Assembly (NCBI RefSeq): GCF_045037415.1
Contig: NZ_CP173438.1
From: Escherichia coli
GTDB lineage: Bacteria > Pseudomonadota > Gammaproteobacteria > Enterobacterales > Enterobacteriaceae
Reading direction: 5' to 3' (one strand)
DNA: 64,000 nt
This document shows, in pieces, positions 1-64,000 of this stretch. How positions within the stretch are numbered: position 1 is the stretch's first letter; every line of letters begins with the position of its first letter. The notes under the pieces were generated by a model. That model did no database searches. It was not told the origin of the DNA and saw only the letters and a program-made list of their open reading frames with translations. The position numbers and the translations under genes were made by a program.

Positions 1-1749
1 TGGTATCAGCAGCCGATGTATCTTCTGGCCGGTGCCGTCTGGTACAACGTCCTGACACTTATTGGTCATCTGCTGTTCCCGGTCCGCCCGCTGCAGGACA
101 ACCTGGCGCGTTGCTATGAACAACTGGCGCGTTATCTTGAGCTCAAGTCGCGCATGTTTGATCCTGATATTGAAGATGAAAGCCAGGCACCGCTGTACGA
201 TTTGGCTCTCGCCAACGGTCAGCTGATGGCGACATTGAATCAGACGAAACTCTCGCTGCTGACCCGCTTACGTGGCGATCGTGGTCAACGGGGAACGCGT
301 CGCACACTGCATTATTACTTTGTCGCGCAGGATATTCACGAGCGTGCCAGCTCTTCTCATATTCAATATCAAACATTGCGTGAACATTTTCGCCACAGCG
401 ACGTGCTGTTCCGTTTTCAGCGGCTGATGTCGATGCAGGGCCAGGCGTGCCAGCAACTGTCACGCTGTATTTTGCTGCGTCAGCCTTATCAACATGATCC
501 GCATTTTGAGCGCGCTTTTACGCATATTGATGCTGCGCTGGAGCGGATGCGCGATAACGGCGCGCCTGCTGATTTACTCAAAACACTGGGATTTTTACTG
601 AACAATTTACGTGCCATTGATGCCCAACTGGCAACAATTGAATCAGAACAGGCCCAGGCACTGCCCCATAATAATGACGAAAATGAGCTCGCTGATGACA
701 GCCCGCACGGATTGAGTGATATCTGGCTGCGTCTTAGCCGTCACTTCACGCCGGAATCCGCCCTCTTCCGTCATGCGGTAAGAATGTCGCTGGTGTTGTG
801 CTTCGGCTACGCCATCATTCAGATAACCGGAATGCATCACGGGTATTGGATCTTGCTGACAAGTTTGTTTGTCTGCCAGCCAAACTATAACGCCACGCGC
901 CACCGCCTGAAGTTAAGGATTATTGGTACGCTGGTAGGTATCGCAATTGGTATTCCTGTGCTGTGGTTTGTGCCATCATTGGAAGGGCAGCTGGTGCTGC
1001 TGGTTATTACCGGCGTGCTCTTTTTTGCCTTCCGTAACGTGCAATACGCCCATGCAACGATGTTCATCACACTTTTGGTGCTACTGTGTTTCAACTTGCT
1101 GGGTGAAGGTTTTGAAGTGGCGTTACCTCGCGTAATCGATACGCTGATTGGTTGTGCCATTGCGTGGGCGGCAGTGAGCTACATCTGGCCTGACTGGAAG
1201 TTTCGCAATCTGCCGCGAATGCTCGAACGCGCCACAGAGGCCAACTGCCGGTATCTCGATGCCATACTGGAACAATACCATCAGGGGCGTGATAACCGTC
1301 TGGCGTATCGTATTGCCCGCCGCGATGCACACAACCGTGATGCTGAACTGGCGTCGGTGGTATCAAATATGTCCAGCGAACCGAACGTTACCCCGCAAAT
1401 TCGCGAAGCCGCGTTTCGGTTGCTGTGCCTTAACCATACGTTTACCAGCTATATCTCAGCCCTCGGTGCTCACCGGGAGCAGTTAACTAATCCTGAAATT
1501 CTGGCGTTTCTTGATGACGCCGTTTGCTATGTTGATGACGCGCTACATCATCAACCTGCTGATGAAGAACGCGTCAATCAGGCATTAGCTGGCCTGAAAC
1601 AGCGGATGCAGCAACTTGAACCACGGGCAGACAGCAAAGAACCTCTGGTCGTACAACAAGTTGGGTTATTGATTGCATTACTGCCAGAGATTGGTCGTCT
1701 GCAACGCCAGATTACTCAAGTTCCGCAGGAAACTCCTGTTTCGGCGTAA
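1..1749 (+). CDS. yccS: Inner membrane protein YccS, 5'-truncated at window edge (C-terminal ~577 codons present)
   Basis: ORF 16..1749 continues in frame to position 1 with no stop; hydrophobic multi-TM sequence; K-12 synteny (convergent overlap with sxy). Confidence 0.8.
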   Translation, partial: WYQQPMYLLAGAVWYNVLTLIGHLLFPVRPLQDNLARCYEQLARYLELKSRMFDPDIEDESQAPLYDLALANGQLMATLNQTKLSLLTRLRGDRGQRGTRRTLHYYFVAQDIHERASSSHIQYQTLREHFRHSDVLFRFQRLMSMQGQACQQLSRCILLRQPYQHDPHFERAFTHIDAALERMRDNGAPADLLKTLGFLLNNLRAIDAQLATIESEQAQALPHNNDENELADDSPHGLSDIWLRLSRHFTPESALFRHAVRMSLVLCFGYAIIQITGMHHGYWILLTSLFVCQPNYNATRHRLKLRIIGTLVGIAIGIPVLWFVPSLEGQLVLLVITGVLFFAFRNVQYAHATMFITLLVLLCFNLLGEGFEVALPRVIDTLIGCAIAWAAVSYIWPDWKFRNLPRMLERATEANCRYLDAILEQYHQGRDNRLAYRIARRDAHNRDAELASVVSNMSSEPNVTPQIREAAFRLLCLNHTFTSYISALGAHREQLTNPEILAFLDDAVCYVDDALHHQPADEERVNQALAGLKQRMQQLEPRADSKEPLVVQQVGLLIALLPEIGRLQRQITQVPQETPVSA

Positions 1750-2341
1750 GAGAGTCAGCCCATTCTGCAAGCTCCTGGCGGCGTGCCACTGGGAGCGCAG
1801 CTTCATGAATGCCGATAATGGCCCCTTCAAGCATAAACAGAATCTTTTCTGTCACCAGACAGTTTTGCTGCCGCAGTCGCAACCAACACATTTTTGCCCC
1901 AAGTATACGTAACGCCCGTACATCCTTAATCCCCACCTCCCCGAGAATCGCTTCCAGATGAAAAGACATATTGGGCAAATCTTTCAGTCTTTCCCGGGTA
2001 TTGCGCGTGCTTTTCTCTTTCAGCGCTGCATCGAGAGAATATTTCGACAGACGCACCAGCTTCAGTTGATTTCGCCATAGACTTTCATCAACTCGATAGT
2101 AATTGAGGGTAACGGATCGGCCACACTTTTTATATGTCAGCCAGACAGGCGGATGTTTTACACAGTACTGTGCACTTTGCTCACAAGCCCGAAGATACAA
2201 CTCACCATCAGAAACCATCGCAAACACCGTGTCGTCAACGGTCAGGCTGTAACTACCAAACAATGATCGGTATTCAATTGTGCCCAACGTTGCCAGGTAT
2301 TCTTGTGATTTATAGATCCGCTTATAGGAGAGGCTTTTCAT
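1712..2341 (-). CDS. sxy: Competence/CRP-S regulator Sxy (TfoX), 209 aa
   Basis: 209-aa ORF, sequence recognised as Sxy; position next to sulA as in K-12. Confidence 0.88.
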   Translation of the reverse strand: MKSLSYKRIYKSQEYLATLGTIEYRSLFGSYSLTVDDTVFAMVSDGELYLRACEQSAQYCVKHPPVWLTYKKCGRSVTLNYYRVDESLWRNQLKLVRLSKYSLDAALKEKSTRNTRERLKDLPNMSFHLEAILGEVGIKDVRALRILGAKMCWLRLRQQNCLVTEKILFMLEGAIIGIHEAALPVARRQELAEWADSLTPKQEFPAELE

Positions 2342-2517
2342 AAAATTCCTTTTAAAATCATAACATAAAAGAATGATTCACATTAACGGATCCGTTAACT
2401 ACGAAAATAGGCAACTTATTCTTAAGGGGCAAGATTAATTTATGTTTTCCCGCCACCAACGACAAAATTTGCGAGGCTCTTTCCGAAAATAGGGTTGATC
2501 TTTGTCGTCACTGGATG

Positions 2518-2537
2518 TACTGTACATTCATACAGTA
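2518..2537 (+). promoter_or_regulatory. LexA SOS box upstream of sulA
   Basis: TACTGTACATTCATACAGTA matches the CTGT-N8-ACAG LexA consensus, about 25 bp upstream of the sulA start. Confidence 0.8.
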
Positions 2538-2559
2538 ACTCACAGGGGCTGGATTGATT

Positions 2560-3069
2560 ATGTACACTTCAGGCTATGCACATCGTTCTTCGTCGTTCTC
2601 ATCCGCAGCAAGTAAAATTGCGCGTGTCTCTACGGAAAACACTACAGCCGGGCTTATCAGTGAAGTTGTCTATCGCGAAGATCAGCCCATGATGACGCAA
2701 CTTCTACTGTTGCCATTGTTACAGCAACTCGGTCAGCAATCACGCTGGCAACTCTGGTTAACACCGCAACAAAAACTGAGTCGCGAATGGGTTCAGGCAT
2801 CTGGGCTACCCTTAACGAAAGTAATGCAGATTAGCCAGCTCTCCCCTTGCCACACCGTGGAGTCAATGGTTCGCGCTTTACGCACGGGCAATTACAGCGT
2901 GGTGATCGGTTGGTTGGCAGATGATTTGACTGCAGAAGAGCATGCTGAACTTGTTGATGCGGCAAATGAAGGTAACGCTATGGGGTTTATTATGCGTCCG
3001 GTAAGCGCATCCTCTCACGCAACGAGACAACTTTCCGGGCTAAAAATTCACTCTAATTTGTATCATTAA
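2560..3069 (+). CDS. sulA: SOS cell-division inhibitor SulA, 169 aa
   Basis: Translation from [11 protein letters not shown] matches SulA; track ORF starts 2 codons upstream at 2554. Confidence 0.9.
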
Positions 3070-3424
3070 GTAAATTTAGGATTAATCCTGGAACTTTTTT
3101 TATCGCCCAGCCAATGCTTTCAGTCGTGACTAATTTTCCTTGCGGAGGCTTGTCTGAAGCGGTTTCCGCGATTTTCTTCTGTAAATTGTCGCTGACAAAA
3201 AAGATTAAACGTACCTTATACAAGACTTTTTTTTCATATGCCTGACGGAGTTCACACTTGTAAGTTTTCAACTACGTTGTAGACTTTACATCGCCAGGGG
3301 TGCTCGGCATAAGCCGAAGATATCGGTAGAGTTAATATTGAGCAGATCCCCGGTGAAGGATTTAACCGTGTTATCTCGTTGGAGATATTCATGGCGTATT
3401 TTGGATGATAACGAGGCGCAAAAA

Positions 3425-4477
3425 ATGAAAAAGACAGCTATCGCGATTGCAGTGGCACTGGCTGGTTTCGCTACCGTAGCGCAGGCCGCTCCGAAAGATA
3501 ACACCTGGTACACTGGTGCTAAACTGGGCTGGTCCCAGTACCATGACACTGGTTTTATTCCTAACAATGGTCCGACCCACGAAAACCAACTGGGTGCAGG
3601 TGCTTTTGGTGGTTACCAGGTTAACCCGTATGTTGGCTTTGAAATGGGTTACGACTGGTTAGGTCGTATGCCGTACAAAGGCGACAACATCAACGGCGCA
3701 TACAAAGCTCAGGGCGTTCAGCTGACCGCTAAACTGGGTTACCCAATCACTGACGATCTGGACATCTACACTCGTCTGGGTGGTATGGTATGGCGTGCAG
3801 ACACCAAGGCTAACGTACCTGGTGGCGCATCCTTTAAAGACCACGACACCGGCGTTTCTCCGGTCTTCGCTGGCGGTGTTGAGTATGCGATCACTCCCGA
3901 AATCGCTACCCGTCTGGAATACCAGTGGACCAACAACATCGGTGATGCACACACCATCGGCACTCGTCCGGACAACGGCATGCTGAGCCTGGGTGTTTCC
4001 TACCGTTTCGGTCAGGGCGAAGCAGCTCCAGTAGTTGCTCCGGCTCCAGCTCCGGCACCGGAAGTACAGACCAAGCACTTCACTCTGAAGTCTGACGTTC
4101 TGTTCACCTTCAACAAAGCAACCCTGAAACCGGAAGGTCAGGCTGCTCTGGATCAGCTGTACAGCCAGCTGAGCAACCTGGATCCGAAAGACGGTTCCGT
4201 AGTTGTTCTGGGTTACACTGACCGCATCGGTTCTGACGCTTATAACCAGGCTCTGTCCGAGCGTCGTGCTCAGTCCGTTGTTGATTACCTGATCTCTAAA
4301 GGTATCCCGGCAGACAAAATCTCCGCACGTGGTATGGGCGAATCCAACCCGGTTACTGGCAACACCTGTGACAACGTGAAACAGCGTGCTGCACTGATCG
4401 ATTGCCTGGCTCCGGATCGTCGCGTAGAGATCGAAGTTAAAGGCATCAAAGACGTTGTAACTCAGCCGCAGGCTTAA
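3425..4477 (+). CDS. ompA: Outer membrane protein A, 350 aa, variant surface-loop allele
   Basis: Signal peptide [21 protein letters not shown], beta-barrel, APAPAPAP hinge and C-terminal OmpA/peptidoglycan-binding domain; track ORF 3338..4477 includes 29 spurious upstream codons. Confidence 0.95.
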
Positions 4478-4490
4478 GTTCTCGTCTGGT

Positions 4491-4520
4491 AAAAAACCCC
4501 GCTGCTGCGGGGTTTTTTTT
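4491..4520. terminator. Rho-independent terminator between convergent ompA and matP
   Basis: AAAAAACCCCGCTGCTGCGGGGTTTTTTTT: GC stem flanked by A and T runs. Confidence 0.8.
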
Positions 4521-4552
4521 CGCCTTGCGTAAATTGAACTGACTTTTGACAG

Positions 4553-5005
4553 TTATTCCTTACCCAGCAATGCCTGCAGATCCTGCTTCAAAGAAGACAT
4601 TTTATTCGCGTATTTCTCTTTGTTTTCCGCATCTTCAATCAGCTGAACAATCGTTTCAGAAAGCGTTTTACCGCGACGCTGCGCAAGGCCAGCCAGACGT
4701 TGCCAGACGATAAATTCCAGATCGATCGATTTTTTGCGCGTATGCTGGTGTTCCGCATTAAAATGGCGCTTCCGTCTGGCCCGAATGGTCTGCTTCATGC
4801 GATTGACCAGTTCCGGATTCATATGCTTGTCAATCCAACCATTTACCAGCACGGGTTCATTTTCCAGCGAGAGCAACTCATCGACGGCTTCCTGGGCGGC
4901 ACTGGCTTCTATGTAACGGGTGATTAACTCCCCTTCGCGGTGCTTCTTCACCAGATACTTCCATTTCCAACCGCTTTCAAGATTTTCAAGTTGTTGATAT
5001 TTCAT
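4553..5005 (-). CDS. matP: Macrodomain Ter protein MatP, 150 aa
   Basis: 150-aa ORF recognised as MatP (YcbG); K-12 synteny. Confidence 0.9.
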
Positions 5006-5190
5006 AGCGATCTCAATGTTACCGTGTAACTCTTTACAGAATATCAGCTTTTTAGGCCAGTGAAGAAAAGAATCTCCATCCTGTGAGCTTTAACGCCCAT
5101 GCCAGGCGTATTGTCGTTGCTTTCTACGTGTGCTGCAGTGCCGGTTACGGTATAATCGCGGCTTTGACAACAGACTAAAAAACATCAACT

Positions 5191-6951
5191 TTGACCATTA
5201 CGAAACTTGCATGGCGTGACCTGGTTCCTGATACCGATAGCTATCAGGAAATATTTGCTCAGCCACATTTGATTGACGAAAACGATCCTTTATTCAGTGA
5301 TACTCAACCGCGACTGCAATTTGCGCTGGAGCAGTTGCTGCATACGCGAGCATCCTCCTCTTTTATGCTGGCGAAGGCCCCGGAAGAGTCTGAGTATCTG
5401 AATCTTATTGCTGATGCCGCGCGTACGCTACAAAGCGATGCAGGCCAACTGGTGGGCGGTCACTATGAGGTTTCCGGCCACACCATCCGCTTACGTCACG
5501 CAGTGAGTGCAGATGATAATTTTGCGACTTTAACGCAAGTTGTCGCTGCCGACTGGGTAGAAGCAGAGCAACTCTTTGGCTGCCTGCGTCAGTTTAATGG
5601 CGATATTACCCTGCAGCCTGGTCTGGTGCATCAGGCAAATGGCGGTATTCTCATCATCTCTTTGCGTACACTGCTGGCGCAACCTCTGCTGTGGATGCGG
5701 CTGAAAAATATCGTTAACCGCGAGCGTTTTGACTGGGTTGCGTTTGATGAGTCGCGCCCTCTCCCCGTCTCTGTGCCTTCGATGCCATTGAAGCTGAAAG
5801 TCATTCTGGTAGGCGAACGCGAATCATTGGCTGATTTCCAGGAGATGGAGCCAGAGCTTTCAGAGCAGGCTATTTATAGCGAATTTGAAGATACTCTGCA
5901 GATTGTCGATGCGGAGTCAGTAAGCCAGTGGTGTCGCTGGGTGACATTTACCGCCAGACATAATCACTTACCAGCACCGGGAGCGGATGCCTGGCCGGTA
6001 CTTATCCGCGAAGCAGCACGCTACACTGGTGAACAAGAAACACTTCCGCTTAGCCCGCAGTGGATCCTCCGCCAGTGTCAAGAGGTCGCCTCCCTGTGTG
6101 ATGGCGACACCTTCTCCGGCGAGCAGCTAAACTTAATGCTACAGCAGCGTGAATGGCGCGAAGGTTTCCTCGCTGAACGCATGCAGGATGAGATCCTTCA
6201 GGAGCAAATCCTGATTGAAACCGAAGGCGAACGCATCGGGCAAATTAACGCCCTTTCGGTCATTGAATTTCCGGGTCATCCACGCGCTTTTGGCGAACCT
6301 TCTCGCATTAGCTGCGTTGTGCATATTGGCGATGGTGAATTCACCGACATCGAACGCAAAGCGGAGCTTGGCGGCAATATCCATGCGAAAGGGATGATGA
6401 TCATGCAAGCGTTCCTGATGTCGGAACTACAGCTTGAGCAACAGATCCCCTTCTCAGCATCGCTGACATTTGAGCAGTCATACAGTGAAGTGGATGGCGA
6501 TAGTGCCTCGATGGCTGAACTCTGCGCTCTGATCAGCGCCCTCGCCGATGTGCCGGTGAATCAGAGTATCGCTATCACAGGTTCAGTCGATCAGTTCGGT
6601 CGCGCCCAGCCAGTCGGTGGTTTAAATGAGAAAATCGAAGGCTTCTTTGCTATTTGCCAGCAACGTGAGTTAACGGGGAAACAAGGTGTCATTATCCCCA
6701 CTGCTAACGTTCGCCATTTAAGTCTTCACAGTGAACTGGTGAAAGCGGTAGAAGAAGGCAAATTCACCATCTGGGCAGTAGACGATGTGACTGACGCACT
6801 GCCGTTATTATTAAATCTGGTGTGGGATGGCGAAGGCCAGACGACGCTGATGCAAACCATCCAGGAACGTATCGCACAAGCATCGCAACAGGAAGGACGT
6901 CACCGTTTTCCATGGCCATTACGTTGGCTGAACTGGTTTATTCCGAACTGA
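5191..6951 (+). CDS. ycbZ: Putative Lon-like protease YcbZ (LonH), 586 aa, TTG start
   Basis: 586-aa ORF beginning [10 protein letters not shown] on a TTG codon; K-12 synteny. Confidence 0.85.
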
Positions 6952-6962
6952 TCGGACTTGTT
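6946..6962 (+). promoter_or_regulatory. Putative FadR binding site of the fabA promoter
   Basis: AACTGATCGGACTTGTT resembles the FadR operator as recalled; lies upstream of fabA and overlaps the ycbZ 3' end. Confidence 0.5.
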
Positions 6963-6963
6963 C

Positions 6964-6981
6964 AGCGTACACGTGTTAGCT
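6964..6981 (+). promoter_or_regulatory. Putative FabR operator of fabA
   Basis: Palindrome AGCGTACACGTGTTAGCT immediately upstream of fabA. Confidence 0.5.
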
Positions 6982-7019
6982 ATCCTGCGTGCTTCAATAA
7001 AATAAGGCTTACAGAGAAC

Positions 7020-7538
7020 ATGGTAGATAAACGCGAATCCTATACAAAAGAAGACCTTCTTGCCTCTGGTCGCGGTGAACTGTTTGGCGCTAAAGGCCCG
7101 CAATTGCCAGCACCAAACATGCTGATGATGGACCGTGTGGTCAAAATGACCGAAACGGGTGGTAACTTCGACAAAGGGTATGTTGAAGCAGAGCTGGATA
7201 TCAATCCGGATCTGTGGTTCTTCGGATGCCACTTCATTGGTGATCCGGTTATGCCGGGATGCCTGGGCCTGGACGCAATGTGGCAGCTGGTAGGGTTCTA
7301 CCTCGGCTGGCTGGGCGGCGAAGGTAAAGGTCGCGCGTTGGGCGTAGGTGAAGTGAAATTCACAGGTCAGGTGCTGCCGACGGCGAAAAAAGTGACCTAT
7401 CGTATTCACTTTAAACGCATAGTTAACCGTCGTCTGATTATGGGCCTGGCTGATGGCGAAGTGCTGGTTGATGGTCGTTTGATCTATACCGCCAACGACC
7501 TGAAAGTCGGTCTGTTCCAGGATACGTCTGCCTTCTGA
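7020..7538 (+). CDS. fabA: 3-hydroxydecanoyl-ACP dehydratase/isomerase FabA, 172 aa
   Basis: Translation from [14 protein letters not shown] matches FabA; track ORF 6822..7538 is an upstream in-frame extension. Confidence 0.95.
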
Positions 7539-7556
7539 TAATAATCAGACAGAGTA

Positions 7557-7595
7557 TAAAAAGGCGAAACCTCCGCAATGCGGAGGTTTCTTTTT
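7557..7595. terminator. Bidirectional rho-independent terminator between convergent fabA and rmf
   Basis: GAAACCTCCGCAATGCGGAGGTTTC hairpin flanked by A-run and T-run. Confidence 0.8.
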
Positions 7596-7607
7596 AAAGA
7601 GACAGAA

Positions 7608-7775
7608 TCAGGCCATTACTACCCTGTCCGCCATGGCTTCTCGCCAGCCTCCCAGCCATTGTGACCTTTGATTCAGCGTCTGATAGGGACACATTTCTTT
7701 TGAGCGTCCGGCGATGCCGGCCTGATAACCACGTTGATGTGCCCGTTCCAGGCGATCTCGTTTTTGTCTCTTCAT
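7608..7775 (-). CDS. rmf: Ribosome modulation factor Rmf, 55 aa
   Basis: Manual minus-strand translation MKRQKRDRLERA...DRVVMA*; below the track length cutoff, so absent from the ORF track in this frame. Confidence 0.85.
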   Translation of the reverse strand: MKRQKRDRLERAHQRGYQAGIAGRSKEMCPYQTLNQRSQWLGGWREAMADRVVMA

Positions 7776-8030
7776 GCCTCGTTTCCCTCATACTGGTTTC
7801 TGGTGGAAAAGAAAACAGTGATTACTAAATATGCAACCACAGTTAAGCAATACCGCGAATCATAACTGCCGTCAATGCGCAAAATTCACGCCACTGTCAT
7901 ATTTGTGAGCTACACGGGCATGTCGGTTGTACAAAAAATGTGAAGAGGAACAACTTTTTCCGCACGTTAGAAACAAAAAAACCGCCTCAGGCAACATACC
8001 GGAGACGGTTATATTTACAAATCTTTATGA

Positions 8031-8594
8031 TTAAGGTAGACGCTTTATCTCTTGCGCAATAGAAGCGGCTTCCTGACTCCAGACACGGGCCAGCACTTTA
8101 ACCATCTCATCGTAACCATCCTGAGTTTGCACTCCTTCCAGACGGAACGGACGTTTGATCAGTTGTCCCTGGTGGTTCAACAGCCACTCACCACTGACAA
8201 TGACCTTGCCATCATAGCGACCGTTAAACTCCGTGACGGTAACATTGAGCGTGTCCTGGGCGCTTCCCAGAGGCTGGGAGGCAACCACCCAGCCGGGCAG
8301 TTGCGTACTCAGGTTGGCAACCAGGGTGTTGCGCAACTGTTGATCCAACGGGCTGGCCCACAAGTTGTTGTTGGCAATCACATACTTCACATCACTGGTT
8401 TGATAAACCACACCATTCCCCGCCAGATAGTCAGGAACAGCGACCTGCTCAACCCATAACAGGCGATTACCCTGGCTGGCGGTGCTTTGTGTACCGCTCT
8501 GCACCACAGGTAACTGGTAATAGTTTTTATTAATTTCACCGGAGCTGCATCCGGCCAGCCACAGTGCCGCAATCGTCACTAGCCACTTTTTCAT
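8031..8594 (-). CDS. pqiC: Lipoprotein PqiC (YmbA), 187 aa
   Basis: Lipobox LAGC signal peptide; synteny with pqiAB. Confidence 0.88.
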   Translation of the reverse strand: MKKWLVTIAALWLAGCSSGEINKNYYQLPVVQSGTQSTASQGNRLLWVEQVAVPDYLAGNGVVYQTSDVKYVIANNNLWASPLDQQLRNTLVANLSTQLPGWVVASQPLGSAQDTLNVTVTEFNGRYDGKVIVSGEWLLNHQGQLIKRPFRLEGVQTQDGYDEMVKVLARVWSQEAASIAQEIKRLP

Positions 8595-10231
8595 TGTTTC
8601 GCCCTCTTCGGCTCTGGATCTTTTTTGTCCTTCGCTTCAAATACCAGCGCGTTACTCTTCTCGTTGAGCGTTTTCAGCACCGGTTGCAGTTCTCGCAACA
8701 CCTGATCAAGGCGCTGCATATCCGCCACCATCTTGTTGTAGGCTGCGGAACCAGGCTGGAAGCCCTGCATACTGCGATTCAATTCACGCAACGTTGACTG
8801 CATATCCGTCGGTAACTGCTGCATCGACTGGCTGGCGAGGATCTTGTTCATGCTATCCAGCGTCGTTTGCAGGTTTTTCATTGTGCGCTGACTTTCAGAA
8901 AGCGTACTGGTTGCCTGTTCAATCATCGGATTCAGTGGCAGTTTGTTGATCTTATCCAACGCTTCCATCAGTCGTTGCTGGATTTGCGCCAGGCCGCCGC
9001 TGACGGTCGGGATAATCTGATAACCATTAAATTCACGAATACCGGTTATTGCAGGCGTATTTGGATAGAAATCGAGATCAACATACAGTGCGCCAGTGAC
9101 CAGGTTTCCGGTTTTCAGCGATCCGCGTAAACCACGTTTCAACAATTCGCCAAGGTGCTCAACAACATCCGCATTTTCGCCAAGCTGCATTTTCAGCCGC
9201 TCTGGCTCGATACGAATCAGTACCGGAATACGGTAATCATCGTTAAATGTCTGACGCATATTCGGCGCAAAGAATGGCACTTTGCTTACGGTACCCAGGC
9301 GAATACCCCGGAATTCTACCGGAGCTCCCGGTTGCAGACCGCGTACCGAATCTTTAAAGAACATCAGATAATCAATGTGATCGGTGTACAACGAATCCTG
9401 AATGCTCTTCTGATCATCATACAAAACGAAAGCTGTTTTCGGTGCCACTGGCTGCCCTAAATCCAGACCTTCCGGCACATCAAAGCTGACACCGCCACTA
9501 AGCAGCGTTGTCAATGAGCCCATCTCCACACGCATTCCCGCTGACGTCAGATCAACCGCAATGCCACTATCTTTCCAGAAACGAACATTGCTGGTCACCA
9601 GTCGGTCATAAGGTGCATTGATGAACAGTTGATAGCTGATATTGCGTTTTTGCGTATCGAAAGTGCTGGTTTCAACCGAACCTACCCGATAGCCACGGAA
9701 CAGCACCGGATCCCCTGGCGAGAGCTGCCCGGCTTTTTTGCTATCGAGAAGCACACGGATACCTTTCGCATCAGGCGGGGCCAACGGTGGCGAGTCCAGC
9801 AAATCGTATTTATCCATTTTGCTGCCTTTCGCGCCTGGCTGCAGTTCGATATAAACCCCAGACAGCAGCGTTCCCAGGCCGCTAATCCCTTCTCGACCAA
9901 TCTGCGGTTTCACCACCCAAAAGACGGTATCTTTATGCAGCAATTTTTCCATACCGGAATTCAGCCGCGCTTTGATTTCAACGTGCGTCAAATCATCAGC
10001 CAGTGTGGCGCTTTCAACCACGCCGACGTCAACGCTACGGCTTTTAATGGTGGTTTTGCCACCTTCAATTCCTTCCGCATTCGCGGTGATCAGGGTCACT
10101 TCCGGTCCCTGATGGCTGTAATGATAAAAAAGAACCCAGGCCCCAATGAGCGCCGTGACGATAGGAAATATCCACACGGGAGACCAGTTCTTCACTTTCT
10201 GGATTTTGGCTTCCCCATTATTAGATTCCAT
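8591..10231 (-). CDS. pqiB: MCE-domain intermembrane transport protein PqiB, 546 aa
   Basis: Translation from MESNNGEAKIQKV; track ORF extends 20 codons upstream to 10291. Confidence 0.9.
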   Translation of the reverse strand: MESNNGEAKIQKVKNWSPVWIFPIVTALIGAWVLFYHYSHQGPEVTLITANAEGIEGGKTTIKSRSVDVGVVESATLADDLTHVEIKARLNSGMEKLLHKDTVFWVVKPQIGREGISGLGTLLSGVYIELQPGAKGSKMDKYDLLDSPPLAPPDAKGIRVLLDSKKAGQLSPGDPVLFRGYRVGSVETSTFDTQKRNISYQLFINAPYDRLVTSNVRFWKDSGIAVDLTSAGMRVEMGSLTTLLSGGVSFDVPEGLDLGQPVAPKTAFVLYDDQKSIQDSLYTDHIDYLMFFKDSVRGLQPGAPVEFRGIRLGTVSKVPFFAPNMRQTFNDDYRIPVLIRIEPERLKMQLGENADVVEHLGELLKRGLRGSLKTGNLVTGALYVDLDFYPNTPAITGIREFNGYQIIPTVSGGLAQIQQRLMEALDKINKLPLNPMIEQATSTLSESQRTMKNLQTTLDSMNKILASQSMQQLPTDMQSTLRELNRSMQGFQPGSAAYNKMVADMQRLDQVLRELQPVLKTLNEKSNALVFEAKDKKDPEPKRAKQ

Positions 10232-10235
10232 ACTG

Positions 10236-11489
10236 TCAGGACTCCTCATGCTCTGATTCAGGTTGACGATCCCACGACAAACGCGGGTCAAACGTCATAG
10301 CAGAAAACATTGTCATTATGACGACTAAAGCAAACATTAATGCACCCATTGCCGGATAAATACTCATTAAACCTCCCATACGCACCAGCGCCGAGAGCAC
10401 CGCGATAACGAAAACGTCAATCATCGACCAGCGGCCTACAAACTCAACAACTTCATAAATCAAATGCATTCTTTCACTGTCGCGCTTGCCGTGTCCTTTG
10501 GCATCCCAACACAGCCACGCAATGGCGATCATCTTTAACGTTGGCACCATAATACTGGCCAGAAAAATCACCGCAGCGACGGGATAAGAGCCTTCGCTCC
10601 ATAACAGAATGACCCCAGCGAGAATCGTCGACGGCATCTTCGAGCCTAATAAATCCGTCACCATGATGGGCAAAATATTAGCCGGAAGATACAGCATGAT
10701 AGACGTTACAAGCAGCGCGAGTGTCCATTGCAGGCTGTTTCTACGCCGAACGTACCCTTTGGTACTACAACGCGGGCACACGGGTTCATCAGCAGGAAGG
10801 ATTGCCGTACAACAGGAACACGAACGCAGCCCCTGGCGTATCCCCGTGACGCCTGGTTTTAGCGGCTGGCGCAGTTCTGGCATCGGGGCGATGTCGTCCC
10901 ATAACCAGCGACGATCAACGCACTGAAAAGCGCGCAGTTGCAGGACACAAAATAAACACCAGGGGAGAAAGCTGCTGCCTACCCCAATGCTGCCGTAAGC
11001 CATCAGTTTAACGAAACTGACCAGCACACCCGCGAGGAAAATCTCCGCCATTCCCCAGGTTTTGAGTTGAAAAAGCACCCGTGCCAGTTGCTCTTTTAAA
11101 CGGACCGGTAATTCCGCGCGATTCACCAGTAACAGAATGGTTATCAGACAAAACGCGGGAACCAGTTGCACAAACAACAGGAAAAAGGTGCCGAGGCTGG
11201 CGTAGTCCTCAGAAAAAAGCACGCCGGGAATTTCCAGTAATGTAATTTCACTGGTAACTCCTGCAACGTTCATATTCACAAAAGGAAACAAGTTGGACAG
11301 CAACAGCATGAACAGTGCAGCCAACGCATAGGCGGTGGGACGCTGCCGAGGGGCATCCCACGCCACGGTTAACGTTGTGCCACACCGGGGACATGCCGCT
11401 TTCTGACCATGCTCAAGGCGCGGTAACGCCACCAGCATGTCACACTGCGAGCACAGGATGTGCTTCGCGGCATGATGATGTTCGCACAT
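10236..11489 (-). CDS. pqiA: Paraquat-inducible protein A PqiA, 417 aa
   Basis: 417-aa membrane protein with paired Cys motifs; synteny. Confidence 0.9.
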   Translation of the reverse strand: MCEHHHAAKHILCSQCDMLVALPRLEHGQKAACPRCGTTLTVAWDAPRQRPTAYALAALFMLLLSNLFPFVNMNVAGVTSEITLLEIPGVLFSEDYASLGTFFLLFVQLVPAFCLITILLLVNRAELPVRLKEQLARVLFQLKTWGMAEIFLAGVLVSFVKLMAYGSIGVGSSFLPWCLFCVLQLRAFQCVDRRWLWDDIAPMPELRQPLKPGVTGIRQGLRSCSCCTAILPADEPVCPRCSTKGYVRRRNSLQWTLALLVTSIMLYLPANILPIMVTDLLGSKMPSTILAGVILLWSEGSYPVAAVIFLASIMVPTLKMIAIAWLCWDAKGHGKRDSERMHLIYEVVEFVGRWSMIDVFVIAVLSALVRMGGLMSIYPAMGALMFALVVIMTMFSAMTFDPRLSWDRQPESEHEES

Positions 11490-11618
11490 TGGTACTCCTT
11501 AATGATGCGCTATTTTGCAGATGACTAACAAAGTGTTGGTTTTCATGCCTGATAAACCCAGTACATCAGGCAATTTTACCGTTGTCAGCAGTCTCTGTTT
11601 AAATCGACTATTTTGCGA

Positions 11619-13526
11619 TCAGCCACCATTTTTTAACGCTTCAAGATACTCCCAGCGTTCAAAGGCTTGCTCCAGCTCCTGCTCTGCAGCAGCCATATCA
11701 GCGAGTACTTTTTGCGTCTGCTCATGCGGCTGACTGAAGAAGGAAGCATCCGCCACTTGCGTCTGTAAAGCTTCCAGCTTCGCCTCCAGATCTTCAAGCA
11801 ATTGCGGTAGCAGCTCCAGTTCACGCTGCAATTTATAGCTTAGTTTGCTACTGCTGCGTTTTACAGTTTCTGCTTTTGGCGCGGCGGCTTCTTCGCTTTT
11901 TTTCACCGCAGGCTGTTTGAGCGCCACATACTGTTCTTGCTGACCACGGGCATCATGATAACCGCCGACATAACGACCAATTTTACCGCCGCCTTCGAAG
12001 ATCCAGCATTCTGTAACGGTGTTATCGACAAACTGACGATCGTGGCTAACCAGCAATACCGTGCCCTGATAGCTGTCGATCAGTTCTTCCAGCAGTTCCA
12101 GCGTTTCGACATCAAGATCGTTGGTCGGTTCGTCAAGAATCAATAAGTTGCTTGGTTTGAGGAACAAACGCGCCAACAACAAGCGGTTACGCTCACCGCC
12201 AGAAAGCGCACGTACCGGCGTCATCGCCCGTTTTGGATGGAACAGGAAGTCCTGCAAATAGCCCAATACGTGGCGTGGCTTGCCGTTAACCATCACCTCT
12301 TGCTTACCTTCGGCAAGGTTATCCATCACCGTTTTATCGGGATCCAGTTCCGCGCGGTGCTGATCGAAATAAGCCACTTCCAGTTTGGTGCCAACGTGAA
12401 TACGCCCGCTGTCTGCTTGAAGCTGACCGAGCATTAGTTTCAGCAGCGTGGTTTTGCCGCACCCATTCGGACCAATCAGGGCAATTTTGTCGCCGCGTAG
12501 AACCTGGGCAGAAAAATCTTTCACCAGTTGCTTACCGTCAACCTGGTAGCAAACGTCCTCCATTTCGAAAACGATCTTACCGGAGCGGCTGGCTTCTTCC
12601 ACCTGCATCTTTGCGGTACCCATCACTTCGCGACGTTCACCACGCTCACGACGCATTGCTTTCAGGGCGCGTACGCGGCCTTCATTACGGGTACGACGTG
12701 CTTTGATCCCCTGGCGGATCCACACCTCTTCCTGCGCCAGTTTGCGATCGAACTCGGCATTTTGTAATTCTTCCACGCGCAGGGCTTCTTCTTTTTCCAG
12801 CAGGTACTGGTCGTAATTCCCTGGATAGGTCACCAGCTTGCCGCGATCGAGATCAACAATGCGCGTCGCCATATTGCGGATAAACGAACGGTCGTGGGAA
12901 ATGAAAATAATTGTCCCATTGAAGGTTTTGAGGAACCCTTCCAGCCAGTCGATGGTTTCAATATCCAGGTGGTTAGTCGGTTCGTCGAGCAGCAATACGC
13001 GCGGATTGCTCACCAGCGCGCGTCCTAATGCCGCTTTACGCAACCAGCCACCGGAAAGCGACGACAGCGCAACATTAGGATCTAATCCCAGTTGCGCCAG
13101 CACTTCGTTGATGCGGTTTTCCAGCTGCCACAGGTTGTGGTGATCCAGCTGTTCCTGAACCTTCGCCAGTTCGTTGAGATTTTTCTCGCTCGGGTCGTTC
13201 ATCACCAGGCGCGAAATATCGTGATAGCGTTTCAGGTATTCCGCTTGTTCTTCAATGCCTTCGGCAACGAAATCATAAACGCTACCCTCAACGTTACGCG
13301 GCGGATCCTGTTGCAGACGAGCTACAATCAAATCTTGCTCGTAAATAATGCGACCGTCATCCAGCCCCTGTTCACGGTTGAGGATCTTCATTAACGTCGA
13401 TTTGCCTGCGCCGTTACGACCCACCAGACAAACACGTTCGTTATCTTCGATATGCAGTTCTGCGTTATCGAGAAGCGGCGCGTCGCTGAACGACAGCCAT
13501 GCGCCATGCATACTGATTAATGACAT
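11619..13526 (-). CDS. uup: ABC-F family ATPase Uup, 635 aa
   Basis: Two ABC cassettes (Walker A GRNGAGKST and GPNGCGKTT) and C-terminal coiled coil. Confidence 0.92.
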   Translation of the reverse strand: MSLISMHGAWLSFSDAPLLDNAELHIEDNERVCLVGRNGAGKSTLMKILNREQGLDDGRIIYEQDLIVARLQQDPPRNVEGSVYDFVAEGIEEQAEYLKRYHDISRLVMNDPSEKNLNELAKVQEQLDHHNLWQLENRINEVLAQLGLDPNVALSSLSGGWLRKAALGRALVSNPRVLLLDEPTNHLDIETIDWLEGFLKTFNGTIIFISHDRSFIRNMATRIVDLDRGKLVTYPGNYDQYLLEKEEALRVEELQNAEFDRKLAQEEVWIRQGIKARRTRNEGRVRALKAMRRERGERREVMGTAKMQVEEASRSGKIVFEMEDVCYQVDGKQLVKDFSAQVLRGDKIALIGPNGCGKTTLLKLMLGQLQADSGRIHVGTKLEVAYFDQHRAELDPDKTVMDNLAEGKQEVMVNGKPRHVLGYLQDFLFHPKRAMTPVRALSGGERNRLLLARLFLKPSNLLILDEPTNDLDVETLELLEELIDSYQGTVLLVSHDRQFVDNTVTECWIFEGGGKIGRYVGGYHDARGQQEQYVALKQPAVKKSEEAAAPKAETVKRSSSKLSYKLQRELELLPQLLEDLEAKLEALQTQVADASFFSQPHEQTQKVLADMAAAEQELEQAFERWEYLEALKNGG

Positions 13527-13537
13527 TACTATTCCTT

Positions 13538-15646
13538 TCAGGCTGCGGTAATCAGCCAGCAGTTGTGGATCTGGCGGTTACGGGCGAAATCCTGGGAGAG
13601 CGTTTTTTGCGTAATTTCTTGTGCTTTCAGTCCCAGTTTCGCCAGGCCGTCGAGATCCATACGGAAGCCGCGTTTGTTGTTCGAGAACATGATCGTCCCA
13701 CCTGCACGCAGCAGACGTTTCAAATCTTTCATCAGCGCCAGATGATCGCGCTGAACATCAAACGCATCTTCCATTCGTTTTGAGTTAGAGAAGGTTGGCG
13801 GATCGATAAAGATCAGATCGAACTGTTCATTTGCCTCACGCAGCCACGCCAGGCAATCGGCCTGAATCAGGCGATGCGCACGCCCGGTTAGGCCATTCAG
13901 ACGCAGGTTGCGTTCTGCCCACTCCAGATAAGTACGCGACATATCCACGGTGGTGGTGCTGCGCGCGCCGCCTAATCCCGCATGCACGGTGGCGCTACCG
14001 GTATAGGAGAACAGGTTGAGGAAATCTTTGCCTTTGCTCATCTGACCGAGCATACGACGGGCGATACGGTGATCGAGGAACAGACCGGTATCGAGGTAAT
14101 CCGTCAAGTTCACCCACAAGTGAGCGTTATATTCGGTAACTTCAAGAAACTCGCCCTTCTCGCCCAGTTTCTGGTACTGATTTTTGCCCTTCTGGCGTTC
14201 ACGGGTTTTCAGCACCAGTTTGTTTGGCGCAATCCCCAGTACCGAAATGGTTGCAGCGATAATATCGAACAGACGCTGACGCGCTTTGTGCGCATCAATA
14301 GTTTTTGGCGGCGCATACTCCTGCACCACCACCCAGTCGGCATAACGGTCAACGGCAACGTTATATTCCGGCAGATCGGCATCATACAGGCGATAACATT
14401 CAATCCCTTCCTGACGTGCCCACTTCTCGAATTTTTTGAGGTTCTTACGCAGGCGGTTGGCGTAGTCTTCCGCTACCATTGCCGGTTTGCTGTCTGGTGT
14501 GCTTTCGGCAACGTGGTAGTTTTTCTGTACGCAGTCCAGCGGGCCGTTTTTCGCCTTGTACTGTTTGTCTGCACGCAGCTGCAGGCAGCTTAGCAGATCC
14601 GGCGAGGCACTAAACAAAGAGAGATTCCAGCCACCGAACTGGTTTTTCATGATTCGGCCCAGCAGACTATGCAGCGCAATCAGCGCCGGTTCGCTGTCCA
14701 GACGTTCACCGTATGGCGGGTTGCTCAACACTGTACCGTACGGCCCTTTCGGCAGCGGATTGGTCAGTTGCGCGACATCTTTCACCTCAAAGGTGATCAG
14801 TTCACCAATCCCCGCAAGACGGGCGTTAGTGCGCGCACGTTGAATCACCCGGGCGTCGCTGTCCGAACCGTAAAAATGAGAGCTATACTCTGCCAGGCCT
14901 TTACGGGCGCGAGTTTGCGCTTCCGCTTTCACTTCCTGCCAGATAGCTTCATCATGCTGCGCCCAGCCGCTAAAGCCCCAACGGCCACGGTGCAAGCCCG
15001 GTGCGCGGTCGGTCGCCAGCATCGCTGCTTCAATCAGCAACGTACCAGAACCACACATTGGATCGAGCAGTGGTGTTCCTGGCTGCCAGCCGGATCGCAT
15101 CACAATCGCGGCTGCCAGGGTTTCTTTGATCGGTGCAATACCAGCACGATCACGATAGCCACGCAGATGCAAGCCATCACCACTGAGATCAAGGGCGATA
15201 TTGGCGGTTTCTTTATGCAGCCAGACGTTAACGCGAATATCCGGCGCATCGCGATCAACATTGGGACGTGGCAGATTTTTCCGCGTGAAAGCATCGACGA
15301 TCGCGTCTTTCACTTTCATCGCGCCGTACTGGCTGTTGCGAATGGTGTCATTTAAACCACTGAAATGGACAGCGAAGGTCGCGCCAGGATTAAACATCTC
15401 TGTCCAGTTGATCGCCTGAACGCCGAGATAGAGGTCTAAATCACTGTAAACCTTACACTCGCCCAGCGGCAACATAATACGCGAGGCCAGGCGGCTCCAC
15501 ATCAGGCTCTGGTAAACAAGCCGTGTGTCGCCCTTGAAATGGACCCCACCCTGAACCACCTGGCATTCAACGGCCCCCAGGTTTTCCAGTTCAGTTTTTA
15601 ACAGCTCTTCCAGCCCACGGGCCGTACTGGCAAACAGAGAATTCAT
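13538..15646 (-). CDS. rlmL: Bifunctional 23S rRNA methyltransferase RlmKL (RlmL), 702 aa
   Basis: 702-aa ORF recognised as RlmL (YcbY); synteny. Confidence 0.9.
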
Positions 15647-15743
15647 ATCGTCACTTTTACTCTAAGAAAATTGTTGCGCATTATAGCTAATAAGCGCGTC
15701 ATGTCATAAAGTTGAGGGCTTATTTTCATTTGAGGACCGCACC

Positions 15744-16853
15744 GTGGCGACATTAACCCGGCTTTTTATTCATCCTGTTAAATCGATGCGCGGCATTGGT
15801 CTTACACATACCCTGGCAGATGTCAGTGGTCTGGCCTTCGATCGCATCTTTATGATCACGGAACCTGACGGTACGTTTATTACCGCTCGCCAGTTTCCGC
15901 TAATGGTACGGTTTACTCCTTCACCCGTGCATGATGGCTTGCATCTCACCGCACCAGATGGCAGTAGCGCATATGTTCGTTTTGCTGATTTCGCCACACA
16001 AGACGCACCAACCGAAGTTTGGGGCACACATTTTACCGCGCGAATTGCGCCAGATGCGATCAACAAATGGCTAAGTGGATTTTTCTCCCGCGAAGTGCAA
16101 TTACGCTGGGTGGGGCCACAAATGACCCGGCGCGTGAAACGCCACAACACTGTACCCCTGTCATTTGCTGATGGCTATCCTTACCTTCTTGCTAACGAGG
16201 CCTCGTTACGTGCTCTCCAACAACGTTGTCCGGCCAGTGTAAAAATGGAGCAATTCCGCCCCAATCTGGTGGTTTCCGGTGCATCGGCCTGGGAAGAAGA
16301 TAGCTGGAAAGTGATTCGCATTGGTGATGTCGTGTTTGATGTGGTTAAGCCTTGTAGCCGCTGTATTTTCACCACCGTCAGCCCAGAAAAAGGGCAAAAA
16401 CATCCGGCAGACGAACCATTAAAAACGCTGCAATCTTTCCGTACTGCCCAGGATAACGGCGATGTCGATTTTGGTCAGAATTTAATTGCCCGTAATAGCG
16501 GCGTGATTCGCGTTGGCGATGAGGTGGAAATTCTGGCAACGGCTCCAGCTAAAATTTACGGCGCAGGTGCCGCTGATGATACTGCCAACATCACGCAACA
16601 ACCGGACGCAAACGTAGATATTGACTGGCAGGGACAGGCATTTCGTGGAAATAACCAACAGGTGCTGCTGGAGCAATTAGAAAATCAGGGAATTCGTATC
16701 CCTTATTCTTGCCGCGCAGGCATTTGTGGAAGTTGCCGTGTTCAGCTTTTAGAAGGCGAAGTCACGCCGCTAAAAAAATCAGCAACAGGCGATGATGGCA
16801 CTATTCTTTGCTGTAGTTGTGTACCGAAGACTGCGCTTAAGCTGGCGCGTTAG
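15744..16853 (+). CDS. ycbX: MOSC / 2Fe-2S ferredoxin domain protein YcbX, 369 aa
   Basis: C-terminal ferredoxin-type Cys cluster; synteny. Confidence 0.88.
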
Positions 16854-17392
16854 ACTGCCTGTTCGAGGCTGAAGCTGTCAACATTAACCTGCGGTTTCAG
16901 CCTGTCGTTCATGATTTTAATGGCGTCGCCCAACTGCATCGCGCGACCCGCAATAACAACGCAGGGTTGTGCCAGTAGACATAGCGCGGCATTCTCGCCA
17001 GATTCAACGACCAGTAAATTCACTTGCTCGTGAGTGTCGCTCAACCAAACGTAGGCCGCATCGCCCGGCATGGGCATCCACATTTCACCATGAGATACAA
17101 AATGCCAGCTTTTCGGCATTTGCGGTTTGAGATAACGAATTGCTACCAGTGCATTCAGCACCAGTTCGGCTTTTTGTTCTTTAGATAAATTAAAATCGCG
17201 GCACTTTTCTTCAAAAGAGAAATAGAGCGCGGCGTCATCAACGCAAAAACCTGCGGGAGAAAAGGCATCTGGAGTCAACATTTTGCGCGCAAAACGTGAG
17301 CGAAATAGCATACCATTGGCTAAATCGAGCATCATTCGATCGTGCTCTTCATCGTAATACCAACGCCAGTTATCGTCTGGTTTAATTCGCAT
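16850..17392 (-). CDS. zapC: Cell division protein ZapC, 180 aa
   Basis: Translation from [16 protein letters not shown]; track ORF extends 12 codons upstream. Confidence 0.85.
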
Positions 17393-17565
17393 CTGCCACT
17401 CCCCAACCTTATAAAACCGCAGCGACACAATCCATTGTCGCTTCGCTTAATAACCTCAACAATAAAAGTACAAAATGTCTAAATAAGCAACAGCGATGAA
17501 TATAAAACAACCAGGGCTGAAAATAAAGCCCTGATTATCTTATAAAGAGGAATTTGAAGAAATAA

Positions 17566-18576
17566 TTAGATATGGGTAACGATTTCTTTAATCAGCGGCG
17601 GACCTTTAAAAATAAAACCAGAATAAATTTGCACCAGTGAGGCACCCGCAGCAATCTTTTCACGCGCAGCGATAACCGAGTCAATGCCGCCAACACCAAT
17701 AATCGGCAAGCGTCCGTTTAATTCCTGTGACAAGCGGCGAATAATTTCGGTGCTTTTTAACTGAAGCGGACGACCACTTAAGCCACCGGTTTGATCACAA
17801 TTTTTCATTCCCTGAACCAGAGAACGATCGAGTGTGGTATTGGTTGCAATAACGCCATCAATATTATGGCGAACTAAACTATCGGCAACCTGGATCAATT
17901 CTTCTTCAGAAAGATCCGGCGCGATCTTCACTGCGATCGGCACATATTTATGGTGCATCACTTGCAAATCATTTTGTTTATTTTTAATCGCAGTTAAGAG
18001 ATCATCCAGCGCTTCACCATATTGCAGTGTGCGTAATCCTGGGGTATTTGGCGATGAAATATTGATGGCGATATATCCCGCATAGGCATAGATTTTTTCC
18101 ATACAAATCAGATAGTCATCTTTACCCTGCTCCACCGGCGTATCTTTATTTTTGCCGATGTTAATACCCAGAACGCCGTCATAATGGGCTTTTTTTACGT
18201 TCTCTACGAGGTTATCAACGCCAAGATTATTAAAGCCCATACGGTTGATCAAACCTTCGGCATCTACCAGACGAAAGAGACGCGGCTTGTCATTACCTGG
18301 CTGGGGACGTGGCGTGACGGTACCGATCTCGATGGATCCAAATCCCATCGCGCCTAACGCGTCAATGCACTCCCCGTCTTTATCAAGACCGGCTGCCAGA
18401 CCAAGCGGATTTTTAAACGTCAGGCCCATGCAGTTAACAGGTTTCGCAGGCACTTTCTGCCGCACCAGTGCTTCAAACGGCGTTCCTGTAATACGGCGTA
18501 ATTGCTGAAAAGTAAACTCATGAGCGCGCTCTGGATCGAGCTGGAAAAGGGCTTTACGAACGAAGGGGTAGTACAT
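17566..18576 (-). CDS. pyrD: Dihydroorotate dehydrogenase (quinone) PyrD, 336 aa
   Basis: Translation from [21 protein letters not shown]; track ORF begins at an upstream TTG. Confidence 0.93.
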
Positions 18577-18662
18577 GAACTCTCCTGGATTCCCGGTGTG
18601 CAAACCGGGGGCGTATTATGTGCGAGTTCGGACCAAAAGGGAATTGACCTGCGGCAATAAAT

Positions 18663-18677
18663 AGCAAACGTTTTCTT
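18663..18677. promoter_or_regulatory. Putative PurR box upstream of pyrD
   Basis: AGCAAACGTTTTCTT resembles the PurR operator consensus as recalled; pyrD is a known PurR target. Confidence 0.5.
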
Positions 18678-18812
18678 ATTGCGCTTTTTTTATGCTTTTT
18701 TTGGCTTTTCTTCCTCAGATAAATCATTTCGACTCGCGGACGCCCTCTGTCAGACTGACCGAATTGTTATCAATGTTAACAAAACAAGAACAATTGGTTA
18801 TAAGGAGAGAGT

Positions 18813-19388
18813 ATGCGTGTCATCACCCTGGCGGGTAGTCCTCGATTTCCTTCTCGCTCCAGCTCCTTGCTGGAATATGCGCGGGAAAAACTAAATGGCC
18901 TGGATGTAGAGGTTTATCACTGGAATTTGCAAAACTTCGTCCCGGAAGATCTGCTTTATGCTCGTTTCGATAGTCCGGCACTCAAGACCTTCACCGAACA
19001 GCTGCAACAGGCCGATGGGCTGATTGTCGCCACGCCTGTGTATAAAGCCGCCTATTCCGGTGCACTGAAAACCCTGCTCGACCTGCTGCCAGAACGTGCG
19101 TTGCAAGGCAAAGTGGTGCTGCCGCTGGCGACAGGCGGCACCGTGGCCCATCTGCTGGCGGTCGATTATGCCCTTAAGCCAGTTTTAAGTACGCTGAAAG
19201 CCCAGGAGATCCTGCACGGCGTGTTTGCCGATGACTCGCAAGTAATTGATTACCAACACAAACCCCAGTTCACGCCAAATCTGCAAACTCGTCTTGATAC
19301 CGCGCTAGAAACTTTCTGGCAGGCGTTGCACCGCCGCGATGTTCAGGTTCCTGACCTACTGTCTTTGCGAGGTAATGCCCATGCGTAA
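18813..19388 (+). CDS. ssuE: NADPH-dependent FMN reductase SsuE, 191 aa
   Basis: 191-aa ORF recognised as SsuE; first gene of ssuEADCB. Confidence 0.9.
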   Translation: MRVITLAGSPRFPSRSSSLLEYAREKLNGLDVEVYHWNLQNFVPEDLLYARFDSPALKTFTEQLQQADGLIVATPVYKAAYSGALKTLLDLLPERALQGKVVLPLATGGTVAHLLAVDYALKPVLSTLKAQEILHGVFADDSQVIDYQHKPQFTPNLQTRLDTALETFWQALHRRDVQVPDLLSLRGNAHA

Positions 19389-20340
19389 GATCATTAAACT
19401 GGTGCTGGCGGGTTTACTTAGCGTCTCTACGATTGCGGTTGCTGCAGAATCCTCGCCTGAAGCGTTACGTATAGGCTATCAAAAAGGCAGTATTGGTATG
19501 GTGCTGGCAAAAAGCCACCAGTTACTGGAAAAACGCTATCCGCAAACAAAAATCTCCTGGGTCGAGTTCCCCGCTGGCCCACAGATGCTGGAGGCGTTAA
19601 ACGTTGGCAGTATCGATCTCGGCAGTACCGGGGATATTCCGCCAATCTTTGCCCAGGCTGCCGGGGCTGATTTGGTATACGTGGGCGTCGAGCCACCGAA
19701 GCCCAAAGCCGAAGTGATTCTGGTGGCAGAAAACAGCCCGATCAAAACCGTAGCCGATCTTAAAGGTCACAAAGTTGCCTTTCAGAAAGGTTCCAGTTCG
19801 CACAATCTTTTACTGCGAGCCCTTCGCCAGGCCGGGCTTAAATTCACGGATATTCAGCCCACTTACCTGACGCCTGCCGATGCCCGCGCCGCGTTCCAGC
19901 AAGGTAACGTTGACGCCTGGGCTATCTGGGATCCCTACTACTCCGCTGCATTATTACAGGGCGGCGTGCGGGTGCTGAAAGACGGCACCGATCTCAATCA
20001 AACTGGATCGTTTTATCTGGCAGCTCGTCCGTATGCAGAAAAAAACGGCGCTTTTATTCAGGGTGTGCTGACAACCTTTAGTGAGGCCGATGCGTTAACC
20101 CGCAGCCAGCGCGAACAAAGCATCGCTTTACTGGCAAAAACGATGGGCTTACCGGCACCGGTTATTGCCTCGTATCTGGATCATCGTCCTCCCACCACCA
20201 TCAAACCGTTGAGCGCTGAAGTTGCCGCCTTACAGCAGCAAACGGCAGATCTGTTTTATGAAAACCGTCTGGTGCCGAAAAAAGTCGATATTCGCCAGCG
20301 CATCTGGCAGCCCACTCAACTGGAAGGAAAACAATTATGA
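19381..20340 (+). CDS. ssuA: Alkanesulfonate ABC transporter periplasmic binding protein SsuA, 319 aa
   Basis: Translation from [14 protein letters not shown] with signal peptide; overlaps the ssuE stop. Confidence 0.9.
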
Positions 20341-21482
20341 GTCTGAATATGTTCTGGTTTTTACCGACCCACGGTGACGGGCATTATCTGGGAACGGAAG
20401 AAGGTTCACGTCCGGTTGATCACGGTTATCTGCAACAAATTGCGCAAGCGGCGGATCGTCTGGGCTATACCGGTGTGCTGATCCCGACGGGGCGATCGTG
20501 TGAAGATGCGTGGCTGGTGGCGGCGTCGATGATCCCGGTGACACAACGGCTGAAGTTTCTTGTCGCCCTGCGCCCCAGCGTAACCTCACCTACCGTTGCC
20601 GCCCGCCAGGCCGCCACGCTTGACCGTCTCTCTAACGGACGTGCGTTGTTTAACCTGGTCACAGGCAGCGATCCCCAAGAACTGGCAGGCGACGGCGTGT
20701 TCCTTGATCATAGCGAGCGTTACGAAGCCTCGGCAGAATTTACCCAGGTCTGGCGGCGGTTGTTGCTTGGCGAGACTGTGGATTTCAACGGCAAACATAT
20801 TCATGTACGCGGGGCCAAACTGCTCTTCCCGCCGATTCAACAGCCTTATCCTCCGCTTTACTTTGGCGGATCGTCAGATGTCGCCCAGGAGCTGGCGGCA
20901 GAACAAGTTGATCTCTACCTTACCTGGGGCGAACCACCGAAACTGGTAAAAGAGAAAATCGAACACGTGCGGGCGAAAGCTGCCGCGCATGGACGCAAAA
21001 TTCGTTTCGGTATTCGTCTGCATGTGATTGTTCGTGAAACCAACGACGAAGCGTGGCAGGCCGCCGAGCGGTTAATCTCGCATCTTGATGATGAAACTAT
21101 CGCCAAAGCACAGGCCTCATTCGCCCGAACGGATTCCGTAGGACAACAGCGAATGGCGGCGCTACATAACGGCAAGCGCGACAATCTGGAGATCAGCCCC
21201 AATTTATGGGCGGGTGTTGGCTTAGTGCGCGGCGGTGCCGGGACAGCGCTGGTGGGCGATGGTCCTACGGTCGCCGCGCGAATCAACGAATACGCTGCAC
21301 TTGGCATCGACAGTTTTGTGCTTTCGGGCTACCCGCATCTGGAAGAAGCGTATCGGGTCGGCGAGTTACTGTTCCCACATCTGGATGTCGCCATCCCGGA
21401 AATTCCCCAGCCACAACCGCTGAATCCACAAGGCGAAGCGGTGGCGAATGATTTTATCCCCCGTAACGTCGCGCAAAGCTAA
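20337..21482 (+). CDS. ssuD: FMNH2-dependent alkanesulfonate monooxygenase SsuD, 381 aa
   Basis: 381-aa ORF recognised as SsuD; synteny. Confidence 0.92.
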
Positions 21483-21493
21483 GGAACACGATG

Positions 21494-22285
21494 ATGGCAA
21501 CGCCAGTGAAGAAGTGGTTATTGCGCGTTGCCCCCTGGTTTTTACCGGTGGGCATCGTGGCGGTGTGGCAACTGGCCTCCTCGGTTGGCTGGCTATCGAC
21601 GCGTATTTTGCCCTCACCGGAAGGAGTGGTGATGGCGTTCTGGACGCTCTCTGCCAGCGGCGAACTGTGGCAGCATCTGGCGATCAGCTCCTGGCGTGCA
21701 CTGATTGGTTTTTCAATTGGCGGATCGCTGGGATTAATTCTGGGGCTGATTAGCGGGCTGTCACGCTGGGGTGAGCGACTGCTGGATACCTCAATTCAGA
21801 TGTTGCGCAACGTGCCGCATCTGGCGCTGATCCCGCTGGTGATTTTGTGGTTTGGCATTGATGAATCCGCAAAAATCTTTCTGGTGGCGCTCGGTACGCT
21901 ATTCCCCATTTATATCAACACCTGGCATGGCATCCGTAATATCGACCGTGAGCTGGTGGAGATGGCACGTAGCTATGGATTATCCGGCATGCCGCTGTTT
22001 ATCCATGTGATCCTGCCTGGTGCCCTGCCCTCAATTATGGTCGGTGTGCGTTTTGCTTTGGGCCTGATGTGGCTGACGCTGATCGTTGCCGAAACTATTT
22101 CTGCCAATTCCGGCATTGGTTATCTGGCGATGAATGCGCGGGAGTTTCTGCAAACGGACGTGGTGGTAGTCGCCATTATTCTTTACGCCCTGCTCGGCAA
22201 ACTTGCTGACGTCAGCGCGCAGCTGTTAGAGCGTCTCTGGTTGCGCTGGAACCCGGCTTATCATTTGAAGGAGGCCACGGTATGA
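21494..22285 (+). CDS. ssuC: Alkanesulfonate ABC transporter permease SsuC, 263 aa
   Basis: Multi-TM permease; start placed at the second Met (MATPVKK), track ORF starts one codon earlier. Confidence 0.88.
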
Positions 22286-23049
22286 ATACTGCTCGTCTGA
22301 ACCAGGGCACACCATTGTTGCTCAATGCAGTAAGCAAACATTACGCGGAAAATATCGTCCTGAACCAACTGGATTTACATATTCCAGCAGGTCAGTTTGT
22401 GGCGGTGGTGGGCCGCAGCGGTGGTGGCAAAAGTACCCTGCTGCGCCTGCTGGCAGGTCTGGAAACGCCAACCGCAGGCGACGTGTTAGCGGGCACCACA
22501 CCGCTGGCTGAGATTCAGGATGATACGCGAATGATGTTTCAGGACGCGCGTCTGCTGCCGTGGAAATCGGTGATTGATAACGTTGGGTTAGGCCTTAAAG
22601 GCCAGTGGCGCGATGCCGCGCGTCGGGCTCTGGCTGCGGTAGGACTGGAGAATCGCGCGGGGGAATGGCCTGCCGCACTTTCTGGCGGGCAGAAACAACG
22701 TGTGGCGCTGGCAAGGGCGCTGATTCATCGACCAGGTTTATTGTTGCTTGATGAACCACTCGGTGCGCTGGACGCTTTAACGCGACTCGAGATGCAGGAT
22801 TTGATTGTATCACTCTGGCAGGAGCACGGCTTTACCGTCTTGCTGGTGACGCATGATGTGAGCGAAGCGGTAGCGATGGCTGACCGGGTGTTGTTAATTG
22901 AAGAGGGAAAAATTGGTCTGGATTTGACGGTGGATATCCCCCGTCCGCGCCGGTTAGGGTCGGTACGATTAGCAGAGCTGGAAGCGGAAGTATTGCAGCG
23001 GGTGATGCAGCGTGGTGAATTTGAAACTCGCCTGAGAAAACAGGGGTAA
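22282..23049 (+). CDS. ssuB: Alkanesulfonate ABC transporter ATPase SsuB, 255 aa
   Basis: Walker [10 protein letters not shown]; synteny. Confidence 0.9.
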
Positions 23050-23091
23050 ATTCTCCGAATGGCGGCGCTATTGCCGCCATTCGGTTATTTA

Positions 23092-25704
23092 TCAAGCCAG
23101 TGCTTTGGTGATCTTCTCGTACAGATCGCCAGAGAGATTTTCCAGCCCTTTCAACTGTTCCAGCGCCGCGCGCATTTTCTCCTGACGTTTGGCATCGTAA
23201 CGTTTCAGGCGAATCAACGGTTCAATCAGGCGCGAAGCCACTTGTGGATTTCGGCTGTTCAGGTCGGTAAGCATTTCCACCAGGAACTGATAACCGCTGC
23301 CATCTTCGGCATGGAACGCTGCCGGGTTGCTGCCCGCAAATGCGCCAATCAATGAACGAATGCGGTTCGGGTTGCTCATGGTAAATGAGCGATGCTGCAA
23401 CAGACCACGTACCGTCTCCAGCACATTCGCCGCCGGGCTGGTGGCTTGCAGGATAAACCATTTATCCATCACCAGACCATCCTGATGCCACTTGTCGTCG
23501 TACTCCTGCATCAGCGCGTCACGGCATGGCAGTTGTGCAGCAACCGCCGCAGAAAGCGCCGCCAGCGCATCGGTCATATTGTTCGCTTCGTGGAACTGTT
23601 TGCTCACCAGCACATCAGCCAGATGCGTTTCACCAAAAGCGAGGAAGCGCAGGCAGGCATTACGCAGAGTGCGTTTTGCAATATCTTCATGCTCAACACG
23701 GTACTCGCTCTGGTAATTCGCGTTGTAAATAGCCAGCAGCTCATCTGCCAGTTCAGTCGCCAGAGTACGAGTGAGTGCTTCGCGTACTTCGGCAATAGCA
23801 ATCGGATCGATGATATCGAACAGTTCTGCCATTTCATTGACGGAAGGCAGCGTCAGGATTTCTGCCGCCAGCGCCGGATCAATCTTCTCATCGAGCAGCA
23901 CCGCGCGGAAAGCGTCAGCCACATGCACCGGCAGAGACAACGGCTGCCCTTGCTGATGACGGGCGACGTTCAGCTTGATGTAGGTTGCCAGCAAACTTTG
24001 CGCCGCGTCCCAGCGAGAGAAATCATTACGCGCATGACGCATCAGGAAGGTCAGTTGCTGATCGCTCCACTTATATTCCAGTTTCACTGGCGCAGAGAAT
24101 TCGCACAGCAGCGCAGGCACCGGCTGGAAGTAGACATTATCAAAAACAAAGGTCTGTTCCGCCTGGGTGACGTTCAGCACGGAATTCACCGGATGACCGC
24201 CTTTCTGCAACGGGATCACTTTGCCTTCGTTGTCATACAGTTCGATGGCAAACGGAATATGCAGCGGTTGTTTTTCTGCCTGATCCGGCGTAGCTGGCGT
24301 GCGCTGGCTGATGGTCAGGGTGTACTGCTCAGTTTCCGGATTGTAGTCGTCTTTGACGGTCACAACCGGCGTGCCGGACTGGCTGTACCAACGGCGGAAA
24401 TGGGAGAGATCGACATTCGACGCATCTTCCATCGCCTGCACAAAATCGTCACAGGTCGCTGCGCTACCATCATGACGCTCGAAATAGAGCTGCATCCCTT
24501 TCTGGAAATTTTCTTCGCCAAGCAGAGTGTGGATCATACGAATCACTTCCGCGCCCTTCTCGTAAACGGTCAGGGTGTAGAAGTTGTTCATTTCAATGAC
24601 CATATCCGGGCGAATTGGGTGCGCCATCGGGCTGGCGTCTTCTGCAAACTGCAATCCGCGCATGGTGCGCACATTATTGATACGGTTTACCGCGCGGGAA
24701 CCAAGGTCAGAGCTGAATTCCTGATCGCGGAAGACGGTTAAACCTTCTTTCAGACTGAGCTGGAACCAGTCGCGGCAGGTGACACGGTTGCCGGTCCAGT
24801 TATGGAAATATTCATGGCCGATAACGCGTTCAATATCGAGGTAATCTTTGTCGGTGGCGGTGTCGGTGCGGGCCAGCACATATTTGGAGTTAAAGATATT
24901 CAGCCCCTTATTCTCCATTGCGCCCATATTGAAGAAATCCACCGCGACGATCATATAGATGTCGAGGTCATACTCCAGGCCGAAGCGTTCTTCATCCCAT
25001 TTCATGGAGTTTTTCAGCGAGGTCATTGCCCACGGCGCACGATCAAGGTTGCCACGATCGACATACAACTCCAGCGCCACTTCACGACCAGAGCGGGTAG
25101 TGAAGGTATCGCGCAGTACATCAAAATCACCAGCCACCAGCGCAAACAGGTAACACGGTTTCGGGAATGGATCCTGCCACTGTACCCAATGACGTCCATT
25201 TTCCAGTTCACCTTGCGCAACGCGGTTACCGTTGGAAAGCAGGAAGGGATATTTGGTTTTATCGGCAATAATTTTGGTGGTAAAACGCGCCAGCACGTCC
25301 GGGCGGTCGAGATAATACGTAATATGGCGGAAACCTTCGGCTTCACACTGGGTGCAAAGCGCATCGCCTGACTGATAAAGCCCTTCCAGCGCAGTATTCG
25401 CCGCCGGGCTAATTTCATTAACGATCTTAAGCGTAAAACGCTCCGGCAAATTACTGATGACCAGTGCGCCCTCTTCTTCTTTCCAGGCGGTCCACGGCTC
25501 ATCATTAATATGAACAGAAACCAGTTTGAGGTCTTCGCCGTTGAGACGAAGCGGAACATCTGATGCACCATGACGGACAGCCTGGCTGACCGCGGTAACG
25601 ACCGTCTTTTGCGCGTCCAGGTCAAAGGTCAAGTCAATATCAGTAATCTGGTAATCCGGCGCACGATAATCGTGACGGTATTTGGCTTGTGGCTGTTGAG
25701 TCAT
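23092..25704 (-). CDS. pepN: Aminopeptidase N, 870 aa
   Basis: 870-aa M1-family metallopeptidase with HEYFHNWTGN zinc motif. Confidence 0.95.
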   Translation of the reverse strand: MTQQPQAKYRHDYRAPDYQITDIDLTFDLDAQKTVVTAVSQAVRHGASDVPLRLNGEDLKLVSVHINDEPWTAWKEEEGALVISNLPERFTLKIVNEISPAANTALEGLYQSGDALCTQCEAEGFRHITYYLDRPDVLARFTTKIIADKTKYPFLLSNGNRVAQGELENGRHWVQWQDPFPKPCYLFALVAGDFDVLRDTFTTRSGREVALELYVDRGNLDRAPWAMTSLKNSMKWDEERFGLEYDLDIYMIVAVDFFNMGAMENKGLNIFNSKYVLARTDTATDKDYLDIERVIGHEYFHNWTGNRVTCRDWFQLSLKEGLTVFRDQEFSSDLGSRAVNRINNVRTMRGLQFAEDASPMAHPIRPDMVIEMNNFYTLTVYEKGAEVIRMIHTLLGEENFQKGMQLYFERHDGSAATCDDFVQAMEDASNVDLSHFRRWYSQSGTPVVTVKDDYNPETEQYTLTISQRTPATPDQAEKQPLHIPFAIELYDNEGKVIPLQKGGHPVNSVLNVTQAEQTFVFDNVYFQPVPALLCEFSAPVKLEYKWSDQQLTFLMRHARNDFSRWDAAQSLLATYIKLNVARHQQGQPLSLPVHVADAFRAVLLDEKIDPALAAEILTLPSVNEMAELFDIIDPIAIAEVREALTRTLATELADELLAIYNANYQSEYRVEHEDIAKRTLRNACLRFLAFGETHLADVLVSKQFHEANNMTDALAALSAAVAAQLPCRDALMQEYDDKWHQDGLVMDKWFILQATSPAANVLETVRGLLQHRSFTMSNPNRIRSLIGAFAGSNPAAFHAEDGSGYQFLVEMLTDLNSRNPQVASRLIEPLIRLKRYDAKRQEKMRAALEQLKGLENLSGDLYEKITKALA

Positions 25705-25922
25705 AAATAACCTTTAGCATCTTTTATAGAGTCTGGTGTTCAGTCTATTCCTGTTGCGTAAATCGCGCTATGCAGAATCTTCATCTTTTCAGGTACAAAC
25801 GCCTTTATTGCTACATTTTTATAACATACACCGCGTTATGCCATCGACCAGAAAGGTGGCATATGGTGTGATCGGGGTTCAATAAATTGCGAAACAAGGT
25901 ATACTCCAGCAGTTCCTGAAGA

Positions 25923-25939
25923 TGTTTATTGTACTAAAC
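25923..25939. promoter_or_regulatory. Putative NadR (NAD) box upstream of pncB
   Basis: TGTTTA-N6-TAAAC palindrome about 30 bp upstream of the pncB start. Confidence 0.45.
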
Positions 25940-25969
25940 GCTCCTGTACGAGGACGCTACTGCGCACAT

Positions 25970-27172
25970 ATGACACAATTCGCTTCTCCTGTTCTGCACT
26001 CGTTGCTGGATACAGATGCTTATAAGTTGCATATGCAGCAAGCCGTGTTTCATCACTATTACGATGTGCATGTCGCGGCGGAGTTTCGTTGCCGAGGTGA
26101 CGATCTGCTGGGTATTTATGCCGATGCTATTCGTGAACAGGTTCAGGCGATGCAGCACCTGCGCCTGCAGGATGATGAATATCAGTGGCTCTCTGCCCTG
26201 CCTTTCTTTAAGGCCGACTATCTTAACTGGCTACGCGAGTTCCGCTTTAACCCGGAACAAGTCACCGTGTCCAACGATAATGGCAAGCTGGATATTCGTT
26301 TAAGCGGCCCGTGGCGTGAAGTCATCCTCTGGGAAGTTCCTTTGCTGGCGGTTATCAGTGAAATGGTACATCGCTATCGCTCACCGCAGGCCGACGTTGC
26401 GCAAGCCCTCGACACGCTGGAAAACAAATTAGTCGACTTCTCGGCATTAACCGCCGGTCTTGATATGTCGCGCTTCCATCTGATGGATTTTGGCACCCGC
26501 CGCCGTTTTTCTCGCGAAGTACAAGAAACCATCGTGAAACGTCTGCAACAGGAATCCTGGTTCGTGGGCACCAGCAACTACGATCTGGCGCGTCGGCTTT
26601 CCCTCACGCCAATGGGAACACAGGCACACGAATGGTTCCAGGCGCATCAGCAAATCAGCCCGGATCTAGCCAACAGCCAGCGAGCTGCACTTGCTGCCTG
26701 GCTGGAAGAGTATCCCGACCAACTTGGCATTGCGTTAACCGACTGCATCACCATGGATGCTTTCCTGCGAGATTTCGGCGTGGAATTTGCCAGTCGTTAC
26801 CAGGGCCTGCGCCATGACTCTGGCGACCCGCTTGAATGGGGTGAAAAAGCCATTGCACATTATGAAAAGCTGGGAATTGATCCACAGAGTAAAACGCTGG
26901 TTTTCTCTGACAATCTGGATTTACGCAAAGCGGTTGAGCTATACCGCCACTTCTCTTCCCGCGTGCAATTAAGTTTTGGTATTGGGACTCGCCTGACCTG
27001 CGATATCCCCCAGGTAAAACCTCTGAATATTGTCATTAAGTTGGTAGAGTGTAACGGTAAACCGGTGGCGAAACTTTCTGACAGCCCTGGCAAAACGATC
27101 TGCCACGATAAAGCGTTTGTTCGGGCGCTGCGCAAAGCGTTCGACCTTCCGCATATTAAAAAAGCCAGTTAA
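25970..27172 (+). CDS. pncB: Nicotinate phosphoribosyltransferase PncB, 400 aa
   Basis: Translation from [22 protein letters not shown]; track ORF extends 16 codons upstream. Confidence 0.92.
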
Positions 27173-27180
27173 TATCATCA

Positions 27181-27206
27181 GGGAGCTAATCGGCTCCCTT
27201 TTTTTA
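27181..27206 (+). terminator. Rho-independent terminator after pncB
   Basis: GGGAGCTAATCGGCTCCCTTTTTTT. Confidence 0.7.
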
Positions 27207-27340
27207 CCTTTAATTCCGAAATCTTTCGCTGCATTTGCGAATTCTGCTTGTCTGATTGCAGATGCCAGGTAACATAGGTATCCCCCCATTTACGGGTGGA
27301 CAAGTGTTTATTTTTTCCGACTATTAACAGAGAGAATATT

Positions 27341-28741
27341 ATGAGCGTTGTGCCTGTAGCCGACGTACTCCAGGGCCGCGTAGCCGTTGACAGCGAAGTC
27401 ACCGTGCGCGGATGGGTACGTACCCGCCGAGATTCAAAAGCTGGCATCTCCTTCCTCGCCGTTTATGACGGTTCCTGCTTTGATCCTGTACAGGCTGTCA
27501 TCAATAATTCTCTGCCCAATTACAATGAAGACGTCCTGCGTCTGACCACCGGCTGCTCGGTCATTGTAACGGGTAAAGTCGTGGCGTCGCCGGGCCAGGG
27601 GCAACAATTTGAAATTCAGGCCAGCAAGGTTGAAGTTGCTGGTTGGGTTGAAGATCCAAACACTTACCCGATGGCGGCAAAACGCCACAGCATTGAGTAT
27701 CTGCGTGAAGTCGCTCACCTGCGTCCGCGCACAAACCTGATTGGTGCCGTCGCGCGCGTTCGCCATACGCTGGCGCAGGCGCTGCATCGCTTCTTTAACG
27801 AGCAGGGATTCTTCTGGGTTTCAACGCCACTGATTACCGCATCTGATACCGAAGGTGCAGGCGAAATGTTCCGTGTTTCTACGCTGGATCTGGAAAACCT
27901 GCCGCGTAACGATCAGGGCAAAGTGGATTTCGACAAAGACTTCTTTGGTAAAGAGTCTTTCCTGACCGTATCTGGCCAGTTGAACGGCGAAACCTACGCT
28001 TGCGCATTGTCCAAAATTTATACCTTCGGCCCGACTTTCCGTGCTGAAAACTCCAACACCAGCCGTCACCTGGCGGAATTCTGGATGCTGGAGCCGGAAG
28101 TGGCGTTTGCTAACCTGAACGATATCGCAGGTCTGGCTGAAGCCATGCTGAAATATGTCTTCAAAGCGGTTCTCGAAGAACGCGCTGACGACATGAAATT
28201 CTTCGCTGAACGCGTAGATAAAGATGCCGTTTCACGTCTGGAACGCTTCATTGAGGCCGATTTCGCGCAGGTGGATTACACCGACGCAGTGACCATTCTC
28301 GAAAACTGCGGCAGGAAGTTTGAAAACCCGGTTTACTGGGGCGTCGATCTCTCTTCTGAGCATGAGCGTTATCTGGCGGAAGAACACTTTAAAGCACCAG
28401 TAGTGGTTAAAAACTATCCGAAAGATATTAAAGCGTTCTATATGCGCCTTAACGAAGACGGTAAAACCGTTGCGGCTATGGACGTTCTGGCTCCGGGCAT
28501 CGGTGAGATCATTGGTGGCTCCCAGCGTGAAGAACGTCTGGACGTGCTGGACGAGCGTATGCTTGAAATGGGCCTGAACAAAGAAGATTACTGGTGGTAT
28601 CGCGATCTGCGTCGCTACGGTACTGTTCCGCATTCAGGTTTCGGTCTTGGTTTTGAACGCCTGATTGCTTACGTAACTGGCGTGCAAAACGTACGTGATG
28701 TTATTCCGTTCCCACGTACTCCGCGTAACGCCAGCTTCTAA
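27341..28741 (+). CDS. asnS: Asparagine--tRNA ligase AsnS, 466 aa
   Basis: Translation from [13 protein letters not shown]; class II aaRS motifs. Confidence 0.95.
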
Positions 28742-28755
28742 TTTAGTGTCTTCAA

Positions 28756-28783
28756 GAGCCAGCGCCCGCTGGCTCTTTTTTTA
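28756..28783 (+). terminator. Rho-independent terminator after asnS
   Basis: AGAGCCAGCGCCCGCTGGCTCTTTTTTT. Confidence 0.75.
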
Positions 28784-29129
28784 TCCTTTCTGTCAAGTTA
28801 TCTGTTTGTTAAGTCAAGCAATCTATTTGCAACCCTGCCATAACGATCATCCTGTTACGGAATATTACACTGCAACATTTACGCACAAAAAATAATCTGC
28901 ATTCTTATTGCGGATTAGTTTTTTCTTAGCTGATAGCACAATTTTTATACGATTTTTTGGCATTCTGGATGTCTGAAAGAAGATTTTGTGCCCGGTCGAT
29001 AAAGTTTCCATCAGAAACAAAATTTCCGTTTAGTTAATTTAAATATAAGGAAATCATATAAATAGATAAAAATTGCTGTAAATATCATCACGCCTCTATG
29101 GAAATATGACGGTGTTCACAAAGTTCCTT

Positions 29130-29215
29130 AATTTTTACTTTTTGTCACACATTTTTTCTTTTTGAAACCAAATCTTTATCTTTGTAGCACTTTCACGGTA
29201 GCGAAACGTTAGTTT
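29130..29215 (+). promoter_or_regulatory. ompF upstream regulatory region (OmpR binding sites F1-F3, approximate)
   Basis: AT-rich tract TTTTTCTTTTTGAAACCAAATCTTTATCTTTGTAGCACTTTCACGG resembling the ompF OmpR-site region as recalled; 600-bp asnS-ompF spacer. Confidence 0.5.
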
Positions 29216-29343
29216 GAATGGAAAGATGCCTGCAGACACATAAAGACACCAAACTCTCATCAATAGTTCCGTAAATTTTTATTGACAGAACTTATTGACG
29301 GCAGTGGCAGGTGTCATAAAAAAAACCATGAGGGTAATAAATA

Positions 29344-30432
29344 ATGATGAAGCGCAATATTCTGGCAGTGATCGTCCCTGCTCTGTTAGTAGCAGGTACT
29401 GCAAACGCTGCAGAAATCTATAACAAAGATGGCAACAAAGTAGATCTGTACGGTAAAGCTGTCGGTCTGCATTATTTCTCCAAGGGTAACGGTGAAGACA
29501 GTTACGGTGGCAATGGCGACATGACCTATGCCCGTCTTGGTTTTAAAGGGGAAACTCAAATCAATTCCGATCTGACCGGTTATGGTCAGTGGGAATATAA
29601 CTTCCAGGGTAACAACTCTGAAGGCGCTGACGCTCAAACTGGTAACAAAACGCGTCTGGCATTCGCGGGTCTTAAATACGCTGACGTTGGTTCTTTCGAT
29701 TACGGCCGTAACTACGGTGTGGTTTATGATGCACTGGGTTACACCGATATGCTGCCAGAATTTGGTGGTGATACTGCATACAGCGATGACTTCTTCGTTG
29801 GTCGTGTTGGCGGCGTTGCTACCTATCGTAACTCCAACTTCTTTGGTCTGGTTGATGGTCTGAACTTTGCTGTTCAGTACCTGGGTAAAAACGAGCGTGA
29901 CACTGCACGCCGCTCTAACGGCGACGGTGTTGGCGGTTCTATCAGCTACGAATACGAAGGCTTTGGTATCGTTGGTGCTTATGGTGCCGCTGACCGTACC
30001 AACCTGCAGGAAGAGTCTCCCCTTGGCAAAGGCAAAAAAGCTGAACAGTGGGCTACTGGTCTGAAGTATGACGCGAACAACATCTACCTGGCAGCGAACT
30101 ACGGTGAAACCCGTAACGCTACGCCGCTCACTAACAAATTTACAAACACCAGCGGCTTCGCCAACAAAACGCAAGACGTTCTGTTAGTTGCGCAATACCA
30201 GTTCGATTTCGGTCTGCGTCCGTCCATCGCTTACACTAAATCTAAAGCGAAAGACGTAGACGGTATCGGTGATGTTGATCTGGTGAACTACTTTGAAGTG
30301 GGCGCAACCTACTACTTCAACAAAAACATGTCCACCTATGTTGACTACATCATCAACCAGATCGATTCTGACAACAAGTTGGGCGTAGGTTCCGACGATA
30401 CCGTTGCTGTGGGTATCGTTTACCAGTTCTAA
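29344..30432 (+). CDS. ompF: Outer membrane porin OmpF, 362 aa
   Basis: Signal peptide [22 protein letters not shown] and trimeric porin sequence ending VYQF. Confidence 0.95.
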
Positions 30433-30458
30433 TAGCACACCTCTTTGTTAAATGCCGA

Positions 30459-30488
30459 AAAAACAGGACTTTGGTCCTGTTTTTTTTA
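30459..30488 (+). terminator. Rho-independent terminator after ompF
   Basis: AAAAAACAGGACTTTGGTCCTGTTTTTTTT. Confidence 0.8.
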
Positions 30489-30616
30489 TGCCTTCCAGAG
30501 CAATCTCACGTCTTGCAAAAACAGCCTGCGTTTTCATCAGTAATAGTTGGAATTTTGTAAATCTCCCGTTACCCTGATAGCGGACTTCCCTTCTGTAACC
30601 ATAATGGAACCTCGTC

Positions 30617-31807
30617 ATGTTTGAGAACATTACCGCCGCTCCTGCCGACCCGATTCTGGGCCTGGCCGATCTGTTTCGTGCCGATGAACGTCCCGGCAAA
30701 ATTAACCTCGGGATTGGTGTCTATAAAGATGAGACGGGTAAAACCCCGGTACTGACCAGCGTGAAAAAGGCTGAACAGTATCTGCTCGAAAATGAAACCA
30801 CCAAAAATTACCTCGGCATTGACGGCATCCCTGAATTTGGTCGCTGCACTCAGGAACTGCTGTTTGGTAAAGGTAGCGCCCTGATCAATGACAAACGTGC
30901 TCGCACGGCACAGACTCCGGGTGGCACTGGCGCACTACGCGTGGCTGCCGATTTCCTGGCAAAAAATACCAGCGTTAAGCGTGTGTGGGTGAGCAACCCA
31001 AGCTGGCCGAACCATAAGAGCGTCTTTAACTCTGCAGGTCTGGAAGTTCGTGAATACGCTTATTATGATGCGGAAAATCACACTCTTGACTTCGATGCAC
31101 TGATTAACAGCCTGAACGAAGCCCAGGCTGGCGACGTAGTGCTGTTCCATGGCTGCTGCCATAACCCAACCGGCATCGACCCTACGCTGGAACAATGGCA
31201 GACACTGGCACAACTCTCCGTTGAGAAAGGCTGGTTACCGCTGTTTGACTTCGCTTACCAGGGTTTTGCTCGGGGTCTGGAAGAAGATGCTGAAGGACTG
31301 CGCGCTTTCGCGGCTCTGCATAAGGAGCTGATTGTTGCCAGTTCCTACTCTAAAAACTTTGGCCTGTACAACGAGCGTGTTGGCGCTTGTACTCTGGTTG
31401 CTGCTGACAGTGAAACTGTTGAACGTGCATTCAGCCAAATGAAAGCGGCGATTCGTGCTAACTACTCTAACCCACCAGCACACGGCGCTTCTGTTGTTGC
31501 CACCATCCTGAGCAACGATGCGTTACGTGCGATTTGGGAACAAGAACTGACTGATATGCGCCAGCGTATTCAGCGTATGCGTCAGTTGTTCGTCAATACG
31601 CTGCAGGAAAAAGGCGCAAATCGCGACTTCAGCTTTATCATCAAACAGAACGGCATGTTCTCCTTCAGTGGCCTGACAAAAGAACAAGTGCTGCGTCTGC
31701 GCGAAGAGTTTGGCGTATATGCTGTTGCTTCTGGTCGCGTAAACGTGGCCGGGATGACACCAGATAACATGGCACCGCTGTGCGAAGCGATTGTGGCAGT
31801 GCTGTAA
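30617..31807 (+). CDS. aspC: Aspartate aminotransferase AspC, 396 aa
   Basis: 396-aa ORF recognised as AspC ([36 protein letters not shown]). Confidence 0.95.
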
Positions 31808-31820
31808 GCGTTAAAACCGA

Positions 31821-31849
31821 TGAAGCCCGCTTGAAAGCGGGCTTTTTTA
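31821..31849. terminator. Bidirectional terminator between convergent aspC and gloC
   Basis: GAAGCCCGCTTGAAAGCGGGCTTTTTTAT. Confidence 0.75.
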
Positions 31850-31856
31850 TGCGCCT

Positions 31857-32504
31857 TTACCAGACAGGCATTTCGTCTTGCAAGAAGGGATTATGCAGGC
31901 GCTCATAACCGAGAGTGGATAATGGTCCGTGACCCGGAATAAATGTCACGTCATCCCCCAGTGGCAGCAATTTATCTTTGATTGAAGAAATCAGTTGATT
32001 GTGATCGCCACGCGGGAAATCACTGCGCCCTACTCCGCCTTTGAAAATAACATCGCCAGAAATGAGCAGCCTTGCCTGCTCATTAAAAAACACCACATGA
32101 CCCGGCGTATGCCCGGGGCAATGTAACACCTGTAAAGTCACATTCCCTATGCTGATGGTATCGCCTTCGTTCAGCCAACGATCTGGCGTCAGCGGCTGGC
32201 ACTCTTCCAGACCAAACATACGACTTTGCGCAGGCAAGCCTTGCAGCCAGAACTCATCTTCTTTTTCCGGGCCAAAAACCGGCACGCCGTAATGTTGCGC
32301 CAGTTCCGCCGCTGCGCCAACGTGGTCCAGATGACCATGAGTCAGCAGGATCTGCATCAGTGTCAGGCCGCTGGCATCAACTTCCTGTTTGATTTTTTCC
32401 GCATCGCCGCCAGGATCGACCAGTGCGGCCAGACGGGTTTGTTCACACCAGATCAATGAACAGTTCTGGGAGAATGCGGTGACCGGAATAATACGATAGT
32501 TCAT
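31857..32504 (-). CDS. gloC: Metallo-beta-lactamase fold hydroxyacylglutathione hydrolase GloC (YcbL), 215 aa
   Basis: HxHxDH motif (THGHLDHVG); synteny. Confidence 0.85.
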
Positions 32505-32530
32505 ACTGCCCCTGTTTCGTTAAGCGATTA

Positions 32531-33079
32531 CTACCAGTGCCGTGCTGGCCCGGTATCAATATGCACAAAGTTACTACGTGGGTAATATCCTACACCACCT
32601 GCGCGCATAGATAACGCGGCTTTGCGAATATTGCTTAACGCGATACCTTCAATGTGGAAATCCATCGCCTGGCCTTTGGTGTGATAGCTTTTCTTCGCTA
32701 CTCCACGGCTGCGGGCGCGTAGTTCATTGTTGGTATCAATGGAACGATAACCGGAAATGAGTTGCACCGGTTTGCGGGTGCCTAACAACCCTTGCAGGCG
32801 ATACAACTGGTCGAATAATCCTGGGTCGATGGACTTTATTTTGTTCGCGCGGTAATCGCGGAAAAAATGGTTAAGTTTTGCCAATTCTTCCTGAATATAG
32901 CCTCTGCCATCGAAAAACTCCGCTTTGATTGACTCTCCGGTATGAAGATTATTGAGTGTCAAAATGCGCGGGCGTGGGGTAGAGAGTGTTGCAAACGCCG
33001 GGGTCGGCAGGATGGCGGCACCGAGTGCAACGCCACCAAGCGCCAGCAGTTTGCGGCGATTAGCGTCGAATTTGTCCAT
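32531..33079 (-). CDS. mepK: Peptidoglycan L,D-endopeptidase MepK (YcbK), 182 aa
   Basis: Translation from MDKFDANRRKLLALGG with Tat-like signal; synteny. Confidence 0.82.
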   Translation of the reverse strand: MDKFDANRRKLLALGGVALGAAILPTPAFATLSTPRPRILTLNNLHTGESIKAEFFDGRGYIQEELAKLNHFFRDYRANKIKSIDPGLFDQLYRLQGLLGTRKPVQLISGYRSIDTNNELRARSRGVAKKSYHTKGQAMDFHIEGIALSNIRKAALSMRAGGVGYYPRSNFVHIDTGPARHW

Positions 33080-33259
33080 GATAATCAAGTCTACAGGTCA
33101 ATGTTATCGTTTATATGCACTTCTGGCGCACAAGAGGCACCTTAACCGCCCGTAAAGAAGACGTCAAGATGACTCAACCCCAGCAGTGACGGGGGCTGCA
33201 GAGAATCGCCCCCGATCATGCTAATTATTACGACAACTGATTTCCCCGAACTGCTTCAT

Positions 33260-35107
33260 TTACCTGATTAATTGTTCCGCTTTCGATACAATTTGCGAGC
33301 TGGATCGCGCAGGCAGATCATAATTGTAAATATCTGTACGATACTGGGTACGACCATCAGCACCAACAAAGGCCGTCAGATAGTAGAGATTCACCGGAAT
33401 CGACTGCCGAATATTGACGTAACGCGTATCGCCCTGCTTCAGCGCATCAGAAATACGTTTGTCATTCCATCCTGCATCCTGCAACAGCATATTCGCCAGA
33501 TCGGAAGCTTTATTCACTCGTACACAGCCTGAGCTCAATGCGCGTGTATCACGTTTGAACAGATTGTGGTTCGGCGTGTCATGCAAATAAATGGCCTCTG
33601 AACTCGGCATATTGAATTTATAGCGCCCCAGCGAGTTCCGTGGGCCTGGAGCCTGCTGGAAACGGAACGGTAAATTCGAGGCCGTGATTGTAGACCAGTC
33701 AACCTGCCATGGGTCAATCGCTTCTCTGCTGTTCCAGCCGCGCATCACCGTATAGCCATGGCTTTCGAGATATCCCGGATCGTTGCGCACTTTCGGCAGA
33801 ATATCTTTGCGTGCCAGAGTTGGTGGTACGTTCCACGGCGGGTTTACCACTACGTTGTTAAGTGCACTGCTCATCATCGGCGTTTTGCGATCGGGGCGAC
33901 CGACAATGACTCGCGAATCCAGCACCTGATTGCCGTTCTGATAGTAGACCAGCGAATAGGCTGGAATGTTAACCATGATCCCGGTAGAAAGCTCTGTTGG
34001 CAGCAAGCGCAATCGCTGGATGTTGAGTGCCAACACGCCAGCACGCTGGGCGGGCGTTACGTTTAACCAGTCACGCGTTGCCGGGCCAATAGCACCATCT
34101 GCTCCCAATCCTTGCCATGCCTGAAAACGTTTAACGGCTTCCACCAGTTCATTATCGTAGGCGGCGCGAACGGCAGGCGCAGGTTTACTACGAGACGTAG
34201 TTTGTTTGTCCATCAGCTTAGTTTCTGCTGTTTCAACAGTAACAGCCGATGGGCTGACTACCGCGTCAGTTGGCGTGTCATCGCCAGGTAGCGTAATTTT
34301 CGGTCCCCCGTCCAACATGCCTGTACGTTGCAATATTTCGCGCAACGCCGGTACGTCGTTACTCCACTGTCCTGGGCGCAACGTTGCTTTACCGGTCAGT
34401 TGAGGCCACGGTTTGGTGTCACTGAGTAAGGCCAGTAACGATTCATGCATCGCCGCATATTGCGGATGCTGCGGTGCCAGTCCTGCAACAAACGTCGGCA
34501 ATTGACCTTTATCCAGCGCCAGCTGCCATTGGTTAATCACCGAAAGCGGCGGCGTTGCAAGCGCATAAGGTTTACTGCTATATAGCCAGCGAGTGCCTTT
34601 GACCGGAATATTTGCAATGAAATGGAGATAGCCCATCATCGCATCAGAGAGCACCACGTCGCGTGCCATCCCGTTAACACCAGGATCGGTCAGTAACTCT
34701 ACCCATTTATTAAACTGCGGCTGGAAACCGGCAATCGCCACCTCTGCCAGCTGTTGCTGGAAGGCTTTAACAGCATCACGGTTTTCCCACATGGGTTGCA
34801 TATCGCGTGCGGCATACAACAATTGAAGCTGGTTAAGATAAACCGGCTTATAACCTGCGGGTAATTGAGATTCGATTTGCGTGCGGGCTTTTTCAGCCGC
34901 ACCTTCAGGCAATGGCTGGATCCCCGCCATTATTGCCGTGGCTTGCGCCTGCGGCAGTGCCTCGCCCTGTTCACTGACAGCCACCGGGCTGTCGCCAGGG
35001 ATTACTTCAGGCTCATCGGCCTGCGCATTGAACAGTGGAGCGAATGTTACGGCCAGGCACAAACTGATTGCCGACAGCCGACGACCACACATCATATTAA
35101 GCAACAT
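33260..35107 (-). CDS. ldtD: L,D-transpeptidase LdtD (YcbB), 615 aa
   Basis: 615-aa ORF with signal peptide; synteny next to mukB. Confidence 0.88.
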
Positions 35108-35367
35108 CCCTTGCCCCCTGTTTTTATCATACTCTGAATAGCCAGGCTGTTATTTTACGACTTGCCTGTACAACGCCAATACTCACGAAAGTATGACGAG
35201 CAAGCCTGTTACTCATCAGGCTTATCTTCAGTATATAAACGCCGATACGTTTTTACATAACCTAATGTAAAGAAGTTTAAAGAAAAGCGCGCCGTAATGT
35301 GCCACTTTTTTAGTGCAGAAACGGAGTTTTCGGAAAAAGAAAAGGCGGCATTGCTGCCGCCTTAATT

Positions 35368-38300
35368 TTAACTCGCCTGAGAAGGCGCTTCGTCACTTCC
35401 TGGAAGCGTTTCAGGGAGTTGAGGCGCAAATCCTCGCAGGCCGACGACGTGAACGTGTTCGGTATTCTGGAAGACTTTACGTACCAGTTTATAGGTGGTG
35501 CCTTTCTCCGGGCTGATATTTTCCGGCGCTGCGATAATGAGCTGCATTTGCAAACGTTCACACAATTCAAACAGCGTGGCGATGGAACGGGCGTCCAGTC
35601 GCGCTGCTTCATCGAGGAACAGCAGGCGGCAAGGAGAGATATCTTTACCGCGCAGGCGGCGAGATTCATCTTCCCAGCTTTGTACCACCATCACCAGAAT
35701 CGACATACCGGTACCAATCGCCTCACCGGTCGACAATGCACCAGACTCTGCACGCAACCAGCCATCGGAACCACGGTTAACCTCAACTTCCATTTCCAGA
35801 TAGTTGCGGTAATCCAGCAGTTCTTCACCGATGGTCTGCGGCGTGCGCTGCCCCATATCAATCTGCGGGTTAAGACGTTGATACAGTTTCGCCAGCGCTT
35901 CTGAGAAGGTCAGGCGGTTGCTGTTAAACAGATCCTGATGCTGCTCGTGCTGTTCAGAGAGCACATCCAGCAGCATGGCGTGCGTTTCACGTACGTTCAC
36001 GTTCAGACGTACGCTGTTCACCTGGCCAAACGATACGTTCTGCAACCCCTGGTTGAGCATACGGATACGGTTCTGCTCGCGCTGAATGGTTTTGCGAATG
36101 ATGTTCGCCACGCTGCGGGAACTGATCGCCAGTTTCTGTTCACGAGAGGTTAATTCTTCGGTCAGACGGCTAAGCTCGATCTCCATCTGTTCGATAGCTT
36201 CCACCGGATCATCGGTACGAATAATATCCTGACGAATACGTTCACGCAGATGCTGATAAACCGCCACGAAGAACTGAATTTTACGTTCCGGACGTTTTGG
36301 ATCTTCCGACATCCGCAGCACGTCGCGCAGATGTTCGTTATCCGCCACCGCCAGACGCAGCGCACCTAACGCCTTATCCGACATGGAGCGCAAATCATCA
36401 GCGGAGAGATAAGCCAGCTCACGACGGTGTAAGCGACGCTCAACGCCATTATCTTTCACCATGCGCATCACCGCACACCAGCCCGCTTTGGCGGTCACTA
36501 CCTGCTCGCGCATCTCAAAGTAATCCCGCTCCAGCTTGCGCAGTTTACGGGTCAGGTTGTCCATCTCCGCTTCGCAGAAGGTAAGCGCTTTTTCCAGTTG
36601 ATTGCGTCGTGAACGGTTATTGCTCAGTTGCGCGTGCAACTCGTCACGGCGAATACGTGCCCGCTCTTCTGCCCCGCTATCAGCACGCACGCCGATATCC
36701 TGCAATTCACGTTGCAGATCGTTAAGTAGCTCTTTTTTGGTGTCATACGAACTTTTCAGCGAAGCCAGCACCTGGTTGTACTGATTCAACTGCGCTGCGT
36801 GTCCGCGCAACGCTTCACGAGCGCGGGTACGCTCCGCTTCCGCCTGTTCCAGACGTTCACGCAGTTTTTCGTTGAGATCGCTGTTACCGCTAAGCATTTC
36901 TGCCGAGTCAGAGTAGCTAAAGTGCGCACGACGCTGCACCACTTCCGTCAGGGCAAACGCCTGCTGACGGGCATCGCGCTGCATCTGCTGAGAGTACGCG
37001 TAATCTTCTTTTAATTGTTCGAACTGTTCCGGGTCGCTCTGCAATACCGAAACGATCGGCTCCAGTTTCGCCAGTTGATTGCCAAACTGCTGAACAAAAC
37101 GCGCGGCTTCCTGGGCTTCATCCAGACGTTCGCGGATTTCATCGACGCGATCCGCCAGGCTGTCATCAGCCAACAGGTTGAGACGCGGCAGAATGCGGTT
37201 CAGCGCCGTAACGCCCTCTTTCGCCTGCTCAAACTGAATACGCTGCTGCTGGTTATCATTTTCATGATTACTCAACGCCCGTTCCAGTTCGACGCGACGG
37301 CTGTTCAGTTGACGGATTTCTGCTTCCGGGTCAGACTCAAACGCCACCGCCAGATGACTGCCGATAAAGCGGCTGAACGCCTGATGCAGACGCTGGGTTT
37401 TCTGTACATCAAAGGAAAGCGTGGCGAAGCGTTCGGAAAGCACTTCCCGCTCGGCATGGAGGCTTTCAATACGGCTTTCACGCGCAGCACGACCAAACAG
37501 CGGCACTTCCGGGAAACGTGAATAACGCCACTGACGATCGGCGATTTTCACCACCACCGCTTTTTCCAGCTCATCAACGCTGAACACGCTGTCATCGAAT
37601 GACTGCGGATCCCCTTCGATCAAATAGAGATCTTCCGGGCAATCGGTCAAGCCTTCCAGGTGTTCGGTTACCTGTGACAGATCTGGCACCACGATGGCGT
37701 GGCGTGACGGGCCATACAGTGCTGAGAAGTACGGCGCATCTTCCAGGCTAACGTCGTCATAAATTTCTGACAGCAGCACACCACCAAAACGCTCCGCCAG
37801 CGCGTTCAGACGCTGATCTTCAGAACCACCTGGCTGGCTTAAACGTTCGATCTCTTCATCGACGGCGTTTTTGCGCGCGCCTACTTCATCGCGTTCAACA
37901 ATTGCCTCGCGCTCACGCTCCAGCAACTGTTGCAGAAATTCGGTGACATCCTGGCTGGAGGTGAACTCTTCGCCGCACTGTTCGCTCAACTGGTTGAGAC
38001 TGTTTTGCGCTGCCAGCCAAACCGGCGCACGCTGCATCAAACTCTGAATGCGAGACTGCAGCTGTTCCTGCTCCTGGCGCAGTGCCATCCGCTCTTCTCG
38101 GGCGTTAGAGACGCTATCGGAAAGAGAGGCAATGCGTGCTTCCAGCTCCTGATGCAGAGCTTCCAGTTCATCAATATCAAAATTCTTGCCCTGACGTTTG
38201 CAGAAATCTGCCAGCAGACGCTCAGCTTCTTGCTGCTCACGCAGACGCTGTTCCAGTTCGCTTAAGCGCATCCGCAACGGCTGAACCTGCTCTGCCAGGT

Positions 38301-39828
38301 GACGCTGATCGACCCCTTCGCGCAATAGTTCGCGAGCGACATCCCACGCCTCGTTACGCGCCAGCGGGCCGTTGATTGCCACCACCAGCTGATAAGCCTG
38401 CTCAAACTGGCTGTGCGCGGTTTGCGCCATGCTCATTTTCTGCTCAAGAGAGAGCATTTTTTCGGTCGCTTCCAGCTCTTTCGCCTGGAAGGTTTCCAGC
38501 CATTCGGCAGCGCTGTCGGCGGTTAAGTCCGGCAGATGGCACAGTTCTTTGGCACGATTAAGCGCAGCAATCGCCTGGTTATACTGGATCGCGCGCGTTT
38601 GCTGGACGTCCAGCGCCTGCTGGTAGTCAGCAAGCTGGCTTTTCAGCTCGTCCACTTCCAGTTCGGCAGCTTCCGCACGAGCCTCGTTCTCTTCCTGGCG
38701 TTCGATGGCTTCTGCCACCACTTCGTTTTGCTCTTCCAGACGGATCTGCAGCTCATCGAGATCCGCTTCGTAGCGTTCGATCTTCTCCTGCTGACGCAGT
38801 GCGGTTTGCACCAGGTTCAGGTGATCGCTGGCCGCCTGATAATCCGCTTCCAGATCGCCTTCGGCACCGTTGTGCTCAGCCAGCTCTCGCGCCATGTCGA
38901 CGTGTTTGTACTGCTCAGCCGCCAGTTGCTGACGCGAAGTATGTAGCTCGCGACGAAACTCCAGGGCCTTATCGAGATGAACACGGCGCTCGTTGGCGTG
39001 ACGCATGTAGTCCGCCGCCACGTAGTTGGTGGCTTCGCTGATCAGATGCTTAAACAGGTCACGGTCCGACTGGGTGACACGAATCGCTTCCAGCGTCATG
39101 CGGTTTTCACGCAGCGCCGCTTCCATGTCCTGGAACGCTTTCCACACCCCACTGTTTTCCGGCAACAGGTAGTCGCGCAGAGAACGAGTAATGGCGCTGG
39201 AGATCCCGCCATACAGCGAGGCTTCGATCAGACGATAGAATTTACTACGGTCAGACGCTGAGCGCAGACGACGCGCGATGATGCCCAGATCGAACATCAG
39301 CGAGTGGTAATCGGTAATGGAGTTGAACTGTTTAAACTGCACGCCTTCCATCGCCTCGAGCTTGTCTTTCAGCTCGTTAAGCGGCAGCACGCGCGCCTGG
39401 CGTTCGTTCAGAGTTTCGGTCACCAGTTGTGTCGGCTGCACCGACATCGGCAGTCCCTGAATGGCAAACGGCTTGATATCCACTTTACGATCGCGTCCGG
39501 CAACCTGTTGCAGACGCACACCGACCACCACGCGCTGGTGACGCGAGTTAATGGTGTCGAGCATCGAATAACAGACACCCGCTTTCAGCTTACCGTGCAG
39601 ACCTTTATCGCGCGAACCGCTGGTGGCCCCGGCTTCCGTAGTGTTACGGAAATGCAGCAGGGTCAGATCGGGGATAAGCGCCGTAACGAACGCCGCCATG
39701 GTGGTGGATTTACCCGCCCCGTTACCGCCAGAAAGCGTCGTGACCAGCTCGTCAAGGTCAAAAGTTCGGGCAAAAAAGCCGTTCCAGTTAATCAGCGTCA
39801 GTGAGCGAAATTTACCGCGTTCAATCAT
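35368..39828 (-). CDS. mukB: Chromosome partition protein MukB (SMC-like), 1486 aa
   Basis: N-terminal Walker [10 protein letters not shown], long coiled coils; start overlaps the mukE stop (TAATG). Confidence 0.95.
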
Positions 39829-40532
39829 TATTCTTCCTCTCCGCTATCTGGCTGACTCTCTTCGGTTTCATCGTTGAGTTGCAGATGATTTTCAATCGGC
39901 ATTGCTTCACCATCACGAATCAGGCGACGCTGTGCTTCACGGGGATCGTCGCCAGCACGCACATCGGCGCCGAAGCGGAACACCGATTCGGTAATGCGGA
40001 ACTTGCTGCTGTCGTGGCCCATAAACCACACCATGCCTAAACGACGCAGACGGTTGAGCGAAGAACGTACTTTTTCCTGCAACTTCTGACGGTCAACGTC
40101 TGAACCGGTTGAACGGTTGTTCACCAGTTTCAGCAGTTTCGCTTCATCGGCCAGGGTGAGCAGTTCGTCGTACAGTTCCTGTTGAGTAAAAATCCCCTCA
40201 TTCGCCAGCCGTTCCGGGCTGAGATAGAGATAACAGAGGATTTTCCCGACCATCATATCCAGTTCCGACAAGACGGAACGAGGGATCAGCGTGGTGGAAC
40301 GTGGGCGTAGATAGAAGAACCCTTCCGGTGCACGAATAAGCTCAACGTTATAACGCGCGTAAAACTCTTCCAGATATTCCTGAAAATCCATCAGGAATGC
40401 ATGATTATCCAGTTCGTCGAGGCCAATATGGCGGCCTGAACGTAAGGCGCTATCCAGCGCCGGAAATAACGGATTCGCCAGCGCCTGCGCCAGCTTAACC
40501 GGCATCACTTGTTCAATATTTGTCGATGACAT
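39828..40532 (-). CDS. mukE: Chromosome partition protein MukE, 234 aa
   Basis: Translation from [16 protein letters not shown]; overlaps the mukF 3' end. Confidence 0.88.
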
Positions 40533-41835
40533 GCGCCTGTACCTTGGCTCCGTAATCATTAATCGGCTGCCATTTCGCTGGCAGTCCGGTGAAATCTGCT
40601 TGCGCTACGCCAAGACGTACCGCCTGATCAATAACAATGCGCGCAACGTCAAAGTGACGTGCACGCGGATACTGTGACAGATATTCGCGTACCACCAGAC
40701 CAAGATCCAACGGCACTTGTCTGGTTTTGTACACGGCAAGTTGTTCTTCGATGATCGCCGCCAGCTGTTCGCGGATCTCGTTAAACTCTTCGTACTCCAG
40801 ATCCTCAGGAAGTTCCCCAGTCACTTCTTCATCGCGCAGTACCATCTCTTCGTCACGCATATCCAGCAGACGATCGGCATTGGCATAAGTTAGCGCCCAC
40901 GGCTCATCAAAATAGGTTTGTACCGACTGACGTAACCGCTGAGCAAAGACGCGGTTTTTATCCATATCGATCGCAGTACGAATAAATTTGTGTACGTGGC
41001 GGTCGTAGCCAATCCACAAGTCGATGGATTGCTGGCCCCAACTGATAATACGGTCGAGTTTGCTCTGAAGATCGAACACCAGACGATCGACAAAATGCAG
41101 GTCGTCATGGGTCATCGTCGCATCCTGAATGCGTAACAGGTTGGCCTGCAATTTATCGCCTGCCGCTTCCAGCGTATCCTGCAATTCACGCAGCGTTCCG
41201 GAAGTTTCTGAAAGCAACAATTCACAGCTGGAAATCGCCGCCCGCCAGTCTTTGTTCAACAACTGGGCGATATCATCCTTCACCTGCTGCTGCTGTTCAT
41301 CCATCAGACGTTGCGTCAGGTCGATACTGTCGAAAATTTCTGCTACCGAATATTTCAGTGGCGCATAAACATTGCGGTGCCAGTGAAATTCATCACCGCC
41401 CTCTTCGGCGGCATCTGCTGCGCGTTTGAGCTCACCCGCCACAATCGACAATTGCATAGAAAGGCGCAGCGTAGAAAACTCGCGCTGACGAATGTAATAG
41501 TCAGTGATGCCGATGCCGAGCGGCGTCAGACGGTAAATTGCGTTCCCTTCCGCCTGCTCGCTGGTAAAGCGGTTCAGCAGACGTTGACGCACCATGTCGT
41601 TGATCGCGTTGTTGGCGCGCACGCCGATGGTTTCGCTGGTTTGCTCAAACGCATCACTCACATGGCGGAATGCATCCACCAGCTCGCCTTCACTCATCTC
41701 ACCATCCAGACGCTCGCCGTTCAGCGTGGCAACCGCCAGCAGAAAAGAGAGTCGGTCTACCGGCAGCGAGATGGAGAAGTCATTTTTTCTGGCCCAGGCA
41801 ACCAGTTCGGGGACTGTCTGGGAAAATTCACTCAT
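40513..41835 (-). CDS. mukF: Chromosome partition protein MukF (kleisin), 440 aa
   Basis: 440-aa ORF beginning [21 protein letters not shown]. Confidence 0.92.
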
Positions 41836-42617
41836 ACTTTATCCTTGCTCTGCGGTTTGCGCGCGGTGACATGAATATAACGCCCCAGGGTAATATACGG
41901 TTCCTGACGGCAATAACGCGTTTCTAATTCAAGTAATGCTTCATAGCAGTCGCGCTGCTGGTGCTTCTCACGCAGATAATCATGAAACACGCGAACGCCT
42001 GTCTTACCCAGAATTTGCCAACCAGCTTCTTCCAGCCACAGATAAACCTGCGCCGGGTCGCGTGGATAATCTGGCGAAAGCGTCCGTTTTTTCTTTTTCG
42101 GCATTCCCGCCTGCACGTAATCAAAATTCCCGGCGACCATGTTATGCATCAACAAACCATGCGCATTGTAGAACATTAACGACAACACGCCGCCTGGACG
42201 CAACACTGACCACAGGGTCTGTAATACGCTGCGGGGATCGGCCACCCACTCGAGCACCGCATGGAACAATATCAGATCAACGGGCGTTTCCAAATGCGAA
42301 GCAACATCCTGAGCGGCGCAATGTATAAATTGCATGTTGTCGCTCACACCTTTTGCTTCTGCCGCCTGTTTTGCGCGGTCGATCATCTGCGCAGAAAGAT
42401 CGCATAAAATGACCTGATGCCCGCGCTCGGCCATTTTGATTGCGGTCTGCCCTTCTCCACCGCCAGCATCCAGCACACGCAGTTTTTGCGGGCCTATTTC
42501 TGCCAGCACGCGATCGAGATCCTGCCACAGAATAGCCTGTCGAAGCTGCCCTTTGGTGGTGCCGTAAATGTTACGGGAAAACTTTTCCGCAATATCATCA
42601 AAATTGCGATCCTGCAT
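41832..42617 (-). CDS. cmoM: tRNA methyltransferase CmoM (SmtA), 261 aa
   Basis: SAM-binding motif VLDAGGGEG; first gene of the cmoM-mukFEB operon. Confidence 0.85.
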
Positions 42618-42752
42618 TGCTTTCTCCACCGGTTGGCTAAGACGTTTTCTGATAAAGACGCTATTTTGTCACAGCCACGGCGAGAATGAACCCGTCTGGT
42701 GTAATATCGCTGGCGATCCCTTGCTATATGGTTAAAAAAGGAACCAGAAAGG

Positions 42753-43532
42753 ATGCTTTTTACACTGAAAAAAGTGATTGGCAATATGTTGCTGCCACTT
42801 CCGCTAATGTTGTTGATTATTGGCGCTGGCCTGGCGCTGCTGTGGTTTAGCCGTTTTCAAAAAACCGGGAAGATTTTTATTAGCATTGGGTGGCTGGCGC
42901 TCTTGTTATTGAGTTTGCAACCGGTAGCCGACCGCCTGCTGCGTCCCATCGAAAGCACCTATCCGACATGGAATAATTCGCAAAAAGTGGACTATATCGT
43001 GGTGCTCGGAGGTGGTTATACCTGGAACCCGCAGTGGGCGCCGAGCTCTAATTTAATCAATAACAGTCTGCCACGCCTGAATGAAGGTATTCGCTTATGG
43101 CGCGAAAATCCGGGATCAAAACTGATCTTCACGGGAGGCGTAGCTAAAACCAATACGGTGAGCACAGCCGAAGTCGGTGCCAGAGTTGCGCAATCGCTGG
43201 GCGTGCCGCGCGAGCAAATTATCACCCTGGATTTGCCAAAAGATACCGAAGAAGAAGCTGCAGCAGTGAAACAGGCGATTGGTGACGCACCTTTCCTGCT
43301 GGTGACCTCCGCATCACATCTGCCGCGGGCGATGATCTTTTTTCAGCAGGAAGGGTTAAATCCGCTACCAGCCCCGGCGAATCAGTTGGCCATCGACTCG
43401 CCGCTTAATCCGTGGGAACGGGCAATCCCTTCTCCGGTTTGGTTGATGCATAGCGACCGCGTTGGCTATGAAACGCTTGGCCGGATCTGGCAGTGGCTGA
43501 AAGGTTCGTCAGGCGAGCCACGGCAAGAGTGA
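42753..43532 (+). CDS. elyC: Envelope biogenesis factor ElyC (YcbC), 259 aa
   Basis: 259-aa ORF with N-terminal TM segments; synteny. Confidence 0.85.
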   Translation: MLFTLKKVIGNMLLPLPLMLLIIGAGLALLWFSRFQKTGKIFISIGWLALLLLSLQPVADRLLRPIESTYPTWNNSQKVDYIVVLGGGYTWNPQWAPSSNLINNSLPRLNEGIRLWRENPGSKLIFTGGVAKTNTVSTAEVGARVAQSLGVPREQIITLDLPKDTEEEAAAVKQAIGDAPFLLVTSASHLPRAMIFFQQEGLNPLPAPANQLAIDSPLNPWERAIPSPVWLMHSDRVGYETLGRIWQWLKGSSGEPRQE

Positions 43533-44402
43533 TTTTGATGCCAGATCGAAGTTACGCCGATTAAATCGTCCGGTGTTGACCAGTTGCGCAACTTCATCCC
43601 ATAACACATACAACCAACGCCGCCAGATGAACGACTCCGCCACTGGCGCGCGTTGCAGATAACTCCAGAGCAAATCTTCCGCCAGAGAATTATCCATTAG
43701 TCGGAACAGTTCGTATTCTCGCGGTGCCCAAAGCATTAGTCCCGGTCCGACCATCGCCAGTAACTGATCGCTGCGCGAATCTTTCAGCATGCTGCGTAAA
43801 CAGAAGTTACCGTGAATCAGTACACAATTGTCGTTAAAGCCTTCAAATAATGCCGGGAGACATTCGCGAGTGCGAAACAGGATCCGCTTATCCTGCATCG
43901 ATAGACCGGTGTTATTGAACTGATTGAGCGTGGTCCATAGCACTTCAACATGTTGCCGGTACCATGAGGGCCAGAAATTTTCCTGAGTATTGTCGACCGC
44001 GCCGACGCAACCACGACTGTCCTGACGGTGCCAGGCCAGTAAGGCTTCAACGATTTGGTCTTTGAGTTGTTCCCAGCGTTCTGGTGTTCGGGCTGGTGCC
44101 TCCACCGAAACACCACGCATTCGCTCCAGTAGCAGGACATCGGGGCCGGGGTGTTCTTCATGCGTCATCACACCATAAATAGTCGGCATACGGACAGTCC
44201 CACTTCTTGCCAGCATGGTGGTTTTCCATGCCAGTTGTCGGGCTTTTCCGGGCGTACTAAAGCTTCTTGCCATTAACGGCATTGGGTTTCCCTGGCTGTC
44301 ATACAAAGCCCACAACGCCGTATCCGCTTTTTCATTGACGCACTCAATACGACTGAGTTTTTCGCCCAGTAAATGGCTTAATTCGGCACGCAGCTGTTCC
44401 AT
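43509..44402 (-). CDS. ycbJ: Putative kinase-fold protein YcbJ, 297 aa
   Basis: 297-aa ORF; synteny. Confidence 0.82.
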   Translation of the reverse strand: MEQLRAELSHLLGEKLSRIECVNEKADTALWALYDSQGNPMPLMARSFSTPGKARQLAWKTTMLARSGTVRMPTIYGVMTHEEHPGPDVLLLERMRGVSVEAPARTPERWEQLKDQIVEALLAWHRQDSRGCVGAVDNTQENFWPSWYRQHVEVLWTTLNQFNNTGLSMQDKRILFRTRECLPALFEGFNDNCVLIHGNFCLRSMLKDSRSDQLLAMVGPGLMLWAPREYELFRLMDNSLAEDLLWSYLQRAPVAESFIWRRWLYVLWDEVAQLVNTGRFNRRNFDLASKSLLPWLA

Positions 44403-44555
44403 TCAGATTACCCTCATAAAAGCTACTGCTTTCATAATGAGCGCCAATATAAAAGATGTCACCTGAATGAGATCAATTGTTGAAAAGAAAAATTGAGGAA
44501 AATCGTAACGGTACGACACTCCTCCCAAAATTGGCTGGAGTGTCGTGAAGTGAAA

Positions 44556-45481
<926 letters not shown>

Positions 45482-45532
45482 AGTTCCTCCAGATGGATCG
45501 GGTTATGAATGCATAAATCTTATCATAATCAT

Positions 45533-46765
45533 TTATGCGACGGGGTCTATTTCCCAGCCGGCGCGGCAATCAGTAAAGAGGCCTTGCGAGCAGCGTCCTA
45601 ATGTCACCCGCGTTGCCTGCTGCCAGTTAGCGAAATCAGTAATCGCCTGACGTAACCCTTTTTGCAGCGTTGTCGTTGGTTTAATGCCTTCCTGTAACCA
45701 CAGAGAGATAACTTCAAGGATGCCTTTCTGGCGATGCATTTTGGAATCCATTCGCCCAACTAATTGCCCACGATGTAATAACGGCAGAACAAAATAGCCA
45801 TACTGGCGTTTCGGCGCTGGGGTATAGCACTCCAGCCGGTAGCTAAAATCAAAAAGCTGCTCCGCGCGTTTGCGATCCCAGACAACAGGATCAAAAGGCG
45901 AAAGTACCGCGCTGTGCGTTGCAGTGAGCTTTCCGGCGAGCGCACGCTCGAGTAGCGGCAGCAAATCAGCATGCAGCCAAAGATTGCCCAATTTTTCAAC
46001 ATGCACAGCAATGATTTGCTGCTGTTCAGCCCTCGCTTCACGCCACGCCGCCAGTGCCGGACGTTTTAGCCGGTAGTAATCTGCCAGCCACTGTTCGCGA
46101 AATATTCCCAGGCTACGCGCACTGTTATCCAGCATGATGATTTCTGCTTCTGCTTGCGAAACGAGATCGCGCTCATCATCCCAGTCAGGCATGACACGGT
46201 GGGTTAAATCATAAACGCGCTGGAAGTTGCGCCGTTCAATCACCATCACCTTTCCGGCAGTAAATAAACCTTCCAGATGTCGTTTATGCGGCTTCCACTC
46301 CCACCAGCCGCTTGCACCTTTACGAGGATGCTCAAAATCGGCTGAACGTACCGGCCCCCTATCATGAATATGCTGAATTAACAGTGCAATTTCCGCCGCA
46401 TGTTCCTGCATCCAGGCGTCTTTATATTTCCAGCCCATTTTTTCAGGTGCCAGCATGCGGTGGCGAATAAGACGAAAATCGCTACGCGGCATAAAGCAGG
46501 CTTCATGCGCCCAGTATTCCATTAATTCGCCACGCGCCAGAGACTCATCCAGCCACTGGGCAGGATAATTTCCCAGACGACTGAAAAGCACCAGATATGG
46601 GCTACGGGCAACAATATTGATGGTATCGATTTGCAGCAAGGACATGCGGGAGATCGTTGCCGGAATATCCTCCAACGACGCTCGACGGTGGGGTTTGTTT
46701 AACAGGCCTTGTGCAGCGAGATGAAGATTACGCGCATCAGCAAGGGAGAGGTGCGGCAGAGACAT
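45533..46765 (-). CDS. ycaQ: Winged-helix DNA-binding protein YcaQ, 410 aa
   Basis: 410-aa ORF; synteny. Confidence 0.85.
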   Translation of the reverse strand: MSLPHLSLADARNLHLAAQGLLNKPHRRASLEDIPATISRMSLLQIDTINIVARSPYLVLFSRLGNYPAQWLDESLARGELMEYWAHEACFMPRSDFRLIRHRMLAPEKMGWKYKDAWMQEHAAEIALLIQHIHDRGPVRSADFEHPRKGASGWWEWKPHKRHLEGLFTAGKVMVIERRNFQRVYDLTHRVMPDWDDERDLVSQAEAEIIMLDNSARSLGIFREQWLADYYRLKRPALAAWREARAEQQQIIAVHVEKLGNLWLHADLLPLLERALAGKLTATHSAVLSPFDPVVWDRKRAEQLFDFSYRLECYTPAPKRQYGYFVLPLLHRGQLVGRMDSKMHRQKGILEVISLWLQEGIKPTTTLQKGLRQAITDFANWQQATRVTLGRCSQGLFTDCRAGWEIDPVA

Positions 46766-46801
46766 TCATGACTCCATCAATCGAACGCTGCCGCGGCGTA
46801 A

Positions 46802-47788
46802 CTAGTTGCCAGAAGCCAGCGAAGTTAGTTGCGCAAGCAGTTTCGCTGGTTCATCACCTGAAAGCTGTGCGTCTACAGGCAAATACCACCAATTTTCTTC
46901 TGCAAAGGCCCGGCATTTCACCGCATCTTTTTCAGTCATTACCAGCGTTTGTCCGGCGCTTACCAACGCGCTGACATCCGCATGATTCAAAAACTGATGA
47001 TCGGCCAGCGGTACACATTTTTCGGGTTGTACGCCACACATCTTCAGCGTGGCAAAAAAGCGCGGCGGATGCCCAATCCCCGCAATCGCCACCACATGTT
47101 CAAGCTGAGCAACGTCACAACGTGTACCGGTACGTAAATTCACCGCCTGACCCGGCAGCAGATGCATGGGGATTTCACCGCTGCGGGGGACACCGCCGTT
47201 GACGATTACCGCATCAACCAACTTTAAGCGCCCTGCTCGCTCACGCATTGGCCCCGCCGGCAACCACCAGCCATTGCCAAAGCGACGCACACCATCAATA
47301 ACGACAATTTCCACATCACGCGCCAGACGATAATGCTGTAAACCATCGTCAGTTACGATGATCTGCACATCAGGGTGTTGCGCCAGAATGGCTTTTACCG
47401 CGTCAGAACGCACGGGAGAAACCGCAACAGGCGCGCCAGTGCGTTGATAAATCAACACAGGCTCATCACCCGCCTGTGCTGTGGTGGTATCTGCCGACAA
47501 TAACAGCGGATAAGATTCAGCCTTACCACCATATCCCCGCGATACGACCCCCACGCGAATACCGCGCTGTTGCAGCTGTTCCACCAGCCAGACAACGACC
47601 GGGGTTTTTCCGTTGCCGCCTGCAGTGAGATTTCCAACCACGACAACCGGTACGGGGGCACGCCAGGCGCGCTTCAGTTTTAGTTTATAGCAAAGACGGA
47701 TCGCGCCACTCACCAGGCCATACAACCAGGAGAGTGGCAGCAATAGCCGCCATAAAGGGGACTCACCAGACCAGATTTTTTCGATCAT
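46802..47788 (-). CDS. lpxK: Tetraacyldisaccharide 4'-kinase LpxK, 328 aa
   Basis: P-loop [12 protein letters not shown]; overlaps the msbA 3' end. Confidence 0.92.
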
Positions 47789-49533
47789 TGGCCAAACTGC
47801 ATTTTGTGAAGTTGCGCGTAAACGCCACGGTGCTCAAGCAAATCGTTATGCGTACCGCGTTCCACAATGACACCATCCTCGACAACCACGATTTCGTCTG
47901 CCTTTTCAATGGTAGACAAGCGGTGGGCAATCACCAGAGAGGTACGGTTTTTCTGCAACTCATCCAGTGCTGCCTGAATCGCACGTTCGGATTCGGTATC
48001 CAACGCCGAGGTAGCTTCGTCCAGAATCAGTATCGGGCTATCACGCAACAAGGCTCGAGCGATAGCAATACGCTGACGCTGACCGCCAGAGAGCAACACG
48101 CCGTTTTCACCAATGACTGTATCGAGACCGTTATCCATCTTATTGATGAAGTCCATGGCGTAGGCCATACGCGCAGCTTCTTCAATTTGCTCACGGCTGT
48201 ACTGTTCAGTCCTTGCGTAAGCAATGTTGTTGGCAACCGTATCGTTAAACAGATGGACATTCTGCGACACCAGAGCAACCTGGTTACGTAACGACGCCAG
48301 GGTATACTCGCGCAGATCGTGACCATCCATCAGGATTTCGCCTTCATCAATATCGTAAAAACGTGTGATTAGGCTGGCGATGGTTGATTTACCTGAACCA
48401 GAGCGGCCAACCAGAGCAACCGTCTTCCCTGCCGGAATTTTCAGGTTGATGTTACGCAATGCAGGCACATCACGTCCCGGATAAGTAAAGGTGACATTGC
48501 GAAACTCCACGTCGCCAGTCGCACGCTCGATCACGCGCTTACCTTCGTCTTTCTCCTGCTCACTGTCCAGAATGGTAAACAGCGTCTGACAAGCCGCCAT
48601 ACCGCGCTGGAACTGGGCGTTAACGTTGGTCAGCGATTTCAGCGGACGCATAAGTGCAATCATTGAAGAGAAAACAACGGTAATCGTACCGGCAGTCAGG
48701 CTATCCATGACACTTGGGAAGCTTGCCGCATACAGAACAAACGCCAGCGCCAAAGAGGCGATCAGCTGAATGATCGGATCAGAGATGGAAGAGGCTGAAA
48801 CCATTTTCATCCCCTGAAGACGCATTCGGTTGCTGACTTTATCGAAGCGTTTCGTTTCCACTTCCTGACCACCGAAAATCAATACTTCTTTATGGCCTTT
48901 CAGCATTTGTTCGGCGCTGGTGGTCACCTGCCCCATGGTGTTCTGCATGTTTTTACTGATGTTGCGAAAACGCTTCGATACAACGCGAATCGCAATCGAA
49001 ACAATCGGTGCCAGCACAATCAAAATGATCGACAGTTGCCAACTGTAATAGAACATCATGATGAACAGGCCGATGATCGACGCACCTTCACGCACAACAG
49101 TAATCAGTGCGCCGGAAGAAGAAGAAGCGACCTGTTCGGAATCGTAGGTGATACGTGACAACAGCGTACCCGTTGACTGTTTGTCAAAGAATGAAACCGG
49201 CATTCCCATCATGTGACCAAACAGGCGGCGACGCATAGTCATTACCACCTTTCCTGATACCCAGGAGATACAGTAGCTGGAGATATAGCTGGTGATACCA
49301 CGTAAAATCATCAGCCCGATCACCACCAGCGGCATCCACATCAGCACGGAGCGATCTGTTTTACCAAAGCCATCATCAAGAAGTGGCTTAAGGAGCGATA
49401 ACATGAAGGTATCGCTGGCTGCGTTGAGGATTAACGCTACGCCCGCCACGATCAGACCCGCTTTAAAAGGCGCAATGGTTGGCCACAGTCGGCGGAACGT
49501 CTGCCACGTAGAGAGATCTTTGTCGTTATGCAT
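47785..49533 (-). CDS. msbA: Lipid A export ABC transporter MsbA, 582 aa
   Basis: 582-aa fused TMD-NBD with Walker [10 protein letters not shown] and signature LSGGQRQR. Confidence 0.95.
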
Positions 49534-49569
49534 TCAAAAAACCAGCATTTGTTGAAATAGCCGCATATT

Positions 49570-51834
49570 CTACCCGTTATCCACTGGCACGCCAAACCAC
49601 TGATGATACCAACGAGGTAAAATTTGCTCTCTGAGGCTGCTAATCCACCAGCCTTGCGCTGAAAAATTGACCGTTATTTGCCCCTGATGTGGAGTATCAA
49701 GCCACTTATAACCCTGTTGATGATAGCGATATTTAACTTTGCTTGAGGGCAGTCGCCATGCGTTATAGCGCGATGCCGATGCGAGTGCCACTTTTCCATT
49801 CACTCGCTGAATTAATGGCAACGATGATGAGGTATTACTGCCATGGTGAGGTACCTGAAGTAATGTTGCCTGCATTTGCTGCCAGTAACGGCTTAGCATC
49901 TTTTGTTCAGCGGGGGCTTCAATATCACCGGTTAGAAGAATGCTATTCGTCCCGTCATCAATCTTAACCACACAGGAATGGTTATTTCCTTTATCGTTGC
50001 TACCTTGTAAAGGCCAGTGCGCGCTGAAACGCAATCCTTGCCATTGCCACGCTTCGCCACGCACACAGGGCTGATGATGTTCCCAGTTTAACGGACTTCG
50101 GATCCATAACATCGGCCATGTGTGCAATATTGAGTCCAGCCCTCCCCGGTGATCCAGATGTTCATGACTCAAAATAACGCCTTCCGGTTCAAGATTATGC
50201 CAGTGGAGCCAGGGGATAATCAGTTGTTGCCCACTATCCCCTTCGGGCCAGGCCAGTCCCGTGTCATAGAGAATCGCTTTGCCGTTTCGCGCAATGACCA
50301 TTGCCAGCCCCTGCCCGACATCAAGTATGTACACTTGCCACTCGTCAGGTCGAGGTTTTTGCCACAGCGGCAAGCACATCAGCAAGCCTACAGCCACACA
50401 CATTGCTGGCAACGTTCGCCAGGCGTTTAATCGCCATACCACCAGTAAGAACCATGGGGAAAATGTTAGCCATTGCCAACGTTCAGCAATGTTGATCCAC
50501 CCTTCCGGCAAACTCTTTAACCCCCAGAAAAGTAAAGCCAAAGACCGGTCGGCAAGAAACCATAACCCTTGTTCCAGAATAAACGGCCCGCTTAAATGCA
50601 CAACCATCGCGGCGAGAATCAACGGAACCGTGATAAATGTCACCAGGGGAATTGCAAAAAGATTTGCAATAAACGAGGTCAGACTAATGCCATGAAATAT
50701 GACAATTTGCACGGGCATAAGCAGGAGGGTGATTCCCAGTTGCAGATGGATGAGGGAAACAACCGCGCGCAATACCGGCGGCAGCTGCCACTCCGGACAG
50801 GGAAACCACTGATACCAAAAAATCAGTGCCGCGACCGCAGCGGCAGAAAGCCATAAACTTTGCGAGAGAATGGCAACAGGATCCATCAGCAAAATTGCCG
50901 CCAGACAACATATCCATACATCCCAGCCACTCCATTGTCGTCCACTTAACTTAAGCATTCCCCAAATGGCAAGCGCCACCACGGTACGCAATGCAGGAGG
51001 TTGCATTCCCGTAAGCCAGGCATAAAAAGCAGCACAGCAGATTCCACCAATTAATGGCATTTGCCAGTGGAGCCAGCACCCAGGCAGAAAAACTTGCCCA
51101 CCGCGAATGAGTCCTGCAGCCAGCAACGCCGCAAAAGCGATGTGCAATCCTGATATCGCCATTAAATGCGCCGTTCCAGTATCACGCATGATATTTTTGA
51201 TTTCTTTGGGGACGGATAACCGTTCCCCCATACCTAATCCAAGAATAACCGCGTTCCACATATAGGGTTGCAGCGTTGTTTGTAGTGACGCCAGATACTG
51301 TGCACGCAGGCTACAATTCGGTTCAATGACACTTGCCTGCAGAAAACGGCCGGTGAGCGGTTGATGCTGGGCAATGGCATAACGCTGGCTATCAAAGCCG
51401 CCATCATTAAGTTGACCATGAACTGCACGAACTTTGAGTTTCATTGACCATACTTGTCCGGCACAAACCGCTTGCGGAAGATATTCGCCATACAGTACGA
51501 GGCCTGGCGCAGGGAATATACGTCGACCTTGTAGATGAGTAATTTGACCGTAATGAGTGGTCATGCCGTCAGTAGCAATGATCTCAACAATTGCATCCTG
51601 CGTCGCGCCAGTTAAGGTTTCTCCTGCCCACAAAATTTGCTTTGCTGCTAATATGCCCCAAACGAAAAACAGCAACGTCAGCGCGATATAACGGACGGTT
51701 TTAACAGGGATAAATGCCAGTACACAGGCGAAGAGAGTCAGAAACGCAAGGGTTACTGTCCCTGGCAATTGGGGCAAAATCAGCAACGGAAAAATTCCGC
51801 AAATTATGCATACGCCGACTGTCGTTATTTTCAT
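49570..51834 (-). CDS. ycaI: ComEC/Rec2-family inner membrane protein YcaI, 754 aa
   Basis: Translation from MKITTVGVCIICGIF; polytopic with C-terminal metallo-beta-lactamase-like region; track ORF extends 10 codons upstream. Confidence 0.85.
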   Translation of the reverse strand: MKITTVGVCIICGIFPLLILPQLPGTVTLAFLTLFACVLAFIPVKTVRYIALTLLFFVWGILAAKQILWAGETLTGATQDAIVEIIATDGMTTHYGQITHLQGRRIFPAPGLVLYGEYLPQAVCAGQVWSMKLKVRAVHGQLNDGGFDSQRYAIAQHQPLTGRFLQASVIEPNCSLRAQYLASLQTTLQPYMWNAVILGLGMGERLSVPKEIKNIMRDTGTAHLMAISGLHIAFAALLAAGLIRGGQVFLPGCWLHWQMPLIGGICCAAFYAWLTGMQPPALRTVVALAIWGMLKLSGRQWSGWDVWICCLAAILLMDPVAILSQSLWLSAAAVAALIFWYQWFPCPEWQLPPVLRAVVSLIHLQLGITLLLMPVQIVIFHGISLTSFIANLFAIPLVTFITVPLILAAMVVHLSGPFILEQGLWFLADRSLALLFWGLKSLPEGWINIAERWQWLTFSPWFLLVVWRLNAWRTLPAMCVAVGLLMCLPLWQKPRPDEWQVYILDVGQGLAMVIARNGKAILYDTGLAWPEGDSGQQLIIPWLHWHNLEPEGVILSHEHLDHRGGLDSILHTWPMLWIRSPLNWEHHQPCVRGEAWQWQGLRFSAHWPLQGSNDKGNNHSCVVKIDDGTNSILLTGDIEAPAEQKMLSRYWQQMQATLLQVPHHGSNTSSSLPLIQRVNGKVALASASRYNAWRLPSSKVKYRYHQQGYKWLDTPHQGQITVNFSAQGWWISSLREQILPRWYHQWFGVPVDNG

Positions 51835-51988
51835 GCACCCTCCCTGTTTATAGAAAGTGTGCAACTTTGTTGAACGGTTGTCTGGTGGGAGTTTTGCGTT
51901 CCCCGAGGCACGTTCAGAAGAATTTAACGATAGGGTGAAAACTGCTCAAAACTCTGCGAGGCAGCTTCCAGTTCCAGATTAGAGAAAT

Positions 51989-52015
51989 GAAAAAAGCACC
52001 CGACAGGTGCTTTTC
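51989..52015 (-). terminator. Rho-independent terminator after ihfB
   Basis: Minus-strand transcript GCACCTGTCGGGTGC followed by a T run. Confidence 0.7.
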
Positions 52016-52039
52016 TCGCGTTCAAGTTTGAGTAAAAAC

Positions 52040-52324
52040 TTAACCGTAAATATTGGCGCGATCGCGCAGTTCTTTACCTGGTTTAAAGTGAGGAACGTAT
52101 TTTCCTTCCAGTTCTACTTTATCGCCAGTCTTCGGATTACGTCCGGTACGTGGTGCGCGGTAGTGCAAAGAGAAACTGCCGAAACCGCGGATTTCAATAC
52201 GCTCGCCCTGCGCAAGAGTCGAGGCCATATGCTCCAGCATCTCTTTTACTGCATCTTCAACCGTCTTGGCGGGAATGTGCGATTGCTGGGTGGCAAGTCT
52301 TTCTATCAATTCTGACTTGGTCAT
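52040..52324 (-). CDS. ihfB: Integration host factor beta subunit, 94 aa
   Basis: [30 protein letters not shown]... recognised as IHF-beta. Confidence 0.95.
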
Positions 52325-52483
52325 GATTCCTCCGGTTCCTTAAAGGCAAATTAAGCGGCTGCTGTTGCTACATTGATTAAGGGCGGCCGTAGCCGCCCTT
52401 AGTGCTTGATTACAGGACGAAACCTGCAATCTGTCAAGTAAACTCAACAAACTTCGGAATAAAAATCCCGAAGAGTCAGAGAA

Positions 52484-54157
52484 TTACTCGCCTTTAGCTG
52501 CTTTGAAAGCTTCAGCCATTGCGTTGTTGGAGAAGTTTGCATCTTCCTGTTTGTTAACAGTTGCGATTGCATCTTTCTCGTCAGCTTCGTCTTTCGCACG
52601 AACAGACAGGCTGATTGCGCGGTTTTTACGATCAACGCCGGTGAATTTAGCTTCAACTTCGTCGCCAACGCTCAGAACCAGGGTAGCGTCTTCAACGCGG
52701 TCACGGGATGCTTCAGAAGCACGCAGGTAACCTTCAACGCCGTCAGCCAGTTCTACGGTTGCGCCTTTAGCGTCAACTGCAGTTACTTTACCGGTTACGA
52801 TAGCGCCTTTCTTGTTCAGAGCAACCCAGTTGTTGAACGGATCTTCTGCGAGCTGTTTAACGCCCAGGGAGATACGTTCACGTTCTGCGTCAACCTGCAG
52901 AACAACTGCAGCGATTTCGTCGCCTTTTTTGTATTCACGAACTGCTTCTTCGCCTGCAACGTTCCAGGAGATGTCAGACAGGTGAACCAGGCCGTCGATG
53001 CCGCCGTCCAGGCCGATGAAGATACCGAAGTCAGTGATAGACTTGATTTTACCTTCAACACGGTCGCCCTTGTTGTGGGTTTCCGCGAACTGCTGCCACG
53101 GGTTAGCTTTGCACTGTTTCAGACCCAGGGAGATACGACGACGTTCTTCGTCGATATCCAGAACCATAACTTCCACTACATCGCCAACGTTAACAACTTT
53201 GGACGGGTGGATGTTTTTGTTGGTCCAATCCATTTCGGAAACGTGTACCAGGCCTTCAACGCCTTCTTCGATTTCAACGAAGCAGCCGTAGTCGGTCAGG
53301 TTGGTCACGCGACCAGTCAGTTTGGTACCTTCCGGATAACGTTTAGCGATAGCTACCCACGGATCTTCGCCCAGCTGTTTCAGGCCCAGGGATACACGGG
53401 TACGTTCGCGGTCGAACTTCAGCACTTTAACAGTGATTTCGTCGCCCACGTTGACGATTTCGCTCGGATGCTTAACGCGTTTCCAGGCCATGTCAGTGAT
53501 GTGCAGCAGGCCGTCAACGCCGCCCAGATCAACGAATGCACCGTAGTCAGTGAGGTTCTTAACGATACCTTTAACTTCCATGCCTTCCTGCAGGTTTTCC
53601 AGCAGCTGATCGCGCTCTGCGCTGTTTTCGGATTCGATAACGGCACGACGAGAAACAACAACGTTGTTGCGCTTCTGATCCAGCTTGATTACTTTGAATT
53701 CAAGCTCTTTGCCTTCCAGGTGCAGAGTGTCACGCACCGGACGAACATCTACCAGAGAACCTGGCAGGAACGCACGAATACCGTTCAGCTCAACAGTGAA
53801 GCCGCCCTTAACTTTGCCGTTGATAACACCGGTAACAGTTTCAGCATCTTCGTAAGCTTTTTCCAGCGTGATCCAGGCTTCGTGACGTTTAGCTTTCTCA
53901 CGGGACAGCAGAGTTTCACCGAAGCCGTCTTCTACTGCGTCCAGAGCAACGTCAACTTCGTCACCTACCTGGATTTCCAGCTCGCCCTGGGCGTTTTTGA
54001 ACTGCTCAGCCGGGATGGCGGACTCAGATTTCAGACCAGCGTCAACCAGTACTACGTCTTTGTCGATAGCAACAACAACGCCACGAACGATAGAACCCGG
54101 GCGGGTTTCGATTTCTTTTAAGGACTCTTCAAAGAGTTGAGCAAAAGATTCAGTCAT
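52484..54157 (-). CDS. rpsA: 30S ribosomal protein S1, 557 aa
   Basis: Six S1 repeats; N-terminus [26 protein letters not shown]. Confidence 0.95.
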
Positions 54158-54267
54158 GTTTAATCTTCAGGTTTATATTTAACGTCCACCTGGCTCCATG
54201 CCGGATGGGGTTGTTTAACATACCCGCTGTCATTCCATTGCAACGGGGGTACTGCAAATTCGGTCGC

Positions 54268-54951
54268 TTATGCGAGAGCCAATTTCTGGCGCGCGTATTG
54301 TAGCGCTTTTTCAATCACTTGCTCAATGCTTAAGGTGGTGGAATCCAACACTAAAGCATCGGCTGCCGGAACCAGTGGCGCTACCGCTCGATTACGATCG
54401 CGGTCGTCACGTTCTTTGATCTCGGCCAAAAGGCGCTCAAAGTTAACACTAAAGCCCTTCTCCTGCAACTGTAGCATGCGGCGATGCGCACGTTCTTCCG
54501 AGGAGGCGTCAAGGAAAATTTTCACTGGCGCATCAGGGAATACCACCGTTCCCATGTCGCGCCCATCGGCAATCAGGCCTGGTAATTCGCGAAACGCGCG
54601 TTGGCGACGCAATAATGCTTCACGAACGCGTGGGAATGCCGCGACTTGTGAAGCAGCATTCGCCACCTCCTGAGTACGAATTTCGCCGCTGACATCTTCC
54701 CCTTCGAGGATCACTTCCAGATTGCCGTTGGTTGACACAAAACGTACATCCAGATGGGATGCCAGCGGCACCAGCGCATCTTCCGATGCAACATCAACAT
54801 GGTGATGTAATGCCGCTAGTGCCAGTACGCGATAAATTGCACCCGAATCCAGCAGATGCCATTGCAACGCTTCCGCCATAGCCTTACACAAGGTGCCTTT
54901 CCCTGCACCGCTTGGGCCATCAATGGTAATAACCGGGGCAATTGCCGTCAT
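54268..54951 (-). CDS. cmk: Cytidylate kinase, 227 aa
   Basis: P-loop GPSGAGKGT; synteny upstream of rpsA. Confidence 0.95.
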
Positions 54952-55123
54952 CTTTATCTCCTTAAAACAGGCGTACCGTTAACATAACCGCGCGCATTAT
55001 ACGCGCCGACGCCACAAATCGTTAACGTTGTGTGCAAAAACCAGTTTTGTCTGTATTCAGATGGGGATTTATTGCGCAATTATAGCGGGCTGGCAGAAGA
55101 CCAGCCCGAAAGATGACAATGAT

Positions 55124-55886
55124 TTACTTACCAGAGGCGATACGATCACGGATGTGTTGCGCACGCTCTGTTGATGGTGGGTGAGAATCAAACATGGACT
55201 GGGTGTGACCGCCATCCAGGCTAGCGAGTTTTTCAAAGCTACCAACCAGCCCCTGGGTACTGATGCCACGTTTCTTCAACAGATCAAAGGAGAAATCATC
55301 TGCTTCTGACTCTTTATCACGGGAGTATTTAGCATTGATAGCGCCTTCTGCGATATCACCCAATTGTGAGCGGGAAAGCTGGGAAGCCACACCGCTGGTA
55401 GCTGAAATGGCATCGCGTGCGGCCACGATCGCATAAGAAGCTTTCATTTCAGCCAGCGAGTGACCCAACGCGACGTGGCCCAGTTCATGGCCCAGAACGC
55501 CTTCAATTTCGTTGTCGTTCATCATGTCCATCAGGCCACTGTAGACACGAACACAACCGTTCGCCATCGCCCATGCGTTGACGTCGCTGGTCATATAAAC
55601 CTTATAGTTGACTGGCGTGCCATTAATATTGTTACCCAATGCTTTGGCGATTTTTGCCAGACGTTTCCCGTACTTGCTGGATTTGCTTGCCACTTTATTG
55701 CCGCTGTCCATTTCGACACAGCCCTGATTGGCGATTGCTTTAGCATCAGCATCGCTTAATGTTGCGGCTTTATAAGCATTCAGACCTGAGCTGATAGCCA
55801 AATCGGTATTAATACCGTGCGTATTCTGACATCCTGTCAGTAAGGCTGCAGAGGTCGCAATCGCCAGCAATAATTTAGTATTCTTC
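55124..55886 (-). pseudogene. ycaL: Zn-metalloprotease lipoprotein YcaL: coding body intact but native ATG start and RBS displaced at the prophage junction
   Basis: In-frame codons for KNTKLLLAIATSAALLTGC (lipobox) and HELGH zinc motif are present, but the codon where Met1 is expected reads CAG, an in-frame TAA lies 16 codons upstream, and the first usable start is a TTG at codon 7 with no SD. Confidence 0.55.
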
Positions 55887-55961
<75 letters not shown>

Positions 55962-55962
55962 T

Positions 55963-56040
<78 letters not shown>

Positions 56041-56049
56041 TTGCAGATA

Positions 56050-56439
56050 TTACTCTTTTTTCTCCGTATCTGCATCGGGTTCATCAGCAAATAGCTTGCC
56101 CTGCATCCGATCCAGTTCTTCTTTTCTTACCCGCTTAACCACGCTGTAGACCCACTGAAGCGAAACACCAAATTTGCGGGCCAGTTCGTGGTGGTTGCGT
56201 CCGTTAAACTCCCTGAAGATTTCCCGGTCGCGCTGACTGACCTTCCATACCATGCCCATCGGGAAATAAACGTTTTGCCCGCCCCAGACCTGCATCATTC
56301 GGTTCGCGACGGCCTGACCAATCTGGTCGGCAACTTCGGGCTCAATATCAATAATCTCGCGAACGGTCTCAGAGGTATGCTGTGCCAGTTCCACCAGGAG
56401 TTCCGGCCCCTTACTTCGAAACTGATTCAGGTCGCTCAT
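56050..56439 (-). CDS. mor: Mor/C-family transcriptional activator (Mu middle-operon regulator homologue), 129 aa
   Basis: Same length as Mu Mor; motifs GGQNVYFP and REFNGRNHHELARKFGVSLQWVYSVVKRVR parallel the Mor HTH region as recalled. Confidence 0.75.
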   Translation of the reverse strand: MSDLNQFRSKGPELLVELAQHTSETVREIIDIEPEVADQIGQAVANRMMQVWGGQNVYFPMGMVWKVSQRDREIFREFNGRNHHELARKFGVSLQWVYSVVKRVRKEELDRMQGKLFADEPDADTEKKE

Positions 56440-56860
56440 GTTTGACTCCCGCAGCTCTGCGCTGCCACTTCTTCAGTTTCTCAATAACACTGCTTGCCTG
56501 TTCAGTACTGAGCCAGCGCAGGGCGCTGATGCCCGTTTCCCGCTTGATCCACCTCGCTAATGCATTTTCTGAACGGTCACGAACAATGCCGGCAGCAGCC
56601 ATTTCAAGCCATAGCGCACGAATTTTCCTGGACTGCGGATGGTTATCAAGCGGTAAACCGGAGCTGGCTTTTCTGGCTGGTTTAACGCGAAAGCCTTTCT
56701 TTTTCATGGATTCCAGCACGCAGTTTAGTTGTGTGGTATCCATTCCTTTGGTTGAGGCTTTACCGGTCAGCCCCTGTAACATCTGGCGGTAGGTGTCTTC
56801 ATCCATACCCAGTTCATTACGGGCAATATGGATAAGCTGTATCAGGCGTTTTTTCTGCAT
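56411..56860 (-). CDS. GemA-like protein (Mu gp16 / DUF1018 family), 149 aa
   Basis: N-terminal LIQLIHIARNELGMDEDTYRQMLQGLTGKASTKGM resembles Mu GemA/gp16 as recalled; sits immediately upstream of mor as in Mu. Confidence 0.55.
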   Translation of the reverse strand: MQKKRLIQLIHIARNELGMDEDTYRQMLQGLTGKASTKGMDTTQLNCVLESMKKKGFRVKPARKASSGLPLDNHPQSRKIRALWLEMAAAGIVRDRSENALARWIKRETGISALRWLSTEQASSVIEKLKKWQRRAAGVKHERPESVSK

Positions 56861-56861
56861 A

Positions 56862-57068
56862 TCATCTCCTTTTTTTCAGTCTGTCGGCAACAATGTCGGT
56901 TGCAGCTGGCAGGGTGACTGGCCAGAACAACATGACGGCGGTCATGTACAGGATGTAATGCGCGGTGTCGTAGTGCCTGCCATAGCCCAGGGAACGATGA
57001 AGTCTTGCGCTGCATGATCCTGCGTACATATACCAGAAAAGAAAACAGACAATGGTTTCAGTAGTCAT
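56862..57068 (-). CDS. Small hydrophobic protein, about 68 aa (start at internal Met of track ORF 56862..57224)
   Basis: MTTETIVCFLFWYMYAGSCSA... predicted TM segments; packed between neighbouring genes. Confidence 0.3.
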   Translation of the reverse strand: MTTETIVCFLFWYMYAGSCSARLHRSLGYGRHYDTAHYILYMTAVMLFWPVTLPAATDIVADRLKKRR

Positions 57069-57288
57069 TCTGAATACCTCCCCATTCGATATGAATATTA
57101 CGGGCAGCAATGACAGGGTCGTTATTCCACCATGCACCTGACATGTATTTTTCAACCTGTTCGCGTCCGGCAATAACACCAATTGTGATCCCCGGCCTGA
57201 CGTTCTTAAAAAAGGCGCGGGCAAAAAGGTATCTGGCAGATATTCGGCAGGCTTTTAATTTCCGGCTTTTACCTGATAGCGTAATCAT
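57058..57288 (-). CDS. Hypothetical phage protein, 76 aa
   Basis: Start overlaps the stop of the upstream gene (coupled arrangement); no recognisable motif. Confidence 0.35.
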   Translation of the reverse strand: MITLSGKSRKLKACRISARYLFARAFFKNVRPGITIGVIAGREQVEKYMSGAWWNNDPVIAARNIHIEWGGIQNDY

Positions 57289-57968
57289 CTGGCCTCCAGT
57301 TTCTGTTGTTCCTGCCCACTGACCGGGCGGTGCAGTCTGACGTTCTGCCCTTCACGAAACCCCGCATAGCGCGAGGCGTCGCCATTGCGGCTTCTTCCCG
57401 GTTTACGCGCCCTGGTGGTTTGCGTCTGCGGGTATTTATGTTCCAGCCACTGCTGCATCAGTTCACGCTCATCATCGGTCAGGGCAAAGGACTGTATTTC
57501 ACTGATAACGGCCAGCACCCAGCCTTCGGCAAACTGGTCTCCACGGCTGGTGCGGGTGGCGGTTTTTATTCTTTTGTTCTGTGCACTGATATACTGCTGA
57601 CGCGCCTTTTTCAGCTGACGGGCCAGCACTTCCCAGGTGTATGCAGCCAGTGCCGCACGTTCCCGGTTGCCGTAGAACCCCACAGACGGATGCGTGCCGG
57701 GGTGAATGATGGAGTTAACACCAAATACCTCGCGGATGATGTTCATCAGGCCCAGCATGTAGCGCGGTGGACGGAGACTGCCTGTCGGCCAGTAGTGACT
57801 GATGGTTTCATCAATATCACTCATAGCAATGTCGGAATGTGTGATGCCGTGAACATCCATCAGTTTACGGGCTCGGCGCAGTGCCAGAGCGGCCTCGTGC
57901 GGGTTGCCGGATGCGGCCAGCGCCAGCAACTTTTTCAGTTTCTCAATGTGTTTATTCTGGTCTGTCAT
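57285..57968 (-). CDS. Hypothetical phage protein with DUF2786-like N-terminal motif, about 227 aa
   Basis: KHIEKLKKLLALAASGNPHEAALALRRARKLMDVHGI motif; start placed at the second Met to avoid a 40-nt overlap (track ORF 57285..58004). Confidence 0.45.
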   Translation of the reverse strand: MTDQNKHIEKLKKLLALAASGNPHEAALALRRARKLMDVHGITHSDIAMSDIDETISHYWPTGSLRPPRYMLGLMNIIREVFGVNSIIHPGTHPSVGFYGNRERAALAAYTWEVLARQLKKARQQYISAQNKRIKTATRTSRGDQFAEGWVLAVISEIQSFALTDDERELMQQWLEHKYPQTQTTRARKPGRSRNGDASRYAGFREGQNVRLHRPVSGQEQQKLEAR

Positions 57969-58180
57969 TGTTCTGTATCTCCGGTATTTTTCTGCCGTTT
58001 CCATGCCCGGACAGCGTCGGACAGCTCTTTCAGGCTGTATGCTGCTTTAAGCTTTTCCCATAACCACTGTGTTGTTATGTGCATCAGCAGGGCAGCCAGG
58101 GCTGCCCCCGCACTGAGGCATGTCGCCAGGCCAGTAAGAATCAGTGTCCATGCGGTGATTTCCCTGAGTATGTCAGCCAT
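57965..58180 (-). CDS. Small membrane protein, 71 aa
   Basis: Single predicted TM helix (WTLILTGLATCLSAGAALAALLM) followed by a charged tail. Confidence 0.4.
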   Translation of the reverse strand: MADILREITAWTLILTGLATCLSAGAALAALLMHITTQWLWEKLKAAYSLKELSDAVRAWKRQKNTGDTEQ

Positions 58181-58194
58181 TGAATGCCTCCCGG

Positions 58195-58491
58195 TTACTC
58201 GTTCGTGTAAATCACGCCCAGTCGTGCAGCCAGACGTTCCAGTTTTTTCTGTTTGTGGAAGTCAATCAGCCGGTCCATCCCCTGAAGGCGCAGTTGCTCT
58301 GTCATGATTTCCACGTCTGCCAGCTCTGCCGCGAGGTCACTTTCGCTGCCCTGTCCGTTCAGGTTGCGGGCGGCACTGGCCGCCAGTTCAGCGGCCTCTT
58401 CTGCCAGTTTCAGGGCCTGTGCGTCCGGCCCGAAACGCTGCAGGGCCAGACGGTAGAGGGCGGTGCGGGTGAGTTCGGTGTTTCGTGTCAT
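58195..58491 (-). CDS. MazG-like nucleotide pyrophosphohydrolase-domain protein, 98 aa
   Basis: EEAAELAA...AAELADVEIM pattern typical of the small all-alpha MazG/HisE fold. Confidence 0.5.
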   Translation of the reverse strand: MTRNTELTRTALYRLALQRFGPDAQALKLAEEAAELAASAARNLNGQGSESDLAAELADVEIMTEQLRLQGMDRLIDFHKQKKLERLAARLGVIYTNE

Positions 58492-58500
58492 GCCGCGCCC

Positions 58501-58773
58501 TCAGTGCTTCCGGCTGACGGTGATGTGCAGGCCGCCTTCTGCAGTGGTTTCCATCCGGTACGGCACCTCATGCTCTGCCGTGTGGGTGAGTGTGTTCATC
58601 AGTACCTGCAGGGCAGCCTCCTTTCCGTTGGTCGCCACAATGGCCTGTGTGGCCATGCTGATTAGCGCCGTCAGGACGTGCTTCACATCGGTGAGGTCGC
58701 GGCATTCACACTCGTTGACATAGTGTTCAACAAGGGTTCGGGTGCGCTGTCGTGCTTCCTGTGGGGTAATCAT
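58501..58773 (-). CDS. Hypothetical phage protein, 90 aa
   Basis: ORF in operon context, coupled to the downstream gene; no motif recognised. Confidence 0.4.
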   Translation of the reverse strand: MITPQEARQRTRTLVEHYVNECECRDLTDVKHVLTALISMATQAIVATNGKEAALQVLMNTLTHTAEHEVPYRMETTAEGGLHITVSRKH

Positions 58774-58964
58774 TGCGAGTCCTCCCTGTCAGGGCGGGAG
58801 AATTCCATGACGGGCACGTCTGCCGAAAAATGCTGGCTGCAGTACGGGCAGACCAGGGTGACGCGTACCGCAGGGATGTGGTATTTACCGGACATCACGG
58901 CGATGGCGCTGTGAAAACGCAGGGCTGTTATATCCCTCTCGCACTGAATACATTTAAATATCAT
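58770..58964 (-). CDS. Small zinc-ribbon protein, 64 aa
   Basis: CxxC (CIQC) ... CxxC (CPYC) pairs. Confidence 0.45.
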   Translation of the reverse strand: MIFKCIQCERDITALRFHSAIAVMSGKYHIPAVRVTLVCPYCSQHFSADVPVMEFSRPDREDSQ

Positions 58965-59061
58965 GATTTAATTCTCCTCTGTTTCCGGCGTGCAGAAGCC
59001 CGCGGCGCTGACGTCGGAATAAAAAAGAAAATGTTTTTATTAAATAATTAACGTGGTGTGT

Positions 59062-59592
59062 TTACTGCACATCCTGCTCAAAAGGAATTATTGAAAAATC
59101 CTCAATGTCGCTTTTAATGGAAATACCGGGAATATTTTTCACGGCCTCTTTTTCATTCAGGATAGCGTCTTTATTTATTTCCTCTTTTACACGAATAAAG
59201 CGCTCAAGCCCCAGACGTCTCAGTAATTCAATAACATTATCCGCCCCACGGATACTGACTGATGGCGGACGGTTTCGCCACTGCACCTCGCCGGTGGTGA
59301 GGTTAGCGAACTTCACCTTCCCGTTGCCGGTCAGTTCATCACGGTGTGCCTCACACCATGTCTGAATACCGGACTGCAGTTCGGCCATGCGTTTTTTCAG
59401 GCTCTCGGTGAGCGGGGCATAACGTGCGGTGATATCGCCAATGGCGTCATTCATTTCTGTTTCAGCCCTGACCAGTTCACGTTGTGCGTCACCGAGTAGT
59501 CTGATTCCCTCAATGACCTCTTCACGTGTCCCCGGCACCCAGAGTGCTGCTGCGGCCTTGATACGTTTTGCACCTTTTGTACTTTTTGCCAT
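59062..59592 (-). CDS. gam: Gam-like host-nuclease inhibitor / DNA-end binding protein (Mu Gam family), 176 aa
   Basis: MAKSTKGAKRIKAAAALWVP...TEMNDAIGDIT...WCEAHRDELT...VSIRGADNVIELLRRLGLERFIRVKEEINKDAIL...FSIIPFEQD closely parallels Mu Gam as recalled. Confidence 0.85.
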   Translation of the reverse strand: MAKSTKGAKRIKAAAALWVPGTREEVIEGIRLLGDAQRELVRAETEMNDAIGDITARYAPLTESLKKRMAELQSGIQTWCEAHRDELTGNGKVKFANLTTGEVQWRNRPPSVSIRGADNVIELLRRLGLERFIRVKEEINKDAILNEKEAVKNIPGISIKSDIEDFSIIPFEQDVQ

Positions 59593-59619
59593 TTTTTATG
59601 ATTTCTCCAGTTGTGCTGA

Positions 59620-59889
59620 TTACCACAAAGATTCCGGCCACACGACGCGACAGCCGTGCAGTTCGAAAACGCCCTGACGGAAATATCCCCTGTGGTCATG
59701 TCCGGTATACAGATAACAGGCCTTTCCCTGCTCAAGCATGCGCATGCAATGCGCACTCCGGGAAACGCGGATGACAGGTTTGTTACCCCTGATGGTGATG
59801 CTTTGTACATCCGTGTTCGTCGCCTTAAGCGCCATAATGGCTGACTGCACTTTGCTGATTTGCTGGTTGATACCTGTGGTGGATTTCAT
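59620..59889 (-). CDS. Hypothetical phage protein, 89 aa
   Basis: ORF between the MuB-like gene and gam, where Mu carries kil; no motif recognised. Confidence 0.4.
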   Translation of the reverse strand: MKSTTGINQQISKVQSAIMALKATNTDVQSITIRGNKPVIRVSRSAHCMRMLEQGKACYLYTGHDHRGYFRQGVFELHGCRVVWPESLW

Positions 59890-59891
59890 TA

Positions 59892-61097
59892 TTAAACCCC
59901 TTTGACAACGTCAGCGTTGACCTGTGGAACCCCGATTTCAGCGGCCAGATTCATGGCGGCTATTACCAGGTTACTGACGGCCAGCGGATACAGCAGGCTG
60001 ACCATATTTTTACGGTGACTTCCCGGATTGCTCAGGCGGGCACGTATGGCATCCACTGCACCGGCGTCCATAATGTCCGTCAGCTGTTTACCGGCCCGTT
60101 GCAGTTTGAACGTCAGAAATTCTTCAAGGTTATTGTCCAGAGGCAGAAGTTCGACCACCTCACAGCGCTGAACGACTTCACGGACTTCCATATTGCGTTC
60201 AGACAGTTTTGTCGCCAGTTCCGGCTGGCCAATCAGCACGATGGACAGCAGTTTTTTGAAACCGGACTCCAGCTCAAAAAAGCGTTTGAGGTGTTTCAGT
60301 GTCGGAATGGGCAGACTGTGGGCCTCCTCAATCACCAGAACGTGGCTGAACCCCGCCTGGCTGCTGTCTTTCAGGACGCGATGCAACTGGCGAAAACGGG
60401 CGTCCTGACTGCGTCTGATGCTTTCCAGTGGTGCGATGGTACTGATAATGGCTTCGGCAATAGCTGCTGCCTTCAGGGTTTTCCCTTTCACATCGTTGTC
60501 TTCCATAGCGATGATGTATGGCTCGATAACAATTACCGGCGCATTCTCGCGGTTGATACGTTCAGTCAGGTCGCGGCGCAGCGTGGATTTACCCGCACCG
60601 GACTCACCGATGACGGCCATAAACCCACCATGACGGGCTGTCTGGTACAGCGCCTCACGCACGTAGCGAATGTCCGGGGTGGTGAACACATCATCAGAAC
60701 CCTGCATGGCTTCGTCGGCGAACGGGTCACGGAAAAGACCAAACGCTTTTTTGGTTGCTGGAAATAACACCTGTTTTTTGAGTAACATATTCTCTTCCTC
60801 ACTGAGGCTCGTTTTATCTGTGGTACCCGCTGTACGGGGCGTGGCCGCGCCCTGTACAGCATCAAAACTCTTCGTTGTATCAATCCCCTGACTTTCCAGC
60901 CAGGACGCAAGACGCCGGCGCACTTCTCCGGGGCTGGTGCGGGGCCACGCGTTATGATTCACAATCTGGGCCAGCGTGGCCTCAGAAACATCGACAGCTC
61001 TCGCCACCACCGCCTGTGGAATACGGGCCTCTTTCAGTTGCTGCTTCAGTACCAGCATGTTTCCCTCCTCAGTTGCCGTTAACAATGCTGATAACAC
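59892..61097 (-). CDS. MuB-like transposition ATPase (N-terminal HTH plus AAA+), up to 401 aa
   Basis: Walker A GESGAGKST, N-terminal Xre-like HTH (AVVARAVDVSEATLAQIV); immediately downstream of the transposase; start uncertain (the Met at 61058 would remove the overlap with the transposase gene). Confidence 0.8.
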   Translation of the reverse strand: MLSALLTATEEGNMLVLKQQLKEARIPQAVVARAVDVSEATLAQIVNHNAWPRTSPGEVRRRLASWLESQGIDTTKSFDAVQGAATPRTAGTTDKTSLSEEENMLLKKQVLFPATKKAFGLFRDPFADEAMQGSDDVFTTPDIRYVREALYQTARHGGFMAVIGESGAGKSTLRRDLTERINRENAPVIVIEPYIIAMEDNDVKGKTLKAAAIAEAIISTIAPLESIRRSQDARFRQLHRVLKDSSQAGFSHVLVIEEAHSLPIPTLKHLKRFFELESGFKKLLSIVLIGQPELATKLSERNMEVREVVQRCEVVELLPLDNNLEEFLTFKLQRAGKQLTDIMDAGAVDAIRARLSNPGSHRKNMVSLLYPLAVSNLVIAAMNLAAEIGVPQVNADVVKGV

Positions 61098-62838
61098 TGC
61101 TGCGGGCCGGTGTGGTCAGCGTGGCCATGACTTCATCCAGTGCGGCTTCCGGTACGCCGTCCGGGTACTGTGCCGTTAACTGGCGGTAATGTTCCGGCGT
61201 CCAGGTAAGGCCGTCGGCGCTGAACTTATCGCGCAGGGCTTTCGCGGCCTCCACATGAGTCATGGGACGTTGTTCAGTGCGCGGCCCGCGTACGTCAGAG
61301 GCCTGACCACGCTTCGGCATATAGGCCGGAAGTGTGGTGTCGTCGATATGTTTATACGGGTCAAGCCGCCCGCCGAACGGCAGCGCCTTCGCCTTGCGTG
61401 CGGCGGCTGCATCTGCGGCGTTGTCTGTACCGGTAACCAGCGCTTCGGTTTCTTTTGCCGCCATCTGTGCCGGGGTTTCCGGCAGGGCTTTGTAACTTTC
61501 GCCAAATACCGCCGCGCCTTCAGCAAAGCCAAACTCGTTCTTTCTGACCTCTTCGACCAGGAAGAACGTCTCGTGGCCGTCCTCACCGGTCAGAACCACC
61601 TGTGCCACATCGCTGCGCCATGGGTTACGGGTAATCATCAGTTTTTCACCAACCAGTACGCCCGGTACCGTTGATACGTCAAATTCAGTGCCCCGGAACG
61701 AGACACGAAGTTTTGGCGTGACTTTGCGGAGTTCTGGTGCCGCCACAGCCAGTTCACGACATACCTCAACGGAAGGCGCTTTTTTCAGCTGCTCAGCAGT
61801 AATCTTCAGCCAGATATCCGTGCGGGTTTTACCGTGGCGGCTGTGAACAGCCGTGGCGTTAAAGTGGCTGCGCCATTTCGCGGCCAGCGCGTTGAGTTCT
61901 TCCAGACTGTGAACCGGCCGGAACTTCAGACCCGGCTCCAGCTTGCGTTCGATAATGTCACGCGCCTTTTCCACCTGTCCGGTGGCGCGGGCGTTATGCG
62001 GCTTGTGCGCTATCAGGTCGATGCCCAGTGAGCGGCACATGTTTTTCGTCATACCCGCGGTGTTTGCCGAGCCGGGGTCGAGATAGAGTATTTTCGGCAC
62101 GCCGTGCAGCACGTCTGCGCCGCCACGCTCCTGCATGGCGTTGATAAGCACAGAACACAGGTTCTCACCTGATTCCGCGCCCGTCACATACTCAACGTAA
62201 ATCCAGCCGCTGGCATGGTCGGTAATCTCGTAACTCCACACGCGGTCACTGGCGATACGGGCAAGGTTAGCGGGCTTGTTCTTGTAGAACTTCGCGCTGT
62301 CCATCACCTGCAGCCCTTTATGTCCATTGCTCAGGTAGTAAAGCGTGCAGAGTGAGGCGTCAATCTGCCAGACATGATTGGGATGCAGACTGGCCACTTC
62401 GGTATGTGGTGCAGGGGCATCCAGTTGTTCCGGGTGCAGGCCATAGTTACGCAGAGCACGGCTGATGGCATCTTCAGACAACGGGAAAAACTCACTGGTG
62501 GTTTCATCTGTTCTGCCTGCGGTGATAAAGCCGTTAGCCCGCAGGGTTTCCACTGCATCTGCGATGGAATAGAGACGCTTACCGTTCTTGCGGGTGGCCT
62601 CACGCAGTGTGGCAGATATCAGCGCGGCTTCGTCGCGGGTCAGGGCGCTGCGCCCGGCATCGGCGCGTTTTTTGCGTTTATCAGTCACAGATACCTCCTT
62701 CAGCCTGCGCAGCAGAGTGGCGCGGGACATGCCAAGTTCAGCACAGGCAGCGTCGTATATTGCACCGCGTTTACCATGCCCCGCGTCACGTGCCGCGCGG
62801 GCTGTTTCAACCAGTTTTTCAGTCAGTGCCGGGGTCAT
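61069..62838 (-). CDS. DDE (rve/Mu-type) transposase, 589 aa
   Basis: N-terminal HTH; catalytic core with VWQIDAS ... YLDPGSANT ... ATGQVE arrangement. Confidence 0.85.
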   Translation of the reverse strand: MTPALTEKLVETARAARDAGHGKRGAIYDAACAELGMSRATLLRRLKEVSVTDKRKKRADAGRSALTRDEAALISATLREATRKNGKRLYSIADAVETLRANGFITAGRTDETTSEFFPLSEDAISRALRNYGLHPEQLDAPAPHTEVASLHPNHVWQIDASLCTLYYLSNGHKGLQVMDSAKFYKNKPANLARIASDRVWSYEITDHASGWIYVEYVTGAESGENLCSVLINAMQERGGADVLHGVPKILYLDPGSANTAGMTKNMCRSLGIDLIAHKPHNARATGQVEKARDIIERKLEPGLKFRPVHSLEELNALAAKWRSHFNATAVHSRHGKTRTDIWLKITAEQLKKAPSVEVCRELAVAAPELRKVTPKLRVSFRGTEFDVSTVPGVLVGEKLMITRNPWRSDVAQVVLTGEDGHETFFLVEEVRKNEFGFAEGAAVFGESYKALPETPAQMAAKETEALVTGTDNAADAAAARKAKALPFGGRLDPYKHIDDTTLPAYMPKRGQASDVRGPRTEQRPMTHVEAAKALRDKFSADGLTWTPEHYRQLTAQYPDGVPEAALDEVMATLTTPARSSVISIVNGN

Positions 62839-62853
62839 AGCTTGTCTTCCCTG

Positions 62854-63171
62854 TTATCCGATTCTGGCGGCAATTTTTCTGGCGAGGTCGCACAGTGTTT
62901 CGCCATCGCAGGTTTTCACCACGGTATTTACCGGTTGCGGTGCAACTACCGGGCGTAATGCTGACTGATTCTGCAGACGTCTTATCTGCTGCATCAGCAT
63001 CACCTCCATCGTCAGTACAAACGGGTGCGTCTCCTGTGCGGGTACGCAGATTTCACCGGAAGGGGTCACCACGCGGAAACCCTGCACCATCTCCGGCAGC
63101 AGATTACACAGTGCGTGCCCCAGTGCCTCCGGGCTGTCCATCAGGGTATTTTGTGTGTTATTCGTATTCAT
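62854..63171 (-). CDS. Hypothetical phage protein, 105 aa
   Basis: ORF immediately upstream of the transposase; start overlaps the stop of the upstream gene. Confidence 0.4.
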   Translation of the reverse strand: MNTNNTQNTLMDSPEALGHALCNLLPEMVQGFRVVTPSGEICVPAQETHPFVLTMEVMLMQQIRRLQNQSALRPVVAPQPVNTVVKTCDGETLCDLARKIAARIG

Positions 63172-64000
63172 TACTGCATATCCTCCGGTCGGTTGATTTC
63201 AGGTTCCGGTTCGGTCAGCCAGGCGGGGGCATCGTTACCCGATGGAGCGGCCTCAAGGTCAAACGTCTCACGTAATGCATGAACACTGCGTTCAATCTGG
63301 CAGACCAGACCGGCCATGAAATCTCTGGGGGTATCGATCATGTTTTTGGTGCAGTATTCACACAGGGTCTCAAAAACACTGGACAGCCGGACGGCGATAG
63401 CCGATTCGGCCTCAACCGCTAATGCCGTCACTTCCGCCCGCAATTTTTTCAGTTCTTCGTCTGGCGGCGGAGGTTGCAGGCGCGATTTCTTCTCCAGTTT
63501 TGTGGCCAGTTCGTTGATTTTTTCGTCCTTTCCGGCAAGCACCTGTTGCTGAGCTGCGTTGGTTTCGCGCGCTTCACGCAGGGCGGCCTTCAGTTCGCGG
63601 CTGGTCATGCGATCAATATCATCAAGCGTTGCACCGGCGACGGTTCCACCATCAGCTAATGCGTCGAGTTCTTCGTCATCCAGAACCATCAGTTCATATA
63701 ACTTGGTTTTTCCCAAAACGCTCAGCGCTGAGCGTTTTGGCTGTTCATCTCCATTGCCGAGAAATTTCACGCTGGCCTGCATCATGCGACGAGCTACCTG
63801 TGGTGCTAATCCGAGGTCGTTTTCCAGAATATTTGTGAAATCACCATGCGGTTCATTTTCTTTTAAGATGATCAGCCGCTTACCCGCTTCCAACATAGAT
63901 TCAGCACTCTGCGCCATATAAAAACGTGCTTCGTGAACGATGCGTTCACGTTCATAAGGCAGTCCATCACCAAACTGCTGCATGATCTCCATGCGATGCT
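63171..64000 (-). CDS. Hypothetical phage protein, at least 273 aa, probably 5'-truncated by the window edge
   Basis: Long ORF with coiled-coil-like C-terminal half; reading frame stays open to position 64000. Confidence 0.45.
   Translation of the reverse strand, partial: HRMEIMQQFGDGLPYERERIVHEARFYMAQSAESMLEAGKRLIILKENEPHGDFTNILENDLGLAPQVARRMMQASVKFLGNGDEQPKRSALSVLGKTKLYELMVLDDEELDALADGGTVAGATLDDIDRMTSRELKAALREARETNAAQQQVLAGKDEKINELATKLEKKSRLQPPPPDEELKKLRAEVTALAVEAESAIAVRLSSVFETLCEYCTKNMIDTPRDFMAGLVCQIERSVHALRETFDLEAAPSGNDAPAWLTEPEPEINRPEDMQ

Follow-up and report, generated by a model that had tools for sequence, protein, structure and literature searches.

The two small genes that we term z64 and p90, which overlap in the early operon of a transposable prophage of Escherichia coli, are independent of each other, a conclusion that we hold with high confidence. 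z64, which encodes a protein of 64 amino acids, is a fixed and strongly constrained gene of enterobacterial BcepMu-like early operons. p90, which encodes a protein of 90 amino acids, is a facultative cassette that lies between z64 and a MazG-like gene and derives from a broad phage family.

The genes were studied in a window of 64,000 nucleotides of an E. coli genome (contig NZ_CP173438.1). A reading made from the sequence alone had described a coupled pair of open reading frames (ORFs) at 58501-58964. Both ORFs are present there, and the strand on which they lie is the minus strand; the plus-strand ORFs that overlap z64 and p90 are antisense by-products. The features to which the text refers, in coordinates of the window, are these:

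58770..58964, minus strand: z64, an ORF of 64 amino acids (RefSeq hypothetical protein WP_001295928.1)
58501..58773, minus strand: p90, an ORF of 90 amino acids (RefSeq hypothetical protein WP_000632576.1)
58770..58773, minus strand: ATGA overlap of the z64 stop and the p90 start, read from the sequence
58974..58979, minus strand: Shine-Dalgarno sequence of z64, GAGGAG, with a 9-nt spacer to the ATG, read from the sequence
58780..58786, minus strand: Shine-Dalgarno sequence of p90, GGGAGGA, with a 6-nt spacer, within the 3' end of z64, read from the sequence
58663..58761, minus strand: p90 codons 5-37, an allele-replacement island, from nucleotide identity and dS/omega
58965..59061, minus strand: intergenic element between Gam and z64, from conservation across intergenic sequences
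58195..58491, minus strand: MazG-like NTP pyrophosphohydrolase of 98 amino acids (PHROG 2245, E = 5.5e-34)
59062..59592, minus strand: Gam host-nuclease inhibitor, the upstream neighbour of z64 (RefSeq annotation)
56050-56439: Mor gene, the last phage gene before host ycaL
55124-55870: host ycaL, the first host gene beyond Mor

z64 and p90 belong to the early (semi-essential) operon of a BcepMu-like transposable prophage. Over the 1.6-kb stretch 58100-59700, the window matches Escherichia phage PhiKM, of the genus Bcepmuvirus, at 100% identity, and the prophage stretch is carried by 620 of 5426 complete E. coli genomes, in every case on the chromosome. According to the RefSeq annotation of an identical prophage, the operon begins on the coding strand with genes for a DDE transposase, an ExeA/B-like ATPase, an 89-aa hypothetical protein, Gam, z64 and p90. 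It continues with the MazG-like 98-aa protein, a 71-aa hypothetical protein that reads as a membrane protein, a DUF2786 protein, two small hypothetical proteins, gp16/GemA and Mor, after which come the host genes ycaL, cmk and rpsA. This order (A, B, p89, Gam, z64, p90, MazG-like and onward to GemA and Mor) bears out two claims of the sequence-only reading, namely that the genes lie in a phage early region and that they stand directly upstream of a MazG-like gene. One end of the prophage is located at ~55,900-56,050, between Mor and ycaL, and the early operon reads outward toward that end. In Mu, the functions of the semi-essential region have been described as largely unknown (PMC3820752).

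In the GenBank entry for PhiKM (PQ738613.1), a plus-strand ORF is annotated at 6731-6952 (+), where z64 occupies 6671-6865 (-). Because RefSeq and conservation put z64 on the opposite strand, this annotation is probably a wrong-strand gene call. Variation was also seen in the gene upstream of z64. In many relatives the Gam slot holds an unrelated DUF3164 protein of 203-206 amino acids, and the flanking genes are unchanged (loci L043, L044, L047 and L048, at about 3310-4923). In two genomes, H1 (NZ_CP076697.1) and H2 (NZ_CP196276.1), the prophage match is split in two by an IS1 insertion; Gam is annotated twice in H2, which suggests that the insertion there is in Gam.

Both z64 and p90 are real protein-coding genes. 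This conclusion is based on RefSeq annotation, full-length PHROG matches, dN/dS values, the invariant cysteines of z64, and confident AF2 models of both proteins. z64 matches PHROG 3401 over residues 1-64 of 64 (E = 1.6e-40), p90 matches PHROG 3691 over residues 1-90 of 90 (E = 4.2e-56), and the remote homologues of each protein fall in the same two families. Both are uncharacterised phage families, such that membership names the two proteins without explaining them. When 40 IMG/VR loci were compared with the window allele, pairwise dN/dS was 0.04-0.27 for z64 and, where differences suffice, about 0.2-0.65 for p90. Values for p90 reach ~1.3 between near-identical alleles, where they rest on just 5-10 differences in total.

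No characterised homologue of either protein was found. Relatives were sought with a concatenated z64+p90 profile, run once for both proteins against 1.84 billion representatives. No informative match was obtained from Pfam for z64, p90 or any alignment member, from NCBIfam, or from PDB sequence and profile searches with z64 and p90, all of which returned only sub-threshold zinc-knuckle or repeat-protein noise. PADLOC-DB 2.0, queried with z64, p90 and three proteins encoded next to them, gave no match at E <= 1. Matches in the PDB to the designed propellers Tako8 and Ika8 were dismissed as artefacts, with zero passing stretches. Assignment of z64 to the YnfU family (NF038384 / PF23499) was rejected as well, at 14.5 bits against a cut-off of 36 and with the second knuckle alone covered. 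In a tblastn search of 50,697 phage records, including Mu, z64 and p90 matched only PhiKM, Phi06_2974 B and KP12. The literature yielded nothing relevant on z64 or p90 under their accessions, PHROG ids or phage names.

The two CxxC pairs of z64, from which a zinc ribbon had been proposed, are strongly conserved. They comprise C5 and C8 (in CIQC) and C39 and C42 (in CPYC), and a spacer of 30 residues separates the two knuckles. In an alignment of 10 sequences that extends down to 27% identity, the invariant positions are K4, C5, C8, L37, C39, P40, C42 and Q44, and the four cysteines are also unchanged in all full-length variants. The AF2 model (pLDDT 88.6) has strands at residues 16-24, 31-38 and 45-51 and a disordered tail. 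Its CxxC knuckles sit on beta-hairpins at either side of an antiparallel sheet of three strands. By its conserved cysteines and predicted fold, z64 is a C4 zinc ribbon, as proposed. The C-terminal tail, which follows the last strand and is modelled with low confidence, has a conserved motif that reads roughly P-x-(M/L/W)-(E/D/S)-(F/L)-x-P.

The relatives of z64 are only a handful of stand-alone proteins of 61-73 amino acids, which are called hypothetical wherever they are named. The family is confined to Enterobacterales (Escherichia, Salmonella, Klebsiella, Enterobacter, Citrobacter, Yersinia and Morganella), and a Rosetta stone search of 44 family clusters found no domain fusions. When the z64 model was used as a Foldseek query against AFDB50, its own family ranked first, including S. 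Typhi Q8Z6W4 at 98% identity; family matches at 20-30% identity were proteins of Serratia, Klebsiella oxytoca, Brenneria and Aquitalea. Beyond the family, the search yielded only weak matches to Ogr/Delta-type, TFIIS-type and NrdR ribbons (E >= 0.04, TM about 0.5), of which the Ogr/Delta and TFIIS types, at E 0.04-0.2, were the first folds with an annotation. Like z64, Ogr/Delta- and TFIIS-type ribbons have two CxxC knuckles on beta-hairpins and a three-stranded sheet, but z64 differs from these proteins in its 30-residue spacer and in belonging to a neutral to acidic family. The Ogr/Delta activator family (PF04606) was not among the Pfam matches at E <= 10 for z64 and 10 homologues, and this assignment was rejected.

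The AF2 model of p90 (pLDDT 91.9) consists of a three-helix bundle and a C-terminal beta-hairpin. Residues 1-76 match about 60 remote representatives, which are proteins of roughly 80 amino acids. The best-conserved positions of the family are M1, A7, A11, Y18, C22, C24, D29, L34, L37, S39, G50 and A54, with C22 and C24 each kept in 46 of 58 sequences. As modelled, p90 is a domain of three helices that contains the conserved CxC loop and, in this protein, continues into a beta-hairpin. A relationship with UPF0352 / YejL (DUF1414) was considered and rejected at an hhalign probability of ~1%, with either YejL alone or a three-sequence YejL profile. YejL, a small helical homodimer of UPF0352, differs from p90 in having neither the CxC loop nor the hairpin, and is itself uncharacterised.

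The broad p90 alignment is too divergent to serve as a locus query, and a narrower alignment was searched instead. Loci collected with both the z64 and the p90 queries were annotated by purpose-made HMMs, which gave 64 non-redundant z64 loci. The gene directly after z64 is p90 in 34 of these loci, the MazG-like gene in 20, an unrelated 72-aa protein (u72) in eight, and something else in two; p90 is therefore missing from 30 of the 64. p90-family genes, in turn, occur without z64 in 21 other phage loci (19 from IMG/VR, plus L049 and L051). These loci belong to lambdoid-type and Mu-like phages and carry genes for DnaB, RecT, integrases or serine recombinases. Some of the z64-less homologues are in Mu-like phages at a different operon position.

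As described from the sequence, the stop codon of z64 (TGA, 58772-58770) overlaps the start codon of p90 (ATG, 58773-58771) in a shared ATGA. This 4-nt overlap is present in 51 of the 64 z64 loci, irrespective of the downstream gene. It goes with z64 and with the tight packing of the operon, and does not mark z64 and p90 as a unit. Among E. coli-type loci, z64 is 92-100% identical, versus 72-100% for p90. Because z64 is near-invariant while p90 alleles swap, the two genes show no co-variation. Both ORFs are conserved in related prophages, and every E. coli-type locus with Gam holds z64 and p90 together. For this reason, the two proteins may interact in a lineage-specific manner. The overlap, or a near-overlap, is also kept in 34 of 34 p90-carrying z64 loci.

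At least three allele types of p90 circulate in E. coli. The island at 58663-58761 has a nucleotide identity of 59-62%, versus a flanking background that is 92-100% identical between prophages, and its codons run from helix 1 through the CxC loop into the beginning of helix 2. Within this stretch of ~100 nt, dS has reached saturation, with an omega of about 0.23. These values indicate that the N-terminal module of p90 was replaced by an old, diverged allele through recombination, as opposed to diversification by point mutation. The same N-terminal type precedes another C-terminal half in Phi06_2974 B.

The position after z64 accommodates cassettes, in that an unrelated 72-aa or 128-aa protein can stand there instead of p90 or MazG. 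Examples lie at 5185-5403 in L048 and 4469-4855 in L043. The possibility that u72 is a divergent p90 was rejected at an hhalign probability of 0.2%. The MazG-like gene itself at times has a C-terminal extension of 60-70 amino acids, giving proteins of 170 aa in L040 (4482-4994) and 162 aa in Kp4866-3 (L126, 3067-3555). MazG is found within two genes downstream of z64 in about 54 of the 64 loci, and in Klebsiella phage KP12, L045 and L047 it is coupled to z64 directly, without p90. L045 and L047 are among the most divergent z64 homologues, and the data point to the z64-to-MazG arrangement as the older one. The proximity could reflect a functional link beyond shared position. On an unrelated phage contig (L128), a remote p90-family gene at 4001-4243 is followed ~100 nt later by an ORF at 4350-4640 that bears EEAAE...ECCDIIAVIEML, which reads as a MazG-like motif. 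This adjacency is one of 19 cases and may be a coincidence.

The 97-nt spacer between Gam and z64 contains a structured element and is conserved more than the flanking genes. In order, it comprises an A/T-rich tract, a hairpin CGGCGTCAG-N12-CTGCACGCCG, the sequence GAAACAG, the Shine-Dalgarno sequence and the z64 ATG. The hairpin arms, at 59008-59017 and 58985-58995, form a 6+3-bp stem located 25 nt upstream of the z64 start. Of 40 distinct intergenic sequences, about 35 carry the element almost unchanged. It folds better than its shuffled versions do (RNA fold z-score -2.4) and is kept with either Gam or the unrelated DUF3164 gene upstream, even where z64 is only ~55% identical. The same layout is found between gam and gene 11 in Mu (L124, 6326-6423) and D108 (L127, 2287-2384), where the stem is altered in a compensatory way (GGCGCG/CGCGCC).

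Genes that follow the element differ by phage, and the element itself is common to enterobacterial BcepMu-like phages, Mu, D108 and Klebsiella phage Kp4866-3. In the last of these (L126, about 2987-3066), it stands directly before the MazG-like gene with no z64, and in L104 and L105 another gene intervenes between the element and z64. A consensus scan of the element found no sigma-70 promoter or intrinsic terminator, and an Rfam search gave no match. A reasonable guess is that the element is a processing site, a stabiliser or a translation-control hairpin that marks where the distal block of the early operon begins.

In Mu, gp11-gp14 occupy the same operon place as z64 and p90, after Gam and the homologous element of A/T tract, hairpin and GAAACAG. 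A small cysteine-rich protein, gp13 (60 aa), is followed there by gp14 of roughly 100 aa. gp13 (L124, 7471-7653) has the motifs CPTC, CPHC, CNHC and CMNC and lies within the gam-to-gemA block. Neither protein is a homologue by profile comparison, given that hhalign aligns z64 with the CPHC knuckle of gp13 alone (probability 32%) and p90 with gp14 at a probability of 0.2%. On these alignments, gp13 and gp14 are positional analogues of z64 and p90 at most. The absence of a Mu counterpart, which had been suggested from the sequence, agrees with both the hhalign comparisons and the tblastn search. Equivalence of z64 to the Mu translational activator Com was also rejected, with no Pfam Com match and no tblastn match in Mu.

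The explanation toward which we lean, and which we place just on the probable side, is that z64 and p90 are independent, non-catalytic proteins of the early operon, each of which binds another protein of host or phage origin. That both genes are real and independent, and what their folds and distribution are, the analysis shows; they do not make up a two-component unit. z64 is the first gene after the hairpin element, with its stop overlapping the start of whichever gene comes next. p90 is a later arrival between z64 and the gene of the MazG-like pyrophosphohydrolase, and recombination has exchanged the N-terminal module of p90. Both proteins would act without catalysis, and z64 may use its conserved C-terminal tail for binding. 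The ATGA overlap probably lets ribosomes run on from one gene of the operon to the next and is not the mark of a stoichiometric complex.

Confidence in the protein-binding mechanism, which is drawn from negatives, is low, and the binding of host proteins that the sequence-only reading had suggested is a guess. We infer it from proteins that are tiny, near-neutral to acidic, and without an enzymatic or nucleic-acid-binding signature, together with the tail motif of z64. The median pI values of the two families (6.8 for z64 and 5.6 for p90) argue against nucleic-acid binding. Kil, Gam and GemA of Mu are small proteins of this region that act by binding another protein. The weak likeness of z64 to Ogr/Delta- and TFIIS-type folds, however, counts against a view restricted to protein binding, and a regulatory role is possible.

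If z64 and p90 instead formed an obligate unit, as a heterodimer, a toxin-antitoxin-like system or a chaperone-client pair, the ATGA overlap would ensure matched synthesis, and the finding of both genes together in all 40 IMG/VR loci recovered with p90 would be expected. Yet co-occurrence fails in both directions, with z64 and p90 each found alone, the same overlap is made with MazG or u72, the two genes do not co-vary, and PADLOC-DB holds no match to either. An obligate two-gene system, whether toxin-antitoxin-like or a fixed heterodimer, was rejected on these grounds; the distribution already largely refutes it, and we consider it very unlikely. The functional pair of the sequence-only reading is likewise not supported. 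Less improbable, although still unlikely, is that z64 partners or regulates the MazG-like pyrophosphohydrolase, with p90 inserted later into an older two-gene module. Direct ATGA coupling in 20 of 64 loci, among them those whose z64 has diverged most, at 27-34% identity (L045, L047 and L120-L123), is consistent with such a module, as is the occurrence of MazG after p90 in the remaining loci. The association is not strict, however. About 10 z64 loci have u72 or p128 cassettes and no MazG, Kp4866-3 has the element and then MazG with no z64, BcepMu has a pyrophosphatase but no detectable z64, and the 44 family clusters hold no fusion of the two. Quite unlikely, in our estimate, is a third role for z64, as a nucleic-acid-binding regulator like P2 Ogr/Delta or Mu Com that perhaps acts on the adjacent hairpin. 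A small C4 zinc protein in a regulatory operon, with a conserved hairpin 25 nt upstream of its start and with Ogr/Delta- and TFIIS-type ribbons as the Foldseek matches next after its own family, would fit this role, against which stand the pI values.

For p90, the present-or-absent distribution of the cassette and the replacement island in an otherwise 92-100% identical background raise the prospect of a counter-defence or superinfection-exclusion factor, whose N-terminal two-helix module is swapped to follow a variable target. The family resides in early accessory regions of many temperate phages, and one member lies four genes downstream of an Acb2/Tad1-hairpin gene. Location alone, however, is weak evidence. 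The omega of ~0.23 and the saturated dS indicate exchange of old alleles rather than positive selection, and neither known anti-defence nor known defence proteins were matched, so we regard this role as doubtful. An extension of it, to which we likewise assign only a small chance, would make PHROG 3691 an undescribed, widespread host-takeover or counter-defence family in which the CxC loop serves as a metal or disulphide site of a dimer and the N-terminal module tracks a variable host target. z64 would then be a separate, lineage-specific zinc-ribbon factor that targets a host or phage protein in transposition-replication.

As it stands, z64 and p90 are small hypothetical early genes of a phage, and ordinary ones of that kind. 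This prophage is present in about one in nine complete E. coli genomes, those that match best presumably include ST131 and other clinical lineages, and the early accessory genes of this prophage are so far completely uncharacterised. z64 is fixed, whereas p90 is facultative and recombining; they are separate modules that should be tested singly. If it is true that z64 or p90 inhibits a host function or a defence system, the protein would represent a new small-protein family.

Follow-up and report, generated by a model that had tools for sequence, protein, structure and literature searches.

An 89-Residue Protein Encoded Directly after the MuB-like Gene of an Escherichia coli Prophage Is Very Probably a Remote Homologue of Phage Mu Kil

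Introduction

The kil gene of phage Mu has been known since the 1980s, and its product kills E. coli without phage replication. In other Mu-like phages, annotation usually skips the semi-essential early region (for example, PMC4553209). Such a region is found in the E. coli DNA analyzed here, a stretch of 64,000 nucleotides that we refer to as the window and to which all coordinates apply, where an ORF of 89 amino acids (ORF89) lies between a MuB-like transposition gene and a Mu-like gam gene. The locus raises the question of whether ORF89 is a gene at all and, if so, to which family its product belongs, how that family relates to Mu Kil, and what the protein might do.

Results and Discussion

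The gene and its prophage setting

ORF89 (59620..59889, minus strand, stop codon included) opens with ATG and encodes, according to the ORF listing, the sequence MKSTTGINQQISKVQSAIMALKATNTDVQSITIRGNKPVIRVSRSAHCMRMLEQGKACYLYTGHDHRGYFRQGVFELHGCRVVWPESLW, an 89-residue protein of about 10.1 kDa with a pI of 9.85. Directly upstream in the same operon is the gene for a MuB-like transposition ATPase of the ExeA/AAA_22 type (59892..61097, minus strand; Pfam AAA_22 at 3.8e-20 and phrog_296, "DNA transposition protein", at 5.5e-93), and directly downstream is gam, for a Mu Gam-like host-nuclease inhibitor (59062..59592, minus strand; PF07352 at 9.9e-41 and phrog_491 at 5.5e-73). The ORF listing together with the Pfam and PHROG searches confirms the placement given in the sequence-only reading of this DNA, that of an 89-residue ORF between a MuB-like gene and gam. 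The TAA stop codon of the MuB-like gene occupies 59894-59892, and the ATG of ORF89 follows 2 nt further on at 59889. A Shine-Dalgarno-like AAAGGGG (59897..59903, minus strand) stands 7 nt upstream of this ATG within the last MuB-like codons. With the 2 nt gap, this motif gives the layout of a translationally coupled gene, and translation of ORF89 is probably coupled to that of the MuB-like gene. Between ORF89 and gam is a 27 nt spacer with a GGAGA ribosome-binding site. A terminator-like hairpin in the 3′ end of ORF89 (59656-59635) was considered and set aside, as three such hairpins occur in the region and 2.8 are expected by chance.

The early end of a Mu-like prophage takes up the window from about 55.9 kb on. 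It has rpsA, cmk, and ycaL of E. coli as neighbors, and its early genes all lie on the minus strand. The prophage end apparently falls between ycaL (55124-55870) and a Mor-like gene (56050-56439). With the end placed near ycaL, the early operon points toward the prophage end, as it does in BcepMu-type genomes.

Several features of the neighboring genes deserve mention in their own right. The MuB-like protein has an HTH-like stretch at its N-terminus, unlike Mu B, which is a protein of 312 aa with a Phage-MuB_C domain. Its longest ORF begins with GTG at 61097 and overlaps the transposase gene, and relatives (PhiKM, RefSeq) are annotated with 388 aa and a start near 61058. Beyond gam is a 64-aa ORF (58770-58964, minus strand) with two CxxC pairs, C5-x2-C8 and C39-x2-C42, that give it the look of a zinc ribbon. 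It matches PHROG 3401, a family of unknown function, at 1.6e-40 and is annotated by RefSeq; at this site the PhiKM record has an ORF on the opposite strand annotated instead. The early region also contains a gene for a 98-aa MazG-like nucleoside triphosphate pyrophosphohydrolase (58195-58491, minus strand; phrog_2245 at 5.5e-34), for which the RefSeq name is recent.

Coding status

Escherichia phage PhiKM, a Bcepmuvirus, has an annotated CDS whose product is 100% identical to that of ORF89. A search of 5426 complete E. coli genomes finds the 1 kb around the ORF in 636 (about 12%), and a CDS is annotated at the position of ORF89 in all of the E. coli matches listed. More divergent alleles, with 69% identity, are supplied by the Klebsiella phage KP12 and the phage Phi06_2974. 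In the comparison with these, synonymous differences amount to 47/59 and non-synonymous differences to 40/208, and the differences at codon positions 1, 2, and 3 number 20, 17, and 50. Several other ORFs of 55-119 aa overlap ORF89 on both strands, which might be taken to mean that ORF89 is spurious or that one of these others is the true gene. However, the substitutions cluster at third codon positions and synonymous sites of ORF89, the overlapping and antisense ORFs are interrupted by stop codons in divergent relatives, and among the six frames that of ORF89 alone is open in all four divergent relatives examined. With 84 homologous clusters for ORF89 in addition (see below), the chance that a spurious or misplaced frame is being followed is negligible. 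The sequence-only reading had named a lack of conservation as a coding sequence in related elements as grounds for giving up the gene; we find ORF89 to be conserved as a coding sequence. As judged from the substitution pattern, it is under purifying selection, and on the sequence evidence as a whole it is a genuine protein-coding early gene.

Three isolated phages carry a gene of the ORF89 branch, and a tblastn search started from divergent members of the family adds no isolated phage to these. In resident prophages, intact 89-aa alleles predominate (clusters of 310 and 312 sequences), so that counter-selection of a toxic gene is not visible. Frameshifted or truncated alleles are many in the databases (P0002, P0004, P0014, P0079-P0085, P0097; partial forms of 58-68 aa). 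In E. coli S10EC (locus L099), an IS1B is inserted at or just beyond the 3′ end of gam, corresponding to about 59000-59070 of the window, and the Kil-like gene is intact.

ORF89 belongs to the HI_1482/PHROG 2041 family

ORF89 had been left unassigned by the sequence-only reading. This no longer holds, as the ORF matches phrog_2041 at an E-value of 3.1e-36 over residues 3-89, which is a full-length match, and the identical RefSeq protein WP_000843446.1, a "hypothetical protein" in older genomes, is named "HI_1482 family protein" in the newest. PHROG 2041 is itself a family of unknown function. ORF89 has no match in NCBIfam release 20.0, and the model behind the RefSeq name is presumably newer than that release, or not an HMM. 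Pfam gives no match either, in a copy that does not contain PF26843 and in which Mu Kil likewise has no match.

A profile search run exhaustively over 1.8 billion representatives returned 84 clusters at E ≤ 1e-3, and the family alignment used below (A3) comprises 68 full-length members. The word-index protein search reached only relatives of at least 61% identity, and frameshifted or truncated alleles were dropped from the alignments. Relatives are found in Salmonella, Klebsiella, Enterobacter, Citrobacter, and prophages of Pasteurellaceae, with 98-aa members in Haemophilus influenzae, Pasteurella, Avibacterium, and Rodentibacter. A Pasteurellaceae representative (P0151) is retrieved at 5.6e-4 with a close-subfamily profile, and the representative of a Haemophilus cluster (P0164) at 3e-19 with the family profile. 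The Pasteurellaceae proteins have about 26% identity to ORF89 and 98 aa against its 89. In a Mu-like prophage of H. influenzae, the gene order is repressor, ner, A, B, and then the 98-aa family member, and this position after B is consistent with the name HI_1482. Going by the profile searches, HI_1482 of the H. influenzae Mu-like prophage FluMu belongs to the same family as ORF89, and it occupies the same slot after B. Source databases name the family members "hypothetical", "prophage protein", or "sulfate transport protein CysZ". The UniRef name "Sulfate transport protein CysZ" on some Haemophilus members (cluster P0164/P0209) is clearly a mis-annotation; the protein concerned is a 98-aa prophage protein encoded after MuB (L098, 4001-4297).

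Profile comparisons with Mu Kil

The slot of ORF89 is the one in which Mu encodes kil, and Mu Kil (gp5, 74 aa; PF26843; PHROGs 2743, 6381, and 2679) is, like ORF89, the product of the first small gene after B. Single-sequence comparisons between the two are weak. Against two Kil PHROGs, which include Mu Kil or resemble it, ORF89 falls short of normal thresholds (E 0.019 for phrog_6381 and 0.11 for phrog_2743), and in the reverse direction Mu Kil matches phrog_2041 weakly, over its full length, at E 0.2. BLASTP aligns the C-termini, FELHGCRVVW of ORF89 with ARLNGCQIIW of Mu Kil. Identity over the profile alignment is about 13-18%. ORF89 is 15 residues longer, and its matches to the curated models of Kil stay short of significance. 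By the thresholds of these models, ORF89 is not a direct member of the Kil family.

Alignment of profile with profile is more telling. With hhalign, the family alignment against close homologues of Mu Kil alone (A4) gives 67.6% probability and E 5e-5 over 67 columns. Replacing A4 with a broadened Kil set (A5) raises the probability to 96.3% and lowers E to 2e-9, in an alignment of 79 columns that runs from end to end. The broadened set consists of the proteins of Mu, Kp4866-3, the Vibrio phages 1.028.O, martha 12B12, and ZX4290, Shewanella MuM16-2, and Stenotrophomonas phiSHP3. The additions to Mu were tied to Mu Kil by tblastn and by an HMM made from Mu Kil only, the protein of Klebsiella phage Kp4866-3 having 53% identity, and the genes in this set lie mostly within a few small genes downstream of B. 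Controls run on the broadened set (one reversed and 30 column-shuffled alignments) stay at or below 0.7% probability with E-values of at least 0.08, and the reversed close set gives 1.0% probability and E 0.053.

HMM searches in both directions give the same picture. An HMM of the family alignment, run against a background of 1567 six-frame segments from the window and loci, scores all seven Kil-type proteins at 13-26 bits and ranks them right behind the true members; Mu Kil itself receives 16.7 bits (E 6e-4), and the best unrelated segment 8.9 bits. Conversely, a Kil-type HMM matches 87 of the 91 family segments in a background of 7440 segments, with one unrelated match at E 0.91, and scores ORF89 at 15.1 bits (E 0.005). 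Precomputed matches to Pfam PF26843, Kil_protein, exist for two more distant family members (P0129 and P0141), and for the cluster of ORF89 itself no Pfam Kil_protein match is on record. Taken together, the HI_1482/PHROG 2041 family is very probably a remote homologue of the Mu Kil family. Each of the two families was known separately, and the link between them is absent from the annotations that we examined.

The name kil is shared with lambda Kil and Rac KilR, which are likewise small, non-essential, toxic early proteins of prophages. The three kil genes of Mu, lambda, and Rac are not similar to one another, and those of lambda and Rac cause FtsZ-directed filamentation as opposed to the spherical cells produced by Mu Kil (PMC3961180). 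ORF89 has no match to the lambda or Rac Kil families in the PHROG or Pfam scans. Neither ORF89 nor Mu Kil matches any of the PADLOC defense-system models.

Predicted structures

The AlphaFold model of ORF89 (pLDDT 83.7, pTM 0.71) contains helices at residues 4-23 and 45-53 and strands at 28-34, 37-42, 58-64, 70-77, and 80-85. That of Mu Kil (pLDDT 94.3, pTM 0.80) contains helices at 2-17 and 41-45 and strands at 21-26, 33-37, 48-54, 57-66, and 69-73. Among the predicted viral structures of BFVD, both models have A0A8S5L8A9 as their best neighbor, which is matched by ORF89 at E 5e-7 with a TM-score of 0.62 and by Mu Kil at E 5e-3 with a TM-score of 0.69. As compared through the order of elements and this shared neighbor, the two proteins are predicted to have a common alpha-beta-beta-alpha-beta-beta-beta fold.

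A resemblance to nucleotidyltransferase-fold proteins such as the small alarmone synthetases, RsfS/Iojap, and the MenT/Tas1 toxins suggests another reading of ORF89, as a catalytically dead mimic of that fold, RsfS/Iojap-like or binding a nucleotide or alarmone, that would stop host translation or signaling and not morphogenesis. We consider this very unlikely. Sequence identity in these matches is 5-12%, ORF89 has no catalytic residues and is much smaller than any active member, and a profile search of PDB sequences finds nothing below E 0.8. The family has neither a conserved acidic pair or triad nor the hG[GS] or RelA/SpoT synthetase motifs, and its sole well-conserved acidic residue, E86, is absent from Mu Kil. 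The resemblance may be a generic one.

Conserved residues

In the family alignment, W84 is invariant (68/68), and L21, P38, and A57 are nearly so; E86 (58/68), C80 (57/68), and G79 (48/68) are common, as are G25, G55, Y59, G73, F75, and R81. The most conserved stretch of ORF89 is L77-H-G-C-R-V-V-W-P-E86, encoded by 59626..59655 on the minus strand. It includes the signature G-C-x-[VI]-[VI]-W, which reads G79-C-R-V-V-W84 in ORF89 and G68-C-Q-I-I-W73 in Mu Kil. The two proteins further share L-x(3)-G-x(2)-V and R-P-x-[IL] positions. Three features set the ORF89 branch apart from Mu Kil: the helix-2/strand-3 region is expanded (G-x-A-x-Y-Y ... G-x-Y-R-x-G-Q-F), Cys48 is semi-conserved, and the C-terminus ends in an x-E-x-x-[HW] tail.

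The sequence-only reading had seen no recognizable motif apart from several Cys and His residues, in HCMRM (residues 47-51) and HGC (residues 78-80). These residues are present, ORF89 having three Cys and five His in all, but as a motif they are not conserved, save for C48 and C80. Might ORF89 be a small early-region regulator that binds zinc through Cys and His? In favor of such a role one could cite the CxxC that about a quarter of the members have at positions 45-48 and the His with which 31/68 end. However, among the possible ligands C48 (51/68) and C80 alone are conserved across the 68 members, and H47, C58, H64, H66, and H78 are poorly conserved, which makes a structural zinc site unlikely. 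Moreover, members with the CxxC often do not have C80, the Mu Kil branch retains of these residues only the equivalent of C80 and has no counterpart of C48, and ORF89 has no Pfam zinc-finger match. The contrast with the 64-aa ORF at 58770-58964 and its two CxxC pairs is clear. We regard the zinc-binding reading as highly improbable. Nor does the conservation profile of the family contain any catalytic or metal-binding motif.

Synteny with B

The related-loci search was run with a 14-sequence sub-alignment, and the resulting synteny sample comprises 80 IMG/VR contigs, mostly 32-40 kb elements, with members of 36-70% identity. A MuB-like gene lies directly upstream of the family gene in 73 of the 80 contigs, and in 52 the B stop and the family-gene start are -4 to +2 nt apart. 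The gene that follows is for DUF3164 in 67/80 and gam in 4/80. With the upstream B constant and the downstream gene changing, the conserved partner is B and not gam. Three more distant members are also found in a B-linked context. According to the Mu record, Mu kil starts 18 nt after B, and it is followed by E5-E8 where ORF89 is followed by gam. In KP12, a 203-aa gene matching DUF3164 references takes the place of gam. Modules seem to have been exchanged right behind the B-kil pair. No element examined as a source contains a second Kil-type gene, so that there is one per element. Across the transposable phages sampled, B and kil stay paired.

That ORF89 occupies the kil slot of Mu, as the sequence-only reading had put it, is therefore supported by profile, predicted-structure, and synteny evidence, in the sense of a remote Kil homologue. 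Somewhat more tentatively, we favor the view that ORF89 is the Kil-type gene of a BcepMu-like, PhiKM-type, transposable prophage.

Proposed function

In vitro, Mu transposition and target immunity have been reconstituted with MuA, MuB, and the host proteins HU and IHF, without Kil. This bears on a further reading, in which the product of ORF89 is a B-linked accessory of transposition that would work together with the MuB-like ATPase or on it, for example in target choice or transposition immunity, and the homology to Kil reflects that role. The adjacency to B is strongly conserved and tight, in the counts given above, with a downstream gene that varies, and the pairing persists across types of B (Mu B with Phage-MuB_C, ExeA/AAA_22, and a 247-aa type in L010). 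In the Mu record, kil has the synonym cim, for "control of immunity", and judging by its title, an early paper listed among the references of PMC2837660 connects a mutation in kil with the way transposition immunity becomes established (Mogutov et al. 1985). Against this, in addition to the reconstitution without Kil, tight packing is general in these early operons and hence a weak sign of functional pairing. Also, Mu kil alone alters cell shape and kills (Waggoner et al. 1989, as cited in PMC3961180), an effect that suggests a target in the host and no dependence on B. We judge a role as an accessory of B to be unlikely, though it deserves to be kept in mind. A still bolder version would make A-B-Kil a conserved three-gene cassette, with Kil/HI_1482 as the B-coupled partner, one per genome, across MuB lineages, on a dead nucleotidyltransferase/RsfS-like fold, linking transposition (through target immunity or membrane association of B) to host growth arrest; this is a long shot.

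We lean instead toward a Kil-like function, in which the product of ORF89 would bind a component of host morphogenesis or division and be toxic when expressed alone. The proposal is made by analogy with Mu. Expression of Mu kil makes E. coli cells spherical, which has been read as inhibition of elongation (Waggoner et al. 1989, as cited in PMC3961180), and Mu early functions inhibit bacterial segregation, to go by the title of Boeckh et al. 1986 as cited in PMC12409350. These two effects are the reason for proposing a host morphogenesis or division target. Homology to Mu Kil would further imply toxicity on expression alone and dispensability for plaque formation. Both proteins are basic (pI 9.85 for ORF89 and 10.16 for Mu Kil) and non-hydrophobic. 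Upon prophage induction, the early transcript that also encodes transposase and B would yield the product of ORF89, a soluble, basic, cytoplasmic protein of 10 kDa, which would then bind a host component and so disturb morphogenesis of the cell envelope or division. At such an evolutionary distance, function can drift, and the predominance of intact alleles in resident prophages is a point against toxicity. A literature search on HI1482, on FluMu with kil, and on recent work into the mechanism of Mu Kil returned nothing beyond the 1985-1989 papers cited elsewhere.

Conclusions

ORF89 is an ordinary prophage gene, and its assignment is an advance at the level of annotation, not a new kind of system; the link to Kil would not surprise a specialist. 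The link does provide a testable annotation for a "hypothetical protein" whose 1 kb neighborhood occurs in about 12% of complete E. coli genomes. Through it, the Kil family, so far a handful of near-identical sequences, grows to about 90 diverse clusters, and the enlarged family exposes conserved residues (W84, G79-C80, P38, L21, and A57) for mutagenesis and for the search for a target. Were the three-gene cassette to prove true, Kil would be more than a dispensable, "semi-essential" killer.

Follow-up and report, generated by a model that had tools for sequence, protein, structure and literature searches.

The far end of the window analysed here, a stretch of 64,000 nucleotides of Escherichia coli DNA, falls within the early operon of a transposable prophage of the BcepMu type, and the DUF3102-family gene that crosses the window's edge carries a perfect 28-bp palindrome which, as judged from sequence comparisons, is a unique and conserved DNA dyad, with covariation between its arms and selection on its synonymous sites. 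Because this palindrome changes in step with the predicted DNA-reading helix of the protein in whose gene it lies, it is probable that the DUF3102 protein binds this candidate site, located within its own gene and shortly upstream of the transposase gene. The broader reading that we favour, with a probability of about 0.55, is one in which the DUF3102 protein would bind, as an HTH dimer, to a site within its own coding sequence and would act on the transposition module. No prior description of a self-embedded, covarying dyad matching the recognition helix of the protein encoded around it was found in the literature searched, and neither was any functional work on DUF3102, on BcepMu gp10 or on ParB-like proteins of Mu-like phages.

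Genomic context

The last 3 kb of the window recur with 100% identity, over 3001 nt, in many complete chromosomes of E. coli as well as in Escherichia phage PhiKM. They are part of a Mu-like transposable prophage of the BcepMu type (Bcepmuvirus) with a total length of 37.8 kb, which adjoins ycaL and has one arm in the last 8 kb of the window. The early operon of this prophage is located on the minus strand, with the gene order gp16-family HTH gene, winged-HTH gene (wHTH), DUF3102 gene, an ORF of 105 aa, the transposition genes A (tnpA) and B, an 89-aa gene, Gam, and others up to GemA and Mor (Table 1). The only sigma-70-like promoter of the region was found beyond the window, between the gene for an XRE repressor and the gp16-family gene.

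The transposition proteins of B3/BcepMu-type phages are Tn552-like. A difference in transposition proteins between Mu and B3-like phages has been described (PMC5977238). In the prophage studied here, the transposase TnpA matches rve and, weakly, HTH_8 in Pfam, and nothing else, and its match to phrog_310 begins at profile position 130; according to these profiles, TnpA is devoid of the N-terminal enhancer-binding domain of MuA. The transposase ATG, at position 62838, has GGGAAG ahead of it.

Table 1. Features of the early operon at the end of the window (coordinates counted from the first nucleotide of the window)
Feature	Position	Strand	Size	Details
XRE repressor gene, RstR/DicA-like	beyond window, divergent		118 aa	E about 1e-10
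BcepMu-gp16-family HTH gene, Ner position	beyond window		62 aa	TIGR04111, 97.4 bits versus a cut-off of 34
IclR-type winged-HTH gene	beyond window, upstream of DUF3102 gene		102 aa	
DUF3102-family gene, codons 31-306 plus stop codon	63171..64000	-	306 codons in full	full gene equivalent to 63171-64091 in window numbering; WP_000533817.1
Predicted HTH of the DUF3102 protein	63759..63848	-		helix residues 82-92, recognition helix 97-111
Hypervariable cassette, about residues 84-140	63672..63842	-		HTH, palindrome-encoded loop and next helix; exchange is independent of the other parts of the gene
Perfect palindrome, CCAAAACGCTCAGC joined to GCTGAGCGTTTTGG	63713..63740	.	28 bp	inside DUF3102 gene, codons 118-127; candidate dyad-symmetric binding site
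C-terminal helical region, residues 164-277	63261..63602	-		three long helices; AlphaFold pLDDT about 97
TAATG stop/start overlap, DUF3102 gene and 105-aa ORF	63169..63173	-		one base shared
105-aa accessory ORF, phrog_5446	62854..63171	-	105 aa	lineage-specific insertion between DUF3102 gene and tnpA; WP_001095645.1
Transposase A	61069..62838	-	589 aa	rve DDE core, Tn552/B3-type
Transposition ATPase B, ExeA/AAA_22 type	59892..61058	-	388 aa with RefSeq start	phrog_296, E 5.5e-93; RefSeq annotation

The DUF3102 gene

The original prediction, made from the window, described two translationally coupled genes upstream of the transposase and noted that the window edge cuts the longer one, and this description was borne out. 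No stop codon is present between 63992, the first ATG inside the window (which would give an ORF of 273 aa, 63171-63992, minus strand), and 64000. The match of the window fragment to phrog_1748 (E 9.5e-131) covers profile positions 34-301, so that about 33 N-terminal residues were predicted to be missing from the window. An identical E. coli record that continues beyond 64000 provided the proper start of the gene, TAAGGAGTAATCAATG, with the ATG 91 nt past position 64000 and, ahead of it, an AAGGAG ribosome site sharing bases with the preceding gene's stop codon. The coupling is equally apparent, given the TAATG overlap between the two ORFs. The 105-aa ORF, present in both the ORF list and the sequence, has its stop 15 nt before the transposase ATG. 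Homology to structural proteins, which had been named as a finding that would speak against the prediction, was found for neither ORF in profile searches. The two genes had also been called unknown, which does not hold for them as families, since the longer one belongs to DUF3102 and the shorter one to phrog_5446. Taken together, the PHROG matches, the dN/dS ratios (0.10-0.19 for the DUF3102 gene and 0.31-0.52 for the 105-aa ORF, with the frame kept across a variant with an 18-codon indel) and the RefSeq annotation place both ORFs beyond chance.

Pfam DUF3102 (PF11300) is matched with E 1.2e-5 by the window fragment and with E 1.5e-5 by the full protein, which bears the NCBI name 'DUF3102 domain-containing protein', and it is matched at E<=0.001 by 66 of 105 family representatives. 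The gene is the ortholog of BcepMu gp10, B3 ORF13 and phiE255 gp41 (39-55% identity over 95% of the length in tblastn). Out of 80 IMG/VR loci, 76 had enough flanking DNA to be informative, and in 75 of these the order wHTH, DUF3102, transposase, ATPase is conserved, the sole exception being locus L029. The same synteny is kept in BcepMu, B3, phiE255, KP12, PM105, phiSHP3 and Bise, and likewise in distant members of the family. DUF3102 proteins of this type make up 1585 clusters at 50% identity, and the DUF3102 gene of this window is carried by 389 of 5426 complete E. coli genomes (about 7%), ST131 strains among them. A DUF3102 protein has been detected by proteomics in an ESBL E. coli, with an accession that is consecutive with that of a detected HTH protein and five away from that of a detected Gam (PMC9927464).

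The 105-aa ORF

The shorter ORF matches phrog_5446 along positions 1-105 of 105 (E 1e-73) and has a narrow distribution, with 11 clusters only among 5.8 billion proteins. It was found in PhiKM only among 50,697 phage records, in 10 of the 80 viral loci, and in 409 of the 5426 complete E. coli genomes, versus 641 for the transposase region. KP12, BcepMu, B3 and phiE255 are without it, the DUF3102 gene abutting tnpA in these phages, and the slot between both genes is variable, being occupied by unrelated small ORFs in other phages. An overlapping element within the 105-aa ORF was considered on account of its low dS (0.10 versus 0.40-0.81 in the neighbouring genes); this candidate was rejected after a sliding-identity plot, in which the region appears as an ordinary mosaic block that spans the 105-aa ORF and the tail of the DUF3102 gene. 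The 105-aa ORF is probably a real, fast-evolving accessory gene, separate from DUF3102.

Predicted structure of the DUF3102 protein

The AlphaFold model of the whole protein (pLDDT 88.5) comprises N-terminal helices, an HTH-like core, a conserved acidic segment, three long helices and an acidic disordered tail, and a model of the N-terminal domain reached a pLDDT of 91.6. The C-terminal half, which had been described as coiled-coil-like, corresponds to the three long helices (residues 164-205, 210-249 and 256-277), and the model suggests a putative oligomerisation or partner-binding domain in this region. With a net charge of -19, the protein as a whole is strongly acidic, its only basic segment being the HTH core (+2.8 on average in the family).

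In structural comparison, the N-terminal domain came closest to the DNA-binding domains of ParB, Spo0J, KorB, SopB and VirB; a Foldseek search against the PDB gave nothing significant, so that the assignment of an HTH fold is tentative. No sequence or profile match to the DUF3102 protein was found among the solved structures in the PDB, and PADLOC and NCBIfam rendered no meaningful match for either ORF. ParBc and ParB_N were found by Pfam or NCBIfam neither in the DUF3102 protein nor in 105 relatives, a ParB/Srx-like N-terminal CTPase domain is absent from the model, in which nothing but helices precedes the HTH, and the annotation of the 37.8-kb prophage includes no ParA-like gene. As far as domain searches and annotation indicate, the DUF3102 protein is outside the definition of the ParB family, being without both the ParB/Srx-like domain and a ParA partner gene.

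A conserved palindrome inside the DUF3102 gene

The 28-bp palindrome is unique in the window and in the prophage, in which no further copies or half-sites of it were found. Among the zero-spacer palindromes of the 64-kb window, no other has arms of at least 9 nt, and the longest palindrome arm in the shuffled window has a mean of 7.8 nt. At the homologous codons, at least 12 of 16 pairs are complementary in 52 of 59 non-redundant loci, including those of BcepMu, B3, phiE255 and KP12. The palindromes of these relatives have a length of 24-32 bp, and their range extends from E. coli to Burkholderia and Pseudomonas phages. A palindrome is also present in Microcystis phage Mae-JY22 and in a family member of 537 aa, while the phiSHP3 version is imperfect, and PM105, Bise, YO107_2 and L085 keep the DUF3102 gene with the palindrome absent.

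The outer arms of the palindrome, CAAAA/TTTTG, are conserved, and the inner five to six bases vary by type and are exactly compensated on the other arm. Covariation was analysed for 13 base pairs in 33 distinct sites, that is, in 429 cells, of which 95.6% are complementary, and both sides have changed in nine of the 13 pairs. The covariation score was 0.492 versus 0.135 +/- 0.017 after shuffling, with none of 500 shuffled sets reaching the observed value, and 0.02-0.07 when the partner was slid. Complementarity and covariation extend to the two innermost pairs (columns 15-18 and 16-17; GC 18, AU 12, UA 2), as in the centres AGCGCT, AACGTT, TTAA and TCGA. Since these innermost pairs co-vary and would be unpairable in an RNA hairpin, the element appears to be a double-stranded DNA dyad.

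Constraint at synonymous sites was evaluated in pairs with identical amino acids at residues 119-126 and TnpA identity below 90%. Synonymous codon differences amounted to 7% inside the palindrome versus 55-62% in the flanks, and five independent pairs, the most divergent one per type, rendered 4 differences in 40 inside the palindrome versus 149 in 228 in the flanks. In the domain model, the palindrome codes for the least confident, indel-prone loop, a location in keeping with a DNA-level constraint accommodated where the protein tolerates change.

A hypervariable cassette and its predicted recognition helix

Among close relatives, the segment of the DUF3102 gene that encodes about residues 84-140, in which the palindrome is included, diverges far more than the remaining gene. 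At least 21 types of this cassette were found in the 59 non-redundant loci. A single type can be found across phages whose transposases are 49-93% identical, and at least six types were counted among phages that share at least 92% transposase identity. The pairwise similarity of the cassette showed Spearman rho values of 0.03-0.14 with all the neighbouring segments (0.03 with the wHTH, 0.06 with the immunity region and 0.09 with the TnpA N-terminus), and a sliding covariation scan from -4.4 to +4.8 kb detected no segment besides the cassette itself that co-varies with it. The other parts of the protein follow their neighbours, residues 1-83 tracking the wHTH (rho 0.87) and residues 171-280 tracking the transposase (rho 0.89-0.90, which is confounded by adjacency). 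Covariation between HTH type and immunity region, on the model of Mu with its enhancer lying over the operators, was also considered, and it was ruled out by the corresponding rho. In E. coli, tnpA was found at 707 places in 638 genomes, and the window's cassette type occurs 391 times, in 389 genomes; in strain AR_0067, two copies of tnpA are found with only one site of this type.

Within the cassette, residues 98, 100, 101 and 102 of the predicted recognition helix showed an MI/H of 1.00 with the half-site type and, outside the palindrome-encoded codons, an MI/H of 1.0 was reached by residues 98-102 only. Recognition-helix motifs x-x-A-R-R or x-x-A-R-L (residues 98-102) are found with the half-site AAAA-CG.., and motifs x-x-A-Q-K, x-x-A-Q-R or x-x-A-Q-V with AAAA-GCG.., while T-S-V-R accompanies AAAT-GTG.. 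and T-A-H-R accompanies AAAA-GTC.. at the same residues. The same pairings of helix and site recur in phages with transposases 46-66% identical, and in Escherichia, Burkholderia and Pseudomonas phages as well as in Mae-JY22. Such a pattern is to be expected of a homodimeric HTH protein that recognises its own operator. This covariation is confounded by the short distance of 15-20 codons between helix and site and by flanking residues with MI/H of 0.6-0.9, and, given that the palindrome also encodes residues 118-127, protein-protein co-adaptation or cassette linkage could contribute to the match.

Proposed mechanism

The DUF3102 protein may be a dimeric, sequence-specific DNA binder with a ParB/KorB-like HTH in its N-terminal part, in which the three long C-terminal helices would give oligomerisation or partner contacts. 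Its cognate site would be the single 24-32-bp dyad in its own coding sequence, at the loop just after the recognition helix. Residues 98-102 would read the variable inner bases of the half-site, with R101 corresponding to AAAA-CG.. and Q101 to AAAA-GCG.., conserved residues would probably read the conserved CAAAA/TTTTG arms, and HTH and site would move together as an exchangeable specificity cassette. Counting against this reading are the strongly acidic character of the protein, the lack of any sequence match among solved structures and the family members in which the palindrome is missing. The most speculative step is that binding would produce a single nucleoprotein complex about 0.9 kb upstream of tnpA (about 0.55 kb in those phages without the 105-aa ORF). 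This complex could be an enhancer-like assembly site, as a substitute for the enhancer-binding domain that is absent from TnpA, or it could be an intragenic roadblock tuning the expression of A and B; either role is speculative. An action on the transposition module is favoured by a TnpA without the N-terminal enhancer-binding region of MuA and by B3-like transposition proteins that are unlike those of Mu.

It could even be the case that the DUF3102 protein and its dyad are the missing enhancer system of B3/BcepMu-type phages, in which a trans-acting binder would replace domain I-alpha of MuA and would nucleate the transpososome at a site in its own gene. Cassette types would then have diversified as a means of self/non-self distinction, so that, among co-resident Mu-like prophages, the transposition machinery of each phage would be activated only on its own genome. 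We consider this extension tentative and, on the whole, somewhat doubtful.

Alternative explanations

The palindrome could instead be a functional DNA element used by another factor, such as a host protein or another phage protein whose gene is over 4.5 kb distant, or it could be a cruciform or recombination hotspot that drives cassette exchange, with the match to the helix being a matter of linkage. Helix and site are indeed close together and inherited as one block, residues on both flanks correlate with the type of site, the palindrome is bracketed by cassette boundaries, and the evidence for the HTH fold is modest. This explanation is nevertheless unlikely, considering that full MI/H outside the palindrome codons is limited to residues 98-102, that helix-site pairs persist across host genera though the rest of the segment has diverged, and that no other local DNA-binding gene co-varies with the cassette; moreover, a pure recombination hotspot would need neither inner bases conserved within a type nor frozen synonymous sites. 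An action as an RNA hairpin in the early transcript, whether in attenuation, processing or mRNA stabilisation ahead of tnpA, appears very unlikely. Although a 12-bp hairpin is possible (-19 kcal/mol, z-score of -2.66), with A4/T4 arms like those of a bidirectional terminator and at a site in the operon upstream of tnpA, the central pairs are complementary and co-vary though they would be unpairable in it, and G:U cells are rare (5/429). The U's of such a hairpin are located inside the stem, which is followed by GGGAAAAACC with no trailing U-run, the terminator scan did not flag the palindrome, and no Rfam match was found in positions 55900-64000 of the window.

Regarding the two ORFs themselves, they had been placed by the original prediction where the repressor and Ner would be expected, with the remark that they resemble neither. 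The latter agrees with our searches, in which neither ORF had a Pfam or NCBIfam match of the Mu repressor c or Ner kind, and it is extremely improbable that they are divergent functional equivalents of these proteins in immunity or early regulation. Their location upstream of the transposase would suit such a role, as would the predicted HTH of the longer one and a cassette-like diversity that recalls immunity regions, but the canonical XRE repressor gene, the gp16-family gene at the Ner position and the divergent region with the early promoter are all found further upstream, beyond the window, so that the two ORFs do not take their place. In addition, the cassette type does not follow the immunity region (rho 0.06), and both genes, being encoded on the early (lytic) strand and transcribed together with A and B, would be silent in a lysogen. 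The positional argument was mistaken, and the two ORFs are real early genes, an ordinary annotated prophage pair. A different doubt concerns the 105-aa ORF, which might be a spacer or a decaying remnant that gives no functional protein. Its very narrow distribution in 11 clusters, the lack of Pfam, NCBIfam, PADLOC or PDB similarity and a dN/dS several-fold above that of its neighbours are consistent with such a remnant, but its dN/dS stays under 1, a variant of 55% identity with in-frame deletions retains both the reading frame and the overlapping start, the TAATG/ATGA coupling is conserved, and other intact small ORFs are found in the same slot of other phages, all of which makes it distinctly unlikely that the ORF is a remnant.

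Comparison with known systems

With the DUF3102 protein, a large family gains a member for which there are a candidate cis site, what appears to be a residue-to-base recognition code and natural swap variants for direct comparison. The palindrome sets ten codons in a tolerant loop, so that this coding sequence appears to be under strong constraint at the DNA level, a fact relevant to the recoding or annotation of these prophages.

A parS is known to lie within spo0J in Bacillus subtilis. The candidate site of DUF3102 is likewise within its own gene, and the likeness to ParB/Spo0J-parS and KorB-OB extends to the predicted site, perfectly palindromic over a considerable length, with GC at the core and arms rich in A/T, and to the tentative structural matches of the N-terminal domain to ParB-type DNA-binding domains. 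The discrete specificity types of the cassette bring to mind the incompatibility groups of plasmid partition. As it can be described at present, the DUF3102 system would consist of an HTH protein and a palindromic candidate operator, with the flavour of a ParB whose parS is in the gene. KfrA of IncP plasmids is an acidic protein in which a small N-terminal DNA-binding domain is followed by long helices. The DUF3102 protein has a similar architecture, but it has no KfrA_N match in Pfam and is found in a different genetic context. As for the orthologs, BcepMu gp10, B3 ORF13 and phiE255 gp41 share the position upstream of the transposase and the intragenic palindrome, and they differ in being of other HTH/palindrome types, in having no 105-aa ORF next to them and in being annotated only as conserved hypothetical.

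The Mu enhancer, which is bound by domain I-alpha of MuA, overlaps the operators and is read by the transposase itself. A role for this transpositional enhancer has been described (PMC5977238). Like the Mu enhancer (IAS), the DUF3102 dyad is an internal cis site present once, on that side of the early region which is nearer to the transposase, the DUF3102 protein would be co-expressed with the transposase, and a TnpA without the N-terminal enhancer-binding region of MuA leaves room for a trans-acting factor. In contrast to the Mu enhancer, the DUF3102 site is intragenic and unlinked to the immunity region (rho 0.06), and it would be read by a separate protein.

Variable organization of the early region

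The site where the DUF3102 gene meets the transposase gene tnpA is a variable slot, occupied by small ORFs that are unrelated from phage to phage and filled in the window prophage by the 105-aa ORF. Over a mosaic block that begins in the DUF3102 gene (its final ca. 130 nt), takes in the 105-aa ORF and extends ca. 60 nt into tnpA, the identity to the compared locus L010 is 90-98%, as against 45-95% elsewhere, and the sharing of this block with L010 accounts for the low dS of the 105-aa ORF. Regarding the B ATPase, its longest ORF begins with GTG and overlaps the end of tnpA, while the RefSeq start is located 13 codons downstream, rendering a protein of 388 aa. The prophage meets the host chromosome in an interval, flanked by ycaL and the Mor gene, that includes an A9 run; the other end of the prophage is outside the window.

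Coordinates of features of the window prophage and of compared phage or prophage loci
Feature	Locus	Coordinates	Product
Slot ORF	L080	5313-5612	99 aa
Slot ORF	L035	5268-5489	73 aa
Slot ORF	L078	5267-5500	77 aa
Mosaic block	window (L001)	62810-63290 (7811-8291)	
Longest B ATPase ORF	window	59892-61097	401 aa
Prophage/host junction	window	55907-56050	
DUF3102/XRE fusion ORF	L029 (IMGVR_UViG_2606217112_000003)	4483-5400	305 aa
P0201	L007	2105-3718	
BcepMu gp10	L003	4992-5945	
phiE255 gp41	L006	4001-4918	

Co-resident prophages and detection of early proteins

The transposase family of the window prophage was found at 707 places in 638 E. coli genomes, some of which carry two or three such prophages. 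E. coli AR_0067 (NZ_CP032261.1) bears two copies of tnpA and a single site of the window cassette type (the variant of the HTH and palindrome segment), and this type is present twice in only two of 389 genomes. These counts may hint at an incompatibility-like assortment of co-resident prophages.

Three proteins quantified in a proteomic study of an ESBL-producing E. coli (PMC9927464; listed by number, the accessions are QGA32865, QGA32870 and QGA32871) are a Gam protein, a DUF3102 protein and an HTH protein, the accessions of the latter two being consecutive; the early operon of a prophage of this kind thus probably yields proteins that can be detected in cultures.

Architectures of the DUF3102 family

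In locus L029, one ORF combines the DUF3102 N-terminal domain, a coiled coil and a C-terminal XRE/Cro-type HTH; a search for the palindrome in this fusion ORF rendered none. Opposite-strand matches to the winged-HTH gene, A and B were found, among the compared loci, only in L029. Some family members (P0201, P0205, P0247, P0248, P0191 and P0257; 430-545 aa) are extended at the N-terminus, several of the extensions containing repeated Cys-rich motifs, and in P0201 the homologous position is still taken by a perfect 28-bp palindrome.

BcepMu gp10 and phiE255 gp41 are almost identical in their C-terminal halves, whereas their N-terminal halves are very different, a pattern that indicates shuffling of the DUF3102 protein at the level of domains between these closely related Burkholderia phages.
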